The notes beneath the pieces were generated by a model that was not told the DNA's origin, did no database searches, and was given only the letters and a program-made list of their open reading frames with translations. Positions 1 to 54,488 of a stretch of DNA of 54,488 nt are shown in pieces. How positions within the stretch are numbered: position 1 is the stretch's first letter; every line of letters starts with the position of its first letter. Origin of the DNA: Candidatus Bathyarchaeota archaeon (GTDB lineage Archaea > Thermoproteota > Bathyarchaeia > Bathyarchaeales > Bathyarchaeaceae); assembly GCA_050115935.1 (NCBI GenBank), contig JASFPO010000001.1:1-54488 (forward strand), given 5' to 3'. The position numbers were made by a program, and so were the translations under genes.

Positions 1-26
1 GATGAAGGTCTTGGTGTCTATTTCGT

Positions 27-890
27 TCACGCCCTTGACGCAACTGGAGTTTTTGCCTTAATATCTCTCAGTTTTCTTCGGTAGTAGGCGAGTGGATGTC
101 TTATTCTCCTCCTGCAAATCTCGTCCATACCTGGGCACACACCATGGGTGCGTAAGGTGTCGCATCTCGGCGGGATGTACTTTATTCTAGAACCTCTTAG
201 CCCCGCTAAGTGCTCTACTTGATAGCGAGTCATTCTTTCATTGAAGTCAGCCAGAGAACGAAACAGGTCAACCACATTTTCGGGATCCATACCTACATTT
301 ATTAAGAAAGTTGTGAGAGCAAACCGCCCAATGTGAGAAAGGTGACGCCCAGAACTTATTGTTTCATGCAAGCTCTTTACGCAGGGAGGATACGCAACGA
401 TGATGATTTCTGAGGGAATCTCTTCCCAGCTGGTCTTCCCTCTTTTGTCGTAGAAGAGTTGCTTCAGCTTGTTGATGTGATCCATTATGTTGGGAGGTAA
501 CGACTTAACTTCTACCTCAAGTTTCTGTTCTATATATCTGCGCACTTCTTCCTCTAGAAGTCGACAAGCCTCAACTTGAGTTAGAAAGACTTCTCCTTTT
601 GACAGCAATTTGTTGGTGAGTTTCCACCTTTTGTCCTGCATAACCGCCGCGTTTCTTATGTAATCCGCGAAACCAAGCAAAAAATCGAAGCTCGGCATGT
701 TAGGTTGAGGCTGTATTGGTTTTAGTTTCCACTCGAAGTTCTTTGAAATTTCAATAATTGTTTCTTTGCTTTCCTCTCTGAGCAAGGTGGACACGCGTTT
801 GGCTTCTGCTAATGCGTAGGTTCTCTTAATGCGCGAATCTCCAGTTGCGGCAACCATCATGATTGCGATTGGAAAGGAGGGAATTTCCAC
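27..890 (-). CDS. priL: DNA primase large subunit PriL (main body)
   Basis: 287-aa ORF. It has EIPSFPIAIMMVAA...YALAEAKRVSTLL and the C-terminal Fe-S cysteines (PPCVKSL, CDTLRTHGVCPG, IRHPLAYY) typical of archaeal/eukaryotic PriL. The GTG at 890 is only the ORF-finder start; the N-terminal segment lies in another frame. Confidence 0.85.
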   Translation of the reverse strand: MEIPSFPIAIMMVAATGDSRIKRTYALAEAKRVSTLLREESKETIIEISKNFEWKLKPIQPQPNMPSFDFLLGFADYIRNAAVMQDKRWKLTNKLLSKGEVFLTQVEACRLLEEEVRRYIEQKLEVEVKSLPPNIMDHINKLKQLFYDKRGKTSWEEIPSEIIIVAYPPCVKSLHETISSGRHLSHIGRFALTTFLINVGMDPENVVDLFRSLADFNERMTRYQVEHLAGLRGSRIKYIPPRCDTLRTHGVCPGMDEICRRRIRHPLAYYRRKLRDIKAKTPVASRA

Positions 891-1084
891 ATTGTCTTTG
901 ATTTTGTCTGTTTTTCGCTCACCCTATTATAGAGCAGTGCTTCTTCAATTCTGGCTTCTGCTCTTCTTAAAATGGGTCGATATTCGATTTCTTCAAGTTC
1001 GTCGATTTTCAGATCTAGTTTTTCGACAAATTTTGCAGCGTCTGGAATGAACGGATATTTTGCTTGGTCGCTTTTGGTTAGAAC
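857..1084 (-). other. priL: Out-of-frame 5' segment of priL (KYPFIPDAAKFVEKL...RAEARIEEALLYNRV)
   Basis: My translation of the minus strand gives VLTKSDQAKYPFIPDAAKFVEKLDLKIDELEEIEYRPILRRAEARIEEALLYNRVSEKQ..., which resembles the PriL N-terminus (KYPF motif). It is in a different frame from the 27..890 ORF. The two frames overlap around an A5 run (plus-strand T5 at 911-915). There is no ATG/GTG/TTG near its 5' end. Confidence 0.6.
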
Positions 1085-1132
1085 TTATATTCTCCCTCCT
1101 ATGCGTTGTGCCCTAACGCTGTTCCTTGCTTG

Positions 1133-1888
1133 TCACTCTACTTCTATGCGTGGAGCCAAGTAAAAGGTGAGTTTTCCTTCTTTTGGTTGTTGGAAGTCAA
1201 TCTTAACGGGCATGTCAGATGAGAATTCTAGTGTTGCGATGTCGCTGGTTGCTGATGCGCTTTTGATTATTTCTGACAGGTAGCTTAGGCTGAATGTTGC
1301 TTTAGATGACTCTTTAGCTTCGAGGTCTAGTAGAGTTTCGCTTCCCTTTTTAAGTTCTACCACTGCTCCCATGAGATCTCCTGTTGCACGTAAAGTCATT
1401 TTTTCATTGTCTATTTCAACGCGGACATGGTCGCTTACGAGTTGTACGTCTTCTATGGCTTGATGTAAACCATGGGTGGTGGTTTTGGCGCGGACGTTGA
1501 AGGCTATTTTTGGTGTAGGTACCTCTTCTTCGGCGGCTTCTAAGGTTGGCATGTTGAAGGTGCGGTCGTATCTGCCTTTGATCGCGATGTTGAGTCGTCC
1601 GGTTTTTTCGTCTAGTGCAAGTTCAACGGACTCGTCCTTGGCGGATCGGCGGAGAAGCTTAAGCATTTCGCTTACGTTTATGCAGATTTTCGTTTGAGCG
1701 TCACATTGGTATTCGTCAAATATTGTTTTCGGCCATTCGAAGTCTATCATGGCAACACGAGATGGGTCCATTGCGCGTAGTTTGATGCCTTCGGGGTTCA
1801 TGTCAAAAGTTGCTTCATCAACTAGGGTTGATATGACGGTTATCATGTCGCGCAGGAGTTTTGCGTCTGTTATTCGGAGTTTAAACAA
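1133..1888 (-). CDS. pcn: DNA polymerase sliding clamp PCNA
   Basis: 251 aa. MFKLRITDAKLLRDMITVISTLVDEATFDMNPEGIKLRAMDPSRVAMIDF is a classic archaeal PCNA N-terminus. TTG start, with GGAGG 14 nt upstream. Confidence 0.92.
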   Translation of the reverse strand: MFKLRITDAKLLRDMITVISTLVDEATFDMNPEGIKLRAMDPSRVAMIDFEWPKTIFDEYQCDAQTKICINVSEMLKLLRRSAKDESVELALDEKTGRLNIAIKGRYDRTFNMPTLEAAEEEVPTPKIAFNVRAKTTTHGLHQAIEDVQLVSDHVRVEIDNEKMTLRATGDLMGAVVELKKGSETLLDLEAKESSKATFSLSYLSEIIKSASATSDIATLEFSSDMPVKIDFQQPKEGKLTFYLAPRIEVE

Positions 1889-2032
1889 TTTTCGATTTCA
1901 CGCCTCCTTTGTGCTGGTTAATTGTAGCGTTGACTTGATTTTAAGCCTTCTCATAAAAAGACAGTCTTGGAAAAATCGGGTTGCTATTCCATTGACAAGG
2001 GTAAGGTTTCTGTCTTGTCGGCTACAAATGTC

Positions 2033-2359
2033 CTACGAGACCCCAACTTTTCTTTTTTTCCTTAGTTTTCTGAGTTGTTGCTCCAACACTTTGATTGTCT
2101 TCTTGAGGATTTCTTTCTCGTTAGTTAGATTCTCATTTTGAGTTTGCAGCTTAAAGGACTCTTTGCGGAGTTTCTGAATTGTATCTTCGTATTCTTCACT
2201 TTTCTTGGTCAACTCAGCTACTCTACGCTTCAAGCTGGTTACTTCCACTGTTAAGGTCTCTAGTTGCTTGTTCAGACTATCTTCTTTCGATATCGGTTTT
2301 GGTCTTGATTCCTTTTGCTTCACCCTTCGCAACCAGTTCAAAGCCATAGATTCTTCCAC
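2033..2359 (-). CDS. Small coiled-coil protein (hypothetical)
   Basis: 108 aa, heptad-rich and K/E/L-rich (LETLTVEVTSLKRRVAELTKKSEEYEDTIQKLRKE...). A TTTAAA box lies about 30 nt upstream of the ATG, suggesting a leaderless mRNA. Confidence 0.5.
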   Translation of the reverse strand: MEESMALNWLRRVKQKESRPKPISKEDSLNKQLETLTVEVTSLKRRVAELTKKSEEYEDTIQKLRKESFKLQTQNENLTNEKEILKKTIKVLEQQLRKLRKKRKVGVS

Positions 2360-2576
2360 CCTGAATCTTCTTAATTGTCGATAGCCTTTAAATCGTTAAT
2401 TGTGGTCTTGAAATCAGACAATCATACAATCCACAACAGATTTTGAGAAAATCGAGGACATTTTTGTCAGCTAAAACAGAAGATCTTCAACAATACGAAG
2501 ACAAAGCCCTGAAGATTTTTGAGTAGCAACACGCCAGCAGAAAATTGCGAAATAATTATTCAAGGATAGAACAAAG

Positions 2577-2583
2577 GCGCGCG
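2577..2583. repeat. Alternating GC run (GCGCGCG) directly after the tfs stop
   Basis: Read directly from the sequence; 1-8 nt downstream of the TFS stop codon (2585-2587). Confidence 0.9.
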
Positions 2584-2584
2584 T

Positions 2585-2932
2585 TTAGCTGTATTCTCTG
2601 AATGTGTAGTTGCATTTCGTACATCTGAAGAACTGCGTAGAAGACTCGTCGCTTCCTCTTGTTTGAACCTGCCAAACATAAGCTTGATTGTTCCCACACT
2701 TTGGGCATTCAATACGCATAGTAGGCAAAACCCGCAGCTTCTGTTCTTTCTTCCCGATAATTGCAATAGTCTCTTGTGGAGAGTGCTCGATGACTTTTGG
2801 TGCGGGTTCCAACTTCTGCGCAAGTTGCTTGCTTTTGAAGTTGCATTTTGGACAGGCTAACACAAACCGTGTTTTTCCCTTGCTTTGTTTCTTCGGCACA
2901 AGTCTTGTTCCGCATTTAGGACAAAACTGCAT
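2585..2932 (-). CDS. tfs: Transcription factor S / RNA polymerase subunit M
   Basis: MQFCPKCGTRLVP N-terminal Zn ribbon and C-terminal CPKCGNNQAYVWQVQTRGSDESSTQFFRCTKCNYTF (TFIIS-type Zn ribbon with an acidic loop). The internal ATG at 2932 is preferred over the ORF start at 2947. Confidence 0.9.
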   Translation of the reverse strand: MQFCPKCGTRLVPKKQSKGKTRFVLACPKCNFKSKQLAQKLEPAPKVIEHSPQETIAIIGKKEQKLRVLPTMRIECPKCGNNQAYVWQVQTRGSDESSTQFFRCTKCNYTFREYS

Positions 2933-3028
2933 AGTTGACGTCCTCACGCGCTTCTGTTCCCTTTTGCATACCGTCGAGTCTTTTAAACCTTTTCTTATCT
3001 CAATTCAGACTCAGACTCCGATTTCTTA

Positions 3029-3643
3029 CTATTGATTTCCATTTTCCATTAGCCGACCAAGCCCTGATGCTACAAGATGCGCCACTCTTAAAGCCTCTGG
3101 GATATTGCTGCGCGTTGAAGTGCTCTTCAAAATTCTTTTAGCATCCTCCTCTGAGATGCCAGCAACATGGGCAAAAACTGGTTCTTCCCCAGTCCTCGTA
3201 CATACTCTCATTATCTTTCCGGCCTTCTCTATGGCTTCCCATCGCTTCTCGCTTTGAGGCAGATTCTGCAAGGCCTTCCTTATGTCGTTGAAGTTGGGTT
3301 TATCCCGAGTAACTGCGATCACAGGCAATTTCACATCTTCATGGAGTTTCTCTATGTCAACCACGTTGAAACCTGCCATTGTCACACCGTTAAGCATTAC
3401 AATGCGAAGCTGGTCATAATGAGGAGACGCCACTATCATAGACGCGATTCTTTCAGTTGCATCCATCCCGTCGATTTCAACTTGAGTTCGCATGACGCCG
3501 TTCAGCCAATATCCTCCTCTAAAAACCACGCCTATGACATCAACAAGACCTCTGGTGTGAGGAGTGAAAACTCCATCGTCAATACCCAAAATCCGAATCT
3601 CCGGCTTCACTACACGGATTCTGGCAACTTCACTCTTTCTCAT
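3029..3643 (-). CDS. DUF99/UPF0215 family protein (endonuclease V-like fold)
   Basis: IRILGIDDGVF...VIGVVFRGGYWLNGVMRTQVEIDGMDAT pattern typical of archaeal UPF0215. The ATG at 3643 lies 2 nt from the upstream stop. Confidence 0.7.
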   Translation of the reverse strand: MRKSEVARIRVVKPEIRILGIDDGVFTPHTRGLVDVIGVVFRGGYWLNGVMRTQVEIDGMDATERIASMIVASPHYDQLRIVMLNGVTMAGFNVVDIEKLHEDVKLPVIAVTRDKPNFNDIRKALQNLPQSEKRWEAIEKAGKIMRVCTRTGEEPVFAHVAGISEEDAKRILKSTSTRSNIPEALRVAHLVASGLGRLMENGNQ

Positions 3644-3644
3644 T

Positions 3645-4037
3645 TCACTTATCAAGCCTCGCCAAAATCTCACGGAGCAAAGCGGCAAAAGCCTCAACAA
3701 CATCATTCTTCGCGCTCAGAATCTTCACAGAATCTTCAAGCGTTACAGTGTCAGCTAACCAGGCAAACACGATTATGGCTTCAGCAGCATTTCCGAGATC
3801 GTGACGGTCAATCCTGTGAGGCAGCAATTTTCTCATATCCGCCTTTTTGACCGCCTCAGCTAGAATTTTATTGTTGACTTTTACACTTGTAGGATGGCCT
3901 GATTTCTGAGATGCAACAAGAGAGTAAAGAAAGTTTACATAAGCGTCGCCTAGTCCAGCTAAGTTCTTGTCGAGCAAGATCTCTTCAAGAGTTTGGTATC
4001 TCTTTATAACCAGGCCTTTGCTCATTTTTGTGGCCAT
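3645..4037 (-). CDS. Putative RNase III-like domain protein
   Basis: 130 aa. LAGLGDAYVNFLYSL and GNAAEAIIVFAWL weakly resemble the RNase III signature and its C-terminal helix. It sits in a conserved position between rpoL and DUF99. Weak call. Confidence 0.4.
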   Translation of the reverse strand: MATKMSKGLVIKRYQTLEEILLDKNLAGLGDAYVNFLYSLVASQKSGHPTSVKVNNKILAEAVKKADMRKLLPHRIDRHDLGNAAEAIIVFAWLADTVTLEDSVKILSAKNDVVEAFAALLREILARLDK

Positions 4038-4327
4038 TCTTTCAACGCTTTTGTTAGGCTATTGCGAAACTGTTCAGTCTGATTCCTTATTTTTGTTGCT
4101 GCCTCCCGCATTACGGTTTCAGCCTTTTTATCTGGTTTTCGCCCCTCTTTCATGCGAACATAAACTATGGGATTTGCCACCAGTGGATGAGGTATGTCGT
4201 AGCCTGCCATTTCAACTGATTTATCTTCCAGTAGAGCTTTCTGCAAAACGTTGCAAAAAGTATGTCCTTCGTTTTCGATTTCTATACGCAACTCATCAGA
4301 TGTCTTTTTCAGAACTTTTATGTTCAA
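4022..4327 (-). CDS. rpoL: DNA-directed RNA polymerase subunit Rpo11 (L)
   Basis: 101 aa. MNIKVLKKTSDELRIEIENEGHTFCNVLQKALLED...AGYDIPHPL is a typical RpoL/Rpb11-like sequence. Confidence 0.85.
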   Translation of the reverse strand: MNIKVLKKTSDELRIEIENEGHTFCNVLQKALLEDKSVEMAGYDIPHPLVANPIVYVRMKEGRKPDKKAETVMREAATKIRNQTEQFRNSLTKALKEWPQK

Positions 4328-4902
4328 GCCATTTCACCTTTGCCATAATCTTGGGCAGCTTTGCGATTCTCAATCTTGCCACATTTTGAACAGTGCATCC
4401 TCACTTTTCTATGGGTTAGAATGTTCCCACAGTGAGAACAGAAAGCATGGATGACTCCCAGATCAGGCTCTTTGGTAGACAAATGGAAAGTTCTGTTTTT
4501 ATCGCTGACCACCTTTGCGCGAATTAGGTCGCCAGGTTTACATACTTCATACATAGTTTCAACATAGCGGAGACTCACATCTGAAACGTGTAAGATGCCA
4601 GTGAAGAAACCAGAAAGAGAATGCTTGCTCACTTGGTATATGCGCACAACTGCTGTTTTGCTTTGTACATCTGTAACCTGACCAGTTATCAGGCTACCAA
4701 CTTGGGGAAAAGGCAAAAAGCGAGTTCTCGGAAAAACCGAGACCTGCTTGTTAAGCACATCTATCAAAGCGCGACCAGTTGCAGAAGAATAGATTGTGCC
4801 GTTTTCCTCGTAAGTTCCGGGTCCAGGCATGAATTCTTCAATCACACCTAAGCGGTCGCCAGGAACCACAAATTGTCCAGTTTTCTGTTTTGACGAAGGC
4901 AT
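4324..4902 (-). CDS. csl4: Exosome complex RNA-binding subunit Csl4
   Basis: FVVPGDRLGVIEEF N-terminal domain, an S1-like core (GSLITGQVTDVQSKTAVVRI) and a C-terminal Zn ribbon (CSHCGN...CSKCG). The internal ATG at 4902 is preferred. Confidence 0.85.
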   Translation of the reverse strand: MPSSKQKTGQFVVPGDRLGVIEEFMPGPGTYEENGTIYSSATGRALIDVLNKQVSVFPRTRFLPFPQVGSLITGQVTDVQSKTAVVRIYQVSKHSLSGFFTGILHVSDVSLRYVETMYEVCKPGDLIRAKVVSDKNRTFHLSTKEPDLGVIHAFCSHCGNILTHRKVRMHCSKCGKIENRKAAQDYGKGEMA

Positions 4903-5036
4903 TTTCCATTCCTTCAATACCAGTCTTGAAGATAGCACATCTCTAACTCTTTCCTCGAAGCATCGCAATAAACCTTTTGATTCTTCGCTTGCTGTATCAG
5001 AAAACCTTATATGGTTGGATTATCCATCCAATAAAC

Positions 5037-5621
5037 ATGCGCTCACCCACTGTACGTCAAATCGCTCTATTGAGCGTGTTAATCGCCGTCTCTCTAGGTA
5101 TCCAGCTAGCTCCCCGCCCGCCAAATGTCGAGTTCACCTCTTTATTCACCTTTCTTGTCGGCGTCCTATACGGCAGCCTAGTTGGCGGATTCTTCGGCGG
5201 CTTCGTAATGTTTGTAAACGGATTCTTGTCACCTTGGGGCTTTGCCGGCTTAATGATGCCATTTCAAATAGTCGGAATGGCAACAATTGGATTCTGCGGA
5301 GGAATTTACAGAAGACATGCGACCGGGCAAAACTCCGCTCAAGTCAGCGCTGAACTTGCGATTTTAGGTGCAATTCTGACGTTTCTATTTGACGTTGTCA
5401 CAAACGTAGGTGTTGCTGTGTTACCTGCACTAGCTGGAACTCCATGGCACATCTCTTTGATATTGGCACTTTTCATGGGAGCCCCATTTTCTTTGATTCA
5501 CATAATTTCTAACACTGCTCTGTTCAGCTTAGGATTTATCCCGCTCTTTAGAGCCTTGCAAAGAATCCCAGGAGGTGAAACCTTATGGTCAAAAAAAGAA
5601 CTCTTGCATTCACAACGTTAG
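5037..5621 (+). CDS. Polytopic membrane protein, ECF-transporter S-component-like
   Basis: Five or six hydrophobic helices with G-rich packing motifs, followed by an overlapping DUF4430-like gene (a common pairing). Call rests on composition and context only. Confidence 0.55.
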   Translation: MRSPTVRQIALLSVLIAVSLGIQLAPRPPNVEFTSLFTFLVGVLYGSLVGGFFGGFVMFVNGFLSPWGFAGLMMPFQIVGMATIGFCGGIYRRHATGQNSAQVSAELAILGAILTFLFDVVTNVGVAVLPALAGTPWHISLILALFMGAPFSLIHIISNTALFSLGFIPLFRALQRIPGGETLWSKKELLHSQR

Positions 5622-6064
5622 CTGTACTAGCTTGGGCTGCTTTGACAACTACTCTGTTGGGCTATTTCTACATACGTTTTCAAGAATACGTTGAGTTATC
5701 ACATGAGTACGAAGCCGCAATAATGAGAGTGAACATATACATCCACTATGGAAATGAAACAGGGAAGTTCTGGTACAACGACACAATTGTGCCATTGGGT
5801 ATTGCTCTGTTGAATGCCACAGAAACTATTGCTGATGTCGAATCCACGCCCTATCCGGGGATCGGTGTGCTTGTCGATTCCATAGGTGGTGTTGCAAACA
5901 GTGTGACCGAAGGGAAGTCATGGTTCTGGTGGAACTGGGACACAACGAATTCAAAGTGGATCTATGGGGAAATCGGAGCGGACCAGCACATGTTACATCG
6001 CGGAGACATTGTGGCATGGACCTATCGAAGCTATGAAACGTGGCCTCCACCGCCACCTTCATAA
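5585..6064 (+). CDS. DUF4430-like secreted/anchored protein
   Basis: N-terminal TM anchor, then ...GIGVLVDSIGGVANSVTEGKSWFWWNW...HRGDIVAWTY, resembling the transcobalamin-like DUF4430 fold. PPPPPS tail. Confidence 0.55.
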   Translation: MVKKRTLAFTTLAVLAWAALTTTLLGYFYIRFQEYVELSHEYEAAIMRVNIYIHYGNETGKFWYNDTIVPLGIALLNATETIADVESTPYPGIGVLVDSIGGVANSVTEGKSWFWWNWDTTNSKWIYGEIGADQHMLHRGDIVAWTYRSYETWPPPPPS

Positions 6065-6768
6065 CTTCTCCTGCTTTTTCTTTCTATCACATATAGATTC
6101 ACTATAAACTCGTGTTTTCGTTTTCTATGAAATCCGAACATGTATGGTATAGCCATAATCTTTGCGTATGTAGCACGTATCTGCCCACCATGCTTTTCAA
6201 TGAACCTTTTGAGAAAGACAGAAGGCTGAACGGGTACAACTTTGGTTTCATGTTCCTTGAGCCTTTTGAGAAGCTCCTTGTTGCTTTCTCCTTTGTGAAG
6301 TGAATAGATTCTATTCGCTATTTCTAAGGATTTTTTGAGAAAACTTCTATCTGCTCTTCTTTTTTGCACACCAAAAGGTGGATTTTGGAGCACCGTATCG
6401 AAGTCACCATGTAAAGCATCAATGTGTGCTATGACCCATTGGGTCCTGTCTTTCACACCTGACTCTTTTGCGCTTTTCCAAGCTAGTTTCACGGCGGTTT
6501 TGTCAATATCGACGCCAACAGCTTCTCTAGCCCCTAAAAGCGTTGCGCCAATGGCTAGTCTTCCAGTGCCACATCCAAGATCTGCCACGGTCTTTCCGAT
6601 GATGTCACCATTTACGTAAGCGGCTATATAGAGAATTTCTGCTGCGATGTTTGCAGGTATTGTGTACTGTTCCAGATGAGCCTTAGGATCAGGATGAGGC
6701 GCAACTTTAGACAATGCGATTTCTAGGTTCCGTTTCCGAACCAGCCTTCTTTGCACAGTTTTTCCCAA
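6031..6768 (-). CDS. METTL5-like N6-adenine RNA methyltransferase
   Basis: DLGCGTGRLAIGA (SAM motif I) and VLQNPPFG (NPPF catalytic motif). The leading HLEQYTIPANIAAEIL is typical of the METTL5 family. Confidence 0.75.
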   Translation of the reverse strand: MGKTVQRRLVRKRNLEIALSKVAPHPDPKAHLEQYTIPANIAAEILYIAAYVNGDIIGKTVADLGCGTGRLAIGATLLGAREAVGVDIDKTAVKLAWKSAKESGVKDRTQWVIAHIDALHGDFDTVLQNPPFGVQKRRADRSFLKKSLEIANRIYSLHKGESNKELLKRLKEHETKVVPVQPSVFLKRFIEKHGGQIRATYAKIMAIPYMFGFHRKRKHEFIVNLYVIERKSRRSYEGGGGGHVS

Positions 6769-7730
6769 CTCATTTCTTCAAGAACGACCAATGTCTCCTC
6801 TAATGTCAGAACAGGCTTGCGGAATTTTGATGCGTCATCCAGAGATACACGGGGACATGCAGTGTTAACGAAAGCCTCTAATGTTGGAAACTGCATCAAA
6901 GCTTCTGGAGTTATCTCTCTTAGCGCAAGCAAAGTAGCCTTCTTTTCTTTCTTCTCTAGATTCTCCTTAATCTCTAGAGCTTCATCGAGTCTCTCCTGTC
7001 CATTTTTAAGTCCAATGAGTAAACCGAAATTTTCCGCACTTTTTGCTTCACAGATTGTTGCCCAACGCTGTTTCATGGTCGTCTGAACCTCGTTGTCTAT
7101 GCGGTAGGCTCTTTTCTCGTATGGGTCAGCCACTGTGACGGGTTTTCCTGTTGCCAATGCCAAGCCGATGGCATGGAATTTGCCGCCTCCAATGAAGAGG
7201 AAGGCTTCCACGTCTTCAGAGACTGCTTTGGCATTGCTGTAGTTGCAACCTGTTACTTGACCAGCGTAGTTTAGCTTTCCAGTGTCTCCGATTGCAACGC
7301 CTTTTCCAGCTTTAATGAGACGTTCTCGGGCCTCACTTAACATGTCAACGTGCTGCACAGTAGTCGCCAATCCAAGACTCTTCCAACCCTCAATGAAGGG
7401 CAAGGCGTTGTTTATTGCTTCTTTAATGCTGACTCCAGCTTTGGCTTCTACGTAGATTGTTGGCACTCTTGACTGTCTTGTTATAGGAGTGTGCCCAAAG
7501 TGAACAAGCAAGTCAGCTCTTAGGGTTTCAGCTTCTGGAATCGCTAAGTCACAAGCTCCATAGCAAGGGTCTGCTGAGATTATAGCTAGGGCTCCAGTTT
7601 TCTCAACGACTTTTGCCAAGCGAGGCCCATGAGGTTTCAAGCCTTCAGGGAGCTGAATGAGAACATGTTTCGCTTCAAGTTTTTCTATTTCCTGTTTGAT
7701 TCTTTCTTCCTCAAAATAGAATTTTTCCAT
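6723..7730 (-). CDS. dph2: Diphthamide biosynthesis radical-SAM enzyme Dph2
   Basis: 335 aa. VLIQLPEGLK...IISADPCYGACD...GCNYS pattern typical of archaeal Dph2. Confidence 0.85.
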   Translation of the reverse strand: MEKFYFEEERIKQEIEKLEAKHVLIQLPEGLKPHGPRLAKVVEKTGALAIISADPCYGACDLAIPEAETLRADLLVHFGHTPITRQSRVPTIYVEAKAGVSIKEAINNALPFIEGWKSLGLATTVQHVDMLSEARERLIKAGKGVAIGDTGKLNYAGQVTGCNYSNAKAVSEDVEAFLFIGGGKFHAIGLALATGKPVTVADPYEKRAYRIDNEVQTTMKQRWATICEAKSAENFGLLIGLKNGQERLDEALEIKENLEKKEKKATLLALREITPEALMQFPTLEAFVNTACPRVSLDDASKFRKPVLTLEETLVVLEEMSWEKLCKEGWFGNGT

Positions 7731-7820
7731 GAACGCACGCTCAAGTTTAGACTCTGCTAATCAAATACATCTTTCTCGTACGCAGTTCTCCTCATTTTCG
7801 ATTGCACTTGTGCAACACAA

Positions 7821-10415
7821 TCAACTTGTCGGGGTAAATTTCTTTATCAAATAATTAGCATTGACCTCACTTATTGCTAATTCACTAGAAATCTTTGCGG
7901 GGTCTCTGTCACAATTTCCTATAAGACCTCTCAGGTCATCTTCTATTTTTTTCACGAGCAATAGAGTCTCAGCAACCTTGTCAGGGTTGACACCGATTGA
8001 ATCGAGATGGATTACTAGGAATTCTATGAAATCTTCTCCCAAATCACTCGGTGCTTGTCCACAGATCCCAACAGAACGAATGGGGTTTGTGGAGTGAGCT
8101 CCTTCACACAACATCTCTATAGCTTTTTTCACTGCGGGGTTTGATTCATCAAATTCCCATGCCAAAGTCTCAGAATCTCTATCGATAGCTAGAGTTAGTT
8201 GGGTCAAATCATTACTGCCTATGCTGAAGCCATCGCAGTACTTGGCAAACTCCGCAGTAATAAGGCAGATGCTAGGAACCTCTGCCATGAAAATAATCTT
8301 TGGTATTCTCAAGTTTGCTTCTTCGAAAGATCTTCTAATCAGATCAGTAACTCTTTTTGCTTCGTCAACTGTCCTCACAAAAGGAACCATTGGTATGGCA
8401 TTACGCAGGTTCAGTCTATGAACATTGATAAAGGCTTTTAGCTCCAAATCAAACGCCTCAGCGAAAAGTTCATTGATGTATCTTGACGCTCCTCTGAACC
8501 CAAGCATCGGGTTGTTCTCAACAAACTCTAACTCAATTCTTTTGCATCCAATCTTGTCTGAGTTGCAGATTGGGCACTTGTCTGGTTTTGACAAAGATAA
8601 GCTTTCACCGCACTCACAAGAGATCTCGTAATGTAAAGCTCCGGGGAGAGCAGAATACTCATTCGTCTTGAAATCACTAAATCGAACGATCACCTCTCTA
8701 GGGCTAAATGCAGACGCAATTATCGAAATCCCCGTCTTGAGTCTCTCTACATATTCTTGAGACAGAGACTTTATGCCAAGATATTTCCGTTTTATATCGT
8801 CGGCCCATCTATCGAAGCCGAGTTTGTCAGCCTTTAAAGCAAAGACAGGATGCATGTCTGTACCAGCAACTATGAATTCTATTCTAACCAAGGAACTTCC
8901 TTTTGAAGGTAGTTGACTTACTTTCAGGGCTTCAATGGGAGAACCTATATTCACCAAAACTTTAGTGATGGTCTCAGGAATTTCTTTCAACTCTATTTCT
9001 TGCACCTCAAATGGCAAAATTCTGTCGTAAACCCGAGCCTCTCCAAAAGAACAGTCGAGGGTGACCTCGTCTCCATCTTCCAGTTTGGAAGCATTGGAAA
9101 CACTCACAGCGCAGGGTATTCCCCTTTCTCTCGAGACGATTGCCGCATGTGAGGTTCTGTTACCCCTCTCGCATATTATTCCAGAGACTTTTTCCAGATT
9201 CATTACAACTTCCCAATCAGGAGTAGTCATAGAGGTGACCAGCATAGGCTTCACTCCTTTTTGATTCTGAGTCTTAACTTGCCTTTTTGCTTCATTATGA
9301 TCAAAGACTTTAACAACAGGACCTGTCGCTATTTTTGTTCCCACGGCTATACCGGTATGCGTTGGTTTTATTTTTGGCGCTTCTTTAAATCTATACAAGG
9401 TTAGTGTTGTTCTCGTGGCATGAACAGTTTCAGGTCGAGCTTGAGTGATAAAAACTCTGCCATCTTCAACTGCAAATTCAACATCCATTGGTTTACTGTA
9501 AGCCTCTTCAATCTTCGCTACAAACTCTGCAATCTGTCTTTCTTCATCTGACGTTAGAACTCTTGGATCATCTGCTTCGACAGGAACCTCCTTGTTTCTT
9601 CCAGTTTCAGAGTCGAAAACAAGCATCTGTTTCTGTGGTTCCAAGGGAGCTATCGAGCCAAGCAATCTCACATCAGGTTTCTTGACGAAAGCAGTCCAAG
9701 AAGCATTCTCCTTCCCTTGAACTATCATCTCTCCAAGACCATAAACTGCTTGGATGACACCAACATTTCTATTACCTGAATCAGGATCTATAGAAAAGGC
9801 AACCCCAGCTTTTTCAGAATCGATCATGACCTGAATTATAACAGACATAATGCCTTTTCTAACGAGTTCGACTTCAGAAATATCCAGAAGTCGCTTTTTT
9901 CTCAAGTCATTTCTGTAATCCACAACTCTCCAGCCGTAAGCAGATGCAATGCACTTCAACACATATTTAGTTACGTTGGAGTTGAGCGGAACATTCAGAT
10001 AAGTTTCGAATTGGCCGGCGAAAGCGGCAGTGGGCAAGTCTTCAGTAACACCAGAGCTCCTAACAGCAACTCTATGTCTTCTTGCAGTTTGCTTCATGGA
10101 ACTGATTTTGTCGATGAGAGCGTCGGATAGCCCTTTTGATACTTCCAACTTTTCGATCTCTTCTCTCAATTTAGTCGCGATTTCTTCTGCAGTTTTTTCA
10201 TCCCCTTCAGTGAGTTTTTCATCCAATTCTTCAACTGCTTCAATTATTGTTGCATTATTCAATAGAACTTTGGCGAATTCTGTAGTAACGAGGATTGCAT
10301 GAGGTATATTTTCCTCACCTACGATTTTCACCAATTTAGCTAGATTAGATCCTTTTCCACCAGTTATTCTTCCATCAGAGGCAGACGGATCGTTAATATC
10401 TACAACGTAGTTCAT
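7821..10415 (-). CDS. ppsA: Phosphoenolpyruvate synthase (pyruvate, water dikinase) with a Cys-rich insertion
   Basis: GGKGSNLAKL ATP-grasp N-terminus, GNRTSHAAIVSRERGIPCAV phospho-His swivel motif, NPMLGFRGASRY and GSNDLTQL PEP-binding motifs. 864 aa. Confidence 0.9.
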   Translation of the reverse strand: MNYVVDINDPSASDGRITGGKGSNLAKLVKIVGEENIPHAILVTTEFAKVLLNNATIIEAVEELDEKLTEGDEKTAEEIATKLREEIEKLEVSKGLSDALIDKISSMKQTARRHRVAVRSSGVTEDLPTAAFAGQFETYLNVPLNSNVTKYVLKCIASAYGWRVVDYRNDLRKKRLLDISEVELVRKGIMSVIIQVMIDSEKAGVAFSIDPDSGNRNVGVIQAVYGLGEMIVQGKENASWTAFVKKPDVRLLGSIAPLEPQKQMLVFDSETGRNKEVPVEADDPRVLTSDEERQIAEFVAKIEEAYSKPMDVEFAVEDGRVFITQARPETVHATRTTLTLYRFKEAPKIKPTHTGIAVGTKIATGPVVKVFDHNEAKRQVKTQNQKGVKPMLVTSMTTPDWEVVMNLEKVSGIICERGNRTSHAAIVSRERGIPCAVSVSNASKLEDGDEVTLDCSFGEARVYDRILPFEVQEIELKEIPETITKVLVNIGSPIEALKVSQLPSKGSSLVRIEFIVAGTDMHPVFALKADKLGFDRWADDIKRKYLGIKSLSQEYVERLKTGISIIASAFSPREVIVRFSDFKTNEYSALPGALHYEISCECGESLSLSKPDKCPICNSDKIGCKRIELEFVENNPMLGFRGASRYINELFAEAFDLELKAFINVHRLNLRNAIPMVPFVRTVDEAKRVTDLIRRSFEEANLRIPKIIFMAEVPSICLITAEFAKYCDGFSIGSNDLTQLTLAIDRDSETLAWEFDESNPAVKKAIEMLCEGAHSTNPIRSVGICGQAPSDLGEDFIEFLVIHLDSIGVNPDKVAETLLLVKKIEDDLRGLIGNCDRDPAKISSELAISEVNANYLIKKFTPTS

Positions 10416-10525
10416 TTTCTCACCAACAGATAGAATGGCTTCTTTGTTGAGTTTATCAAAACACAGGATCCTCTTCTCCTTTCGGGAAGACGACAGATTA
10501 TTTCACCTATTTGACAGTTTCTGGG

Positions 10526-11029
10526 TTAATCTGGAACCTTCACCTTTTCAATAACGATTCGACACGTTATAGGTAATTTGGCATTTCCTCTTTTTAGAGC
10601 TTCTTTAGCCGTTTCTACGCCGTCTTTGTTAACACCAACTTGTAGGATTGTTTGTTGGAGTCTTATTCGGGCTGCTGTTCCAATTGGTTTGCCAAATGCC
10701 CTTTTCATTCCATCTTGTAAACGGTCTGCGTGAGCGCCGAAAATCATTTTGTTCTCCCTGAGAATAGCATGGGGGTACGGTAGAATTCGAAAAACGTAGC
10801 TGGTTCCAAGTTTTTCTTCGAGATGTCGGTTTACGGCTATTCTGGCTGCTTCAAGGGAGTTGTGGCGGATTTGGGCTTCCTTTTTGGCGATCAGTAGGGC
10901 CCGGTACTCGAATTTTGTTTTGGTGTCGCCCATAGTGAACTTCACGATCTTTGGAGGGGGAAAACCTCCGATATACTTTTTTCTGGTGTAAGGCATTCCT
11001 TTAACATCTCGATAGTTTTTCGCCTTCAT
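10526..11029 (-). CDS. rpl10e: Ribosomal protein uL16 (L10e)
   Basis: MKAKNYRDVKGMPYTRKKYIGGFPPPKI... is an L10e-type sequence. The internal ATG at 11029 is preferred. Confidence 0.9.
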   Translation of the reverse strand: MKAKNYRDVKGMPYTRKKYIGGFPPPKIVKFTMGDTKTKFEYRALLIAKKEAQIRHNSLEAARIAVNRHLEEKLGTSYVFRILPYPHAILRENKMIFGAHADRLQDGMKRAFGKPIGTAARIRLQQTILQVGVNKDGVETAKEALKRGNAKLPITCRIVIEKVKVPD

Positions 11030-11546
11030 GTGTTTTCCCCTCACGAGCATACTGAAGGCTCTATTTAAAGCCTTTTGTGAAACCACTTTATATATCAAAA
11101 TTATGAATTGGTTGACTTTATTTAAGTTTTAGATTCAGAAGGCATAGAAAGAATTGACTCCAAATTGGATTAACAATCTGAGTCCAGTATCGCACACGTG
11201 CGTGCTTGATAGCTTAAGGAGAAAAGTCTGATCTCATCACACTCTGCGAGACGTAGAAGATATCCATAAACCCAAATATTTCTCCATGCCACTTTTCAAG
11301 TGATAGATCATGATGAAGGAGAGTTAGAAGCAAAGAGAGAGAAAGGAGATTCGCAGAAATTTTCCTTCTAACCTTCCTTCACACATGTACATCAATTGTA
11401 TAGGAAATGGTTCTACATACTTAAGGGCAACTCACAAAATGTGGTCACAAATTGTTACTAGGAGGTAATGGGGAAAGCATTTCGGGTTGTTTTAGTAATT
11501 TGAGGACTTAAATGGATTCATTAAGAATTTCATTTGTCCAGTGGTT

Positions 11547-12032
11547 TCATTGTCTGTCGTATTTTTCCACTTCGTCACTCATTATAACCAGTCCGATCCC
11601 TGCGTCCTCGAACATTCTCACAGTATCTGCTTCAGCGTGGTAGTGTTTTTCCGCAACCACACGCTTGATACCAGAATTAATAATCATCATTGCACAAGTC
11701 CTGCATGGAACCATCTTACAGTAAAGTGTCGCTCCGTCTATTGATACCCCGAATTTCGCAGCTTGGATTATCGCATTCTGCTCCGCGTGCAATGTTCGTA
11801 CACAGTGTTGAGTGACGTTTCCAGCGTCATCGAAAACCTTGCGCATGTCATGCCCTGCTTCTTTGCAATGAAGCAATCCTGTGGGTGAACCGACGTATCC
11901 TGTAGTTAGAATCCTTTTGTCTTTTACAATTACACATCCGTTTTTACCTCTGTCACATGTCGCCCTTTTCGAAACAGCTTCACATAAATCAAGAAAATAT
12001 CTGTCCCAACTTGGTCTCTTGCAATCTTCCAT
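11547..12032 (-). CDS. dCMP (deoxycytidylate) deaminase
   Basis: WDRYFLDLCEAVSKRATC, HAEQNAI and PCRTCAMMI zinc-binding motifs of the cytidine/dCMP deaminase family. Confidence 0.85.
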   Translation of the reverse strand: MEDCKRPSWDRYFLDLCEAVSKRATCDRGKNGCVIVKDKRILTTGYVGSPTGLLHCKEAGHDMRKVFDDAGNVTQHCVRTLHAEQNAIIQAAKFGVSIDGATLYCKMVPCRTCAMMIINSGIKRVVAEKHYHAEADTVRMFEDAGIGLVIMSDEVEKYDRQ

Positions 12033-12114
12033 GCTTCTACACATCGCTCTGGAGCTATTAATATCTTAGCGTGAGAGGATATCGTTGAACAATCGTGATA
12101 TATGTATCAAATCT

Positions 12115-12124
12115 GCGCGCGCGC
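12115..12124. repeat. (GC)5 alternating run, intergenic
   Basis: GCGCGCGCGC read directly; it lies between the padR stop and the dCMP deaminase start. Confidence 0.9.
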
Positions 12125-12211
12125 CACAATAAAACCCAGAATAGGCAAGCAAATCCTTACTCGCTCTCAAAACATCGCTTCCTTCTCCATCTATTTGGAC
12201 ATAAGATATCT

Positions 12212-12568
12212 TTAAGAAGACTGATCTGAAAACTGCAAGCGCGTTTTGCGGTATTCTTCGAAGATTTCTCCAAAAGCGCTACAGAAGTATCTGCAAGCTC
12301 GTTCCAATCCGTCTCTGCCTTGCTCTGACAGCGTGTAGATGGTTGTCCGGCCTCTCTTTTCCATTTCCACAAGTCCTTTTGCCCGAAGCTCTTTCAACGC
12401 TGGGTATATGGTTCCTGGTGTGGGCGTGGTTCCTCTCCTCTTTCCCAGTTCGTTGGATATCTCTTGTCCATTCATAGGTTTCTTGGAGAGAAGCCATAAT
12501 ATGTAAAAAGATAGCATTCCACGCATGTCGCAGCAATCTGGAGCCTCTGGGCAACATTTTTCTTTCAT
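12212..12568 (-). CDS. PadR-family winged-helix transcriptional regulator
   Basis: LSFYILWLLSKKPMNGQEISNELGKRRG...GTIYPALKELRAKGLVE is a PadR signature. An N-terminal CCPEAPDCC Cys cluster is present. The internal ATG at 12568 is preferred. Confidence 0.75.
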   Translation of the reverse strand: MKEKCCPEAPDCCDMRGMLSFYILWLLSKKPMNGQEISNELGKRRGTTPTPGTIYPALKELRAKGLVEMEKRGRTTIYTLSEQGRDGLERACRYFCSAFGEIFEEYRKTRLQFSDQSS

Positions 12569-12579
12569 AAATTGATATT

Positions 12580-12631
12580 GGACATCCGATATATTTATAT
12601 ATTTCTTCGATAATCTATAGGACATCCGATA
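12580..12631. promoter_or_regulatory. Divergent promoter with two copies of GGACATCCGATA flanking an AT-rich TATA-like tract
   Basis: Exact 12-bp direct repeat at 12580-12591 and 12620-12631, with ATATATTTATATATTT between. It lies between the padR ATG (12568) and the arsM-like ATG (12648). Confidence 0.5.
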
Positions 12632-12647
12632 AAAGGTGCTGAGGAAA

Positions 12648-13403
12648 ATGGAAGATAAAGAAGTCAAAGAGTACGTGAAGAAAAGATATGGTGAGATAGC
12701 GAAGAGTGAAGCCTCTTGTTGTTCATCCTGTGGTTGTGGACCCTCCGCGGCAGACGTAGCCTTGCGAATAGGTTACTCAGAGGAGGACTTGAAGAATGTT
12801 CCTGAAGCCTCGAGTATGGGCTTAGGTTGTGGAAATCCTGTTGCACTAGCCAGTCTAAGGGAAGGAGAGATTGTTCTGGATCTAGGGTCTGGCGGCGGAA
12901 TCGACGTCTTTCTGGCAGCTAAGAAAGTTGGAACGAAAGGAAAGGTAATTGGTGTTGACATGACAGAGGAAATGATTCAAAGAGCAAGAGCCACAGCCTC
13001 GAAATATGGCTATGAAAATGTAGAGTTTCGGCGAGGTGAAATAGAGAATCTGCCAATTCAAGACAATTCTGTGGATGCAGTTATCAGCAATTGTGTGATC
13101 AACCTGTCCCCAGACAAACAGAAGGTGTTTCAAGAAGCACATAGAGTTCTGAAAACTGGTGGGAGAATCATGATTTCTGACATAGTTACGGAAGGAGAAC
13201 TGCCTGAAGAGGTGAGGAAGAGCTTTGATGCTTGGGCTGGATGCATTGCTGGCGCGCTGGAAAAAGGTGACTATCTGGATACAATAAAGAGATCAGGGTT
13301 TAAGGACGTCAAGGTCGTCTCTGAATCAACTTACAGCATAGATGTTTCTCAAGAGCTGAAGGGAAAAATAACAAGTGTTCAGGTGGAAGCCCACAAAAGC
13401 TGA
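12648..13403 (+). CDS. arsM: ArsM-like SAM-dependent (arsenite) methyltransferase
   Basis: KRYGEIAK...CCSSCGC...[13 protein letters not shown]...[13 protein letters not shown]...[13 protein letters not shown], the ArsM family pattern including the conserved cysteines. Confidence 0.8.
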
Positions 13404-13408
13404 GAACA

Positions 13409-13415
13409 CGCGCGC
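13409..13415. repeat. Alternating CG run (CGCGCGC) just after the arsM stop
   Basis: Read directly; 6 nt downstream of the stop at 13401-13403. Confidence 0.9.
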
Positions 13416-13508
13416 AATTCCCAGACTACATTCCAGAGAATGGTAAATTTATAAGAGAGAATGTATACTGTGAAAATTCAGCATGCAAAAATGAGGAGGT
13501 AAGAAGAA

Positions 13509-13712
13509 TTGGTTGAAGTGAAAGTTGACCATTCAAAGTGCAATGGAGACTCCATATGCGTAGATGTTTGTCCAGTCGCCGTCTTTGAACTGCAAGAGCT
13601 TTCGGAGTACCCAAGTGAAAAGAAATCTGTTGTGATCGACAACGATGCATGCATCGAATGCAGAGCCTGCGAAGTTCAATGTCCAACCCAAGCTATAACC
13701 GTAACAGAATAA
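13509..13712 (+). CDS. 2x[4Fe-4S] ferredoxin
   Basis: CNGDSICVDVCP and CIECRACEVQCP cluster motifs. GGAGG lies upstream. TTG/GTG start. Confidence 0.8.
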   Translation: MVEVKVDHSKCNGDSICVDVCPVAVFELQELSEYPSEKKSVVIDNDACIECRACEVQCPTQAITVTE

Positions 13713-13736
13713 ATACTAGTAGAAAGGGAGGAAGAA

Positions 13737-13979
13737 TTGCCCTCAGACGTTAAGCCAAATCGAACTCTCGACTGCATGGGATTGTATTGTCCAGAGCCTG
13801 TCTTCAGAGCGCGTCTGGAACTAGACAAGATGGTCATTGGTGAGATCCTAGAGATGGTTGCTGATGACCCAGCAGCTGAGGAAGATATAAAGAGTTTAGT
13901 GAAAAGAACTGGACAGGAGCTTCTAGAAATAAGCAAAAAGGGCAATGCCCTCCGATTCTTAATCAAAAAGATAAAGTGA
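13737..13979 (+). CDS. tusA: TusA/SirA-like sulfur carrier protein
   Basis: LDCMGLYCPEPVFRARLELDKM contains the CPxP active-site motif. 80 aa. Confidence 0.8.
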   Translation: MPSDVKPNRTLDCMGLYCPEPVFRARLELDKMVIGEILEMVADDPAAEEDIKSLVKRTGQELLEISKKGNALRFLIKKIK

Positions 13980-13990
13980 TGTGACTCAGT

Positions 13991-14359
13991 TTGAGTGAGA
14001 AAAAGAAAATATTATACGTGCAAACAAGCGGGGTAGACACCCCAGAACGCACCTATGCCCCATTTATCTTGGCAACAACAGCTGTAGCCATGGGGATAGA
14101 CGCAACCGTATACTTCGTGATAAAAGGAATAACCATACTCAAAGAGGGAGAAGCTGAAAAAATCAAGTTAGGAGAATTTCCTTCTCTAAAAGAAGTAATG
14201 AACCAAGCGGTGAAAGCTGGAGTAAAGCTTGAAGTTTGCGAACAAAGCTGTATGCTCCTCGGATTGGGAAGAGGAGACTTCGTAGACCCTGCTAAAATAG
14301 TGGGCGCTGCCACGCTCAACGACCGAATCTTGGATGCTGACGCTGTATTATGCTTCTGA
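13991..14359 (+). CDS. DsrE/DsrF-like sulfur relay family protein
   Basis: 122 aa. KILYVQTSG...PFILATTAVAMG...VCEQSC pattern, and context next to TusA. Confidence 0.7.
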   Translation: MSEKKKILYVQTSGVDTPERTYAPFILATTAVAMGIDATVYFVIKGITILKEGEAEKIKLGEFPSLKEVMNQAVKAGVKLEVCEQSCMLLGLGRGDFVDPAKIVGAATLNDRILDADAVLCF

Positions 14360-14378
14360 CAGCGAAAGGCGGTCTGTA

Positions 14379-15554
14379 ATGCGAAGAGTCTACATGGATC
14401 ACACGGCTGGAATGCCCGTTGATGAACGTGTTCTTGAAGCTATGATGCCCTACTTTACACAAAGCTATGGAAATCCATCATCTATCCACTATTTTGGCAA
14501 CGAAGCACGAAGAGCAATTGACGAAGCGCGCACCAAGATCTCAGAGTTGATTGGAGCAGAGAAAAAAGAGGAGATCGTCTTCACCTCAGGCGGCACCGAA
14601 AGCAACAATGTGGCGATTAAAGGTGTAGCCTACAGAAACAAGGACAAGGGAGACCAAATCATCACAAGTTCAATCGAACATATGTCAGTGATAAACACAT
14701 GCAAGTATCTCAGCAAGGAAGGATTCAAAGTTACACAACTTCCAGTTGACAAATATGGGACCGTGGACATGGAAGCTTTAAAGAAGAAGATCACCAACAA
14801 GACAGTTCTCGTTTCCATTATGCATGCAAATGACGAGATTGGCACAATTGAACCTATCAAAGAGATAGGAGAGATTGCCCACAGCAAAGGAGCATTTTTA
14901 CACGTGGACGCTGTAGCAGCCGCAGGTCAGAAACCAATAGACGTTCAAGATGAAAACATCGATTTGCTTTCTCTTTCTTCGAATGACATGTACGGTCCAA
15001 GAGGAGTAGGTGCCCTCTACATTAAGGCTGGAACGCGAATTATACCCACGTTACATGGTGGAGGGCAAGAGCGAGGCTTGCGCTCTGGAACTGAGAATTT
15101 ACCGGGAATAGTTGGCATGGGGAAAGCAGCAGAAATCGCGAAGATTGAGATGAAAAGCGAATCAGAAAGATTGGCAAATTTAAGGGATAAGTTCATTGAA
15201 GGCGCCTTAGATCGCATTCCTGAATCATATTTGAATGGACATCCAACCAAGCGGTTGCCAAACAATGTTAATGTGAGGTTCAGCTACATTGAAGGAGAAT
15301 CGTTGATTCTCAGTTTAGATATGGAAGGTATAGCTTGCTCTTCCGGCTCGGCTTGCACTTCAAAAACACTAGAGCCTTCTCATGTTCTACTAGCTGTAGG
15401 TCTAAAACATGAAGAAGCACATGGTTCCTTGCTCTTCACCTTGGGAAAACAAAATACGGAAGAAGACGTAAAATATGTGTTGGGCTTACTACCAAGTATA
15501 GTTAAAAGACTGAGAACCATTTCACCCTTAACTCCAAAGGATTTGGTGACCTAG
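14379..15554 (+). CDS. iscS: Cysteine desulfurase (NifS/IscS type)
   Basis: VYMDHTAG...FTSGGTESNN...SSNDMYGP...SSGSACTS active-site Cys loop. The ATG at 14379 is preferred. Confidence 0.9.
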   Translation: MRRVYMDHTAGMPVDERVLEAMMPYFTQSYGNPSSIHYFGNEARRAIDEARTKISELIGAEKKEEIVFTSGGTESNNVAIKGVAYRNKDKGDQIITSSIEHMSVINTCKYLSKEGFKVTQLPVDKYGTVDMEALKKKITNKTVLVSIMHANDEIGTIEPIKEIGEIAHSKGAFLHVDAVAAAGQKPIDVQDENIDLLSLSSNDMYGPRGVGALYIKAGTRIIPTLHGGGQERGLRSGTENLPGIVGMGKAAEIAKIEMKSESERLANLRDKFIEGALDRIPESYLNGHPTKRLPNNVNVRFSYIEGESLILSLDMEGIACSSGSACTSKTLEPSHVLLAVGLKHEEAHGSLLFTLGKQNTEEDVKYVLGLLPSIVKRLRTISPLTPKDLVT

Positions 15555-15557
15555 AAA

Positions 15558-15935
15558 ATGTATACCGAAAAAGTCATGGAACACTTCAGAAACCCACGCA
15601 ACATGGGTGAGATGCCAGAGGCAGACGGCGTCGGAACAGTGGGTAACCCAGTTTGCGGTGACTTAATGACCATTTACATCAAAGTAAAGGACAACAGAAT
15701 AGCCGACATCAAATTCAAAACATTCGGTTGCGGAGCTGCCATAGCAACCAGCAGCATGATTACTGAACTGGCAAGAGGCAAAACTCTAGAGGAGGCTATG
15801 AAAATAACAAGAGGAAACGTAGCCGAAAGCTTAGGAGGACTACCGCCAGTAAAGATGCACTGTTCTAACCTAGCCGCCGATGGTCTACACGCAGCCATAG
15901 AAGACTACCTCAAAAAGAAGGAGGCCAAAAAGTGA
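15558..15935 (+). CDS. iscU: Fe-S cluster scaffold IscU/NifU-like
   Basis: HFRNPRNMG...GNPVCGDLM...FGCGAAIATSS...HCSNLA, the canonical IscU cysteines. Confidence 0.9.
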   Translation: MYTEKVMEHFRNPRNMGEMPEADGVGTVGNPVCGDLMTIYIKVKDNRIADIKFKTFGCGAAIATSSMITELARGKTLEEAMKITRGNVAESLGGLPPVKMHCSNLAADGLHAAIEDYLKKKEAKK

Positions 15936-16090
15936 AAGCTTTCACAAAATGCGAAGTGTGCAATGTGAAGATTCCAAGCCGTGAAAGATGCATATTTGCA
16001 GTCTACAAGAGGACTATTGACGGCAAAGAACACTACTTCTGCTGCGAGCATCACGCCGAAGAGTACGAAAAGAAACACAAGAAGCAGTAA
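15932..16090 (+). CDS. Small TRASH/YHS-like Cys-rich metal-binding protein (52 aa, not in the ORF track)
   Basis: My translation gives VKAFTKCEVCNVKIPSRERCIFAVYKRTIDGKEHYFCCEHHAEEYEKKHKKQ*. The CxxC...FCC spacing fits the TRASH domain. Its GTG overlaps the iscU TGA (GTGA). Confidence 0.6.
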   Translation: MKAFTKCEVCNVKIPSRERCIFAVYKRTIDGKEHYFCCEHHAEEYEKKHKKQ

Positions 16091-16106
16091 AGAAAGCATT
16101 CTAGTC

Positions 16107-16706
16107 TTATCTTCTGGCTTCAATTAAGATTATGGTTTCAAACAGGAATCTTTTCTCAGAGAGTATTTTGGCTTCTAATCCTATCTCTCTGAATCTATTC
16201 AATGTTTCATCAACATCAGACAGAGAGGACTGGATCAAAAGAATTCTACCATTTTCGCTTAGATATCGTGACACATCAGCTATGAAGCGGTCTATGAGTT
16301 GTCTTCCCTTTGGTCCACCAGCCCACGCTCGCCCTATCCATGTTTTCTCTTCACTTGGGCTCAACGGTAAATATGGAGCATTGAAGAGTATAAGAGTGAA
16401 AAGCTCATCCTGTTTTACTGGTTGAAAAAGATCGCCGCGTCTAATATCCACTTTGTCCTCAATTTTGTTAGCCTTCGCATTTAGCTTGGCGTATCGTACT
16501 GCGTGAGGATTCGAATCTACAGCAGTCACCTTTTTTGCCCTATTTGCAACTAGAATTCCCAGTATGCCACAGCCAGTGCCCATGTCAAGGACGACGTCGT
16601 CGGCGTTGACTTTGAGATTCTCAGCCAAGAGAAACGTGTCTTCCGCTGGCTCGTACACATCCTTTGAAACACAAAAGACGTAATTATTGAAGAAAAACTT
16701 CTTCAT
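16107..16706 (-). CDS. HemK/Mtq2-like N5-glutamine (release factor) methyltransferase
   Basis: VYEPAEDTFLL, VLDMGTGCGILG, LILFNAPYLP (NPPY-type motif). Confidence 0.75.
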   Translation of the reverse strand: MKKFFFNNYVFCVSKDVYEPAEDTFLLAENLKVNADDVVLDMGTGCGILGILVANRAKKVTAVDSNPHAVRYAKLNAKANKIEDKVDIRRGDLFQPVKQDELFTLILFNAPYLPLSPSEEKTWIGRAWAGGPKGRQLIDRFIADVSRYLSENGRILLIQSSLSDVDETLNRFREIGLEAKILSEKRFLFETIILIEARR

Positions 16707-16791
16707 AACTCAGATATTTCATGAGCTTCAAGAAATGGTTTTCTATTATATCGATGAGAACAGCTTATGCTGGCTGTCAAACTATAAATAA

Positions 16792-16820
16792 CAGTTTTGG
16801 AACGACAATAAACTATTTCT
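16792..16820 (+). repeat. 29-bp direct repeat, copy 1 (CAGTTTTGGAACGACAATAAACTATTTCT)
   Basis: Exact match to 18047-18075, read directly. Confidence 0.95.
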
Positions 16821-16919
16821 TCGCACTCATTCAGGGAATTAGCGGTAAATTTTAAATCTCATTTCACTGAGTTTGACCGTAAATGGTGCGTGCTTCCAAC
16901 TCTTAGAAAGGTGAATAAT

Positions 16920-18020
16920 ATGGGTGAATTGCTGAACTTAGCTCAAGAGATTACACAATACTTAGTGAATAGAGTAGATGAAATTGATTTGGTTTACTTG
17001 TATGGAGGAGTAGCTCAGGGAAGAGAACACCCGCGCTCAGACATAGAAATGTCTGCAGTTTCCGAAAAGAAACAGGTCAGATGGGAATTCATCTTAGATG
17101 AGAGACCGATTTTTATATGGCCTCAAACTTGGAAGCAGTTAGAAACTGTTTCTGCCGGCAAAGAGGGCTGTTGGAGTATTGCTGCCGCATCTATTGTTCA
17201 TGCTAAGATACTTTGGAGTAAGTCCGACGAAGAAAGAGAGAAATTCCTAAAGATTCAAAGTGAATCGAACTTGGGTGCGAAATCTGCACTCAAGCGGTCT
17301 ATAAACTCGTTTGACGAGCTGTATGGCAAGTTATGGCGTGTTCAAAAGGCTATTGAAGCAGGGAGAAAGCTCGATACGACTTTTCTTGTCTGGGGTATAG
17401 CGAATGGGATTGTGAATGTTCTAGCTGCTCTGAACAACCGATTCTTATTGAACAATTGGGGTAAACAAATCCAAGAGCTTAAAACGTTCAGAAAAATGCC
17501 AAAGAACTTCATTGAGAGATATATAGCCTTGATTGAATCACAACCAAAAGAAGCTTTGCAGATTGCTTCTGACCTAGTTGATGATGTTAACGTGTTTCTG
17601 AAGGAATGGATATTGGAGAATCAAGTTGCATTTAAGGAAGCCTTGGAAGAAATCGTTACAGATTGGCCAACAGTATTAGAGTATCTTAATAAGGCTGTTT
17701 CTGCGACGGAACAGAGAGATATATCCGCAGGTCTATTTGCGTCATGTGACAACGCTGAGTTCAATCTTTGGGCTTTCACAACATTACGAAACATCAAATG
17801 GAACAAAAGCAGCTTTTTCTCAGCCACTGAAGAGATAAAGAAATTGCCAAGCGATATCGGGAATAATCTGTCTCTTTTACTGGAATCAAAAGATCTGTCA
17901 GAGATTCAGAAAGCAACTTATCAACTTGCAGAGCAACTACGAAGAGAGTTAGAAGAAGATTGGACATTGCCAGAAAGCTCCTCGCTTGAAGAAGCTTTAA
18001 GATTTTTGAAAGTCTATTAG
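16920..18020 (+). CDS. Pol-beta-superfamily nucleotidyltransferase with a long helical C-terminal domain
   Basis: LVYLYGGVAQGREHPRSDIEMSAV matches the G[GS]x9-13[DE]x[DE] NTase motif. About 250 aa of helical C-terminus (KNTase_C/HEPN-like by appearance). The ATG at 16920 follows AAAGGTGA. Confidence 0.7.
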   Translation: MGELLNLAQEITQYLVNRVDEIDLVYLYGGVAQGREHPRSDIEMSAVSEKKQVRWEFILDERPIFIWPQTWKQLETVSAGKEGCWSIAAASIVHAKILWSKSDEEREKFLKIQSESNLGAKSALKRSINSFDELYGKLWRVQKAIEAGRKLDTTFLVWGIANGIVNVLAALNNRFLLNNWGKQIQELKTFRKMPKNFIERYIALIESQPKEALQIASDLVDDVNVFLKEWILENQVAFKEALEEIVTDWPTVLEYLNKAVSATEQRDISAGLFASCDNAEFNLWAFTTLRNIKWNKSSFFSATEEIKKLPSDIGNNLSLLLESKDLSEIQKATYQLAEQLRRELEEDWTLPESSSLEEALRFLKVY

Positions 18021-18046
18021 AAGAGTGAATTATCCCCCCCGCATAT

Positions 18047-18075
18047 CAGTTTTGGAACGACAATAAACTATTTCT
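18047..18075 (+). repeat. 29-bp direct repeat, copy 2
   Basis: Exact match to 16792-16820. It ends 2 nt before the ATG at 18078. Confidence 0.95.
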
Positions 18076-18077
18076 GT

Positions 18078-18704
18078 ATGGTGAAAACATTAAAGCAATG
18101 CTTCAGCGTTAGGACGGGGTGTGGAGTGATGAGAGCTTTGAGTAGTAAGTTTGAGGCTGTGAAGGTCATAGAATCTCGTGTTATCTATAATAAACATGGC
18201 AGGCGTATTGTTGAGGATATTCTTCAGTTTGCAGACGGCTCAACACACGAATGGGTCTACTTTGCAGGGGCAGGGCCAACAACCAAAGTTGGTGCTGTGG
18301 CTGTAGCGGCTTTCACCCAAGATAACAAAATGATTCTTACAAAGCAGTACAGACATCCATTCCGCAAGATAATCCATGACATACCAGCAGGTGGAGCAAA
18401 GGGAGAACCGCCTGAACAAGCAGCCTTGAGAGAGTTAGAAGAAGAGACAGGCTACACAGCAAAAAAGCTTGAATGGATTGGAAGATTCACCTGGGCTCCA
18501 AGCTATATGGGTCCAGGAACGGTTGAAATATTCTTCACAAGGAGTTTAGAGCCGAAAGGGGACTTTAACTCAAACGAAATAGCGGACATTGAGCTGATGG
18601 ATTTCAACGAGGTCCTGCAAAAGGTATTGAGAGGAGAGTTTATCGACTCAGCATTGGTCATCGCAACGTTACTGGTTTCAGTCCAAGGACTTCTGTCGTA
18701 TTAA
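18078..18704 (+). CDS. NUDIX hydrolase (ADP-ribose pyrophosphatase-like)
   Basis: Nudix box GGAKGEPPEQAALRELEEETGY. The start could instead be the ATG at 18129. Confidence 0.85.
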   Translation: MVKTLKQCFSVRTGCGVMRALSSKFEAVKVIESRVIYNKHGRRIVEDILQFADGSTHEWVYFAGAGPTTKVGAVAVAAFTQDNKMILTKQYRHPFRKIIHDIPAGGAKGEPPEQAALRELEEETGYTAKKLEWIGRFTWAPSYMGPGTVEIFFTRSLEPKGDFNSNEIADIELMDFNEVLQKVLRGEFIDSALVIATLLVSVQGLLSY

Positions 18705-18713
18705 TATAGCCTT

Positions 18714-18723
18714 GCGCGCGCGC
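18714..18723. repeat. (GC)5 alternating run just after the NUDIX stop
   Basis: GCGCGCGCGC read directly; 10 nt downstream of the stop at 18702-18704. Confidence 0.9.
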
Positions 18724-18829
18724 ATCTAATTCTATGCATTATACAATTAGTGCTTATGCACCAAACTTATATCTTTGGCTTGAATCATGGCTGAGCGTCG
18801 GCAGAAGAAGAGCTTGAGGTTTTAGAGAA

Positions 18830-19075
18830 ATGAGCGAGGTTCCATGGCCGGCTACGGTTTTGTTTCTCGTTCCTTTTTTCATCGTTCTAGTTTCACTCTT
18901 TACGACTCTACCAGAGGAGTATAAGGTCGCAGCAATTCCGGTTGCAATCTTAGCGGGTATTGGTGGACTTGTTGTTTGGGCTCTTATAGCGGAGCGAGTG
19001 GGAAGATTCATGCGTTGGATTGGGTGGGCTATCTTCATTATTTGCTGGGCTACCGTGTGCGCACAATCTCTCTGA
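18830..19075 (+). CDS. Small three-helix membrane protein (hypothetical)
   Basis: 81 aa with three clear hydrophobic segments. The antisense 94-aa ORF looks less protein-like. Confidence 0.4.
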   Translation: MSEVPWPATVLFLVPFFIVLVSLFTTLPEEYKVAAIPVAILAGIGGLVVWALIAERVGRFMRWIGWAIFIICWATVCAQSL

Positions 19076-19234
19076 AACGCGGCTCTTTCTCGAAGAAAGT
19101 GCTAAATCGCTCTATCTTAGCAGTATGTTGTCACACACGATGCGTGACGACATGGCAAACAACCGCTATCGCTTGACAAAAAGTACTCTGCATCGTCTTG
19201 CCAACGCTTCTTCTACTCATCAGATTCTCTGCTG

Positions 19235-20098
19235 TCATTGTAGAAGAATGTTTTTTTTCTTGAGGATCTCATTGACTAGGGCTCCAAAATCTTCTGGCGC
19301 TAGTTCTCGTACTCGTTTGCTACTGTAGGGCAAGGAGTCAGCTACCTCTGTGACTTTTCCCTTTGCAGCTCCATACTTCAACAGGAAAGGTGTAATTGCG
19401 TTGCGCGCTTTTTTGTTTCGTTGAGTAAACATTGTTTGAACTAGTTCAAAAAAGGCTTGTTTATCTTGAACGATAAATGGTGGTGGCTTCGGTTCTAACC
19501 GAACAATGTAAGAGTCTACATCTGGCTGAGGATAGAACATGATGTTAGGCACGTAGTCCAGCAGTTCTATATCGGCTCGGTAATAGGTCGTAACCGTCAA
19601 TCTTCCGTATTCCCTGCTTCCAACAGGTGCAACAAGTCTTTCCGCGAATTCCTTTTGAAAGGTGAGAATGGCACAATCAAACTTTTTCTCTAGAAGCCAG
19701 AATAGAATAGGAGATGCAATGTAAAAGGGCGGGTTAGAAACAACTTTATCAAAAGACGGTATCGGCACTTTGAGAACATCGCCTTTGACCAAATTCACAT
19801 TTTCTAAGTCTTTGAGCTCTGTTCTTAGAGCTTCCATTAGTCGAGGGTCAACCTCAACAGCGATCACCTGCTTGCATTTTTCGGAAAGAAGCTTCGTCAG
19901 AAAACCTAATCCAGCGCCTATTTCCAGAACAACATCGTTCTTCTTAACTGTTGCATGAGAAACCATGAGCCTCAGTAAACCTTCGTCCGTCATGAAGCTT
20001 TGTCCTAGACGCTTCCTTGGCGAAATCTTGTGAGCATTTAGAAGGCGTCTGGTTTTCTTAAGCAAACTCATTATTTCCATCTGCTTTGCACGATACAT
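19235..20098 (-). CDS. rsmA: 16S rRNA (adenine1518/1519-N6)-dimethyltransferase KsgA/Dim1
   Basis: PRKRLGQSFM, VLEIGAGLGFLT, VVSNPPFYIASP motifs. Confidence 0.9.
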   Translation of the reverse strand: MYRAKQMEIMSLLKKTRRLLNAHKISPRKRLGQSFMTDEGLLRLMVSHATVKKNDVVLEIGAGLGFLTKLLSEKCKQVIAVEVDPRLMEALRTELKDLENVNLVKGDVLKVPIPSFDKVVSNPPFYIASPILFWLLEKKFDCAILTFQKEFAERLVAPVGSREYGRLTVTTYYRADIELLDYVPNIMFYPQPDVDSYIVRLEPKPPPFIVQDKQAFFELVQTMFTQRNKKARNAITPFLLKYGAAKGKVTEVADSLPYSSKRVRELAPEDFGALVNEILKKKNILLQ

Positions 20099-20152
20099 CT
20101 CGAAGCATGTGGCAATTGAAAGATCTATATGGATGTGTTCAAGAAAAACTTC

Positions 20153-20707
20153 TCATTGAGCCCGAGTGAACAATCGATATTTGCTTTCGCCTGCCAATTC
20201 CTCTAGAATTCTTTTCGCAATAAGTTTCGCTGGGTTTGGCATGTTGGCTCTTTGTTGTAAATCGTCAAAGTTTTTGAAGGAGTTTCTCTCTCTTTCGTTG
20301 ATTATCTGCCACATGTATTTCTTACCTATGCCGGGAATCAGTTCTAAGGCGTGCATTCTGGGAGTTATTGCTTGGGCTATATTGAAGAAGTTTATGAACC
20401 ACCTTTCTCGGTTAAGCACGATTTGTACGATAACTCCTGGCAGTTCCATCTTTGCCGTGGAGGTTAATTCCTCATAACCCACTCGTCCAAGAATGTAGGT
20501 GACTTTGTCTCTGGAGTCTTTTCCAACATATACGCGTTCGTAAGGCTTAATGAAAGTACCCTCCTTAGCAACAGCTTCCAGAAGAGTGAAAAACTCCTCT
20601 CCAATCACCTGCACTAGGGCTCCTGCTCGATAGCCTGGTCTAGCGGTAGGTCTACCATGCGGCAGGAAATCTAGCACATATGCGTATTCTTCGTATCTTT
20701 TTTCCAT
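20153..20707 (-). CDS. DUF655 family HhH nucleic-acid-binding protein
   Basis: EEYAYVLDFLPHGRP...ITPRMHALELIPGIGKK, and the conserved archaeal position next to ksgA. Confidence 0.75.
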   Translation of the reverse strand: MEKRYEEYAYVLDFLPHGRPTARPGYRAGALVQVIGEEFFTLLEAVAKEGTFIKPYERVYVGKDSRDKVTYILGRVGYEELTSTAKMELPGVIVQIVLNRERWFINFFNIAQAITPRMHALELIPGIGKKYMWQIINERERNSFKNFDDLQQRANMPNPAKLIAKRILEELAGESKYRLFTRAQ

Positions 20708-20768
20708 TCTTTCCTCGCCTAACGCTAACATCAAATAACAGTTTATCTTCTATTATTAGAAGACCCTT

Positions 20769-21107
20769 TTATTCTCTTTTCCTGTATTCGTCTAAAAGGT
20801 TTAATATCTCTTGCAGCTTGGAAGTTTCTACTATTTTGCGTCCACCAGCTAGAAAGACTCGAACTTCTTCGATGCTTTCAGGCATGCAATTTACCAGCTG
20901 TACTGCCTCTTCTTTTTTCAACTCAAATTTTTCCATAAGATTCTTCACAAGCATTTCGGCTTTTTCTGTGTCGATGCGAGAGAATTTTGAAGTATAATCC
21001 AGTGATCTTCTTTGAAGCTGATCAAGTTTTTCTTCGCCTAGTGACTCCAGTATTTTTTTGACTTGAACCACTGTCAAAATCTTTTCTTTCGAGGGTTTTG
21101 TGGACAT
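20769..21107 (-). CDS. rpoF: RNA polymerase subunit Rpo4 (F)
   Basis: 112 aa. ...QRRSLDYTSKFSRIDTEKAEMLVKNLMEKF.LKKEEAVQLVNCMPESIEEVRVFL is typical of Rpo4/Rpb4. It sits in the conserved eL21-Rpo4-DUF655-KsgA block. Confidence 0.8.
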   Translation of the reverse strand: MSTKPSKEKILTVVQVKKILESLGEEKLDQLQRRSLDYTSKFSRIDTEKAEMLVKNLMEKFELKKEEAVQLVNCMPESIEEVRVFLAGGRKIVETSKLQEILNLLDEYRKRE

Positions 21108-21113
21108 AGTTCC

Positions 21114-21410
21114 TTATCCCTCTTTGTGTGGTTCTAAATGCTCTGGGCGCACAATTATCTGTTTCGTCGCATCTCCTTGAGTTACATCCACCACGTAGGC
21201 TCGTCCTTTCATCTTTGCGATGACACCTATTCGCCCATGATATCTTCGGTGAGGCATGCCTTTGTGTATGCTTGGGTCAAGCTTTACAACAACCTTCTCG
21301 CCAGAAGTGTACTTGTGGAGAACTTTGCTTAGTCCGGTTTTCCCTCTTTCTCTAGGCTTTCTTCTCAGAAGCGCACGAGTCTTTGCGCGATAACCTTTAG
21401 ATTTTCTCAT
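21114..21410 (-). CDS. rpl21e: Ribosomal protein eL21
   Basis: MRKSKGYRAKTRALLRRKPRERG...HKGMPHRRYHGRIGV. Confidence 0.9.
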   Translation of the reverse strand: MRKSKGYRAKTRALLRRKPRERGKTGLSKVLHKYTSGEKVVVKLDPSIHKGMPHRRYHGRIGVIAKMKGRAYVVDVTQGDATKQIIVRPEHLEPHKEG

Positions 21411-22784
21411 CTAGGTCCTCTCTTCTTTTTTCACAATCACTTCTAGAACGTCCAATTCTAAGGGTTTGGCTTTCACATCTAGAATCTCCGCTACACTAGG
21501 ACTTGTTCGCCCTTCGTCTCCAGTTATTAATTCCTTTATATAGAGGCCTCCTTGACATTGGACACGCATTTCCATTTTCCTAGGCTTTAACCTCTTTATC
21601 TTTGCCTTATATATGTGCTTTTCTCGAAAGAGATCGGCTCTCCTGTGGAGCACACGTTTAGGGGTTTGTTGACGAATAACTGTGTTTGTAAGCGTCTTTG
21701 CCAGCTCAGTCAACCTTTTCTTCGACATAGATTTATCGAATTCCACAATAACCTTGTACAGCTTTTGTGCAGCCTCAGTTTTCTTTAGTTTTCTCACGGT
21801 ATCTTTTGTGGCCAACCGAAGCTTTGACACTTCAACTTTGCCTTTGGCTCTTTCATTAATGGTTTGCGCCAAGTTAAGAAGATCGAAGAATCTTTTCTTT
21901 GGTCTCTTTATTTCTATAACAAAAGGTCTGCCTTGTCCGAGCATTCTGGCGTCGATGTCTTCTCTTCCAGCTCCATGAAAGGCTATGGCTTCTCCTTCTG
22001 CGATTTTCAAGGTTGGTTCTCCAATGATTTCTTCAACCGATTCCTGATACATCTTGCCTGTTCCTTTGCATTGCTGGCAACCTTTTCCTCTGCACGTTGC
22101 ACACAGCCATCTAGATTGGGGTATGCCTCGGACGAGTTTTCGATATCTGCCAGCAATGAATAGCGGGTTAACTTGAAGGCGGACTTCTCCAGAGAAGGGC
22201 TTAACGAGAACGACAATTTCTGGCCGTTTGTAGTCAGCGGTTTTCTCATTTACCTTGGATATCTCTTTACCCATCTCTCGACTGAAATCGTTGCGCATGC
22301 TTTCGCCGTGTTTCACCTCTAATTCGGCTTTGAACTCGTCTTCTCTTTCTTCAACTTCTATTGGAAGCTCGATGCCTACAAGAAAGGATGAGAACTCGTG
22401 GTCATTCAGTTTCTTTAGGGCGGAGTGAACTAGTTCGGGGATGGCGTTGAATGCGCCTTCACAAAGGTAACATTGCTGTCTTCTGCTAGGTCTCTTTCCC
22501 AGTTTCTTTAGGATTTCAACTGCCATGTCGAGTGAGCCATTTGCTGCTAACGTTTTGAGAAGCGCAATCCCGGATTTCCGTTTGGAAAGGGCTAGCTGGT
22601 GTCCTTTCATTGTTAGGAGAAGTTTAAGAGTTGCACCTCTTTCTTGGTTGTCGAGTCCATAGCCAAGTAGGGCGAATTGTCTTCCTAGGCAGTGGTCGCA
22701 GAGGGGGTGCCTTTTCAACATTTTCTGTGCTTTTTCGAGGATTTCCAACAGATAATTGCTCCTTCTTCTCCTAGCAGAAGGCAT
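21411..22784 (-). CDS. pus10: tRNA pseudouridine(54/55) synthase Pus10
   Basis: N-terminal CDHCLGRQF Zn module, CYLCEG, CATCRGKGCQQCKGTG, a THUMP-like middle region and a C-terminal catalytic domain. 457 aa. Confidence 0.85.
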   Translation of the reverse strand: MPSARRRRSNYLLEILEKAQKMLKRHPLCDHCLGRQFALLGYGLDNQERGATLKLLLTMKGHQLALSKRKSGIALLKTLAANGSLDMAVEILKKLGKRPSRRQQCYLCEGAFNAIPELVHSALKKLNDHEFSSFLVGIELPIEVEEREDEFKAELEVKHGESMRNDFSREMGKEISKVNEKTADYKRPEIVVLVKPFSGEVRLQVNPLFIAGRYRKLVRGIPQSRWLCATCRGKGCQQCKGTGKMYQESVEEIIGEPTLKIAEGEAIAFHGAGREDIDARMLGQGRPFVIEIKRPKKRFFDLLNLAQTINERAKGKVEVSKLRLATKDTVRKLKKTEAAQKLYKVIVEFDKSMSKKRLTELAKTLTNTVIRQQTPKRVLHRRADLFREKHIYKAKIKRLKPRKMEMRVQCQGGLYIKELITGDEGRTSPSVAEILDVKAKPLELDVLEVIVKKEERT

Positions 22785-22806
22785 GGATTCGCGCTTGCGG
22801 CTGCCT

Positions 22807-24135
22807 TTATCTCATGGGCAGTTTCTTTCCGAAGATGGGTAGCGCCTTTTTCCTTCGCAGCGTTTTCATCATCTTCTTCATCATAGCATATTGCTTTAGC
22901 AGTTCTTTGACTTCTTTCTCTGCGGTGCCTGAGCCTCTTGCGACACGTTTTATTCTTGATGCGGTGAACATTTTTGGGTTGTCTCTCTCTTCTTGGGTCA
23001 TGGATTGAATAATGACTCGCCACTTCTTGAGGTAATCCTCGGCTAGGTCCATTTTTTCTTCTGGTATATTGTAGGTCAGACCAGGTATCATCTTTATAAT
23101 GCGTTTGAATGGTCCCATGCTTTTCATGGCTTCGAATTGTTCGTACATGTCTGTTAGGGTGAACTTCCCGGTTAAGAAATCTCGCATCTTTTTCTCAGGA
23201 ACTTCCACTTCAGCTTCACGAACTTTTTCGATTAGGCTTTGTAGGTCACCCATGCCGAGCAGCCGGCCAACGAAACGTTCTGGAACAAAGGGTTCGATGT
23301 TTCCGGTTTTTTCTCCTGTGCCGATGAACTTGATTGGTGCGCCTGTTGCTGCAACTGCTGAGAGGGCGCCGCCTCCTCGGGCTGAGCCGTCGAGTTTTGT
23401 GACAATTATTGAGCCAATTGGGGTGGCTTCGTTGAAAGCTTTGGCTTGGATTGCGGCTTGTTGGCCTATGGTGCCGTCTATTACGAGGACTACTTCGTTT
23501 GGTTTGATCTCTCTTTCCAGAGTTTTCATTTCGTGAATTAGGCTTTTCTCTTCTTTGTGGCGTCCTGCGGTGTCAATTATGACAACCTCTTTGTCTGCGA
23601 ACTGTTTCAGCCCACTTTTCGCGATTTTTGTTGGATTCTTTTGTTTTGGTTCGCCGTATAGTGGAACGTTTATGCTTTGGGCTAGCTGTTGTAGTTGTGC
23701 GTAGGCGCCTGGTCGATAGGTGTCGGCGCATACGATCGCTGTTTGCAGTCCTCTTTTTTGGAAGTAGCGTGCGAGTTTGGCGGCGGCTGTTGTTTTTCCT
23801 GATCCTTGGATTCCAACAAGCATGAGCATGTTTCTTTTGCCAGGTTCAATTTTCATAGGTATTGGCTTCTCGCCTAGGAAGCGAGTTAGTTCCTCGTAGA
23901 CTACTTTGATTACGTGTTCACGTCTGGAAATGCCGGGAGGAACTTTGATTTTAAGTGACTTTTCTTCGATCCGTTTTGATGTTTCAAGAACAAGTTGGAC
24001 GTTTACGTCTGCTTGAAGCAAGGCTCGTTGCAAGTCTCGTGTGAGTTCTTTCACTACTGCTTCATCGACTACTGGGGCTCGGAAAACTTTTCTTAGGGCA
24101 TCATATAATGAAGAGCCTAAATGTTCGAGGGCCAT
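22807..24135 (-). CDS. srp54: Signal recognition particle protein SRP54
   Basis: MALEHLGSSL start, GIQGSGKTTAAAKLA P-loop, DTAGRH, TKLDG, and a Met-rich M domain. Confidence 0.93.
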   Translation of the reverse strand: MALEHLGSSLYDALRKVFRAPVVDEAVVKELTRDLQRALLQADVNVQLVLETSKRIEEKSLKIKVPPGISRREHVIKVVYEELTRFLGEKPIPMKIEPGKRNMLMLVGIQGSGKTTAAAKLARYFQKRGLQTAIVCADTYRPGAYAQLQQLAQSINVPLYGEPKQKNPTKIAKSGLKQFADKEVVIIDTAGRHKEEKSLIHEMKTLEREIKPNEVVLVIDGTIGQQAAIQAKAFNEATPIGSIIVTKLDGSARGGGALSAVAATGAPIKFIGTGEKTGNIEPFVPERFVGRLLGMGDLQSLIEKVREAEVEVPEKKMRDFLTGKFTLTDMYEQFEAMKSMGPFKRIIKMIPGLTYNIPEEKMDLAEDYLKKWRVIIQSMTQEERDNPKMFTASRIKRVARGSGTAEKEVKELLKQYAMMKKMMKTLRRKKALPIFGKKLPMR

Positions 24136-24255
24136 GGCTTTCTCTTCAACCATAGACTTGCCGCGCACTTAAATAGGTATTGTGTACAAAATAGCACGGC
24201 AACCATTATGTCCATGTATTGAGGAAATGTTAAATGCCCTTACGTCTCATTCTTC

Positions 24256-24786
24256 ATGAGGAGCTTTCGAGTGAAATATGTGGTTATCCCACAGATTTGT
24301 ACCGTAATGACTTTCGGAGCTTCGATATTTCTGTGGTTTTTTCTGCCTACGGTAGCGATCACTAGGTCGATGGAGGGAATGCCGCTCTACGCAATCCATC
24401 CTCTATTCACAATAGCATTCTTATTGTCACTATCCACCGTGACAGTTTGGTTCATCACGTTTGGGTTCTTTCTACATAACACGCGCAAACAAACGCTGGT
24501 CTTAGAAGAAATCATGGATAAGAATTTTCTTGAAGTCTTCTTGGTGGTCTCTACTATAGTTGTTGCTCTATCTGGGTGTATAGCGTTCTCTGAAAGAATT
24601 CATCTTGAAACTTTCAGCGCTGACAGACAGGGTCTTCGTCCACCTCTTCCTGGTCTCCGGCCACCTAATCCTTTTTCACTTCTTTATGGTATCGGCATTC
24701 TTCTTTGCGAACCTGTATGGATAATCATGATCCTATCGAAATTCTTACGCACACTCAGGGTGTGTGTGCAGATGGAAAAAACTTAA
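24256..24786 (+). CDS. Hypothetical polytopic membrane protein
   Basis: Four or five hydrophobic helices. Contains GLRPPLPGLRPPNP. No recognisable family. Confidence 0.4.
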   Translation: MRSFRVKYVVIPQICTVMTFGASIFLWFFLPTVAITRSMEGMPLYAIHPLFTIAFLLSLSTVTVWFITFGFFLHNTRKQTLVLEEIMDKNFLEVFLVVSTIVVALSGCIAFSERIHLETFSADRQGLRPPLPGLRPPNPFSLLYGIGILLCEPVWIIMILSKFLRTLRVCVQMEKT

Positions 24787-24931
24787 CTTCATTCGATTTA
24801 TTTCCCTTCACAAATGATAGTTCGAGTTGCTCGCATTGCGATAAAGACCAGACGAGTCTAGGCGTTTTGGGTTGTTTTACCACAACTTTTTTGTTAAGCT
24901 TCAGGCACCTCTTAGCTCTAGAGGGACTGTT

Positions 24932-25675
24932 ATGGCTGAAATCGTCAATATTGTGGAAAAAAAGATTGTTCCTTCTAACGCCATAATGCTCAACGGCTTA
25001 CCCGATGTTGGACTTGTAGGTCTAATAGCTACATCACACATGATATCCGAACTCAAACTAACCGAACTAGCCCACGTGGACTCCGACCGTCTTCCACCCA
25101 TAGTTGTGTTACATGACGGCCTACCTTATCCACCAATCAGAATCTTCGGAAACACCAACTTTGTTGCTTCTCTTTCGGAAACAGCCATACCTGCAGACGT
25201 AGTCCAGCCCTTCGCGCGAAAACTTGTAGAATGGGCACAATCAAAAAACGTCAAGCTGATGGTTGCAATGGGAGGTTTACCTGTTCAAAACCGTCAGGAT
25301 ATCAAAGAGCCAAGGGTCTTCGGTGCCGCTTCCAACAACTCGCTTCTTAACCTGCTAAGCGAAAAGAACATAGGGATACTTAAGAGCGGCTACATGGTTG
25401 GACCCTACGCGCTTCTAATGCGCTACTGTGCGGAAAAGAATGTTCCAGCGATTGCCTTGATGGCGGAGTCATTTTACAAATATCCAGATCCCGAAGCCGC
25501 AGCCGTCACCATAAGAGAATTCAGCAAAGTCAGCGGATTGAAGATTGATCTATCAAAGCTCAAAGACAAAGGCGAAGAGATACGGTTGAGAGCAAGAGAT
25601 GTCATGAAACGCACTGAACGGGAGCTGGGCCGCATGAAAAAGACTCAGGAATACGACCTTCCCTTATACATTTGA
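24932..25675 (+). CDS. PAC2-family proteasome assembly chaperone (paralog 1)
   Basis: LNGLPDVGLVGLIATSHMISEL...MVAMGGLP pattern of the archaeal PAC2/DUF75 family. Confidence 0.75.
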   Translation: MAEIVNIVEKKIVPSNAIMLNGLPDVGLVGLIATSHMISELKLTELAHVDSDRLPPIVVLHDGLPYPPIRIFGNTNFVASLSETAIPADVVQPFARKLVEWAQSKNVKLMVAMGGLPVQNRQDIKEPRVFGAASNNSLLNLLSEKNIGILKSGYMVGPYALLMRYCAEKNVPAIALMAESFYKYPDPEAAAVTIREFSKVSGLKIDLSKLKDKGEEIRLRARDVMKRTERELGRMKKTQEYDLPLYI

Positions 25676-25690
25676 GGAGGATATAGCGTC

Positions 25691-26140
25691 ATGCAGGAAA
25701 AACGAAGAAAACGTTCAATCTCTGACATGATAAGAGACTACATAGAAGACATCCAAGATCTGGCAGAAGAACTCTTGGAACCAATATTCGCAGAACGCCC
25801 AAGCTGGGACGCTAGATCGTGTTGCCTTGAACCCCTCTGCAGTGTTTCAGTGACACCAGATGAAGTGATTGTTACGTCTGATCTGCCAAACATAGACCCC
25901 GATGCCATAGAGGTGACACCAATAAACGCAGATACTCTAGAGATAAAGGCGAAGATGAAACGCAAAATCCGTTTCGATGAGCTGGGCATAACCCACCGGA
26001 AAGGTGAGTTCCAGTTTTTCCGATGTCAAATAGACATGCCAGTGCCCGTTAACATGGACCAAATAAAAGCAGAGTTCAAGGGCGGAATATTAGAGATTCA
26101 CTTACCACGAAAGAAAGGCCACAGAGAAAAGGACCTGTAA
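25691..26140 (+). CDS. Hsp20/alpha-crystallin small heat-shock protein
   Basis: Alpha-crystallin domain ending in AEFKGGILEIHLPRKK. Confidence 0.85.
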   Translation: MQEKRRKRSISDMIRDYIEDIQDLAEELLEPIFAERPSWDARSCCLEPLCSVSVTPDEVIVTSDLPNIDPDAIEVTPINADTLEIKAKMKRKIRFDELGITHRKGEFQFFRCQIDMPVPVNMDQIKAEFKGGILEIHLPRKKGHREKDL

Positions 26141-26667
26141 CTCTCAGGTGGACAAAGATACAGTCTTCTCAAACTTCCAAAACGAAGTAGCTAGCACGCA
26201 TCGATCAACACGGTTTCCTTCACAAATACGCGTGAAAGCTTCCAAAACCATGTATCGGCAAACAACCGCAAACCAGCCACAGCGGGTACTGCGTGCTCCT
26301 GCCAAACCAGACCGTGGCTTACCTAGAGAGCCTTTTACCACTTTTGAGTTGGATTTTGGGTTCTGAAGGTTCAATAGGTAGACTGGCGCTTTTTCTCCAC
26401 AATCTCTGTGCACCATCTCCTGTTTAGCTTCATTCGAAAGTTTGAAACTAGTGCCTTCAACATCGGCAGCAAATTGTCTGCCTCTGCTATGTCTTTGTGG
26501 TTTTCGATGGGCAAATACAACGCCAAGATTTCCTCTGGGATCAGAACTCTATGGAACTCCATGAATAGGGAGCTGGCGCGTTCAGGAGTACGTCAAACAG
26601 GATATCAATATGATAGAATTCGTCGAGAGAATGTGTTTGATCCTCTATCGGTCTCAACGCTAAGCGT

Positions 26668-26676
26668 GCGCGCGCG
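26668..26676. repeat. Alternating GC run (GCGCGCGCG) after the ATP-grasp operon stop
   Basis: Read directly; 21 nt downstream of the stop at 26697-26699 (minus strand), followed by a T run on the plus strand. Confidence 0.9.
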
Positions 26677-26696
26677 TTTTCTAATCTATATTAGTA

Positions 26697-27662
26697 TCAT
26701 AATATGGGGAAAATTCGCGGGAGACCCCCTTTCGCAGATTCTCTTGGGGAGAGTGTAATTAGGTATTCTGCCAACGCGTCGGAAATTGGCTGACCAGTTG
26801 CTTTCTGAAAATAGCTATAGCCTGGAGAAGGGTTGACCTCCAAGCAGTAGACCTTATCTGGATTGACAATTAAATCGATTCCTACAAAAGACAGTTGGCA
26901 TATGTGGGCGAGTTTTAGGCACTTCTTCCGCATCGCAATAGTTAATTCATATGGTCTAAACTTCAGCGAGGTTCCTTCCTGAACGGCATATCGGTAGTCT
27001 GTGGCAGAAGTCAGAATCTGGGTAGCGAACAACCTCTTCCCAATAACGTGGACACGAACATTAAAGCCTTCAATCTTATGTTGAAACTGCGTAGGAAGGT
27101 AACGCAGCGACTTGATCCTTTTTACAGACTTCTCATCTAGGCAGCCAACAATCGATCGAATAGAACTTATGGATTTATAAATTAGCGGGCTGTTTGAAAA
27201 TGCAAACTCCGACAAGGACTGTAAGTTGTTTGTAATCATTGTTTCAGGGATGGCAAAACCGGATTGCCGTATAAGCAAAGCTTGGTATGGTTTGGAGTTA
27301 TTAGACATCATTGGTCGCCGGCGGTTGACAACGCGAACTGGGAGAATATCGAAAAGATCCATAAGGGAACGCATAATCGAGCGGGTTTTGCTGACAACCT
27401 GTAAGGAGTTACCTGAACTAAGGAGGACTTCAGGTTTCACGAAGCGGTGGTACACGCTACAGATTTCTTTTATTTCAACAGCCTTCCCATCTACTCTGAG
27501 GTGACCGGCAATGCCACGGTCAGTCACTTGCCAGCGGAGCTGAACTTGATCGGCTAGCTTTTCTTGGTCTAAAGCTATGAAGTCGGCCCCCTTTCTAAGA
27601 AGCGACTGGACAAGCATGGCAACTGGCGCCTCATCTGCAATGCCACAAACGAGAGTCACCAT
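26697..27662 (-). CDS. ATP-grasp ligase, canonical catalytic motifs (RiPP-maturase/RimK-like)
   Basis: C-terminal LSFVGIDLIVNPDKVYCLEVNPSPGYSYF (Mg/ATP D...E-x-N). Central KPYQALLIRQSGFAIPETMI. An N-terminal pre-ATP-grasp domain. The overall layout resembles MdnC/MvdD as I recall them. Its ATG at 27662 overlaps the upstream stop. Confidence 0.8.
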   Translation of the reverse strand: MVTLVCGIADEAPVAMLVQSLLRKGADFIALDQEKLADQVQLRWQVTDRGIAGHLRVDGKAVEIKEICSVYHRFVKPEVLLSSGNSLQVVSKTRSIMRSLMDLFDILPVRVVNRRRPMMSNNSKPYQALLIRQSGFAIPETMITNNLQSLSEFAFSNSPLIYKSISSIRSIVGCLDEKSVKRIKSLRYLPTQFQHKIEGFNVRVHVIGKRLFATQILTSATDYRYAVQEGTSLKFRPYELTIAMRKKCLKLAHICQLSFVGIDLIVNPDKVYCLEVNPSPGYSYFQKATGQPISDALAEYLITLSPRESAKGGLPRIFPIL

Positions 27663-27663
27663 A

Positions 27664-28557
27664 CTACTTCCCTTTCCCAACGGCGAAATTGATGATATGC
27701 TCGAATATCGCATCCCCGAATGCTGTAACAGCTAAGGTCGGTGGTCGTCCGCAGCCTGAAAAGATCCATGTGTCTTTTGCCGTAACATGGAAATAATACT
27801 CTGCCACGTTAAGGTTTAGCCACTTGTGAAGAGTTCGCAGACGAGTTCTAACCAGACGCGGGATTTGACGGTAAGTAATAGGTGTGAGTGTATCTTCCGA
27901 ATCCAGTGCACATGCGAAAAACCGGCTACCCACTAAGGCCACGGACATCATCCTGCCGGGTATTTCTTCCGTAACTCGGAAATGATTTTCTTTTTGCTCC
28001 AAAAGAGATAGATCAACTCTGCTTGAGCTTTTTTCGCTGATCCAAGCATCTCCCAAGTCGGCGTAACGTGCTGTAACTCCACTTGAAAGCAGTTCTGCTG
28101 TAACCTTCCCAGATTCCAAAGAAACAATCGCTGGTATCTGAAAACCTAGACGGTGGGCAAAATACAATATTTCAGGCGTAGACAACAGAGTGCCAGCCAT
28201 TGTATCTAAAGCAGGCGGATTCACAACTTGGCAGGGCAAGCTTGCAAGGATTGCTAGCCACAGTGCTTGGGTCTCCCAAGCAGCATATTCCGCGTCTTTT
28301 GATGAGAACTGGTCCCATAGCTTTGGCTCGAAGGCATTTATTCCGCAGTAAACTCCATCTATACAATGGCTCTCGATGGAGGTGCCCTGAAAGCTTAACT
28401 GGAACTTAACACCCTTGTCTGATAGGTGGAAGACGAGCACCAAATCGCGAGCTATCTCAGCGCTAGTTAGTACTAATGTCTCTAGCCCTTTGCGTTCCGC
28501 GACATTTTTTAACCTGCGACTGAATTCAGTTAGCTGCTGATCCAGAATCAGAAACAA
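27664..28557 (-). CDS. ATP-grasp-like paralog lacking the canonical E-x-N
   Basis: Same length class and layout (VVNPPALDTMAGTLLSTPEILYFAHRLGFQIPAIV matches the central-domain entry). The position of EVNPxPG reads IFSGCGRPP instead. Confidence 0.55.
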   Translation of the reverse strand: MFLILDQQLTEFSRRLKNVAERKGLETLVLTSAEIARDLVLVFHLSDKGVKFQLSFQGTSIESHCIDGVYCGINAFEPKLWDQFSSKDAEYAAWETQALWLAILASLPCQVVNPPALDTMAGTLLSTPEILYFAHRLGFQIPAIVSLESGKVTAELLSSGVTARYADLGDAWISEKSSSRVDLSLLEQKENHFRVTEEIPGRMMSVALVGSRFFACALDSEDTLTPITYRQIPRLVRTRLRTLHKWLNLNVAEYYFHVTAKDTWIFSGCGRPPTLAVTAFGDAIFEHIINFAVGKGK

Positions 28558-28561
28558 TGTT

Positions 28562-30079
28562 CTATTTTGCTCTTTTTCGTTTTCTCCGCGCTTTCGGTTT
28601 TACTTCAGGACGTTTTTCAGATGAGATAAACGGCGTAAGCTTTTTGACAATCTTTTCCAGTCGATCCATTCGCTCTCCTAGCTCATCATACGCTATTCGG
28701 AATTGCTCAAAGGGCATTCGGAACCCTGGACCTTCGTAAGTTTGTTTCGGCTCTAAAGCCTGCTTGGGCTCCCTCACCTGCTTGGGCTCCCTCACCTGCT
28801 TGGGCTCCCTCACCTGCTTGGGCTCAAGCCACTCTTTGGGCTCTTTCCATTCTTTCCATTCTTTCCACTCCTTAATAGGTTTGATCGTGGTTAGACAGCG
28901 ACATAGAAAGACCCTTCTAGCAAGATCTGTTGAGGACTCGGATATGACAGGGTTATCTATAGCGATGGCATAGTCATAGGCTTCCCATGCAGAAATTAAG
29001 GTATTCAAGTCGTCGTCAGCCGAGATTGCTAAAGCTGTCCCATCACCTCGGACGCCAGCCATTGCAGAAATCCACATTTCAGCCCAAGGATCAAAAGGCC
29101 AGCCTCCTGCAGAACTCTGGTCCCCAGGAACAGCCGCTTGGAAAACGGTGTTTGCAGCCGGGCTATTGTCCATTATAGGTTGGGAAAATGACCCTGAGGC
29201 ACACTGTTCCATGACAACCAGCAATGTCTTGAATGCTGGTAGTGTAGCGAGGTCTGCAGCAAAGTCACTTGCATAGTAATTGCCACCATATGCACTCAGA
29301 TAACCGCCGTTCTCATCAAACCAGCCATGATTGTTGGTATGAACTAGAAGGCAATCCCAAGGACGGATACGTGTTTTCAGGTCGTTGATCACATTCTGGA
29401 AACCGGCGCGGTCGCCTCTGCCATTGACAACCAACCTCCATGCTGATCCGTCTGGTCCAAACCCCGCGGACGCAGGTGTTTCCCACGACATCTGATTGTA
29501 GTTTATGGTGCCATCATAATTCAAGACATATATATCTGCAGAATCGTAGCCGTAAACGTCCACCAGCGTTCGATACAAGAATTCCATGTCGTTCACATGA
29601 CGGCCATTTGATGCCCCAGAGAACAAAATGGCATAGCGCTTCCCTCGAATCCAGAACTTTAGCGGAAAGGGAGCTATTTTGGCGTAGGCACTTAGCTTGG
29701 CAACATCAAATCTTATCCTTGACTTTTTTTTTCGTTTGTAACGTTCGACGGTTTCGCTACTCCGGAACAACTCAAGTGTTTTTGGCTTTTTATGTATGAA
29801 ATACGGGAACTTTGCTGGAACTTTACGGATAAACTCGCCAGTTTTTGCTTCGTAGAGCAAGTAGTGGCAACGATGACCGAAGTTCTTTCCCGGTTCATCA
29901 TCCACGAACACCACATAGGTTGGCCTGTCGAACTTGAGTTGCTCCGTGACTATGTCAATACTCTCGCCTCTTTGCATCATCTTGTGGTCCAGATAAAGCA
30001 GAAAGTCTTGGTTGCCATCATTATTGAGAAGAACGCGCTCCTCTGATTTCTTCTTGATTTTTTCGAAGACCTCTTTCAA
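28562..30079 (-). CDS. Peptidase C13 (legumain/GPI8-like, clan CD) domain protein with an N-terminal unknown domain and a repeat-rich basic C-terminal tail
   Basis: KRYAILFSGASNGRHVNDMEFLY (compare legumain WAVLVAGSNGWYNYRHQAD). LLVHTNNHG carries the His and, 42 residues later, LLVVMEQCASGSF carries the Cys. The tail reads KEWKEWKEWKEPKEWLEPKQVREPKQVREPKQVREPKQALEPKQ...MPFEQFRIAYDELGE...KARRKRKRAK. Confidence 0.75.
   Translation of the reverse strand: MKEVFEKIKKKSEERVLLNNDGNQDFLLYLDHKMMQRGESIDIVTEQLKFDRPTYVVFVDDEPGKNFGHRCHYLLYEAKTGEFIRKVPAKFPYFIHKKPKTLELFRSSETVERYKRKKKSRIRFDVAKLSAYAKIAPFPLKFWIRGKRYAILFSGASNGRHVNDMEFLYRTLVDVYGYDSADIYVLNYDGTINYNQMSWETPASAGFGPDGSAWRLVVNGRGDRAGFQNVINDLKTRIRPWDCLLVHTNNHGWFDENGGYLSAYGGNYYASDFAADLATLPAFKTLLVVMEQCASGSFSQPIMDNSPAANTVFQAAVPGDQSSAGGWPFDPWAEMWISAMAGVRGDGTALAISADDDLNTLISAWEAYDYAIAIDNPVISESSTDLARRVFLCRCLTTIKPIKEWKEWKEWKEPKEWLEPKQVREPKQVREPKQVREPKQALEPKQTYEGPGFRMPFEQFRIAYDELGERMDRLEKIVKKLTPFISSEKRPEVKPKARRKRKRAK
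28760..28868. repeat. In-frame tandem DNA repeats (18-bp unit x3 perfect plus 2 degenerate; 9-bp unit x3) inside the C13 gene
   Basis: CTGCTTGGGCTCCCTCAC at 28760, 28778 and 28796. Degenerate copies at 28814 and 28832. TCTTTCCAT/C at 28842, 28851 and 28860. Confidence 0.9.
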
Positions 30080-30220
30080 AACCTAACCCCCAGTTTTATT
30101 CTAGATTGATTAACTGCCGACTTATTAAGATTTCCATTTTTGGCTCTGTCAAGTTGTCGGTTGATTGGGAACGCCCAAAATCGGTTGATAAAATGTCTAT
30201 TGCGGAGTATCATATTGACG

Positions 30221-30544
30221 TTAATGAAACATCTCACAGTTCATTTCAACAATCTTTTCATTGTGGTATTCGCCCTCCAGCATATCAATCAAGAATCTTG
30301 TGAATGGCAGTAACGCTGTTTCTGTTCCCTTAAGTAGTCCATTGCCAGACTTAGGGAATAGATATGCAGCTAGCTGGGTTAGCTTTGAGATAGGTTCAGC
30401 ATCGGATTGGCGTAATTCATTCGCAATTCCAAGGTTTCTGCAAGACAATACTAGAGTATATGTGTTTGAGCATCTTGAAGAACCGACGGATTCTGCAGCC
30501 CCTATTATCCCTAAAACATGCTCTATTCTAATTCCACTGAGCAT
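30221..30544 (-). CDS. Small ORF upstream of the C13/ATP-grasp operon; candidate modified-peptide precursor
   Basis: 107-aa ORF (ATG), co-directional and 141 nt upstream of the C13 gene. C-terminus reads ...TALLPFTRFLIDMLEGEYHNEKIVEMNCEMFH. No Shine-Dalgarno sequence. Coding status unproven; an antisense ORF of similar length exists. Confidence 0.35.
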   Translation of the reverse strand: MLSGIRIEHVLGIIGAAESVGSSRCSNTYTLVLSCRNLGIANELRQSDAEPISKLTQLAAYLFPKSGNGLLKGTETALLPFTRFLIDMLEGEYHNEKIVEMNCEMFH

Positions 30545-30548
30545 CTAG

Positions 30549-30563
30549 ATTCTCTTAGAGAAT
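30549..30563. promoter_or_regulatory. Palindrome ATTCTCT-T-AGAGAAT immediately upstream of the small ORF
   Basis: 7-bp arms, read directly; 5 nt upstream of the ATG at 30544. A second inverted repeat, CTCCCT-N9-AGGGAG, lies at 30576-30596 and encloses an ATAATA tract. Confidence 0.3.
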
Positions 30564-30855
30564 TGATACACGATGCTCCCTGTCATAATAAGGGAGAACC
30601 AGTGGAATGTCCATACCCTAACTGTCAAGTCTAGTCCAGGCTCTCAACCAGGATAGAAAACTATGTGTGCTACGTTTAAGCAAGGAATGATGATAGAAGT
30701 GCGCTTCCCCAGCCTGGGCAATAATTGGGAATCACACCATGAATTTATAGTGCCTTTGTTTCGGGTTGAGTTCTATATGTGTCCACAGCTGTTGCGCGCT
30801 CTAAGGAGTTGAGAAAGGGTAGCCAATAATGATTATCCATTGGAGGCTGAGTAAA

Positions 30856-31797
30856 TTACTTACTCTTCAGTTTATCGAGAACTGCCGCAATTATGATTGG
30901 AAACGCAATGGTGGCGTCGCAGATTACTGTTACTGCCTTACCTTCAGGCTTGATTTTGCCCCAGCTTATGGCTTCCTCAAGAGAGGCGCCGCTCAAGCCA
31001 CCAGGTTCAGGTCTATCCATGGTGATCTGCACCGCTAGATCTACGCCTTCTCGAAAAGTGTTGGCGAACAGCGCAAAGTGCTTTGGAAAACCTCCGCCTA
31101 GAATAATAATACCTACTTTTTTTGCTTCGTATACCTTGTCCATAAGCGTGCTCACGTCGAGAAGCGGATCGACATGCATTGTTTTGTCCTGACCGTAGAC
31201 CCAGAGTTGAAAGCCAGCAATTGAATCCACAAAAGCAGGACAGATGATTGGTACGCCTTTCTTTGCAGCTGCCGCAAGAATAGAATTCTGGTCATCAATC
31301 TGTTTGCCTATCTCATAGAGCAGTTCCGTTGCTGAAAGACATCGTCTTTTCTCTTCAGGTATGGTTTCTAATACTTTGAAAAGCCACTTTTCCAAAGCCA
31401 TGAAGGCCTCTTGTTGAATGTAAATGTCACCTATTCTGCCTATGTCTCTAGCCTTAAGCCGCTTATCCTCAGCCGCAAAAGTGCCGATTCCATGCTGAAA
31501 ACCCACTGCCTCAACCATATCATGAACCATGTTGGCACCAGTTGTAACAACGACATTCACGTGTTCCTGTTCAATCAAGTCACAAATAACTCGACGAAGA
31601 CCAGCAGGAACCAAGGCGCCAGCCAACGTTAGAAAGACTGTGCAATCGGGGTCACTGAACATCTCTGTTACAAGCCCAGCTGCCTTGCCAATTCTACCTG
31701 CACCGAGAACCCCTGCAGTATCCATCTCTTCAACAAGCTTGCTCACAGTCATTTCCGCGTGTAATTCCATGTGTTTAACATGTTTCATCGATTCCAC
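30856..31797 (-). CDS. dys: Deoxyhypusine synthase
   Basis: 313 aa. ...FLTLAGALVPAGLR...VVVTTGANMVHD...IILGGGFPKH, the DHS family pattern. Confidence 0.9.
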   Translation of the reverse strand: MESMKHVKHMELHAEMTVSKLVEEMDTAGVLGAGRIGKAAGLVTEMFSDPDCTVFLTLAGALVPAGLRRVICDLIEQEHVNVVVTTGANMVHDMVEAVGFQHGIGTFAAEDKRLKARDIGRIGDIYIQQEAFMALEKWLFKVLETIPEEKRRCLSATELLYEIGKQIDDQNSILAAAAKKGVPIICPAFVDSIAGFQLWVYGQDKTMHVDPLLDVSTLMDKVYEAKKVGIIILGGGFPKHFALFANTFREGVDLAVQITMDRPEPGGLSGASLEEAISWGKIKPEGKAVTVICDATIAFPIIIAAVLDKLKSK

Positions 31798-31902
31798 TCT
31801 CTGCTCAGCATTTCACAATTATTCCGATTACACTACTTAAAGAGTTTAAGCACGGTAGGTTAAAATACGGGCTCATAATTGTTTTCTAATCCCCAACGTG
31901 GA

Positions 31903-33483
31903 ATGAGCGTGCCAACTTTGGAAAAGCCTGTTAGGATCACGGACACAACCTTTCGAGATGCCCATCAGTCTCTAATGGCCACGCGGATGCGAACTGACTC
32001 AATGCTTCCAATAGCTGAGAAAATCGACGAGGTCGGCTTCTTCTCACTTGAGGTTTGGGGAGGTGCCACCTTCGACGTTTCCATACGGTATTTGAGAGAG
32101 GACCCTTGGGAGAGACTTCGCCTCTTAAAGGAACATGTATGCAAAACTCCACTGCAAATGTTGCTCAGAGGACAAAACATTGTGGGTTACAAGAACTACC
32201 CAGACGATGTTGTTGAGAGATTTGTTGAAAAAGCATCGGAAAATGGGATTGACATCTTTCGAATCTTCGACGCGCTTAATGACACACGAAACCTCGAGAC
32301 CGCTATAAAAGCAGCAAGCAGGGTTGGTTCTCATGTCCAAGGCACAATCTGCTACACCTTAAGCCCGGTTCACACGGTTGAGCATTACTTGGAAGTTGCC
32401 CAACGTCTTGTTGAGTTAGAATGCGATTCTATTTGTGTCAAAGACATGGCTGGAATGTTGGCGCCAAAAGACGCTTTTCAGCTTATTTCAGCCTTGAAAA
32501 GAGAAGTGGGTTTACCCGTCCATCTGCATTGTCACAGCACAAGCGGTATGGCTCTGATGACATATCTTCGTGCATGCGATGCTGGAGTTGACATCATCGA
32601 CACTGCCTTTTCTTCACTTGCAGGAGGCACATCTCAGCCTCCGGTTGAAACAGTTGTAGCGGCTTTGAGAGACACGTCTTGTGACCCCGGCTTTGACATG
32701 CAATTACTTGTGGAAATAGCTGTATATTTCAAAGAGTTGCGGGAGAAATACTTTGATCCTCTGAGGCTTATCGACCCTATTTCAGAGCGGGTTGATCCAT
32801 CCATACTGATTCATCAAATCCCAGGTGGCATGTTCTCCAATCTAATATCGCAATTAAAAGAGCAGAATGCACTTGGCAGACTAAAAGAAGTCCTAGAAGA
32901 GGTGCCCAAAGTCCGAAGAGAACTGGGATATCCCCCTCTGGTAACTCCAACAAGCCAACTGGTTGGAACGCAAGCAGTTTTCAACGTGCTCTCAGGCAAG
33001 AGATATAGCATCGTGCCAAACGAGGTGAAAGACTACGTTAAGGGTTTGTATGGCAAACCGCCAGCACCAATCGACGAAAAAGTCAAAAGAGAGATAATTG
33101 GAGAAGAAAAACCCATTACAGGTCGCCCTGCCGACCTACTCAAGCCAAGTCTCGAAGCAATTCCAAAAGAAGTGCAAAAACTCATTAAAAGCGAAGAAGA
33201 TGTTTTGACTTACGCTCTTTTTCCGAAAGCCGCGGTAGATTTTTTCCAGAAGAGGAAGCTTAAAAGAGAAGAAGAGAAGAGCGTTACGCTTACTGAGATG
33301 AAAAGGCAAGAGCTAGCTGAGGTTGCCGCGGTCTCAGCAGCCATTGCTTCTTACTTGACCAGCAAAAATGAGGCTCTAGCGGTGATTCCAGCCAGAAGAG
33401 CTACAGCGCTCTCAGCTTGGAGTCTTGCTGGCAGGAGAGAGCTGGCAGAGTCGCTATGGGGTTCCTATTTTGAGAGCGCATGA
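31903..33483 (+). CDS. Carboxyltransferase 5S subunit (oxaloacetate decarboxylase alpha / pyruvate carboxylase B-like), no fused biotin domain
   Basis: ITDTTFRDAHQSL, EVWGGATFD, LQMLLRGQN, HLHCHSTSGMA motifs. Confidence 0.85.
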   Translation: MSVPTLEKPVRITDTTFRDAHQSLMATRMRTDSMLPIAEKIDEVGFFSLEVWGGATFDVSIRYLREDPWERLRLLKEHVCKTPLQMLLRGQNIVGYKNYPDDVVERFVEKASENGIDIFRIFDALNDTRNLETAIKAASRVGSHVQGTICYTLSPVHTVEHYLEVAQRLVELECDSICVKDMAGMLAPKDAFQLISALKREVGLPVHLHCHSTSGMALMTYLRACDAGVDIIDTAFSSLAGGTSQPPVETVVAALRDTSCDPGFDMQLLVEIAVYFKELREKYFDPLRLIDPISERVDPSILIHQIPGGMFSNLISQLKEQNALGRLKEVLEEVPKVRRELGYPPLVTPTSQLVGTQAVFNVLSGKRYSIVPNEVKDYVKGLYGKPPAPIDEKVKREIIGEEKPITGRPADLLKPSLEAIPKEVQKLIKSEEDVLTYALFPKAAVDFFQKRKLKREEEKSVTLTEMKRQELAEVAAVSAAIASYLTSKNEALAVIPARRATALSAWSLAGRRELAESLWGSYFESA

Positions 33484-34018
33484 AATTCTCGTAGATGGCA
33501 AATCATATAAGGTGAAGTTGGGGACATGCACTCCTGGAGCTCTGTTTTCAGTTAAGGTCAATGGAAAAGATGTTGAAGTGGAAATCAATGATGAGTTAGA
33601 CTACAAGTCTCCATTTACCGTCACGGTCCGAGGCAGGTCGTACAAGATAGAATTAAAACGAATTGATAGAAAGTCGCCATTTCCAATAAGCGTCAACGAA
33701 ATTCCTTTCAGTGTTCAATTCAAAACTGCAAAGAGAAAGATTGCGCAAATAACTACGCCTTCTGTTGCGGTTCTTGCTCGCAAATCTTCAAGGAAAACTG
33801 TGAGAGAAGGAGAAATCCTAGCTCCAATGGCGGGCAAGATTGTCTCAGTTAAAGTGAAAAAAGGTGACGCAGTGAAACTTAATGATGTTCTTTGCACGTT
33901 AGAAGCCATGAAAATGGAAAATGAAATCACAGCAACGAAGTCTGGAGTAATTGAGGAAGTTGTTGCCTCAGAAGGTTTGGCTGTTAATGAAGGAGAAGTA
34001 CTAATGAAAATAAGGTAG
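33470..34018 (+). CDS. Biotin carboxyl carrier protein (1.3S/gamma-like)
   Basis: C-terminal biotinyl domain ILAPMAGKIVSVKVKKGD...LCTLEAMKMENEI (AMKM). Start uncertain (TTG at 33470 or further upstream). It overlaps the end of the 5S gene. Confidence 0.8.
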   Translation: MRAHEILVDGKSYKVKLGTCTPGALFSVKVNGKDVEVEINDELDYKSPFTVTVRGRSYKIELKRIDRKSPFPISVNEIPFSVQFKTAKRKIAQITTPSVAVLARKSSRKTVREGEILAPMAGKIVSVKVKKGDAVKLNDVLCTLEAMKMENEITATKSGVIEEVVASEGLAVNEGEVLMKIR

Positions 34019-34040
34019 GAGTACGCTGATGGGTTTTCAG

Positions 34041-35741
34041 CTAGAATATAGCTGGAGCCTTGTATTCTCCATAGATGCCTTTCAGAACTTCACAGATTTC
34101 TCCAATTGTAGCATGTTTCTTTGTAGCAGTCAAAATATGTGGCAAGAGATTTTCGTTGTGTTCAGCAGCGTCACGTAGCTGATTTAGAACCTTTTCAACA
34201 ACGCGACTGTTTCTCTCTCTCTTAATCCTATTTAGTTTCTCAACTTGGTGTTTCTCTATAGATGGGTCTACTCGCAAAATTGTGATCGGCTCCTCTTCCT
34301 CGGTGGTAAACTCGTTAACACCAACAACTATTCTCTCTTTGCTTTCCACTTCCTTTTGATACCGATAGGCGCTCTCCACGATCTCTCTTTGCATGTAGCC
34401 CTTTTCGATAGCTGCTGTTGCGCCTCCTAGATTGTCGATCTTTTCGATGTAGCGTGCCGCGTCTTCTTCAATCTGATTGGTTAAATATTCAATGTAATAG
34501 GAGCCTGCAAGTGGGTCAACTGTGTCTGCAACGCCGCTTTCATAAGCAACAACTTGCTGAGTTCGCAAAGCTATCCGTACAGCCTCCTCGCTTGGTAAGG
34601 CGTAGGCTTCATCAAAAGAGTTTGTGTGTAATGACTGAGTTCCGCCTAAAGCCGCAGCCAAAGCTTGAAGAGTAACCCGCATAATGTTGTTCCGAGGCTG
34701 CTGAGCCGTCAAGGTAACCCCGGAGGTCTGCGTGTGAAATCTCAATCGCCATGCCTCTGTGTTTTTGGCTTTAAACCTTTCACGCATGATCTTTGCCCAG
34801 AGTCTACGGGCGGCTCGGAACTTGGCGATCTCCTCGATAAAGTTGCTGTGCGAAGCAAAGAAGAAAGACAGTCGCCTTGCGAATTCCTCGAGGTTGAGCC
34901 CTTTTTCTATGGCGGCTTGAACATAAGCTATTCCATTAGCTAAGGTAAACGCTATTTCCTGTGTGGCAGTGGCTCCAGCTTCCCGTATGTGGTAGCCGCT
35001 TATGCTTATTGTGTTCCATCTAGGCATGTTTCTTGAGCAGTATTCGAATATGTCCGTAACCAGTTTCATAGATGGTCGCGGTGGAAATATGTACATTCCT
35101 CGGGCAACATACTCTTTTAGTATGTCGTTCTGAATTGTGCCGCCTAATCGAGCTTGCGCTACACCCTGCTTTTCCGCTACTGCGACGTACATTGCCAACA
35201 GAATCTGCGCTGGAGCATTTATGGTCATGGAAGTCGTAACCTTGTCTAAGGGGATGCCTTCAAACAATGTTTCCACGTCCTGCAAAACGCTGATGTTCAC
35301 ACCAGCCTTCCCAACCTCCCCGCTAGACATGGGATGGTCACAGTCGTAGCCTACTTGAGTTGGGTAATCAAAGGCAACGCTAAGTCCGGTTTGACCCTGT
35401 TGAAGCAGATATTTGAATCGTTGATTAGTTTGCTCAGCAGTGCCAAAACCAGCGTATTGGCGCATGGTCCAGAGACGACCACGATACATGGTAGGATAAA
35501 CGCCACGAGTATAGGGATATTCACCTGGAAAGCCTAGGTCTCGCGAGCAATCGAGCTTATGAACATCAAGAGGAGTATACACTCTTTCAACTGGAACGTT
35601 TGAACTCGTAACGAAGAGCTTCTTTCGCTCTGGAAACCTTGCTAGAGTCTTCTCTGAAGCTCTTTTCCAAGCTTTTCTCCGTTTTTCAATCTCTTTCAGC
35701 TTTTTTTCAGTGAACATTTCTAATCCGCTACCTTCCCGCAT
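34041..35741 (-). CDS. mcmA: Methylmalonyl-CoA mutase, large (catalytic) subunit
   Basis: [43 protein letters not shown]...LSVAFD, a classic MCM N-terminal barrel. No B12-binding domain is fused. Confidence 0.92.
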
Positions 35742-35803
35742 AGAAAATCTAAATACGCGTACGATTTAGAGTTTTGCATGTAATTATCGAGTTGGTGAAC
35801 TAG

Positions 35804-36892
35804 TTGCGTTCTCGATTTACGGCTGGCCTCCTTGATTGTTTAAAGCAGATTAAACCTAAGGAGTTCAAGGTTGTAGTTATGCCTGACTTTTTCCTAGACC
35901 GCCTGCTAATTTACAGCGGTGATGGCAAGAAGTTCGCTAAAGATATGGCGGAAGTTGCAGGACGTAAAGGAGGAAGTATCCATGGAATCAGACAGGCAGA
36001 GTTGCGGGGTGGAAACGCAACCAACACAGCAGCTGCTTTGGCCAAGCTTGGCGCTAGAGTTTCTCCCATAATTAGTACGAGTTCATTTGGGCTTCACTTG
36101 CTCAAGTTCTATTTGGAGCCTCTAGGTGTGGACCTTTCCCATATCAAAACGCAAGGCAGTATGGCGCTCACAACAGCGTTCGAACTTCTTCACGAAGACG
36201 AAAGGGTGAATGTTATGATGAGCACATTAGGTTCTTTACCAGACTTCGGTCTAGACAGCTTAACAAAGAACGATTTCAAGGTATTGCAACAGGCAGATTA
36301 CATCTGTGTTTTCCATTGGGCCTGCACCCATCGCTTCGGAACAGAGCTGGCCGAAGGAGTCTTTCGATATGTGAAAGAAGAGGGGAGAGGAAAGACCTAT
36401 CTCGATACATCTGATCCAACGCCTAACTTAGAAGCCGTTCCAAATCTCATAAACAGAGTTCTTTCAGGAAAGCACATCGATGTTCTAAGTGTCAATGAAA
36501 ACGAAGCCTTAATGTACGCATCTCAACTTAGCGAAGAGATCAATCTTCTGCGCCGGAAATTGAAGCCAGAAGAGCTGACAATGGAATGCGCAAGAACCTT
36601 AGCTAAAAACCTTTCAGCGCGGATAGACCTTCACACGACAACATTCTCGGGTTCATTTACACCGAAGAAGGAGGTCGTAGTTCCTGCTTTTAAGGTTCAA
36701 GTTTTGCGGTCTACTGGAGCTGGAGACTCCTGGAATGCGGGCAACATTTGGGGCGATGCTTTGCACATTCCAGATGTTTGCAGGTTAACTTTGGCTAACG
36801 CTGCGGCTGCTTACTATATTTCTGATCCAGTTGCTGAACACCCAACATTGTCTCAAATAGCTGAATTCTGTCTGAATTCGAGAACACAATAA
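35804..36892 (+). CDS. PfkB-family carbohydrate kinase
   Basis: GGNATNTAAALAKLG and GAGDSWNAG (PfkB signature 2). TTG start. Confidence 0.75.
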   Translation: MRSRFTAGLLDCLKQIKPKEFKVVVMPDFFLDRLLIYSGDGKKFAKDMAEVAGRKGGSIHGIRQAELRGGNATNTAAALAKLGARVSPIISTSSFGLHLLKFYLEPLGVDLSHIKTQGSMALTTAFELLHEDERVNVMMSTLGSLPDFGLDSLTKNDFKVLQQADYICVFHWACTHRFGTELAEGVFRYVKEEGRGKTYLDTSDPTPNLEAVPNLINRVLSGKHIDVLSVNENEALMYASQLSEEINLLRRKLKPEELTMECARTLAKNLSARIDLHTTTFSGSFTPKKEVVVPAFKVQVLRSTGAGDSWNAGNIWGDALHIPDVCRLTLANAAAAYYISDPVAEHPTLSQIAEFCLNSRTQ

Positions 36893-36900
36893 TGGAGAGG

Positions 36901-38070
36901 CTAAACTGAGCTCAAATGCAGTATTTGCTTCTCCAGTTTTTGTAATGTTCCTAGGCGTTCAGTAGCTTCATATTTTAATATTCGAAAGGTTTCGGAAGCC
37001 ACAGGATCGCGACGATATAGAACAGCCAGATACATGCTAACCACATCGAGTAGGAATATCAGAGAGAAGAGTCTGCTCAGTGATGTTTTGCCTTGAGGCT
37101 TCAGTTCAATCACTGATCGAGCTTGCTTAGAGAAGAACTTCACTTTTAGAGCTTCGATTCTCGTCTTAACCTCTAAGGGTTCTATCTCTAGATCTCGTAG
37201 CAAAACCAAAGTATAACGTTTCAAAACACTTGAAGACGCTTCCCAACCCATTATCTCGTTGTGATTAAGCTCAGGGAAAACATCAAATCTAGCTGGAAGT
37301 TTGCAGTTCTCGTTGACCTGGCATTTAAAGCGAAGGCCCACGCTCTTGTAAGGATTGTAACAGTAGACAACAGGTATGGTTCCAAAGATTTCAAGCGCAA
37401 CCTTCTTGGCAAGATTCCGCTCGATGGTCACCTCGACAGCAAGCTCCTCCGCTAATTTGTCAACAGTATCAATCGCGTCTCCCATTTCCCTCTCCACCTT
37501 TTCCACTGAAAGAACCTGCAGTTGAGCCAACAAGTATGGAAGAGGTGCAAACAAGTAAGGCAGAGAAACTCTAGCAGCTGCCATTTCTGGTAATCCAATT
37601 AAAGGCAGTTCTAAGGCTTTTGCCGCTCTTCCTAGAGAACCATTTGATGATATTGCAATGATCTGGCAACCTTTCCTTGCGGCATCAAGCATGCAACTCA
37701 AAGTTTCCTCGGTGTCACCTGAATAGCTTATGAAGAAAACAAGTGATTTTTCATTCAGATATGCGGGCAGGTGATAGCCCCGAACAGTTTCGATTGGAAC
37801 CTCAATCTCGTTCCCAATCCAATCTTTAAGAATGTCCCCTGCAATTGCAGAGCCACCCATTCCAGCTAAAACGACATTTTCTACATCTCTGTAGTGAATT
37901 ATACGCTGACCAACTTTCACATGTTCAGGCAATGCAAAGGCCTTAATGTTCTTCACTGCTTTCCTTAGATTTCTGGAGAAGTCAAATTCATCCTTGAACA
38001 GACCACTCTTATCTAAACGAAAAATGGCTTCTTTATCATCTAAGGTTTTCATATCTGCAACCTTTGTCAT
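36901..38070 (-). CDS. Bifunctional phosphoglucose/phosphomannose isomerase (SIS domain)
   Basis: VVLAGMGGSAIAGD, FFISYSGDTEETL, and the C-terminal ELNHNEIMGWE motif typical of archaeal PGI/PMI. Confidence 0.75.
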   Translation of the reverse strand: MTKVADMKTLDDKEAIFRLDKSGLFKDEFDFSRNLRKAVKNIKAFALPEHVKVGQRIIHYRDVENVVLAGMGGSAIAGDILKDWIGNEIEVPIETVRGYHLPAYLNEKSLVFFISYSGDTEETLSCMLDAARKGCQIIAISSNGSLGRAAKALELPLIGLPEMAAARVSLPYLFAPLPYLLAQLQVLSVEKVEREMGDAIDTVDKLAEELAVEVTIERNLAKKVALEIFGTIPVVYCYNPYKSVGLRFKCQVNENCKLPARFDVFPELNHNEIMGWEASSSVLKRYTLVLLRDLEIEPLEVKTRIEALKVKFFSKQARSVIELKPQGKTSLSRLFSLIFLLDVVSMYLAVLYRRDPVASETFRILKYEATERLGTLQKLEKQILHLSSV

Positions 38071-38090
38071 GCATCTCACTCTCAATTTCA

Positions 38091-39380
38091 CTACTGTAAC
38101 TCAAATCTGCGTTTAACAACCCTTGCCTTTCTTCTTTCTTCGCTCGTGAGCTTAAAGATTTTTTTCAACAATTCAATGTCCTCTCGAGTTTGCATTGCAC
38201 CTCTGCGCGTGAAGATTCGCTTCTGGGTCTCAATAGCCGACTGCAAAAAGAGTTCAGTGGGCTTTGCACCAAGGCTTTTCGCCCACAAAGTGAAGGAGGG
38301 AACGTCCTCTGTGACGAAGCCGTGAGCATGCGATGAAACGCCTATCCTTTTGCCTGTATAAACTTGTGTCCCGATAGATGTTTTAGCATAATCGCCTATG
38401 AAGCATCCGACTTTGAGAGAACGAGTATCTATCTTCTTTTCTTTTATGGTGACTTTTACTGTTCCGTAGGTATTCTTGAGGTCTGAGTTTGTGGTGTCGG
38501 CGCCGATGTTGACCCACTCGCCAATGTAAGAGTGCCCAACATAGCCAGTGTGGTATTTGTTTGTGCAGCTGTGAAGAATCGTTGCATCTAATTCCCCGCC
38601 AACCCGGCAAACCTTTCCAATATGGCAACCTTCCCGTATAAGCCCAGACGCAACAATTGTCTTGTGTCCAATGTAAGCAGGTCCAGTGATTCTTGAGCCT
38701 GCGTGCACTATGGTTTCTTTGCCGATGTGAATTGGGCCACTTCTAAGGTCCAAGACGGCGAACGCTTCGATAGAAGCTCCTTCACCTAGGTGTAAATTCG
38801 AAGCATCCCCATACAAGACGGCTTGCTTGTCTATTGTTCCCTCGGAGCCTTTCTCCTGGATCAACTTGAAATCTTTTCTGATTAACTCTGCACAATTGCT
38901 GACCAAATCCCAAGGATACGCCATAGATAGCGTGTTTTGTGTCTTCAAAATCTTACATCCTTTAACGATTCGCTTCAACTGACGTTGGGTAATAGGTTTG
39001 CAGAGCGTCTCAGCGTGTTTCTCAGCAACCTTTCTGCTCAAATGGGCTAGAATGACTCTTCCATCTTGCACCATCGCAACGTTTCTGTCAAGTTTCTTTT
39101 GAATCAACTGCTTTATTTGCCTCTCGACTACTAGCGTGCCGTTCACGAGAATGAGATCGTCATTTATTGCGTCTGGATTGTTTATGAAGCGTATATCATG
39201 TTGTTTAAAGGTAGGTACTAGATAATCCCTCGTGAAGAGCAAAAGGGAATGATCTGGAAACACTTTCTTGAGGCGTTCTAGAAAACTGAAAATCCCGCTT
39301 TTGAGTTCGAAAACTGGTTTTGAATAGGTGAGAGGAAAGAAGTTTTCGAAAGTGTCATCTTCAAACAAAGATATTATCAT
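38091..39380 (-). CDS. Sugar-phosphate nucleotidyltransferase-like protein with a left-handed beta-helix domain
   Basis: N-terminal MIISLFEDD..FFPLTYSKPVFEL, and hexapeptide-repeat-rich C-terminal two thirds (IGKETIV, IGHKTIV, IGKVCRV, IGEWVNIG). Confidence 0.7.
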   Translation of the reverse strand: MIISLFEDDTFENFFPLTYSKPVFELKSGIFSFLERLKKVFPDHSLLLFTRDYLVPTFKQHDIRFINNPDAINDDLILVNGTLVVERQIKQLIQKKLDRNVAMVQDGRVILAHLSRKVAEKHAETLCKPITQRQLKRIVKGCKILKTQNTLSMAYPWDLVSNCAELIRKDFKLIQEKGSEGTIDKQAVLYGDASNLHLGEGASIEAFAVLDLRSGPIHIGKETIVHAGSRITGPAYIGHKTIVASGLIREGCHIGKVCRVGGELDATILHSCTNKYHTGYVGHSYIGEWVNIGADTTNSDLKNTYGTVKVTIKEKKIDTRSLKVGCFIGDYAKTSIGTQVYTGKRIGVSSHAHGFVTEDVPSFTLWAKSLGAKPTELFLQSAIETQKRIFTRRGAMQTREDIELLKKIFKLTSEERRKARVVKRRFELQ

Positions 39381-39451
39381 CTGACTTGTCTCCCCTACGT
39401 GTTGCTAAGTAGCAATAGATAAGGAGCTTTCAGCTTTAAAATTAGTGTGAG

Positions 39452-39907
39452 TTAAGCTTCCATCTTTCCTGAAAGCTTTGCTGTTTGGGAATAATATTCT
39501 TGCGCAGCTTTTAGAGCCTTTTCTGCGTCTACCTTTTTTGAGAAATATGCAAAGATCTTTTTGTATTCTGGGTTTGACTCTAGTTCCTCACATTTCTTGA
39601 AGAACTTCTGAGCTTGCTTCAGTTTTCCTTCATAGAGAGCTAATTCTCCAGCTGCTTGATAGTTGATTCTTGCTCTTAGAAGGTCTTTTCCCTTTTCGAA
39701 CCCTTCAGCTCTTTTGAGGTAAAAGTCCATCCCTTCGTCGCGTAACCTCGCTGGATCAATGAGCACCGTATGGTTTAGCACAGTGAGAAGCTCAGTGTCG
39801 TCTCCGCAAAGCCTTTCCAGTAAGGACAATCCAGTGGATTTGGGTTTCTTCTCTTCCCTCTTCTTCTCTGGTTCTTTTTTCTTTCTGAAAAATCCTAGTG
39901 GTGTCAT
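39452..39907 (-). CDS. Hypothetical helical (TPR-like) protein
   Basis: 151 aa. Basic N-terminus, then helical repeats (YLKRAEGFEKGKDLLRARINYQAAGELALYEGKLKQAQKFFKK). Confidence 0.5.
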   Translation of the reverse strand: MTPLGFFRKKKEPEKKREEKKPKSTGLSLLERLCGDDTELLTVLNHTVLIDPARLRDEGMDFYLKRAEGFEKGKDLLRARINYQAAGELALYEGKLKQAQKFFKKCEELESNPEYKKIFAYFSKKVDAEKALKAAQEYYSQTAKLSGKMEA

Positions 39908-40017
39908 GTTCGGTTATTAATGGGGCGAAAATAAAAGTGTTTCTGCTTGGCCTAAATATGTTGAAATGCAAAACTCTTTTAACAGCAGTGACAAATTAAT
40001 GCGAAGGTGAAGGGAAG

Positions 40018-40440
40018 TTGTCGGTGGCTCAAAGAAAGTTTTTTGGAGAAATCGGAGCTTTACTTGAGAAATCGGTTATAGTTGTAACTATTAACGGTAA
40101 ATCTTACACAGGAAGCCTTGTTGGCATAAACCCTGACACGCTAAGTCTGTGTTTGGCTGAGGCTAAGGATGATAAGGGACATGCCATGCATAGAGTGGTC
40201 TTGAGCGGCAATGTGGTTGCTCAGATCTTAGCCGTGGAGAAACCCTTTGATCTCAAAGCCCTAGCTGAAAGGCTGGAAAAAGTTTTTCCAACAATGGTCA
40301 AGCTCTATGAAGATAAGGGATTCATTTGGGTTATGGACAAGGTTAAGGTCACTGAGAAAGGTGTGGTTGAGGGCACTGGACCAGCCGCTGAAAGAGTTCA
40401 AAAAGTTTATTCGTTGTTTGTTAGGGAAGGCTCAGGTTAA
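40018..40440 (+). CDS. Sm-like (LSm) protein with a C-terminal extension
   Basis: VIVVTINGKSYTGSLVGINPDTLSLCLAEA...VVLSGNVVAQI fits Sm1/Sm2. An extra domain of about 60 aa follows. TTG/GTG start. Confidence 0.7.
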   Translation: MSVAQRKFFGEIGALLEKSVIVVTINGKSYTGSLVGINPDTLSLCLAEAKDDKGHAMHRVVLSGNVVAQILAVEKPFDLKALAERLEKVFPTMVKLYEDKGFIWVMDKVKVTEKGVVEGTGPAAERVQKVYSLFVREGSG

Positions 40441-41192
40441 ATGTGCCAGCGAAACCGCTGCTCTTCTTTTTCTTTCTCTTTATTTGGCTGAGAAGCGAGA
40501 CCAAACGATTCAAGAATTTTACTGGTTGTCTCCACAGCTGAGTTTAGACGATTTAAATCCATGTCTAAATGTAGCATTTTGCTGATTGCCCCTAAAATCT
40601 CCCGGGCCGCGGAGGCGTCTGGATAGTAGCCAGAGGTTTCAGCGAGGAGACAGAAACCTTTCATGTTTCGAAGTTTGCCTAACCCAACAAGAAGCCCAGC
40701 TACACCGAAAATCTGGCCTTCAATTATCTCCGCGCCCAAATCAGATGCATCTTTAAGGGCCTCAAGGTCTGACGCCGCACAATAGAGTTTTGGGGGGACG
40801 TCAACTTTTTCCCTTTTCCTTAGACCGCCTAACGTCAAAATGTAGTGGCAATCCAGTTCATCTGCAATGTCTAGAATGCGCCCGCACAGTTCGTATTGCC
40901 CGATTGTGGTTAATGCTTGGGTGTTGCCATGAAGAATTATTAGGTCGCGTTCTTTCTCCCGACCCTTATGATAGTATAGTTCGTTTGTTGGAAAGCGTGT
41001 CTTGCCATTTTCAGCTGTGATTGCGAAGTCTTGAAAGGAAGAAGAGTGGATTTCTGCGAAACGCTTGGCTTTCAACTCTTGAATGAGATGTAACGCAGCG
41101 ATGTTGGCAACAAATCCTATGCCGGGTAGTCCCTCAATTAAAACGGGATTAGTTAAAATGGGTTTTTCATATATTTTGGCGGTGCAGGTCAT
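40437..41192 (-). CDS. PAC2-family proteasome assembly chaperone (paralog 2)
   Basis: LIEGLPGIGFVANIAALHLIQEL...ILTLGGL, the same family pattern as 24932..25675. Confidence 0.75.
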   Translation of the reverse strand: MTCTAKIYEKPILTNPVLIEGLPGIGFVANIAALHLIQELKAKRFAEIHSSSFQDFAITAENGKTRFPTNELYYHKGREKERDLIILHGNTQALTTIGQYELCGRILDIADELDCHYILTLGGLRKREKVDVPPKLYCAASDLEALKDASDLGAEIIEGQIFGVAGLLVGLGKLRNMKGFCLLAETSGYYPDASAAREILGAISKMLHLDMDLNRLNSAVETTSKILESFGLASQPNKEKEKEEQRFRWHI

Positions 41193-41298
41193 GATGGAGA
41201 TTCCTCTAGGCCAGATTATATGAGTGAGCAAATGTCCTTATAAACATCATTAAAGACATAAGTGCGTTCTTGGATTATCTCAGGACGGATATGACTCT

Positions 41299-42921
41299 AT
41301 GTCGTTCGAGATAAGAGATAGAGACCTTCTTGCGCGAGTTGGCAGAATAAGGACAAAGAGCGGAGTGTTTGAGACGCCTGCGTTGTTGCCGGTTGTTAAT
41401 CCATCAGTCCAGCCGATTCCACCAAAAAAAATAAAGGAACTGTTTGGCTGCAAGGCGCTCATAACTAACGCCTACATTATAAAGAAGAACTTTGCAGGTA
41501 AAGCCGTTCACAAGAGTCTTCACAAACTGCTGGATTTTGACGGAGTTTTAATGACTGATTCTGGTGCATATCAAATTCTAGTCTACGGCAATGTAGAAGT
41601 AAGCCCAGAAGAGATTGTGAGCTATCAAGAAGAAATCAACACAGACATAGCCACAATACTAGATGTGCCAACTGGCTGGGAAGTCTCAAAGGAGCATGTG
41701 CAATGCACGGTAAAAGAAACTCTGAAAAGAGCAGAGAAATTGCAGAAAATAAAGACGCGAAACGATATTGTGTGGGTTGGCCCAGTTCAAGGCGGAAGCT
41801 TTCTTGATCTTGTGGCAAAATCGGCAAAGAGCATGGGAAAGTTGCCTTTTGAAATTCATGCTCTCGGAAGCCCAACGCCAGTTATGGAGCAATATCTCTT
41901 TGACACACTGGTTGACATGATCTTAACAGCAAAGATGAACTTGCCCCCTGACCGCCCACTTCACCTCTTTGGAGCCGGACACCCATTCATGTTTGCACTA
42001 GCTGTAGCTCTAGGTTGTGATCTCTTCGACTCAGCTGCTTACGCAATTTTCGCCCGAGAAGATCGCTACATGACAGAACACGGAACCACAAGGCTGAATA
42101 AACTCACATATCTCCCCTGTTCATGCCCCATATGCACCAAATATGACACCAAAAATCTAAGAGAGACGCCAAAAAACAAAAGACAGAAACTGCTTGCTCA
42201 GCACAACCTCTATGTTTGCTTTTCCGAAATGAGGCGGATAAAGCAAGCAATCATCGAAGGCAGACTCTGGGAATATCTAGAAATGAAGGCACGTAGCCAT
42301 CCCGCACTATTTCAAGCCTTCAAAAGGCTAAAGAGCTATGAGAATTACCTCGAAAGAACCAGTCCAGTAACAAAGAAGAGTGGCCTCTTCTTTTTCAATT
42401 CAGCTGGATTAGCCCGTCCAGAAATCGTACGCCACAGAAGAAAACTCTTGACAAGTTATCAACCGCCAAAAGAAGCAACGACTTTAGTTTTACTGCCTCA
42501 GACCAAAGCTAAGCCCTTTCACATGTCAAGTGCACAACAGAAACTATGGAGGGCAATTAGACTTGAAATGGGCCCAAGATCAAATAGAATCCATATGTGC
42601 ACTTATGCTGCACCTTTTGGAGTGGTGCCAACTGAGATCGACGAGGTCTATCCGCTTTCTCAATATGAGACTACCGTTCCCTTCGACACTGAAACGATGG
42701 ACTACGTTGCTGAACAGCTTGGGAACTACATAATTAAAACAGATTACGCCAGAGTTATACTGGTAGAAAGTTCAGACCTGTGGAAAGGAAAAATAGCAGC
42801 GAAATGCAAGAAAGCGTGCAGAGAACGAGGTTTGCCATTAACCACACTTCAAATGAAACAGCCATGGAACAAGAAAGCAGTAGGCAAAATCTTGAAGACA
42901 ATACAAGAAGCTGTCATGTAA
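41299..42921 (+). CDS. tgtA: Archaeosine tRNA-guanine transglycosylase (ArcTGT)
   Basis: MSFEIRDRDLLARVGRIRTKSGVFETPALLPVVNP, LMTDSGAYQ, CSCPIC Zn site. 540 aa. Confidence 0.88.
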   Translation: MSFEIRDRDLLARVGRIRTKSGVFETPALLPVVNPSVQPIPPKKIKELFGCKALITNAYIIKKNFAGKAVHKSLHKLLDFDGVLMTDSGAYQILVYGNVEVSPEEIVSYQEEINTDIATILDVPTGWEVSKEHVQCTVKETLKRAEKLQKIKTRNDIVWVGPVQGGSFLDLVAKSAKSMGKLPFEIHALGSPTPVMEQYLFDTLVDMILTAKMNLPPDRPLHLFGAGHPFMFALAVALGCDLFDSAAYAIFAREDRYMTEHGTTRLNKLTYLPCSCPICTKYDTKNLRETPKNKRQKLLAQHNLYVCFSEMRRIKQAIIEGRLWEYLEMKARSHPALFQAFKRLKSYENYLERTSPVTKKSGLFFFNSAGLARPEIVRHRRKLLTSYQPPKEATTLVLLPQTKAKPFHMSSAQQKLWRAIRLEMGPRSNRIHMCTYAAPFGVVPTEIDEVYPLSQYETTVPFDTETMDYVAEQLGNYIIKTDYARVILVESSDLWKGKIAAKCKKACRERGLPLTTLQMKQPWNKKAVGKILKTIQEAVM

Positions 42922-42922
42922 A

Positions 42923-43525
42923 ATGAAGACACAAATAGATCTTCACCTGCACACGAAATTTTCAGGAGATTCCATAATCAGCCCCAAGTTCATTGTGGAA
43001 CAACTTCACGCTCATCCTTTTATCAAGGCAGTGGCCATAACAGACCACAACACCTTGCAGGGCTACAGGGAAGTACGTAGACTCGCCTCTTCTTACCGGG
43101 ACCTAACAATAATTCCTGGAATTGAAGTGTCAACGCGTCAAGGAGACATAGTCGTTTTAGGCGTCGAAGAGGAACCATCCTATGCTTCGACTGCTTGGGA
43201 AGCAGTTGAATTTGCCAAAGCAAGAGCGGGAGTTATAGTCATACCACATCCCTTCCGCATAAACGGCATAGGAAGCCTTGCTGAGAAGATAAATGCAGAC
43301 GCGATAGAAGTGATAAATCCTACAGCAACCCAGAGAGAGAACAAGATGGCTCAAGAACTAGCCAGAATGAGAAAACTGCCAGAGATTGCGGGGAGTGACG
43401 CGCATGCACCAGCACTCATGTGGACCGCATATGCTGAAGTGAACGCAGGGCCTAATGTCGATGAGATTCTGAAAGCGATCAAAATTGGTCAGGTGAAGCC
43501 ACTTTCGGCAAATGCTATGATTTAA
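42923..43525 (+). CDS. PHP-domain metal-dependent phosphoesterase
   Basis: DLHLHTKFSGDS, ITDHNT, IPHPFR, GSDAH motifs. Confidence 0.8.
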   Translation: MKTQIDLHLHTKFSGDSIISPKFIVEQLHAHPFIKAVAITDHNTLQGYREVRRLASSYRDLTIIPGIEVSTRQGDIVVLGVEEEPSYASTAWEAVEFAKARAGVIVIPHPFRINGIGSLAEKINADAIEVINPTATQRENKMAQELARMRKLPEIAGSDAHAPALMWTAYAEVNAGPNVDEILKAIKIGQVKPLSANAMI

Positions 43526-44854
43526 ATGCTTGATTGTCTAATCATTGAAGGAAAAACTGGAAGCTTAAGGGCATTTATGGATGGTGACACAGTTCCTTTG
43601 AAGATTCGGTTTCTCGGCGGAACAAGAGAAGTTGGAAGATCGGCGCTAAGTGTGACGACTAAAAAGACCAAGATTCTGTTGGATTACGGCGTTATGTTTG
43701 ATCGTGAACCTGGATTTCCAATGCATGTTCAGCCCAAAGATGTTGATGCGATTGTTATGACACATAGCCATCTGGATCATTCTGGAGCCATCCCTGTTTT
43801 TCACATGCATGAGAAAACCCCGGTTTTTGGAACACGGTTATCTTTTGATTTGGTGCAACTTCTGATTTCAGACTTTATCCATTTGTCAGGTTACTATCTT
43901 CCTTTCGAATACATTGAGCTGCAAACAATGTTGCGAAGTTGTGTTCACCTCGATTACAGAGAACCGAGAACCGTTGGAGATGCTCAGATTCAAATCCTAG
44001 ATGCAGGTCACATACCTGGAAGCGCCCAAGCCTTGGTAGAGGCAGAGGGGAAAAGACTACTCTACACTAGCGACTACAATCTAACCGAAACCCGTCTCCT
44101 TCCCAGAGCTGACAAAAACTATGGCAAACTCGACGCGTTAATCATTGAAAGTACCTATGCAGACGAGGATCATCCAGATAGAAAGGTTGTGGAGAAAGAA
44201 TTTATAGAAAGCATAACAGAAGTTGTGGAAAATGGCGGAACAGTTCTTGTTCCAGCCTTTGGTGTTGGACGCTCCCAGGAAATCATTTGCATACTTGCAG
44301 CCCATCATTTCGATCATCCAGTCACCATCGATGGAATGACACGGAAAACCAACCGGATTCTGACGAACCATACTACCTTTTTACGAGATTCCCGCCTGTT
44401 TATGGACGCCATCCACTCTGCCACCTGGGTAGAAGGCTGGCGCGACCGAAGAGGAGTAACAAGAAAACCAGGCGTTGTAGTGTCGCCTGCCGGAATGTTG
44501 AAGGGAGGACCTGCAGCTTTCTATGTACAAAAGCTCGGAAAGAAAAGTCGAAACGCCATTTTTCTGGTAAGCTACCAGATTCCAGGGACTCCAGGTCGAG
44601 AACTGTTAGAGAAGGGACGATGTGTCATTGACGGAAAGATCCGTAAGGTGAAAGCAAAAGTTGGAAGATTCAATTTTTCATCTCATTGTGGAGCCAATGA
44701 ACTTCAAGAAACAGTGAAGAACTTAGAAGGCAACCCTAAGGTCTATGTGGTACATGGTGCTGAAGGCAACTGCAAGCGATTCGTCAAATGGATAAAGAAA
44801 GAAATGGAATTCGAAGCAGTAGCGCCGAGATCTGGGGATACATTTACAATTTAG
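43526..44854 (+). CDS. MBL-fold beta-CASP ribonuclease (aCPSF2-like)
   Basis: THSHLDHSG, DAGHIPGSA, ESTYAD, plus a C-terminal HG motif. 442 aa. Confidence 0.85.
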   Translation: MLDCLIIEGKTGSLRAFMDGDTVPLKIRFLGGTREVGRSALSVTTKKTKILLDYGVMFDREPGFPMHVQPKDVDAIVMTHSHLDHSGAIPVFHMHEKTPVFGTRLSFDLVQLLISDFIHLSGYYLPFEYIELQTMLRSCVHLDYREPRTVGDAQIQILDAGHIPGSAQALVEAEGKRLLYTSDYNLTETRLLPRADKNYGKLDALIIESTYADEDHPDRKVVEKEFIESITEVVENGGTVLVPAFGVGRSQEIICILAAHHFDHPVTIDGMTRKTNRILTNHTTFLRDSRLFMDAIHSATWVEGWRDRRGVTRKPGVVVSPAGMLKGGPAAFYVQKLGKKSRNAIFLVSYQIPGTPGRELLEKGRCVIDGKIRKVKAKVGRFNFSSHCGANELQETVKNLEGNPKVYVVHGAEGNCKRFVKWIKKEMEFEAVAPRSGDTFTI

Positions 44855-44863
44855 GAAGCCGCA

Positions 44864-45427
44864 ATGCAAACAGCCATTTTGCGCATAGGAACAGTAGACG
44901 TGAATATTCTAAAAGAAGTAAAGAACGGTTTATCGGAAATCTATCCAGAAACTGAGTGCCTAATTCTCAATGAAGCTCTGTCGATTCCCACAGACACATA
45001 TAATAGGACACGACAACAATTCCGCTCAACTCGTATTTTGGAGAGGATCAACAAACATGTTACGCGAACTCAAGTCGGTCGTATATTGGGAGTGACTGAA
45101 GTTGACCTCTACGCATCTCAACTCAATTTCGTTTTCGGAGAAGCCATGTGTCCAGGAAAAGCTGCCGTTATATCGGTGCTTCGACTTAAGCCAGAATTCT
45201 ATGGAGACCCAGCGGACTCGGGACTTTTCATTAATCGTTGTATTAAAGAGGCAGTCCACGAGATTGGCCACACATTAGGTTTAAGACATTGTAAGAATCC
45301 CAACTGCGTCATGTTCTTTTCCAACTCCATCTCAGATACTGATCGAAAAAGACAAAGCCTCTGCGACAAATGCTATTCAAAAATAGTAAAACTCTTAGGC
45401 GTCAAATCTCCCGAATCTCACATCTAA
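44864..45427 (+). CDS. amzA: Archaemetzincin
   Basis: HEIGHTLGLRHC...NCVM...C..C, the archaemetzincin zinc sites. Confidence 0.88.
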   Translation: MQTAILRIGTVDVNILKEVKNGLSEIYPETECLILNEALSIPTDTYNRTRQQFRSTRILERINKHVTRTQVGRILGVTEVDLYASQLNFVFGEAMCPGKAAVISVLRLKPEFYGDPADSGLFINRCIKEAVHEIGHTLGLRHCKNPNCVMFFSNSISDTDRKRQSLCDKCYSKIVKLLGVKSPESHI

Positions 45428-45596
45428 GCTTCTTGATGACTTCCTCGGCCTTTGATGGCTCCACTTTCAAAGTGTAGAGCTGTTTGGATGTTCGAAGTTT
45501 AAGCTTCACAACTTCTTCCAATCTCTTTATGGAACAATACTCTGCGCGCTCCGAAATCTGTGCGAATTTCTCAGTGTCAAAGATCTCTGTTGGCAA
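45402..45596 (-). CDS. rpl38e: Ribosomal protein eL38
   Basis: The 64-aa sequence MPTEIFDTEKFAQISERAEYCSIKRLEEVVKLKLRTSKQLYTLKVEPSKAEEVIKKL aligns by eye with eukaryotic L38 (MPRKIEEIKDFLL...[29 protein letters not shown]). Confidence 0.75.
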   Translation of the reverse strand: MPTEIFDTEKFAQISERAEYCSIKRLEEVVKLKLRTSKQLYTLKVEPSKAEEVIKKLRCEIREI

Positions 45597-45841
45597 TGGT
45601 TTCTGCCTCGTTTCAAAGGAAACTGCAGATAACTCTGTTTTATCTGTTTTGGTTAGAGTTGATATAAATACTGAATCGCGCTTTGCCTATATCATTCCGT
45701 TCCTGACAAGGTCAAGAGGGGAATACAATATGTCTTCTAGCCAACTGAAACTGATAGTTACTATGCTTTTGGAATACAGATTCTGATTTCATAACTCTTT
45801 TTGCTCTGGCCAAGTTTAGGAAGCAATAGATGAGGTAGACA

Positions 45842-46309
45842 GTGTCTAAAATGAGAGTTCATTCATTCCTAGTGTTCTGCTTTCTCATTTGCGTGGTCAT
45901 GCTTAGCATTAAGCCAGTTAGCGCTGTTTCGCAGACAATTGTTGTCGAGGCAGAGCATGAAATAGTTGAACCCATTAGTCTGAATGCTGAGGATGAGATT
46001 TCAGGAAGAATAAGTGTTGTCGGCGGAGCAAACGATGACATTGACTTCTACATCACCAGCCCTACTGGAGAAGCTGTTATGCCAAAGGAAAAAGTGAGTG
46101 TCAAAGACTTTCGCTTCACAGCTTCCAGAGGGGGAACCTATGAGCTTCATTTCGACAACTCTTTATCAACTGAACGCAAGACAGTATCCTTCAACTATGA
46201 CGTACGCCATTATATTTTTGGAATTCCTCAAGAAGACTTCCTTGTGTTTCTGGTCATGATCGTTGCAATGATGGGTCTTGTATTGTTTGCAGCATTGTCC
46301 CGACCATAA
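45842..46309 (+). CDS. p24/emp24-type GOLD-like domain membrane protein
   Basis: Signal/anchor MRVHSFLVFCFLICVVMLSIKPVSA. The core GRISVVGGANDDIDFYITSPTGE...FRFTASRGGTYELHFDNSLSTERKTVSFNYDV matches the TMED2-type pattern (GG..DIDvxIT.P...F.F.A...GTY.FCFSN..ST...K.V.F). C-terminal TM helix. Possible start at the ATG at 45851. Confidence 0.6.
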   Translation: MSKMRVHSFLVFCFLICVVMLSIKPVSAVSQTIVVEAEHEIVEPISLNAEDEISGRISVVGGANDDIDFYITSPTGEAVMPKEKVSVKDFRFTASRGGTYELHFDNSLSTERKTVSFNYDVRHYIFGIPQEDFLVFLVMIVAMMGLVLFAALSRP

Positions 46310-46612
46310 ACTATAGTACAAACCTCAGAATCCTTGGGAAAGAAGAAGCTCATATCAAGACCGAGTCAACACCCATTGTCTGTCTAGACTTTGCGCATCA
46401 CGCGCGGGTGACTCAAGGTTTTGTGAGCTTCCTCTTTCACGGATGGCGTGGCCAGAAAAACCTTGAACCAATAGTAGGATCGTTATTGACAGGGACATAA
46501 AACTTCTGGTGCCCCTACACCTTTGATTTGTCCTCGTTTCATGTCAGAACCTTATTTGTGCTTTTTCTCCAAAGACGTGTCCTATATGAATGAGCAGGTG
46601 GTTGGAAGCATG

Positions 46613-47263
46613 TTAGGTTTTCTCGCTAGTCACAATCACTTGGCTTTGTTGGTAACTGTTTATTGTCTTCTCACGCGTTTCAAGGTCAATGATTCTGAAG
46701 TTTTCAAGTAACTCCTGCAATTCTCGTTCGTCAACGAAGTGGTGAAGAACTCCCTCTTCGGCGCCATTCTCCTGTAGAAACGTGTTTGCTTCAACCCGTA
46801 TCCCTTTCCCATGTTTGCTACTTCTTATTGAGTGGAAATCTACGAGGAATAATCCGTTTGTCTTTAGCACTCTATTGACCTCTGAAATGGTCATTTGAAT
46901 TCCATTCAGTTTTTGATGATAAATAGCCTTCATGCAGATTACTGCGTCAAAACATGAGTTGACGAAGGGTGTTGATTTCATGTCACATTTTACGATTTCT
47001 GCTTCCAGTTTTCGGCTGCTGAGTCTCTTGTTGGTTAGTTTCAAGCCTGTTTCTGAGATGTCAGCTCCACATGTTTGGAATCCCTGCTTTGCAAGATATA
47101 TAACATGTCTTCCAGCTCCACATCCCAAGTCCAAGATCCTCCTTGTTTCTCTTCTTTCCAAGATGGCGGCAAAATCAACAACTATTTCGTCGGGGTTTTC
47201 GGGAGTGTAATCCTTTCTCTGCAGTATTTGATTCCATTGAGCCATCAATTCTTGTCCTCGCAT
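46613..47263 (-). CDS. Class I SAM-dependent methyltransferase
   Basis: ILDLGCGAGRHVIYLA motif I and DAVICMKAIYH. Confidence 0.8.
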   Translation of the reverse strand: MRGQELMAQWNQILQRKDYTPENPDEIVVDFAAILERRETRRILDLGCGAGRHVIYLAKQGFQTCGADISETGLKLTNKRLSSRKLEAEIVKCDMKSTPFVNSCFDAVICMKAIYHQKLNGIQMTISEVNRVLKTNGLFLVDFHSIRSSKHGKGIRVEANTFLQENGAEEGVLHHFVDERELQELLENFRIIDLETREKTINSYQQSQVIVTSEKT

Positions 47264-47399
47264 TAGTAGAGGAGTGCATGCATGTACTTAGCCTTTGATA
47301 GAGCTTTCTCGATTGTATCGAATAATCTTAAATATCCACGCACACTCATGATTAAAAACTCAGGCTGGGAAACACGTCCCAACTGGTTAGTGGTGGAGC

Positions 47400-47867
47400 A
47401 TGAGAAACGGAACAATCGAAAAAGCCTCATCTTATTTCAGAAACGGGTACAACTGTGCTGAAAGCACTCTTTTGGCGATTGCCGAGGACGTTTTAGGGAT
47501 AGAAAGTGATCTCATTCCAAAGATTGCCACAGGTTTTGGCGGTGGCATTTCGAGACTAGGATATACCTGTGGAGCCGTAAGCGGTGTTGTCATGGGTTTT
47601 GGTTTGAAGTATGGTAGGAAAGATCCAGAAGAGCTCAGAGCAAGAACATACAAGCGAGTGGCAGAGTTTCATAAGCGTTTTCGAAGCAGATTTGGAAGTA
47701 TTATTTGTAAAGAGCTGTCTGGATGTGATCTTTCCACCATTGAAGGTGTACGGAAATTCAGAGAGGAGAACGTACATGAACAGAAATGCAGCTACTTCGT
47801 TAATGGTGCCATAGAGATTTTCATGAACCTGATCAATGACAAAACAGAAGACCCTGAAGCAACCTAG
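47400..47867 (+). CDS. C_GCAxxG_C_C family redox protein
   Basis: GYNCAESTLLAI, GYTCGAVSG, ICKELSGCD, KCSYFV, the family-defining cysteines. Confidence 0.8.
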   Translation: MRNGTIEKASSYFRNGYNCAESTLLAIAEDVLGIESDLIPKIATGFGGGISRLGYTCGAVSGVVMGFGLKYGRKDPEELRARTYKRVAEFHKRFRSRFGSIICKELSGCDLSTIEGVRKFREENVHEQKCSYFVNGAIEIFMNLINDKTEDPEAT

Positions 47868-47906
47868 TTTGCGCAAACCACACAGCAAATGCCATATAGA
47901 GCGAAC

Positions 47907-47984
47907 TGGTGGGCCGGGCCGGATTTGAACCGGCGACCTTCTGCACGTCAAGCAGATGTCCTAACCGTGCTAGACTACCGGCCC
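47907..47984 (-). tRNA. tRNA-Val (GAC), CCA encoded
   Basis: Manual cloverleaf: GGGCCGG/TA/GTCT-AGCACGGTTA-GGAC/A/TCTGC-TTGACGT-GCAGA/AGGTC/GCCGG-TTCAAAT-CCGGC/CCGGCCC/A-CCA. Confidence 0.93.
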
Positions 47985-48076
47985 TGATTGTTCAGAAAAT
48001 TTACAGGTATGTTTTGCTTATTAAGTTTACATTCTGCTTTCGGTAGTTGTTTATCAAAAAAAGGATGTTGGGTGAG

Positions 48077-49441
48077 TTATTTTGTGATGACGTTTAGCTC
48101 GCTGATGACCACTTTTGGTGTAATGAATGTTCCTACTTGACGTGTCTCTTTGCCTAGGGCGGAAATCTTCGTCAGCATGTCGTAGACGTTTCCTGCGATC
48201 ATTACTCCTTTGACTGCGTGGGTGATCTTGCCTTTCTGTATTCTCCACGCTGGGGCGAGTGCCACTGAGAATTCTCCGGTTTCTGGATTTGACTGGTGGG
48301 CGCCTTGAACTCCTCGCACGTAGTATCCGTCTTTCGCCTGTTCTAGCAGTTCTTCTTCCGTTAAAGTACCAGCCTCGAATTTTATGTTTGTTCGGTTAAT
48401 GTTTGGGACAGTACCATACGGCGGAAGATTTAAGCCGCCGCCACCTCTACTTGCGTTTCCAGTGCTTCTTTTGCCTTCAACTCTAGCCCAATAGTTGTTG
48501 TATAGAAAACCGCGTAGAATTCCTTTATCTATTATCGGTGTTTTCTGTCTTGGCACGCCCTCCAGATCCATCTTTCCGGACTGCAAGCCTCCGGTCAGCG
48601 TTCCATCGTCATATATTGTGACGTTTTCCCCTGCAACTTCTTTGCCGATTTTATCTTTGAAGATGCTTTTTCCTCGAGCAACATTGTCGCCTTTAACCGA
48701 CTGAATCAACGTGTAGGTTAAGATTGCCTGCAGGGCGAATGGGTCAAGCAATATTGGGAACTTCCCAGCCTCTGCTTTTCCAACGTTAATTGCGTCTACT
48801 GCTAACCTTGCTGCTTCTTCAGCGACCCATTTCGGGTCGGTTTCAAATTTGCGCGAAGCTTTGAACTCAAAGCAAACTGGTGAAACCACTGTCTTCGAAC
48901 GTGCCATTGTACCGAGCGCGCAAACAAGAACCGTTCCCTTGTCTGACACACTTATGCCATGACTGTTGAGGCATATGTTCTCTGAAATATTGACTTCAGC
49001 GCCTCCGAACGCTGGTAGAACTCTTTTGTCAACGCTGTGTGCCGTGTTCATCATTGTTTGACACAGAACCACGGCTTCATCCGAAGTGAATTTCGTTATC
49101 TTCTTGTCGTAAACATCTTTGACAGTTGGATACTCGTGTTTTTCCGGAAGTCGGTTCCAGTTCTCATCTTTTGGGCTTGCTTTGCTGGCTTTAACTGCTC
49201 GCTCGGCGGTCTTCTCTGCTTCTTTCTGATTGAGTATGTTTGTAAAGGCGAATCCAATCTTTTTGTTGGTGATTGTTCGAACTCCGAGTCCACTGTCCGT
49301 TACGTCACTGCATGTTTTGATCTCTGCCCTTTCGATTTCTACGCTTATTCCGCGCCTGGCAAGAATTAATGCTTCAGCCTCTTTGGCCCCTAGTTTTTCT
49401 GCGGATTTCAGGACTGTTTCACAAAGTTCCATGTAGCTCAT
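48077..49441 (-). CDS. pmbA: PmbA/TldE-family metalloprotease subunit
   Basis: 454 aa. TldD/PmbA fold pattern (GLGVRTI, C-terminal GxxxxG-rich beta domain). It lacks HExxxH. Adjacent to tldD. Confidence 0.85.
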   Translation of the reverse strand: MSYMELCETVLKSAEKLGAKEAEALILARRGISVEIERAEIKTCSDVTDSGLGVRTITNKKIGFAFTNILNQKEAEKTAERAVKASKASPKDENWNRLPEKHEYPTVKDVYDKKITKFTSDEAVVLCQTMMNTAHSVDKRVLPAFGGAEVNISENICLNSHGISVSDKGTVLVCALGTMARSKTVVSPVCFEFKASRKFETDPKWVAEEAARLAVDAINVGKAEAGKFPILLDPFALQAILTYTLIQSVKGDNVARGKSIFKDKIGKEVAGENVTIYDDGTLTGGLQSGKMDLEGVPRQKTPIIDKGILRGFLYNNYWARVEGKRSTGNASRGGGGLNLPPYGTVPNINRTNIKFEAGTLTEEELLEQAKDGYYVRGVQGAHQSNPETGEFSVALAPAWRIQKGKITHAVKGVMIAGNVYDMLTKISALGKETRQVGTFITPKVVISELNVITK

Positions 49442-50818
49442 TTAGGCACCTCCTATGAGTATGCTCTGTACTCGCACGTGTGGTCCACCGGAGGACTCGA
49501 ACATTAGCTGTCCTTTTCCGCAACGCCCCATATGTAAACCAAAGTCTTTTCCGCAGGCGTCAACATGCTCTAAAGTTTCAAGAGTGTTCCCAGAAATGCC
49601 GATGTTTCGAACTGGTTTGCCAAGTTCTCCTTTAACAATTTCGAATGCGCTTTGAACGCCTACCGTGAATGTGCCATCTAGGTTTGCTTGTCCGCCCCTA
49701 AAGGCTTCTAGGTAGTAGCCGAATTTCATGTCTTCCATAAGCTCTTCAAAGGTGTGGTCGCCTTGTTCAAAGCATGTGTTTCGCATTCTTATTAATGGTG
49801 GAAAACGAAAGTCTTGGGCACGAGCGTTTCCAGTTGGTTTCGCATTCATTTTGGCTGCGGTTTCGCGGTTGTGCATTAATCCGACAAGTACGCCGTCTTT
49901 GATTAGAACCGTTTTCTGTCCACGAACGCCTTCGTCGTCATATTTGATGGCCCCGAATCCTTCGGGCATTAATGCTGAATCATAAATTGTAACTTTCTCA
50001 CTTGCGATCTTTTGGCCGAGCTTACCCATGAGGGCGCTTCCAGCAAGTGTCAAATCAGCTTCACAGATATGTCCGAGAGCTTCATGGGCAAACACGCCGA
50101 CTATGTTTGTCCCTATGATCGCTGGGGATGATCCGCCTTTTGCAGTTTTTGCTTCCAGTTGTTGCACGACTTTTCTGCTTACTCTTTCAGCAATCTGTTC
50201 TGGGGGTTCTTCTGTGTAGAGCTCGTAGCCGTGAGCCCCGATTTCGTCTCTAGCGCTCGCCATGACATCCTTGCTTTTGCCGGTTACCCAACAATAGTTC
50301 CAGACAATGCTCTTGAGTTGTTCGAGGTAGGTTCCATCAGTCGTGCCTAAAGTTTGTTGGGTAGCCAGATCGGCGTAGTTCACAGTAACGCTCCTGATGC
50401 GCTTGTCGAAATCAAAGCAGGAATTATTGACGTTTAAAAGATTCTTGATTTTTGTGGAAATGTCGACTTTTTTCGGGTCTTTCTTGAATTTTACACCAAC
50501 TTTGTCTTTCACAGCCTTGACGGGCGCCAATTTGACTGGTTCACGAACACTTTGGCTAGCTGTTTTAGCCATTTTCAAGGCGGATTTGGCGGCTTTCTCA
50601 AGATCATGTTTTGTTAGGGAGTTCGTTGTGGAAAAACCCCAAGCGCCTTTTGCAAGAACGCGTATGGCTGCTCCTTTCTCGGTGGATAGTGTGACCGCTT
50701 CAACTTGTCCATCTCTTAGGGTTATGAAGGTGTTGCCGTTTTCTTGTGCTCGGATCTCAGCGTAAGATGCATCTAGACTTGAGAGTTTATCTAAAACTGT
50801 AGTAAGTATGTCTTCCAT
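49442..50818 (-). CDS. tldD: TldD-family metalloprotease
   Basis: HEALGHICEAD zinc motif, GAAIRVL, and a C-terminal TldD/PmbA domain. Confidence 0.88.
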   Translation of the reverse strand: MEDILTTVLDKLSSLDASYAEIRAQENGNTFITLRDGQVEAVTLSTEKGAAIRVLAKGAWGFSTTNSLTKHDLEKAAKSALKMAKTASQSVREPVKLAPVKAVKDKVGVKFKKDPKKVDISTKIKNLLNVNNSCFDFDKRIRSVTVNYADLATQQTLGTTDGTYLEQLKSIVWNYCWVTGKSKDVMASARDEIGAHGYELYTEEPPEQIAERVSRKVVQQLEAKTAKGGSSPAIIGTNIVGVFAHEALGHICEADLTLAGSALMGKLGQKIASEKVTIYDSALMPEGFGAIKYDDEGVRGQKTVLIKDGVLVGLMHNRETAAKMNAKPTGNARAQDFRFPPLIRMRNTCFEQGDHTFEELMEDMKFGYYLEAFRGGQANLDGTFTVGVQSAFEIVKGELGKPVRNIGISGNTLETLEHVDACGKDFGLHMGRCGKGQLMFESSGGPHVRVQSILIGGA

Positions 50819-50922
50819 GCTGGTTCAACCTTTCTGGATTTTGTGAACAACTCAGTTGATGCCCATTTAAACCTTGCCCAGTTGCACAATGCTTAATAGT
50901 TTTCCTGTATCGTTGGAGAGTT

Positions 50923-50997
50923 GGGCGGGTAGATCAGCTTGGTATGATCGCGGCGTTGGCATCGCCGAGGTCGCGGGTTCAAATCCCGCTCCGTCCA
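50923..50997 (+). tRNA. tRNA-Ala (GGC)
   Basis: Manual cloverleaf: GGGCGGG/TA/GATC-AGCTTGGTAT-GATC/G/CGGCG-TTGGCAT-CGCCG/AGGTC/GCGGG-TTCAAAT-CCCGC/TCCGTCC/A. It has the G3:U70 alanine identity pair. No encoded CCA. Confidence 0.93.
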
Positions 50998-51111
50998 CTA
51001 TTGTTCCACAATATTTTGTACTTGATTAACCAATCCTTCGTATGTTAACACCCGACCAGAAGGTGGCTATAAGCGCTTTATCTCTCTTTCAGACTATTCT
51101 CGCGCACGCGT

Positions 51112-51786
51112 TCAGTTCCTCTTCTCCATTGCACCCAGCAATTCGTTTAATTCGCGGTCCGTCAATATTGTTGTGTCTCTCTTCACTTTGGCTCTCCTAC
51201 CAACAGCCTTTCTCACAACTTTGAGTGCTTCTCTAAGCTTTGTGCGATCAATCTTCCCGTTCTTATCTGATCTTTTCAGAATCCAATTTAGTATCCTTTC
51301 CCAATCATCCCAAAGTCTCGGGTTACCGGCAAATACCATATAAACATCTTCCCAGTTGCTCCAAGTGCCCATTCTCGCAAGAGTATCTTGCGAAAGCTGT
51401 CCCAATCGGTAAGTATTCAGAAAGAAATTCCGTTTACCAACACATCTTTCCTCAGAGACCGGCATTTTTCGAGGTGCCAGTTTGGGCGCATAATCATACA
51501 ATGCTCTCCATATGTTTTCGCGGTCCGGATCGCATTTTGACAAGAGGGGTAAATCGTCTAACACCTGGAGACATTCCCCCAGAAGGTGATATTTCAATAA
51601 TCCTGGCTTCATCCTGAAATATCCTTGCTTTCGTAGCATTCTCTTCAGCTTCCTCATCTTCCTAGCCAATAGGACATCGAATTCTTCTGCTAACTGGCGT
51701 GCCTTTTTGGTTAAGGGCCATCCGCTCGGGGTAACATATTCCTTCTCCCCTTCAGAAGTTTTCCATATAATGGCCGATCCGACCAC
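51112..51786 (-). CDS. Hypothetical Trp-rich protein, last gene of the tRNA-Ala-adjacent operon
   Basis: 224-aa ORF with no motif I recognise. GTG start directly after GGAGG, so the true start is uncertain. 8 nt downstream of the GHKL gene. Confidence 0.55.
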   Translation of the reverse strand: MVGSAIIWKTSEGEKEYVTPSGWPLTKKARQLAEEFDVLLARKMRKLKRMLRKQGYFRMKPGLLKYHLLGECLQVLDDLPLLSKCDPDRENIWRALYDYAPKLAPRKMPVSEERCVGKRNFFLNTYRLGQLSQDTLARMGTWSNWEDVYMVFAGNPRLWDDWERILNWILKRSDKNGKIDRTKLREALKVVRKAVGRRAKVKRDTTILTDRELNELLGAMEKRN

Positions 51787-51794
51787 CCTCCTCT

Positions 51795-53930
51795 CTAAAG
51801 AACTTCATATCGAATTCTTTGTGCAATACGACTTGTTTGATCAATAGCCTCAACAAAGAAAGCTTTCTGGTCGTCCGCACGTTGCATCACGAATCTGCTC
51901 TTGTTCTCCTTTACTAGTTTTGCCTCTTTCCTTACATCATATTGAGCGATGGCCTCTGCTCCAATACATATTTCATAATCTAGTAAAGGCCTGTGCAGTC
52001 TATGGTGTTTGTACAATTTCTTCTCTGCAAGTAAGTCGTCTAGTTCTTCATTGTGCTTATATGCTGGATGAAGAATGTTTATCTGGATTCGCATCTTATC
52101 ATCCTTCTCTTTCACTCTGAACTGCAATTTCTTTTCCTCTTCGAATTTTATCCTATCGATAAATTCGAGAAGACCTTTCCCAGTTGGTGGATTTTCTTCC
52201 AAGTAGATGAGTTCGCGTTCTTGGTCGACAATTACAGCCTTTCCAAACTTATCATTTAGAATGTCTCCTTCCAAGAGAGAAATTTCCGCTTCTAGGGCAT
52301 AAGTCCCAGCATCGAACCTTTTCGAGTCAAAAGTCACTGCATATGGACCAAACGTAGTGCTCTCGCTTTTTGCAGGAACAACTATAGTCTGGCCAGCAAC
52401 AAATTCTTTCAATATTCTCTCCTGAACTCTCCTTGACGCCGTCTTTAGCACTAGTGATAATTTCACCTTTCTTGAAGATTCAGATGCATTTACCACTGAA
52501 ATCTTAATATTCTGAACACGGTCTCCAAATTCGACCTTGCGAGTTTCTTCCATTGGAAATGAAGGCTTGGGCATTTTGATTCTGATCTTCTTTCGTGGGC
52601 GTGGACCAATCCCAGGGCCAGGGCCAGGTGAAACTGTGCCTAGGGTAAATCCAAGCTTGTGCTTATTCACAAACCTGTTTAGCTTGTTTGCAGCTATGAT
52701 ATCCAACCGATCAGATTTCCTGACATCTGCCCCTAATCCTAACTTCTGTTCAGCGAATTTTCGAACCTCTTGTGTCAGCCATCCGTTCTTACCAAAAACA
52801 TGATAGCCAAACGTTCCAAGATATGCGCCGAAGTCGTAGTGTGTGGGGTCTTCTATCTCTCTCAGCTCTTTCTCAGCTTCCTCATTGAACGTAATCCAAC
52901 CATAAATATTCTCAGCAACCTCAGTCTTAATTAGAGGATTTCCGGCTTTTATATCAAAATTGCATATCTTCATTCCGCCTCTCTGAATAGCGATTCCTCG
53001 AAACTCTTCTGGAATCGCTTTCGCGGAGTAGATGATCGCTAACTCTTTGACTTTTGCTTTGGAGTTTTGGACCCAATCCAAGCTGGCATCTCTGACAAGC
53101 CAGATCTCTCTGACCTGATTTTTGAGAGAGGCATCGCCGTAGTAAACTGGGGATTGCACTTTGAGTGTATTCCCACGCCACTTTATCAGGATTTCGGCCT
53201 CATCTTTTAGCAGTTCCCACCATGTCTCAGCTATGTATAATGCCATTGGGCATTTGAGAATTGGCAAGAATCCTTCCCAGAGTTCCTTCTTGGGATTTAC
53301 AATGATTATTCTTGTACCTACTTCTCTTAATGGGGTGAGATTTGGAAAGGTCTTCTTCAACAAGGTCTCGGCTTCTGCGCCTTCGGGTGGGTCCTGCAAC
53401 AACTGATTCTCTCCAAGCCAAGCGCCCAATCGGTATACCCCGTCCTCCCGAAGAGTATCATAGAAGATCCTCTTGTCATTTGAGGCTCCTATAAACACCC
53501 ATTTACCCTGCCCTCTTGATCCTCTCCCAACTGGATCTATGTTTGGATAGGAAAGGGCTTCAAACTTCGCCCATCGCTCTCTTTGATATTGGACCAGCTT
53601 CTCTCTTTGCAGTCTGTCAAGCTCCTCCTTGGAAATAAGTGCCTTTCCGGTTAATCCGCAGGTTCCGTGATCTGTCACGGTTATATATCGAGGAGGTAAT
53701 CTATCGTCCATTTCGAAGATTACAGACCATCTATCTTCGCTAGCAGATTCTATAGCATCGGCACTGTTCTGAATAGCCTCCTTTTGGACTGGATGCGCAA
53801 TCCAGCTAAGTTCCTTCGCTATTGGCACGTTTCTCTCTATCTTGTTCTTGTAGGTCGCGATTTGCGAGTTTGTCCATCTGTTGAAGTCAGCGAGTGGTGC
53901 TCGACCAGCCTGAACACTATGCAACGTCAA
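51795..53930 (-). CDS. GHKL-type (Bergerat fold) ATPase-like protein with a Pro/Gly linker, a beta-sandwich-like middle and a helical C-terminus
   Basis: EAIQNSADA (ExxxNxxDA N-box), VTDHGTCGLTG (DxGxG-like), GRGSRGQGKW (Gly-rich lid). PGPGPGIGPRPRKK linker. TTG start overlapping the upstream stop by 14 nt. Confidence 0.6.
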   Translation of the reverse strand: MTLHSVQAGRAPLADFNRWTNSQIATYKNKIERNVPIAKELSWIAHPVQKEAIQNSADAIESASEDRWSVIFEMDDRLPPRYITVTDHGTCGLTGKALISKEELDRLQREKLVQYQRERWAKFEALSYPNIDPVGRGSRGQGKWVFIGASNDKRIFYDTLREDGVYRLGAWLGENQLLQDPPEGAEAETLLKKTFPNLTPLREVGTRIIIVNPKKELWEGFLPILKCPMALYIAETWWELLKDEAEILIKWRGNTLKVQSPVYYGDASLKNQVREIWLVRDASLDWVQNSKAKVKELAIIYSAKAIPEEFRGIAIQRGGMKICNFDIKAGNPLIKTEVAENIYGWITFNEEAEKELREIEDPTHYDFGAYLGTFGYHVFGKNGWLTQEVRKFAEQKLGLGADVRKSDRLDIIAANKLNRFVNKHKLGFTLGTVSPGPGPGIGPRPRKKIRIKMPKPSFPMEETRKVEFGDRVQNIKISVVNASESSRKVKLSLVLKTASRRVQERILKEFVAGQTIVVPAKSESTTFGPYAVTFDSKRFDAGTYALEAEISLLEGDILNDKFGKAVIVDQERELIYLEENPPTGKGLLEFIDRIKFEEEKKLQFRVKEKDDKMRIQINILHPAYKHNEELDDLLAEKKLYKHHRLHRPLLDYEICIGAEAIAQYDVRKEAKLVKENKSRFVMQRADDQKAFFVEAIDQTSRIAQRIRYEVL

Positions 53931-54488
53931 TTCTTAATCCCTCCGAATTCGTTCGCATATCCTTCAAGAATGAAAAAATCAGTTCCAGTATTCTGGGATC
54001 GGTTCTGTCGGAAATATCCATCTTGATTTCGATTCTAATCGGCCATGAGTTGATGGGAACAGAAATACGTTTGGCTCCTCTGTTCATCGTGCGCGCTGAT
54101 GTTACAACTGGAGGTTGGTTTGTTGGGGGTCTTGTGTCAAATGTACCACGTTCTTTGTGTTTGAAGTCAATTGGAGATAAGTAATCGTTCTGATACTCAA
54201 TAAGACCTTTTTCCGCGAAAAGCTCACATAACCTGGAGATTCGACTTCTGGCCACGGAGAGATCCCATTTGGCGTGTGCCTTTCTTTTAAGGAATGAGCC
54301 AAAATCTCTTACTGTCCACAGTCCGTCGGCCTGACTCGAGAAGTACTTTTCAAAGATCTTGAATAGTTTATGACGCTCCAGCAACTCTTTCCAAGCAAGG
54401 TTGGCTTCTTCCCAACGTTCCTGCGCTAGATATTTTCCAATTTTCTTTCCCAGACGGGTTGGCTTGTAGCCCTTGTGAAGCCTCTTTA
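53917..54488 (-). CDS. Hypothetical protein, 5'-truncated by the window edge (possible winged-helix region)
   Basis: The reading frame stays open from 54384 to the window end (my translation: ...KRLHKGYKPTRLGKKIGKYLAQERWEEANLAWKELLERHKLF...). The TTG at 54384 is only the ORF-finder start. Confidence 0.5.
   Translation of the reverse strand, partial: KRLHKGYKPTRLGKKIGKYLAQERWEEANLAWKELLERHKLFKIFEKYFSSQADGLWTVRDFGSFLKRKAHAKWDLSVARSRISRLCELFAEKGLIEYQNDYLSPIDFKHKERGTFDTRPPTNQPPVVTSARTMNRGAKRISVPINSWPIRIEIKMDISDRTDPRILELIFSFLKDMRTNSEGLRIDVA

Follow-up and report, generated by a model that had tools for sequence, protein, structure and literature searches.

Gene content of the locus

The window is a stretch of 54,488 nucleotides from a Candidatus Bathyarchaeota archaeon (contig JASFPO010000001.1). 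An earlier note on this DNA had described four co-directional open reading frames on the minus strand; all four were recovered at the same coordinates, together with every sequence string that it had quoted. The genes and features are as follows:

26697..27662 (-): 321-aa graspetide-type ATP-grasp ligase (predicted), from the ATG used by homologues; the frame is open to 27713
27664..28557 (-): 297-aa degenerate ATP-grasp paralogue and putative pseudo-ligase partner, by hhalign; TTG start
28562..30079 (-): 505-aa multidomain protein with an N-terminal domain, a C13 protease domain and a K/E-repeat tail with follower motif; TTG start
28565..28600 (-): basic C-terminal end of the 505-aa protein, KPKARRKRKRAK, from the alignment of close homologues
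28601..28687 (-): follower motif DELGERMDRLEKIVKKLTPFISSEKRPEV (aa 465-493), candidate for recognition; a helix is predicted, with PFI....RP after it
28742..28885 (-): K/E repeat region, aa 399-446, candidate ATP-grasp substrate core, from sequence and motif counts
28895..29638 (-): legumain-like clan CD catalytic domain, aa 148-395, from alignment, Foldseek and PF01650
29651..29728 (-): inter-domain linker, aa 118-143, predicted to be disordered (pLDDT <50)
29732..30079 (-): N-terminal domain, aa 1-116 (pLDDT 91 when folded alone)
30221..30544 (-): 107-aa ORF from the ORF list, an orphan

The intergenic distances of 141 nt (107-aa ORF to 505-aa gene) and 4 nt (505-aa to 297-aa gene) are as previously described. 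The reported stop/start overlap of the last two genes does not exist, since the TAG of the 297-aa gene (27666-27664) is separated by one base from the ATG of the 321-aa gene (27662-27660). The unit comprises three genes, those of the C13 protease, the grasp-like protein and the ATP-grasp ligase, and excludes the 107-aa ORF. A search of 1.84 billion representative proteins with this ORF returned only its self-match, its GC3 is 0.36 versus 0.44-0.50 in the neighbouring genes, and a counterpart upstream of the cassette was absent at every related locus; on these grounds it was rejected as an operon member. At one related locus (L087) a gene of approximately 110 aa occupies the equivalent position, but it is a paralogue of the protease N-terminal domain and unrelated to the ORF. 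No conserved small ORF, in the form of a short separate precursor with an N-terminal leader, was found at the related cassettes.

The neighbours in the window are housekeeping genes (SRP54, PAC2, Hsp20, deoxyhypusine synthase and carboxylase subunits), with no transporter gene among those flanking the cassette, as had been observed before. None of the four proteins matched the anti-phage defence models of PADLOC.

The protease and the two ATP-grasp proteins

A homologue search with the 505-aa protein yielded 347 homologues, and domain boundaries were taken from an AF2 model (mean pLDDT 74). The catalytic domain carries His251 (HTNNHG, encoded at 29327-29329) and Cys293 (MEQCASG, 29201-29203) at a distance of 42 residues, and both are invariant in the homologue alignment A1, as are the S1-pocket residues R160-H161 and E291. 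Its top Foldseek matches are legumain, AEP and GPI8 (E 2e-9). The family profile aligns to plant legumain (E 1e-8), and the alignment brings RH, HG and E-x-C into register, SNGRHVND and MEQCASGS pairing with NYRHQAD and LEACESGS of the plant enzyme. The match to PF01650 is just under threshold (E 5e-4, 20.2 bits versus a gathering cut-off of 22.8), and many homologues carry a PF01650 flag in precomputed data. By fold and motifs, the 505-aa protein is thus a legumain-like (C13) cysteine protease, which bears out the hallmarks and His-Cys spacing recognized in the earlier note. With legumain/AEP (C13, clan CD) it shares the fold, the His-then-Cys dyad with its 42-residue spacing, and the N-x-R-H and E-x-C-x-S-G motifs. 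Unlike legumain, it is prokaryotic and cytoplasmic, with no evident signal peptide, and the C-terminal legumain stabilisation/activity-modulation (LSAM) pro-domain is missing; in its place the AF2 model shows a disordered K/E repeat and one helix. A further difference from legumain is the N-terminal domain of unmatched fold.

This N-terminal domain has six invariant residues (F58, D60, P63, N66, H69 and F91) and no structural match in the PDB or BFVD at E<0.1. Most of the distant loci, and also L015, L016, L064, L087 and L088, have stand-alone paralogues of it beside the C13 gene. The domain may play a pro-domain or inhibitor-like role. In alignment A1, the linker motif LxPAKLSAYxKLxPFPLxF is limited to the ligase-associated subfamily.

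The 321-aa ligase retains residues K163, R203, H205, D263, E275 and N277. Its best NCBIfam match is TIGR04187 (1.2e-37, 129.8 bits, versus a trusted cut-off of 350), with MvdD and MvdC also among the best, and its best PDB matches are MdnC (4e-17, 65.6 bits), PsnB, CdnC and MdnB, while RimK reaches 23 bits. The RimK-family models also match (rimK_fam 1.6e-16, 60.5 bits versus a cut-off of 143.4; Pfam RimK 1e-11). By these scores its nearest relatives are graspetide macrocyclases and not RimK, in agreement with the affinity proposed earlier for this intact ATP-grasp protein; since it falls below the cut-offs of every NCBIfam graspetide family, it represents a separate subfamily. It resembles RimK/alpha-L-glutamate ligases in its ATP-grasp fold and in matching the RimK domain of Pfam; it differs from them by a score well under the RimK family cut-off and by a pre-ATP-grasp N-terminal domain of the MvdD type.

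The 297-aa protein is clearly related to the ligase (hhalign of the two families: 98.5% probability, E 2.5e-15 over 291 columns), and its best PDB profile matches are AMdnB and MdnB. The residues retained by the ligase are replaced in it (K163 by A, R203/H205 by S/A, D263 by Y, E275/N277 by G/G), so that neither the Lys that binds ATP nor the D/E-x-N ligands of Mg remain. It is a pseudoenzyme partner of the ligase rather than a further ligase. This loss rules out a microviridin-like system with two competent ATP-grasp ligases, and with it the MdnB/MdnC-like pair of active enzymes suggested in the earlier note.

Distribution of the cassette and portability of the tail

In 13/13 genome loci with a C13 protein of 44% identity or higher, the C13, grasp-like and grasp genes are adjacent and co-directional. 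These loci span Bathyarchaeia, Nitrospirota, a Microcystis MAG, Chloroflexia, Bacteroidota, Sabulitectum and Myxococcota. The three-gene unit is conserved and tightly packed in no fewer than seven bacterial phyla as well as in Archaea, in a sample composed mostly of metagenome and MAG sequences, in which bacterial host assignments could include binning errors. The neighbourhood conservation that had been proposed as a check therefore holds for the protease and the two ATP-grasp genes and fails for the small ORF. Flanking genes are different at every locus, and the cassette is self-contained and horizontally mobile. A comparison across cassettes of the 1.5-kb flanks on either side revealed nothing in common, and hence no other conserved substrate gene within that distance.

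Both the tail and the ligase pair are present in all 13 close loci, and either one in 0/65 distant C13 loci. Out-group ligases (38-49% identity) retain the layout tail protein, partner, ligase, the partner being a 240-300-aa protein that lacks the lid region and is homologous to the 297-aa protein (99.9% probability, E 2e-37). The out-group tail protein is either a stand-alone K/E-repeat protein of 138-400 aa, consisting almost wholly of repeats and follower, or is fused to an S8 subtilase, a trypsin-like domain or a papain-like cysteine peptidase. The C13 enzyme can hence no longer be regarded as a necessary processing partner, and four protease classes of differing specificity argue against a simple leader-peptidase logic. 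A literature search for ATP-grasp enzymes linked with C13/legumain proteins found no paper, in line with the earlier remark that no such combination was known.

The repeat region of the tail consists of (K-E-W/P)n followed by (E-P-K-Q-V-R)n, in general form (K-E-x)n and (E-P-K-x-x-x)n, with 9 KxxxE and 9 ExK motifs. The underlying DNA (28759-28867) is made of perfect tandem repeats (18 nt x3.7 and 9 nt x2.9), the repeats are of low complexity, and the AF2 model presents the region as disordered. K/E repeats are kept in 48/48 full-length close homologues examined, and the repeat plus PFI motif is found in all close and no distant homologues. The follower consensus, R..rLE..v..L.(P/H)FI..e.RPdl, holds across 84 non-identical sequences, both C13-fused and non-C13; a scan with the motif gave 55 same-strand matches, one on the opposite strand, and none in 892 kb of distant-C13 loci, so that it is specific to the tail-protein gene position. 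The C-terminal end beyond it varies in length and is basic in most close homologues. In C13 tails the most enriched acid spacing is K followed by E/D at +4 (3.6-fold); K-to-E spacing preferences differ between C13 tails and out-group proteins, and a single common cross-link geometry is for this reason not demonstrated. As a side observation, the suggestion made in passing in the earlier note, that the C13 tail be tested, proved to be the key point.

The tail as a candidate ligase substrate

With somewhat better than even confidence, we propose that the cassette encodes a follower-type, partner-dependent graspetide-like system that would place Lys-Glu isopeptide links in a protein tail, that of the protease. 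Co-occurrence and portability single out the C13 tail as the candidate ribosomal substrate, with Lys donors, Glu acceptors and a recognition motif C-terminal to the repeats, the whole being fused to an enzyme. Gene content, homologies, the lost catalytic residues of one paralogue, and the strict co-occurrence and portability of the tail module are observed; the role of the tail as substrate, which we infer from co-occurrence, the bond type and the biological purpose are proposed. The C-terminal tail would serve as a built-in ligase substrate: the pseudo-ligase/ligase pair would dock where the tail ends, on the conserved follower R..LE..V..L.PFI....RP, and the ATP-using ligase would couple Lys and Glu side chains within (KEx)n/(EPKxxx)n into isopeptide (macrolactam) links, the likeliest spacing being K(i)-E(i+4). 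The protease domain may then be cargo carried by this tag, or a processing activity attached to it, rather than an enzyme dedicated to the ligase.

Published experiments offer precedents. A 22-kDa precursor with five KxxxD repeats receives Lys-Asp lactams in them from a TIGR04187-type ligase (PMC13097080), MyxF forms lactams in (KxxE)n repeats and the ATP-grasp paralogue MyxD2 is inactive alone (PMC12848669), and a graspetide ligase is still directed by recognition sequences relocated to the C-terminus (PMC13003496). The corallotide system CorA/CorB (PMC13097080) has the ligase family that is the closest curated match to ours, a protein-sized precursor with several K-x-x-x-acid repeats that resembles the K/E tail, and a partner protein required for synthesis, as proposed here, where the partner would be the dead ATP-grasp paralogue. 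Every corallotide repeat is closed as a Lys-Asp isopeptide ring, whereas the link in the tail is a prediction from sequence. The candidate core differs in being the C-terminal part of an enzyme of 505 aa, with the recognition element after it and not before it, and the cassette lacks oxygenase and beta-lactamase genes. Microviridin-type systems (MdnB/MdnC; MyxF/D1/D2/C, PMC12848669) likewise have ATP-grasp paralogues side by side, and the demonstrated myxomiditide lactams in (KxxE)n, with MyxD2 inactive alone, are comparable to the K/E repeats and pseudo-ligase. In microviridins, however, each of the two ligases is catalytically active, the first on ester and the second on amide bonds or the reverse, whereas one of the pair in the window lacks Mg/ATP ligands; a TxKxPSD core, a short separate precursor gene, and transporter and acetyltransferase genes are also missing from the cassette.

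The tail could instead be a docking element or scaffold, with the follower binding the complex, the K/E repeats acting as a flexible spacer, and the ligase modifying something else, whether a small molecule, another protein, or a protease substrate or product. We regard this as unlikely. In its favour, co-occurrence requires a physical or functional link and is silent on what is ligated; the repeats are predicted to be disordered; their number is unstable, with perfect DNA tandem repeats, as expected of spacers; and repeat patterns vary between clades. On the other hand, stand-alone tail proteins are nearly all repeats and follower, which leaves them no other function in the three-gene unit; the donors and acceptors in omega-amide graspetides are precisely Lys and Glu/Asp, and related ligases have been proven to act on cores with repeated K...D/E.

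Addition of amino acids to the tail, in the manner of RimK or tubulin glutamylases, with poly-Glu or other residues placed on Glu side chains or the C-terminus, is less probable still. It would suit the glutamate-rich tail and the matches of the ligase to RimK-family models. These matches are nonetheless much weaker than those to TIGR04187 and MdnC, the repeat lysines are conserved as well as the glutamates, and the C-termini are basic and variable, without an S6-like acidic end.

The remaining two readings are both very improbable. The model of the earlier note, a 107-aa precursor cross-linked by two active ligases as in microviridin and processed or transpeptidated by the C13 enzyme, draws on the co-directional position of the ORF 141 nt upstream and the gene at the equivalent position in L087, and is opposed by the orphan status and low GC3 of the ORF, the unrelated nature of the L087 gene and the lost ligands of the 297-aa paralogue. 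Finally, a metabolic ligase of glutathione, cyanophycin or cofactor-glutamate type, merely lying beside an unrelated protease gene, would suit the housekeeping flanks and the source annotations of homologues as 'glutathione synthase/RimK-type ligase', but metabolic families score far under their own cut-offs, the linkage is kept across domains of life with different flanks at every locus, and the genes lie only 4 nt and 1 nt apart.

A three-gene cassette among archaeal housekeeping genes

As the earlier note described, four minus-strand ORFs are present in the window, and the motifs quoted there are found in its sequence:

26697-27662, minus strand: 321-aa ATP-grasp ligase
27664-28557, minus strand: 297-aa putative pseudo-ligase
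28562-30079, minus strand: 505-aa C13 protease
30221-30544, minus strand: 107-aa ORF

The gaps of 141 nt and 4 nt were also given correctly, but the claimed stop/start overlap is in fact a TAG, one base and then an ATG. The flanking genes are indeed housekeeping genes (SRP54, PAC2, Hsp20, deoxyhypusine synthase, carboxylase and biotin-carrier subunits), and since these are archaeal, the cassette sits in an archaeal chromosome and a binning artefact is excluded. PADLOC returned 0 matches, and a known defence system is thus not supported. Rfam and tRNA scans of 26-31 kb detected no RNA element in the cassette or close to it; tRNA-Val(GAC) at 47907-47984 and tRNA-Ala(GGC) at 50923-50998 are unrelated to it.

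We surveyed relatives of the C13 protein in one genome per species, which yielded 78 loci. Both ATP-grasp genes lie immediately downstream in all 13 loci whose C13 protein is at least 44% identical (hosts: Bathyarchaeia, Nitrospirota, a Microcystis MAG, Chloroflexia, Bacteroidota/Bacteroidales, Sabulitectum and Myxococcota), and in 0 of the remaining 65. Genes outside the three-gene cassette vary from locus to locus. Conservation of the neighbourhood, which the earlier note had left to be checked, therefore holds for the three-gene unit, but the 107-aa ORF occurs in no relative. The window protease is 77% identical to a Nitrospirota copy (L006), 73% to that of the Microcystis MAG (L007) and 71% to another Bathyarchaeia copy (L008). 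Because bacterial copies are closer than this archaeal one, the comparison suggests that the cassette moved recently between domains, with the caveat that bacterial contigs in MAGs may be mis-binned.

Three related loci carry decaying or remodelled cassettes. In L001 (9519-10748) an inserted ISL3 transposase separates the protease gene from a pseudo-ligase gene that is truncated, the ligase match is broken over several frames in the Chloroflexia locus L010 (10477-11381), and genes of 172 and 124 aa with no Pfam match separate pseudo-ligase and ligase in the Sabulitectum locus L002 (10497-11428). Peptidase_C14 (caspase-like), XendoU-LTD and patatin genes, types typical of conflict-system neighbourhoods, are found a few kb downstream of two of these cassettes (L001:15859-17494, L002:12744-13904); they are not conserved across loci.

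One graspetide-type ligase and one putative pseudoenzyme

The 321-aa ligase retains all ATP-grasp hallmarks (K163, R203, H205, D263, E275 and N277), and none of the six varies within its family. It scored 129.8 bits against TIGR04187, 88 against MvdD, 86 against MvdC and 60.5 against rimK_fam, and among PDB entries it matched MdnC (4e-17), PsnB (1.5e-14), CdnC and MdnB (~1e-11) and RimK (~4e-4); judged by these comparisons, its best scores are with graspetide macrocyclases. Homology between this ligase and the 297-aa protein spans the entire length of the latter (hhalign 98.5%, E 2.5e-15); at aligned positions the 297-aa protein has A, S/A, Y and G/G where the ligase carries its Lys, Arg/His, Asp and Glu/Asn ligands. 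Since its ligand residues are replaced and its family conserves residues 68-142 instead, we read it as a pseudoenzyme. Of the pair of ATP-grasp ligases proposed earlier, the graspetide-type enzyme thus stands and the second active ligase does not. Cross-locus identities of 25-59% for the 297-aa protein versus 44-69% for the ligase indicate that the former evolves faster than its cassette neighbours.

A protease with a repetitive tail, and the same tail on other proteins

An AF2 model of the 505-aa protein, built with a 24-sequence alignment, yielded five regions:

aa 1-116 (window 29732-30079, minus strand): N-terminal domain, confident
aa 118-143: inter-domain linker, disordered
aa 148-395: catalytic domain, confident
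aa 398-470: tail stretch, disordered
aa 457-485: tail helix

The legumain-like C13 assignment of the earlier note was borne out. The catalytic domain groups with legumain, plant asparaginyl endopeptidases/ligases and GPI8 (Foldseek E 2e-9, TM ~0.6 on target), and the family profile aligns with plant legumain (E 1e-8), which brings the R-H, H-G and E-x-C-x-S-G motifs of the two into register; H251, C293, R160, H161 and E291 are invariant in the family alignment. The PF01650 score falls slightly under the Pfam gathering cut-off. Folded alone, the N-domain reached a pLDDT of 91 in AF2, and its model has no structural neighbour at E<0.1 in PDB or BFVD; it may represent an undescribed fold. A cystatin-like legumain inhibitor is unsupported by this confident but unmatched model. 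The domain also has an invariant D60/P63/N66/H69 loop.

The tail architecture is common to all close homologues, in the following order:

Part 1: anchor, ...ESS..LS..V[FY]L.RC
Part 2: run of K-E-x triplets, where x is W, F, I, Y or P
Part 3: E-P-K-x-x-x hexads
Part 4: YEGP
Part 5: helix ending R-L-E-x-x-V-x-K-L-x-P-F-I-x-x-x-x-R-P
Part 6: basic end

The number of K-E units ranges from a few up to about 28 among the close homologues. Window 28759-28867 holds two perfect DNA tandem arrays, of an 18-nt unit (x3.7) and a 9-nt unit (x2.9), that encode EPKQVR and KEW units, and their 100% identity implies very recent expansion by slippage. When distances from K to a following E/D are compared in these low-complexity C13 tails, +4 shows the strongest enrichment (3.6-fold), and the window tail holds nine KxxxE motifs. 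Distant C13 homologues are devoid of the repeats, the PFI motif, the second KLxPFP motif of the linker and the ligases. Aligning 84 non-identical sequences gave R..rLE..v..L.(P/H)FI..e.RPdl as the consensus of the C-terminal follower, a putative recognition motif.

One metagenome scan recovered at least 565 relatives of the ligase. Among the matches listed, out-group ligases (38-49% identity) keep the layout of the window and differ in the upstream protein:

Peptidase_S8 subtilase: L090, L099, L103
Trypsin-like, Nal1/S7-like: L101, L148
Putative papain-like cysteine peptidase: L089
Stand-alone protein of 138-400 aa, nearly all K/E/D repeats: out-group loci

The C-terminus of every one of these upstream proteins carries the same follower motif. 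Among the matches listed, 44 loci have 1.5 kb or more of upstream sequence; 34 of them satisfied a strict regular expression that combined a K/E-rich stretch with the follower, and most of the others show motif variants by eye. As a control, the same expression was applied in six frames to all loci. It matched stop-free stretches 55 times on the strand of the ligase and once on the opposite one, and had 0 matches over 892 kb of distant-C13 loci. The out-group middle gene is homologous to the 297-aa protein (hhalign 99.9%, E 2e-37) and has lost the lid region as well. Since layout, follower and middle gene are kept while the upstream protein differs, these computational data, drawn mostly from metagenomic sequences, indicate that the conserved unit is the tail module, pseudo-ligase and ligase, and that the protease is exchangeable cargo.

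Proposed role, precedents and alternatives

The locus would thus combine graspetide-type chemistry with three unusual features, namely a candidate substrate fused to an enzyme, a C-terminal recognition motif and an obligate dead-ligase partner. On the most economical reading, the ligase/pseudo-ligase pair would recognise the follower motif and ligate Lys to Glu/Asp side chains within the repeats. Precedents support this reading: CorB, a TIGR04187 enzyme that depends on partner proteins, acts on a 22-kDa precursor, where it installs Lys-Asp lactams at five KxxxD repeats (PMC13097080); MyxF introduces lactams into (KxxE)n, with MyxD2 inactive alone (PMC12848669); and the graspetide synthetase ThfB is still directed by a recognition sequence relocated to the C-terminus, and is also able to cyclise and cross-link proteins (PMC13003496). 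We tentatively propose, as one possibility, that the module and its enzyme pair form a natural portable tag-and-ligase system for whole proteins, in which the ligase would use ATP to staple the tag through isopeptide bonds, or to cross-link it between molecules, and the fused cargo would thereby be switched, stabilised, polymerised or anchored.

In many loci the N-terminal (pro)domain of the protease is additionally encoded as a separate, stand-alone copy; in C13 loci this copy is an N-domain paralogue. Distant C13 homologues (L018-L083; e.g. L022:26-3395, L025, L030), at 33-45% identity and devoid of tail and ligases, almost always have, on one side or the other, a ~100-aa stand-alone paralogue of their own N-terminal domain. 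In S8 loci, a ~97-aa upstream gene with no Pfam match (L090:2867-3160, L099:2958-3257, L103:2995-3288) ends in ...AYIKPPDELP, as does the subtilase's own propeptide, and looks like a stand-alone copy of that propeptide, in parallel to the C13 paralogues. Given four protease classes of unrelated specificity and these encoded pro-domain copies, we favour a regulated protease carrying a ligase-modified tag over a dedicated leader peptidase. On the more tentative tag-and-ligase reading, repeated fusion to such tightly controlled proteases would fit a role in regulated proteolysis or in conflict better than the making of a secreted natural product. Pvc16_N (DUF4255) and a conserved, functionally uncharacterised 286-aa protein are next in 9 distant C13 loci; as Pvc16_N adjoins distant homologues only, and sheath and tube genes are absent from the L022 neighbourhood, a contractile-injection-system context has no bearing on the window cassette.

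If the tail is a substrate, graspetide chemistry would reach from short secreted peptides to the tails of full-size intracellular enzymes, a natural follower sequence, so far shown by engineering only, would be at hand, and an obligate pseudo-ligase partner would be defined. Four protease classes, stand-alone K/E proteins and at least 565 ligase relatives suggest that an uncharacterised system for cross-linking proteins is widespread, mostly among uncultured microbes of soil and sediment and in Bathyarchaeia; the follower-plus-repeat tag might find use in enzymatic protein stapling. A literature search found no paper joining ATP-grasp ligases with C13/legumain, in agreement with the earlier note, and a 2022 graspetide phylogenomics paper makes no mention of C13/legumain. 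PF01650 is absent from the accessible supplements of a 2026 RODEO survey, whose group 36 (Thermoprotea) has neighbours that differ from those of the window cassette; the wider K/E-repeat family may overlap unnamed long-repeat-precursor groups there, e.g. groups 34 and 35.

Alternatively, the tail could be a docking element only, an equally tentative possibility. RimK- or TTLL-like amino-acid addition is improbable, being disfavoured by the score hierarchy and by the basic C-termini. A metabolic ligase placed here by coincidence is hardly credible.

Just as implausible is the four-gene, microviridin-like model of the earlier note, in which the 107-aa ORF was an operon member and the precursor. 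An exhaustive HMMER search of 1.84 billion representative proteins returned nothing beyond the ORF itself and one marginal 32-residue match, tblastn and tblastx found nothing like it upstream of any related cassette, and its GC3 is 0.36 versus 0.44-0.50 for all neighbours. This unconserved, low-GC3 orphan is thus rejected as a precursor. In the related locus L087 the same position is held by a 112-aa paralogue of the protease N-domain, of which the corresponding window region bears no trace, and comparison with N-domain paralogues also rules out a decayed copy. The ORF is all that lies within the ~780 nt between the deoxyhypusine synthase and protease genes (window 30080-30855); this interval could have been left as a scar when the acquired cassette integrated, or could serve as its promoter region.
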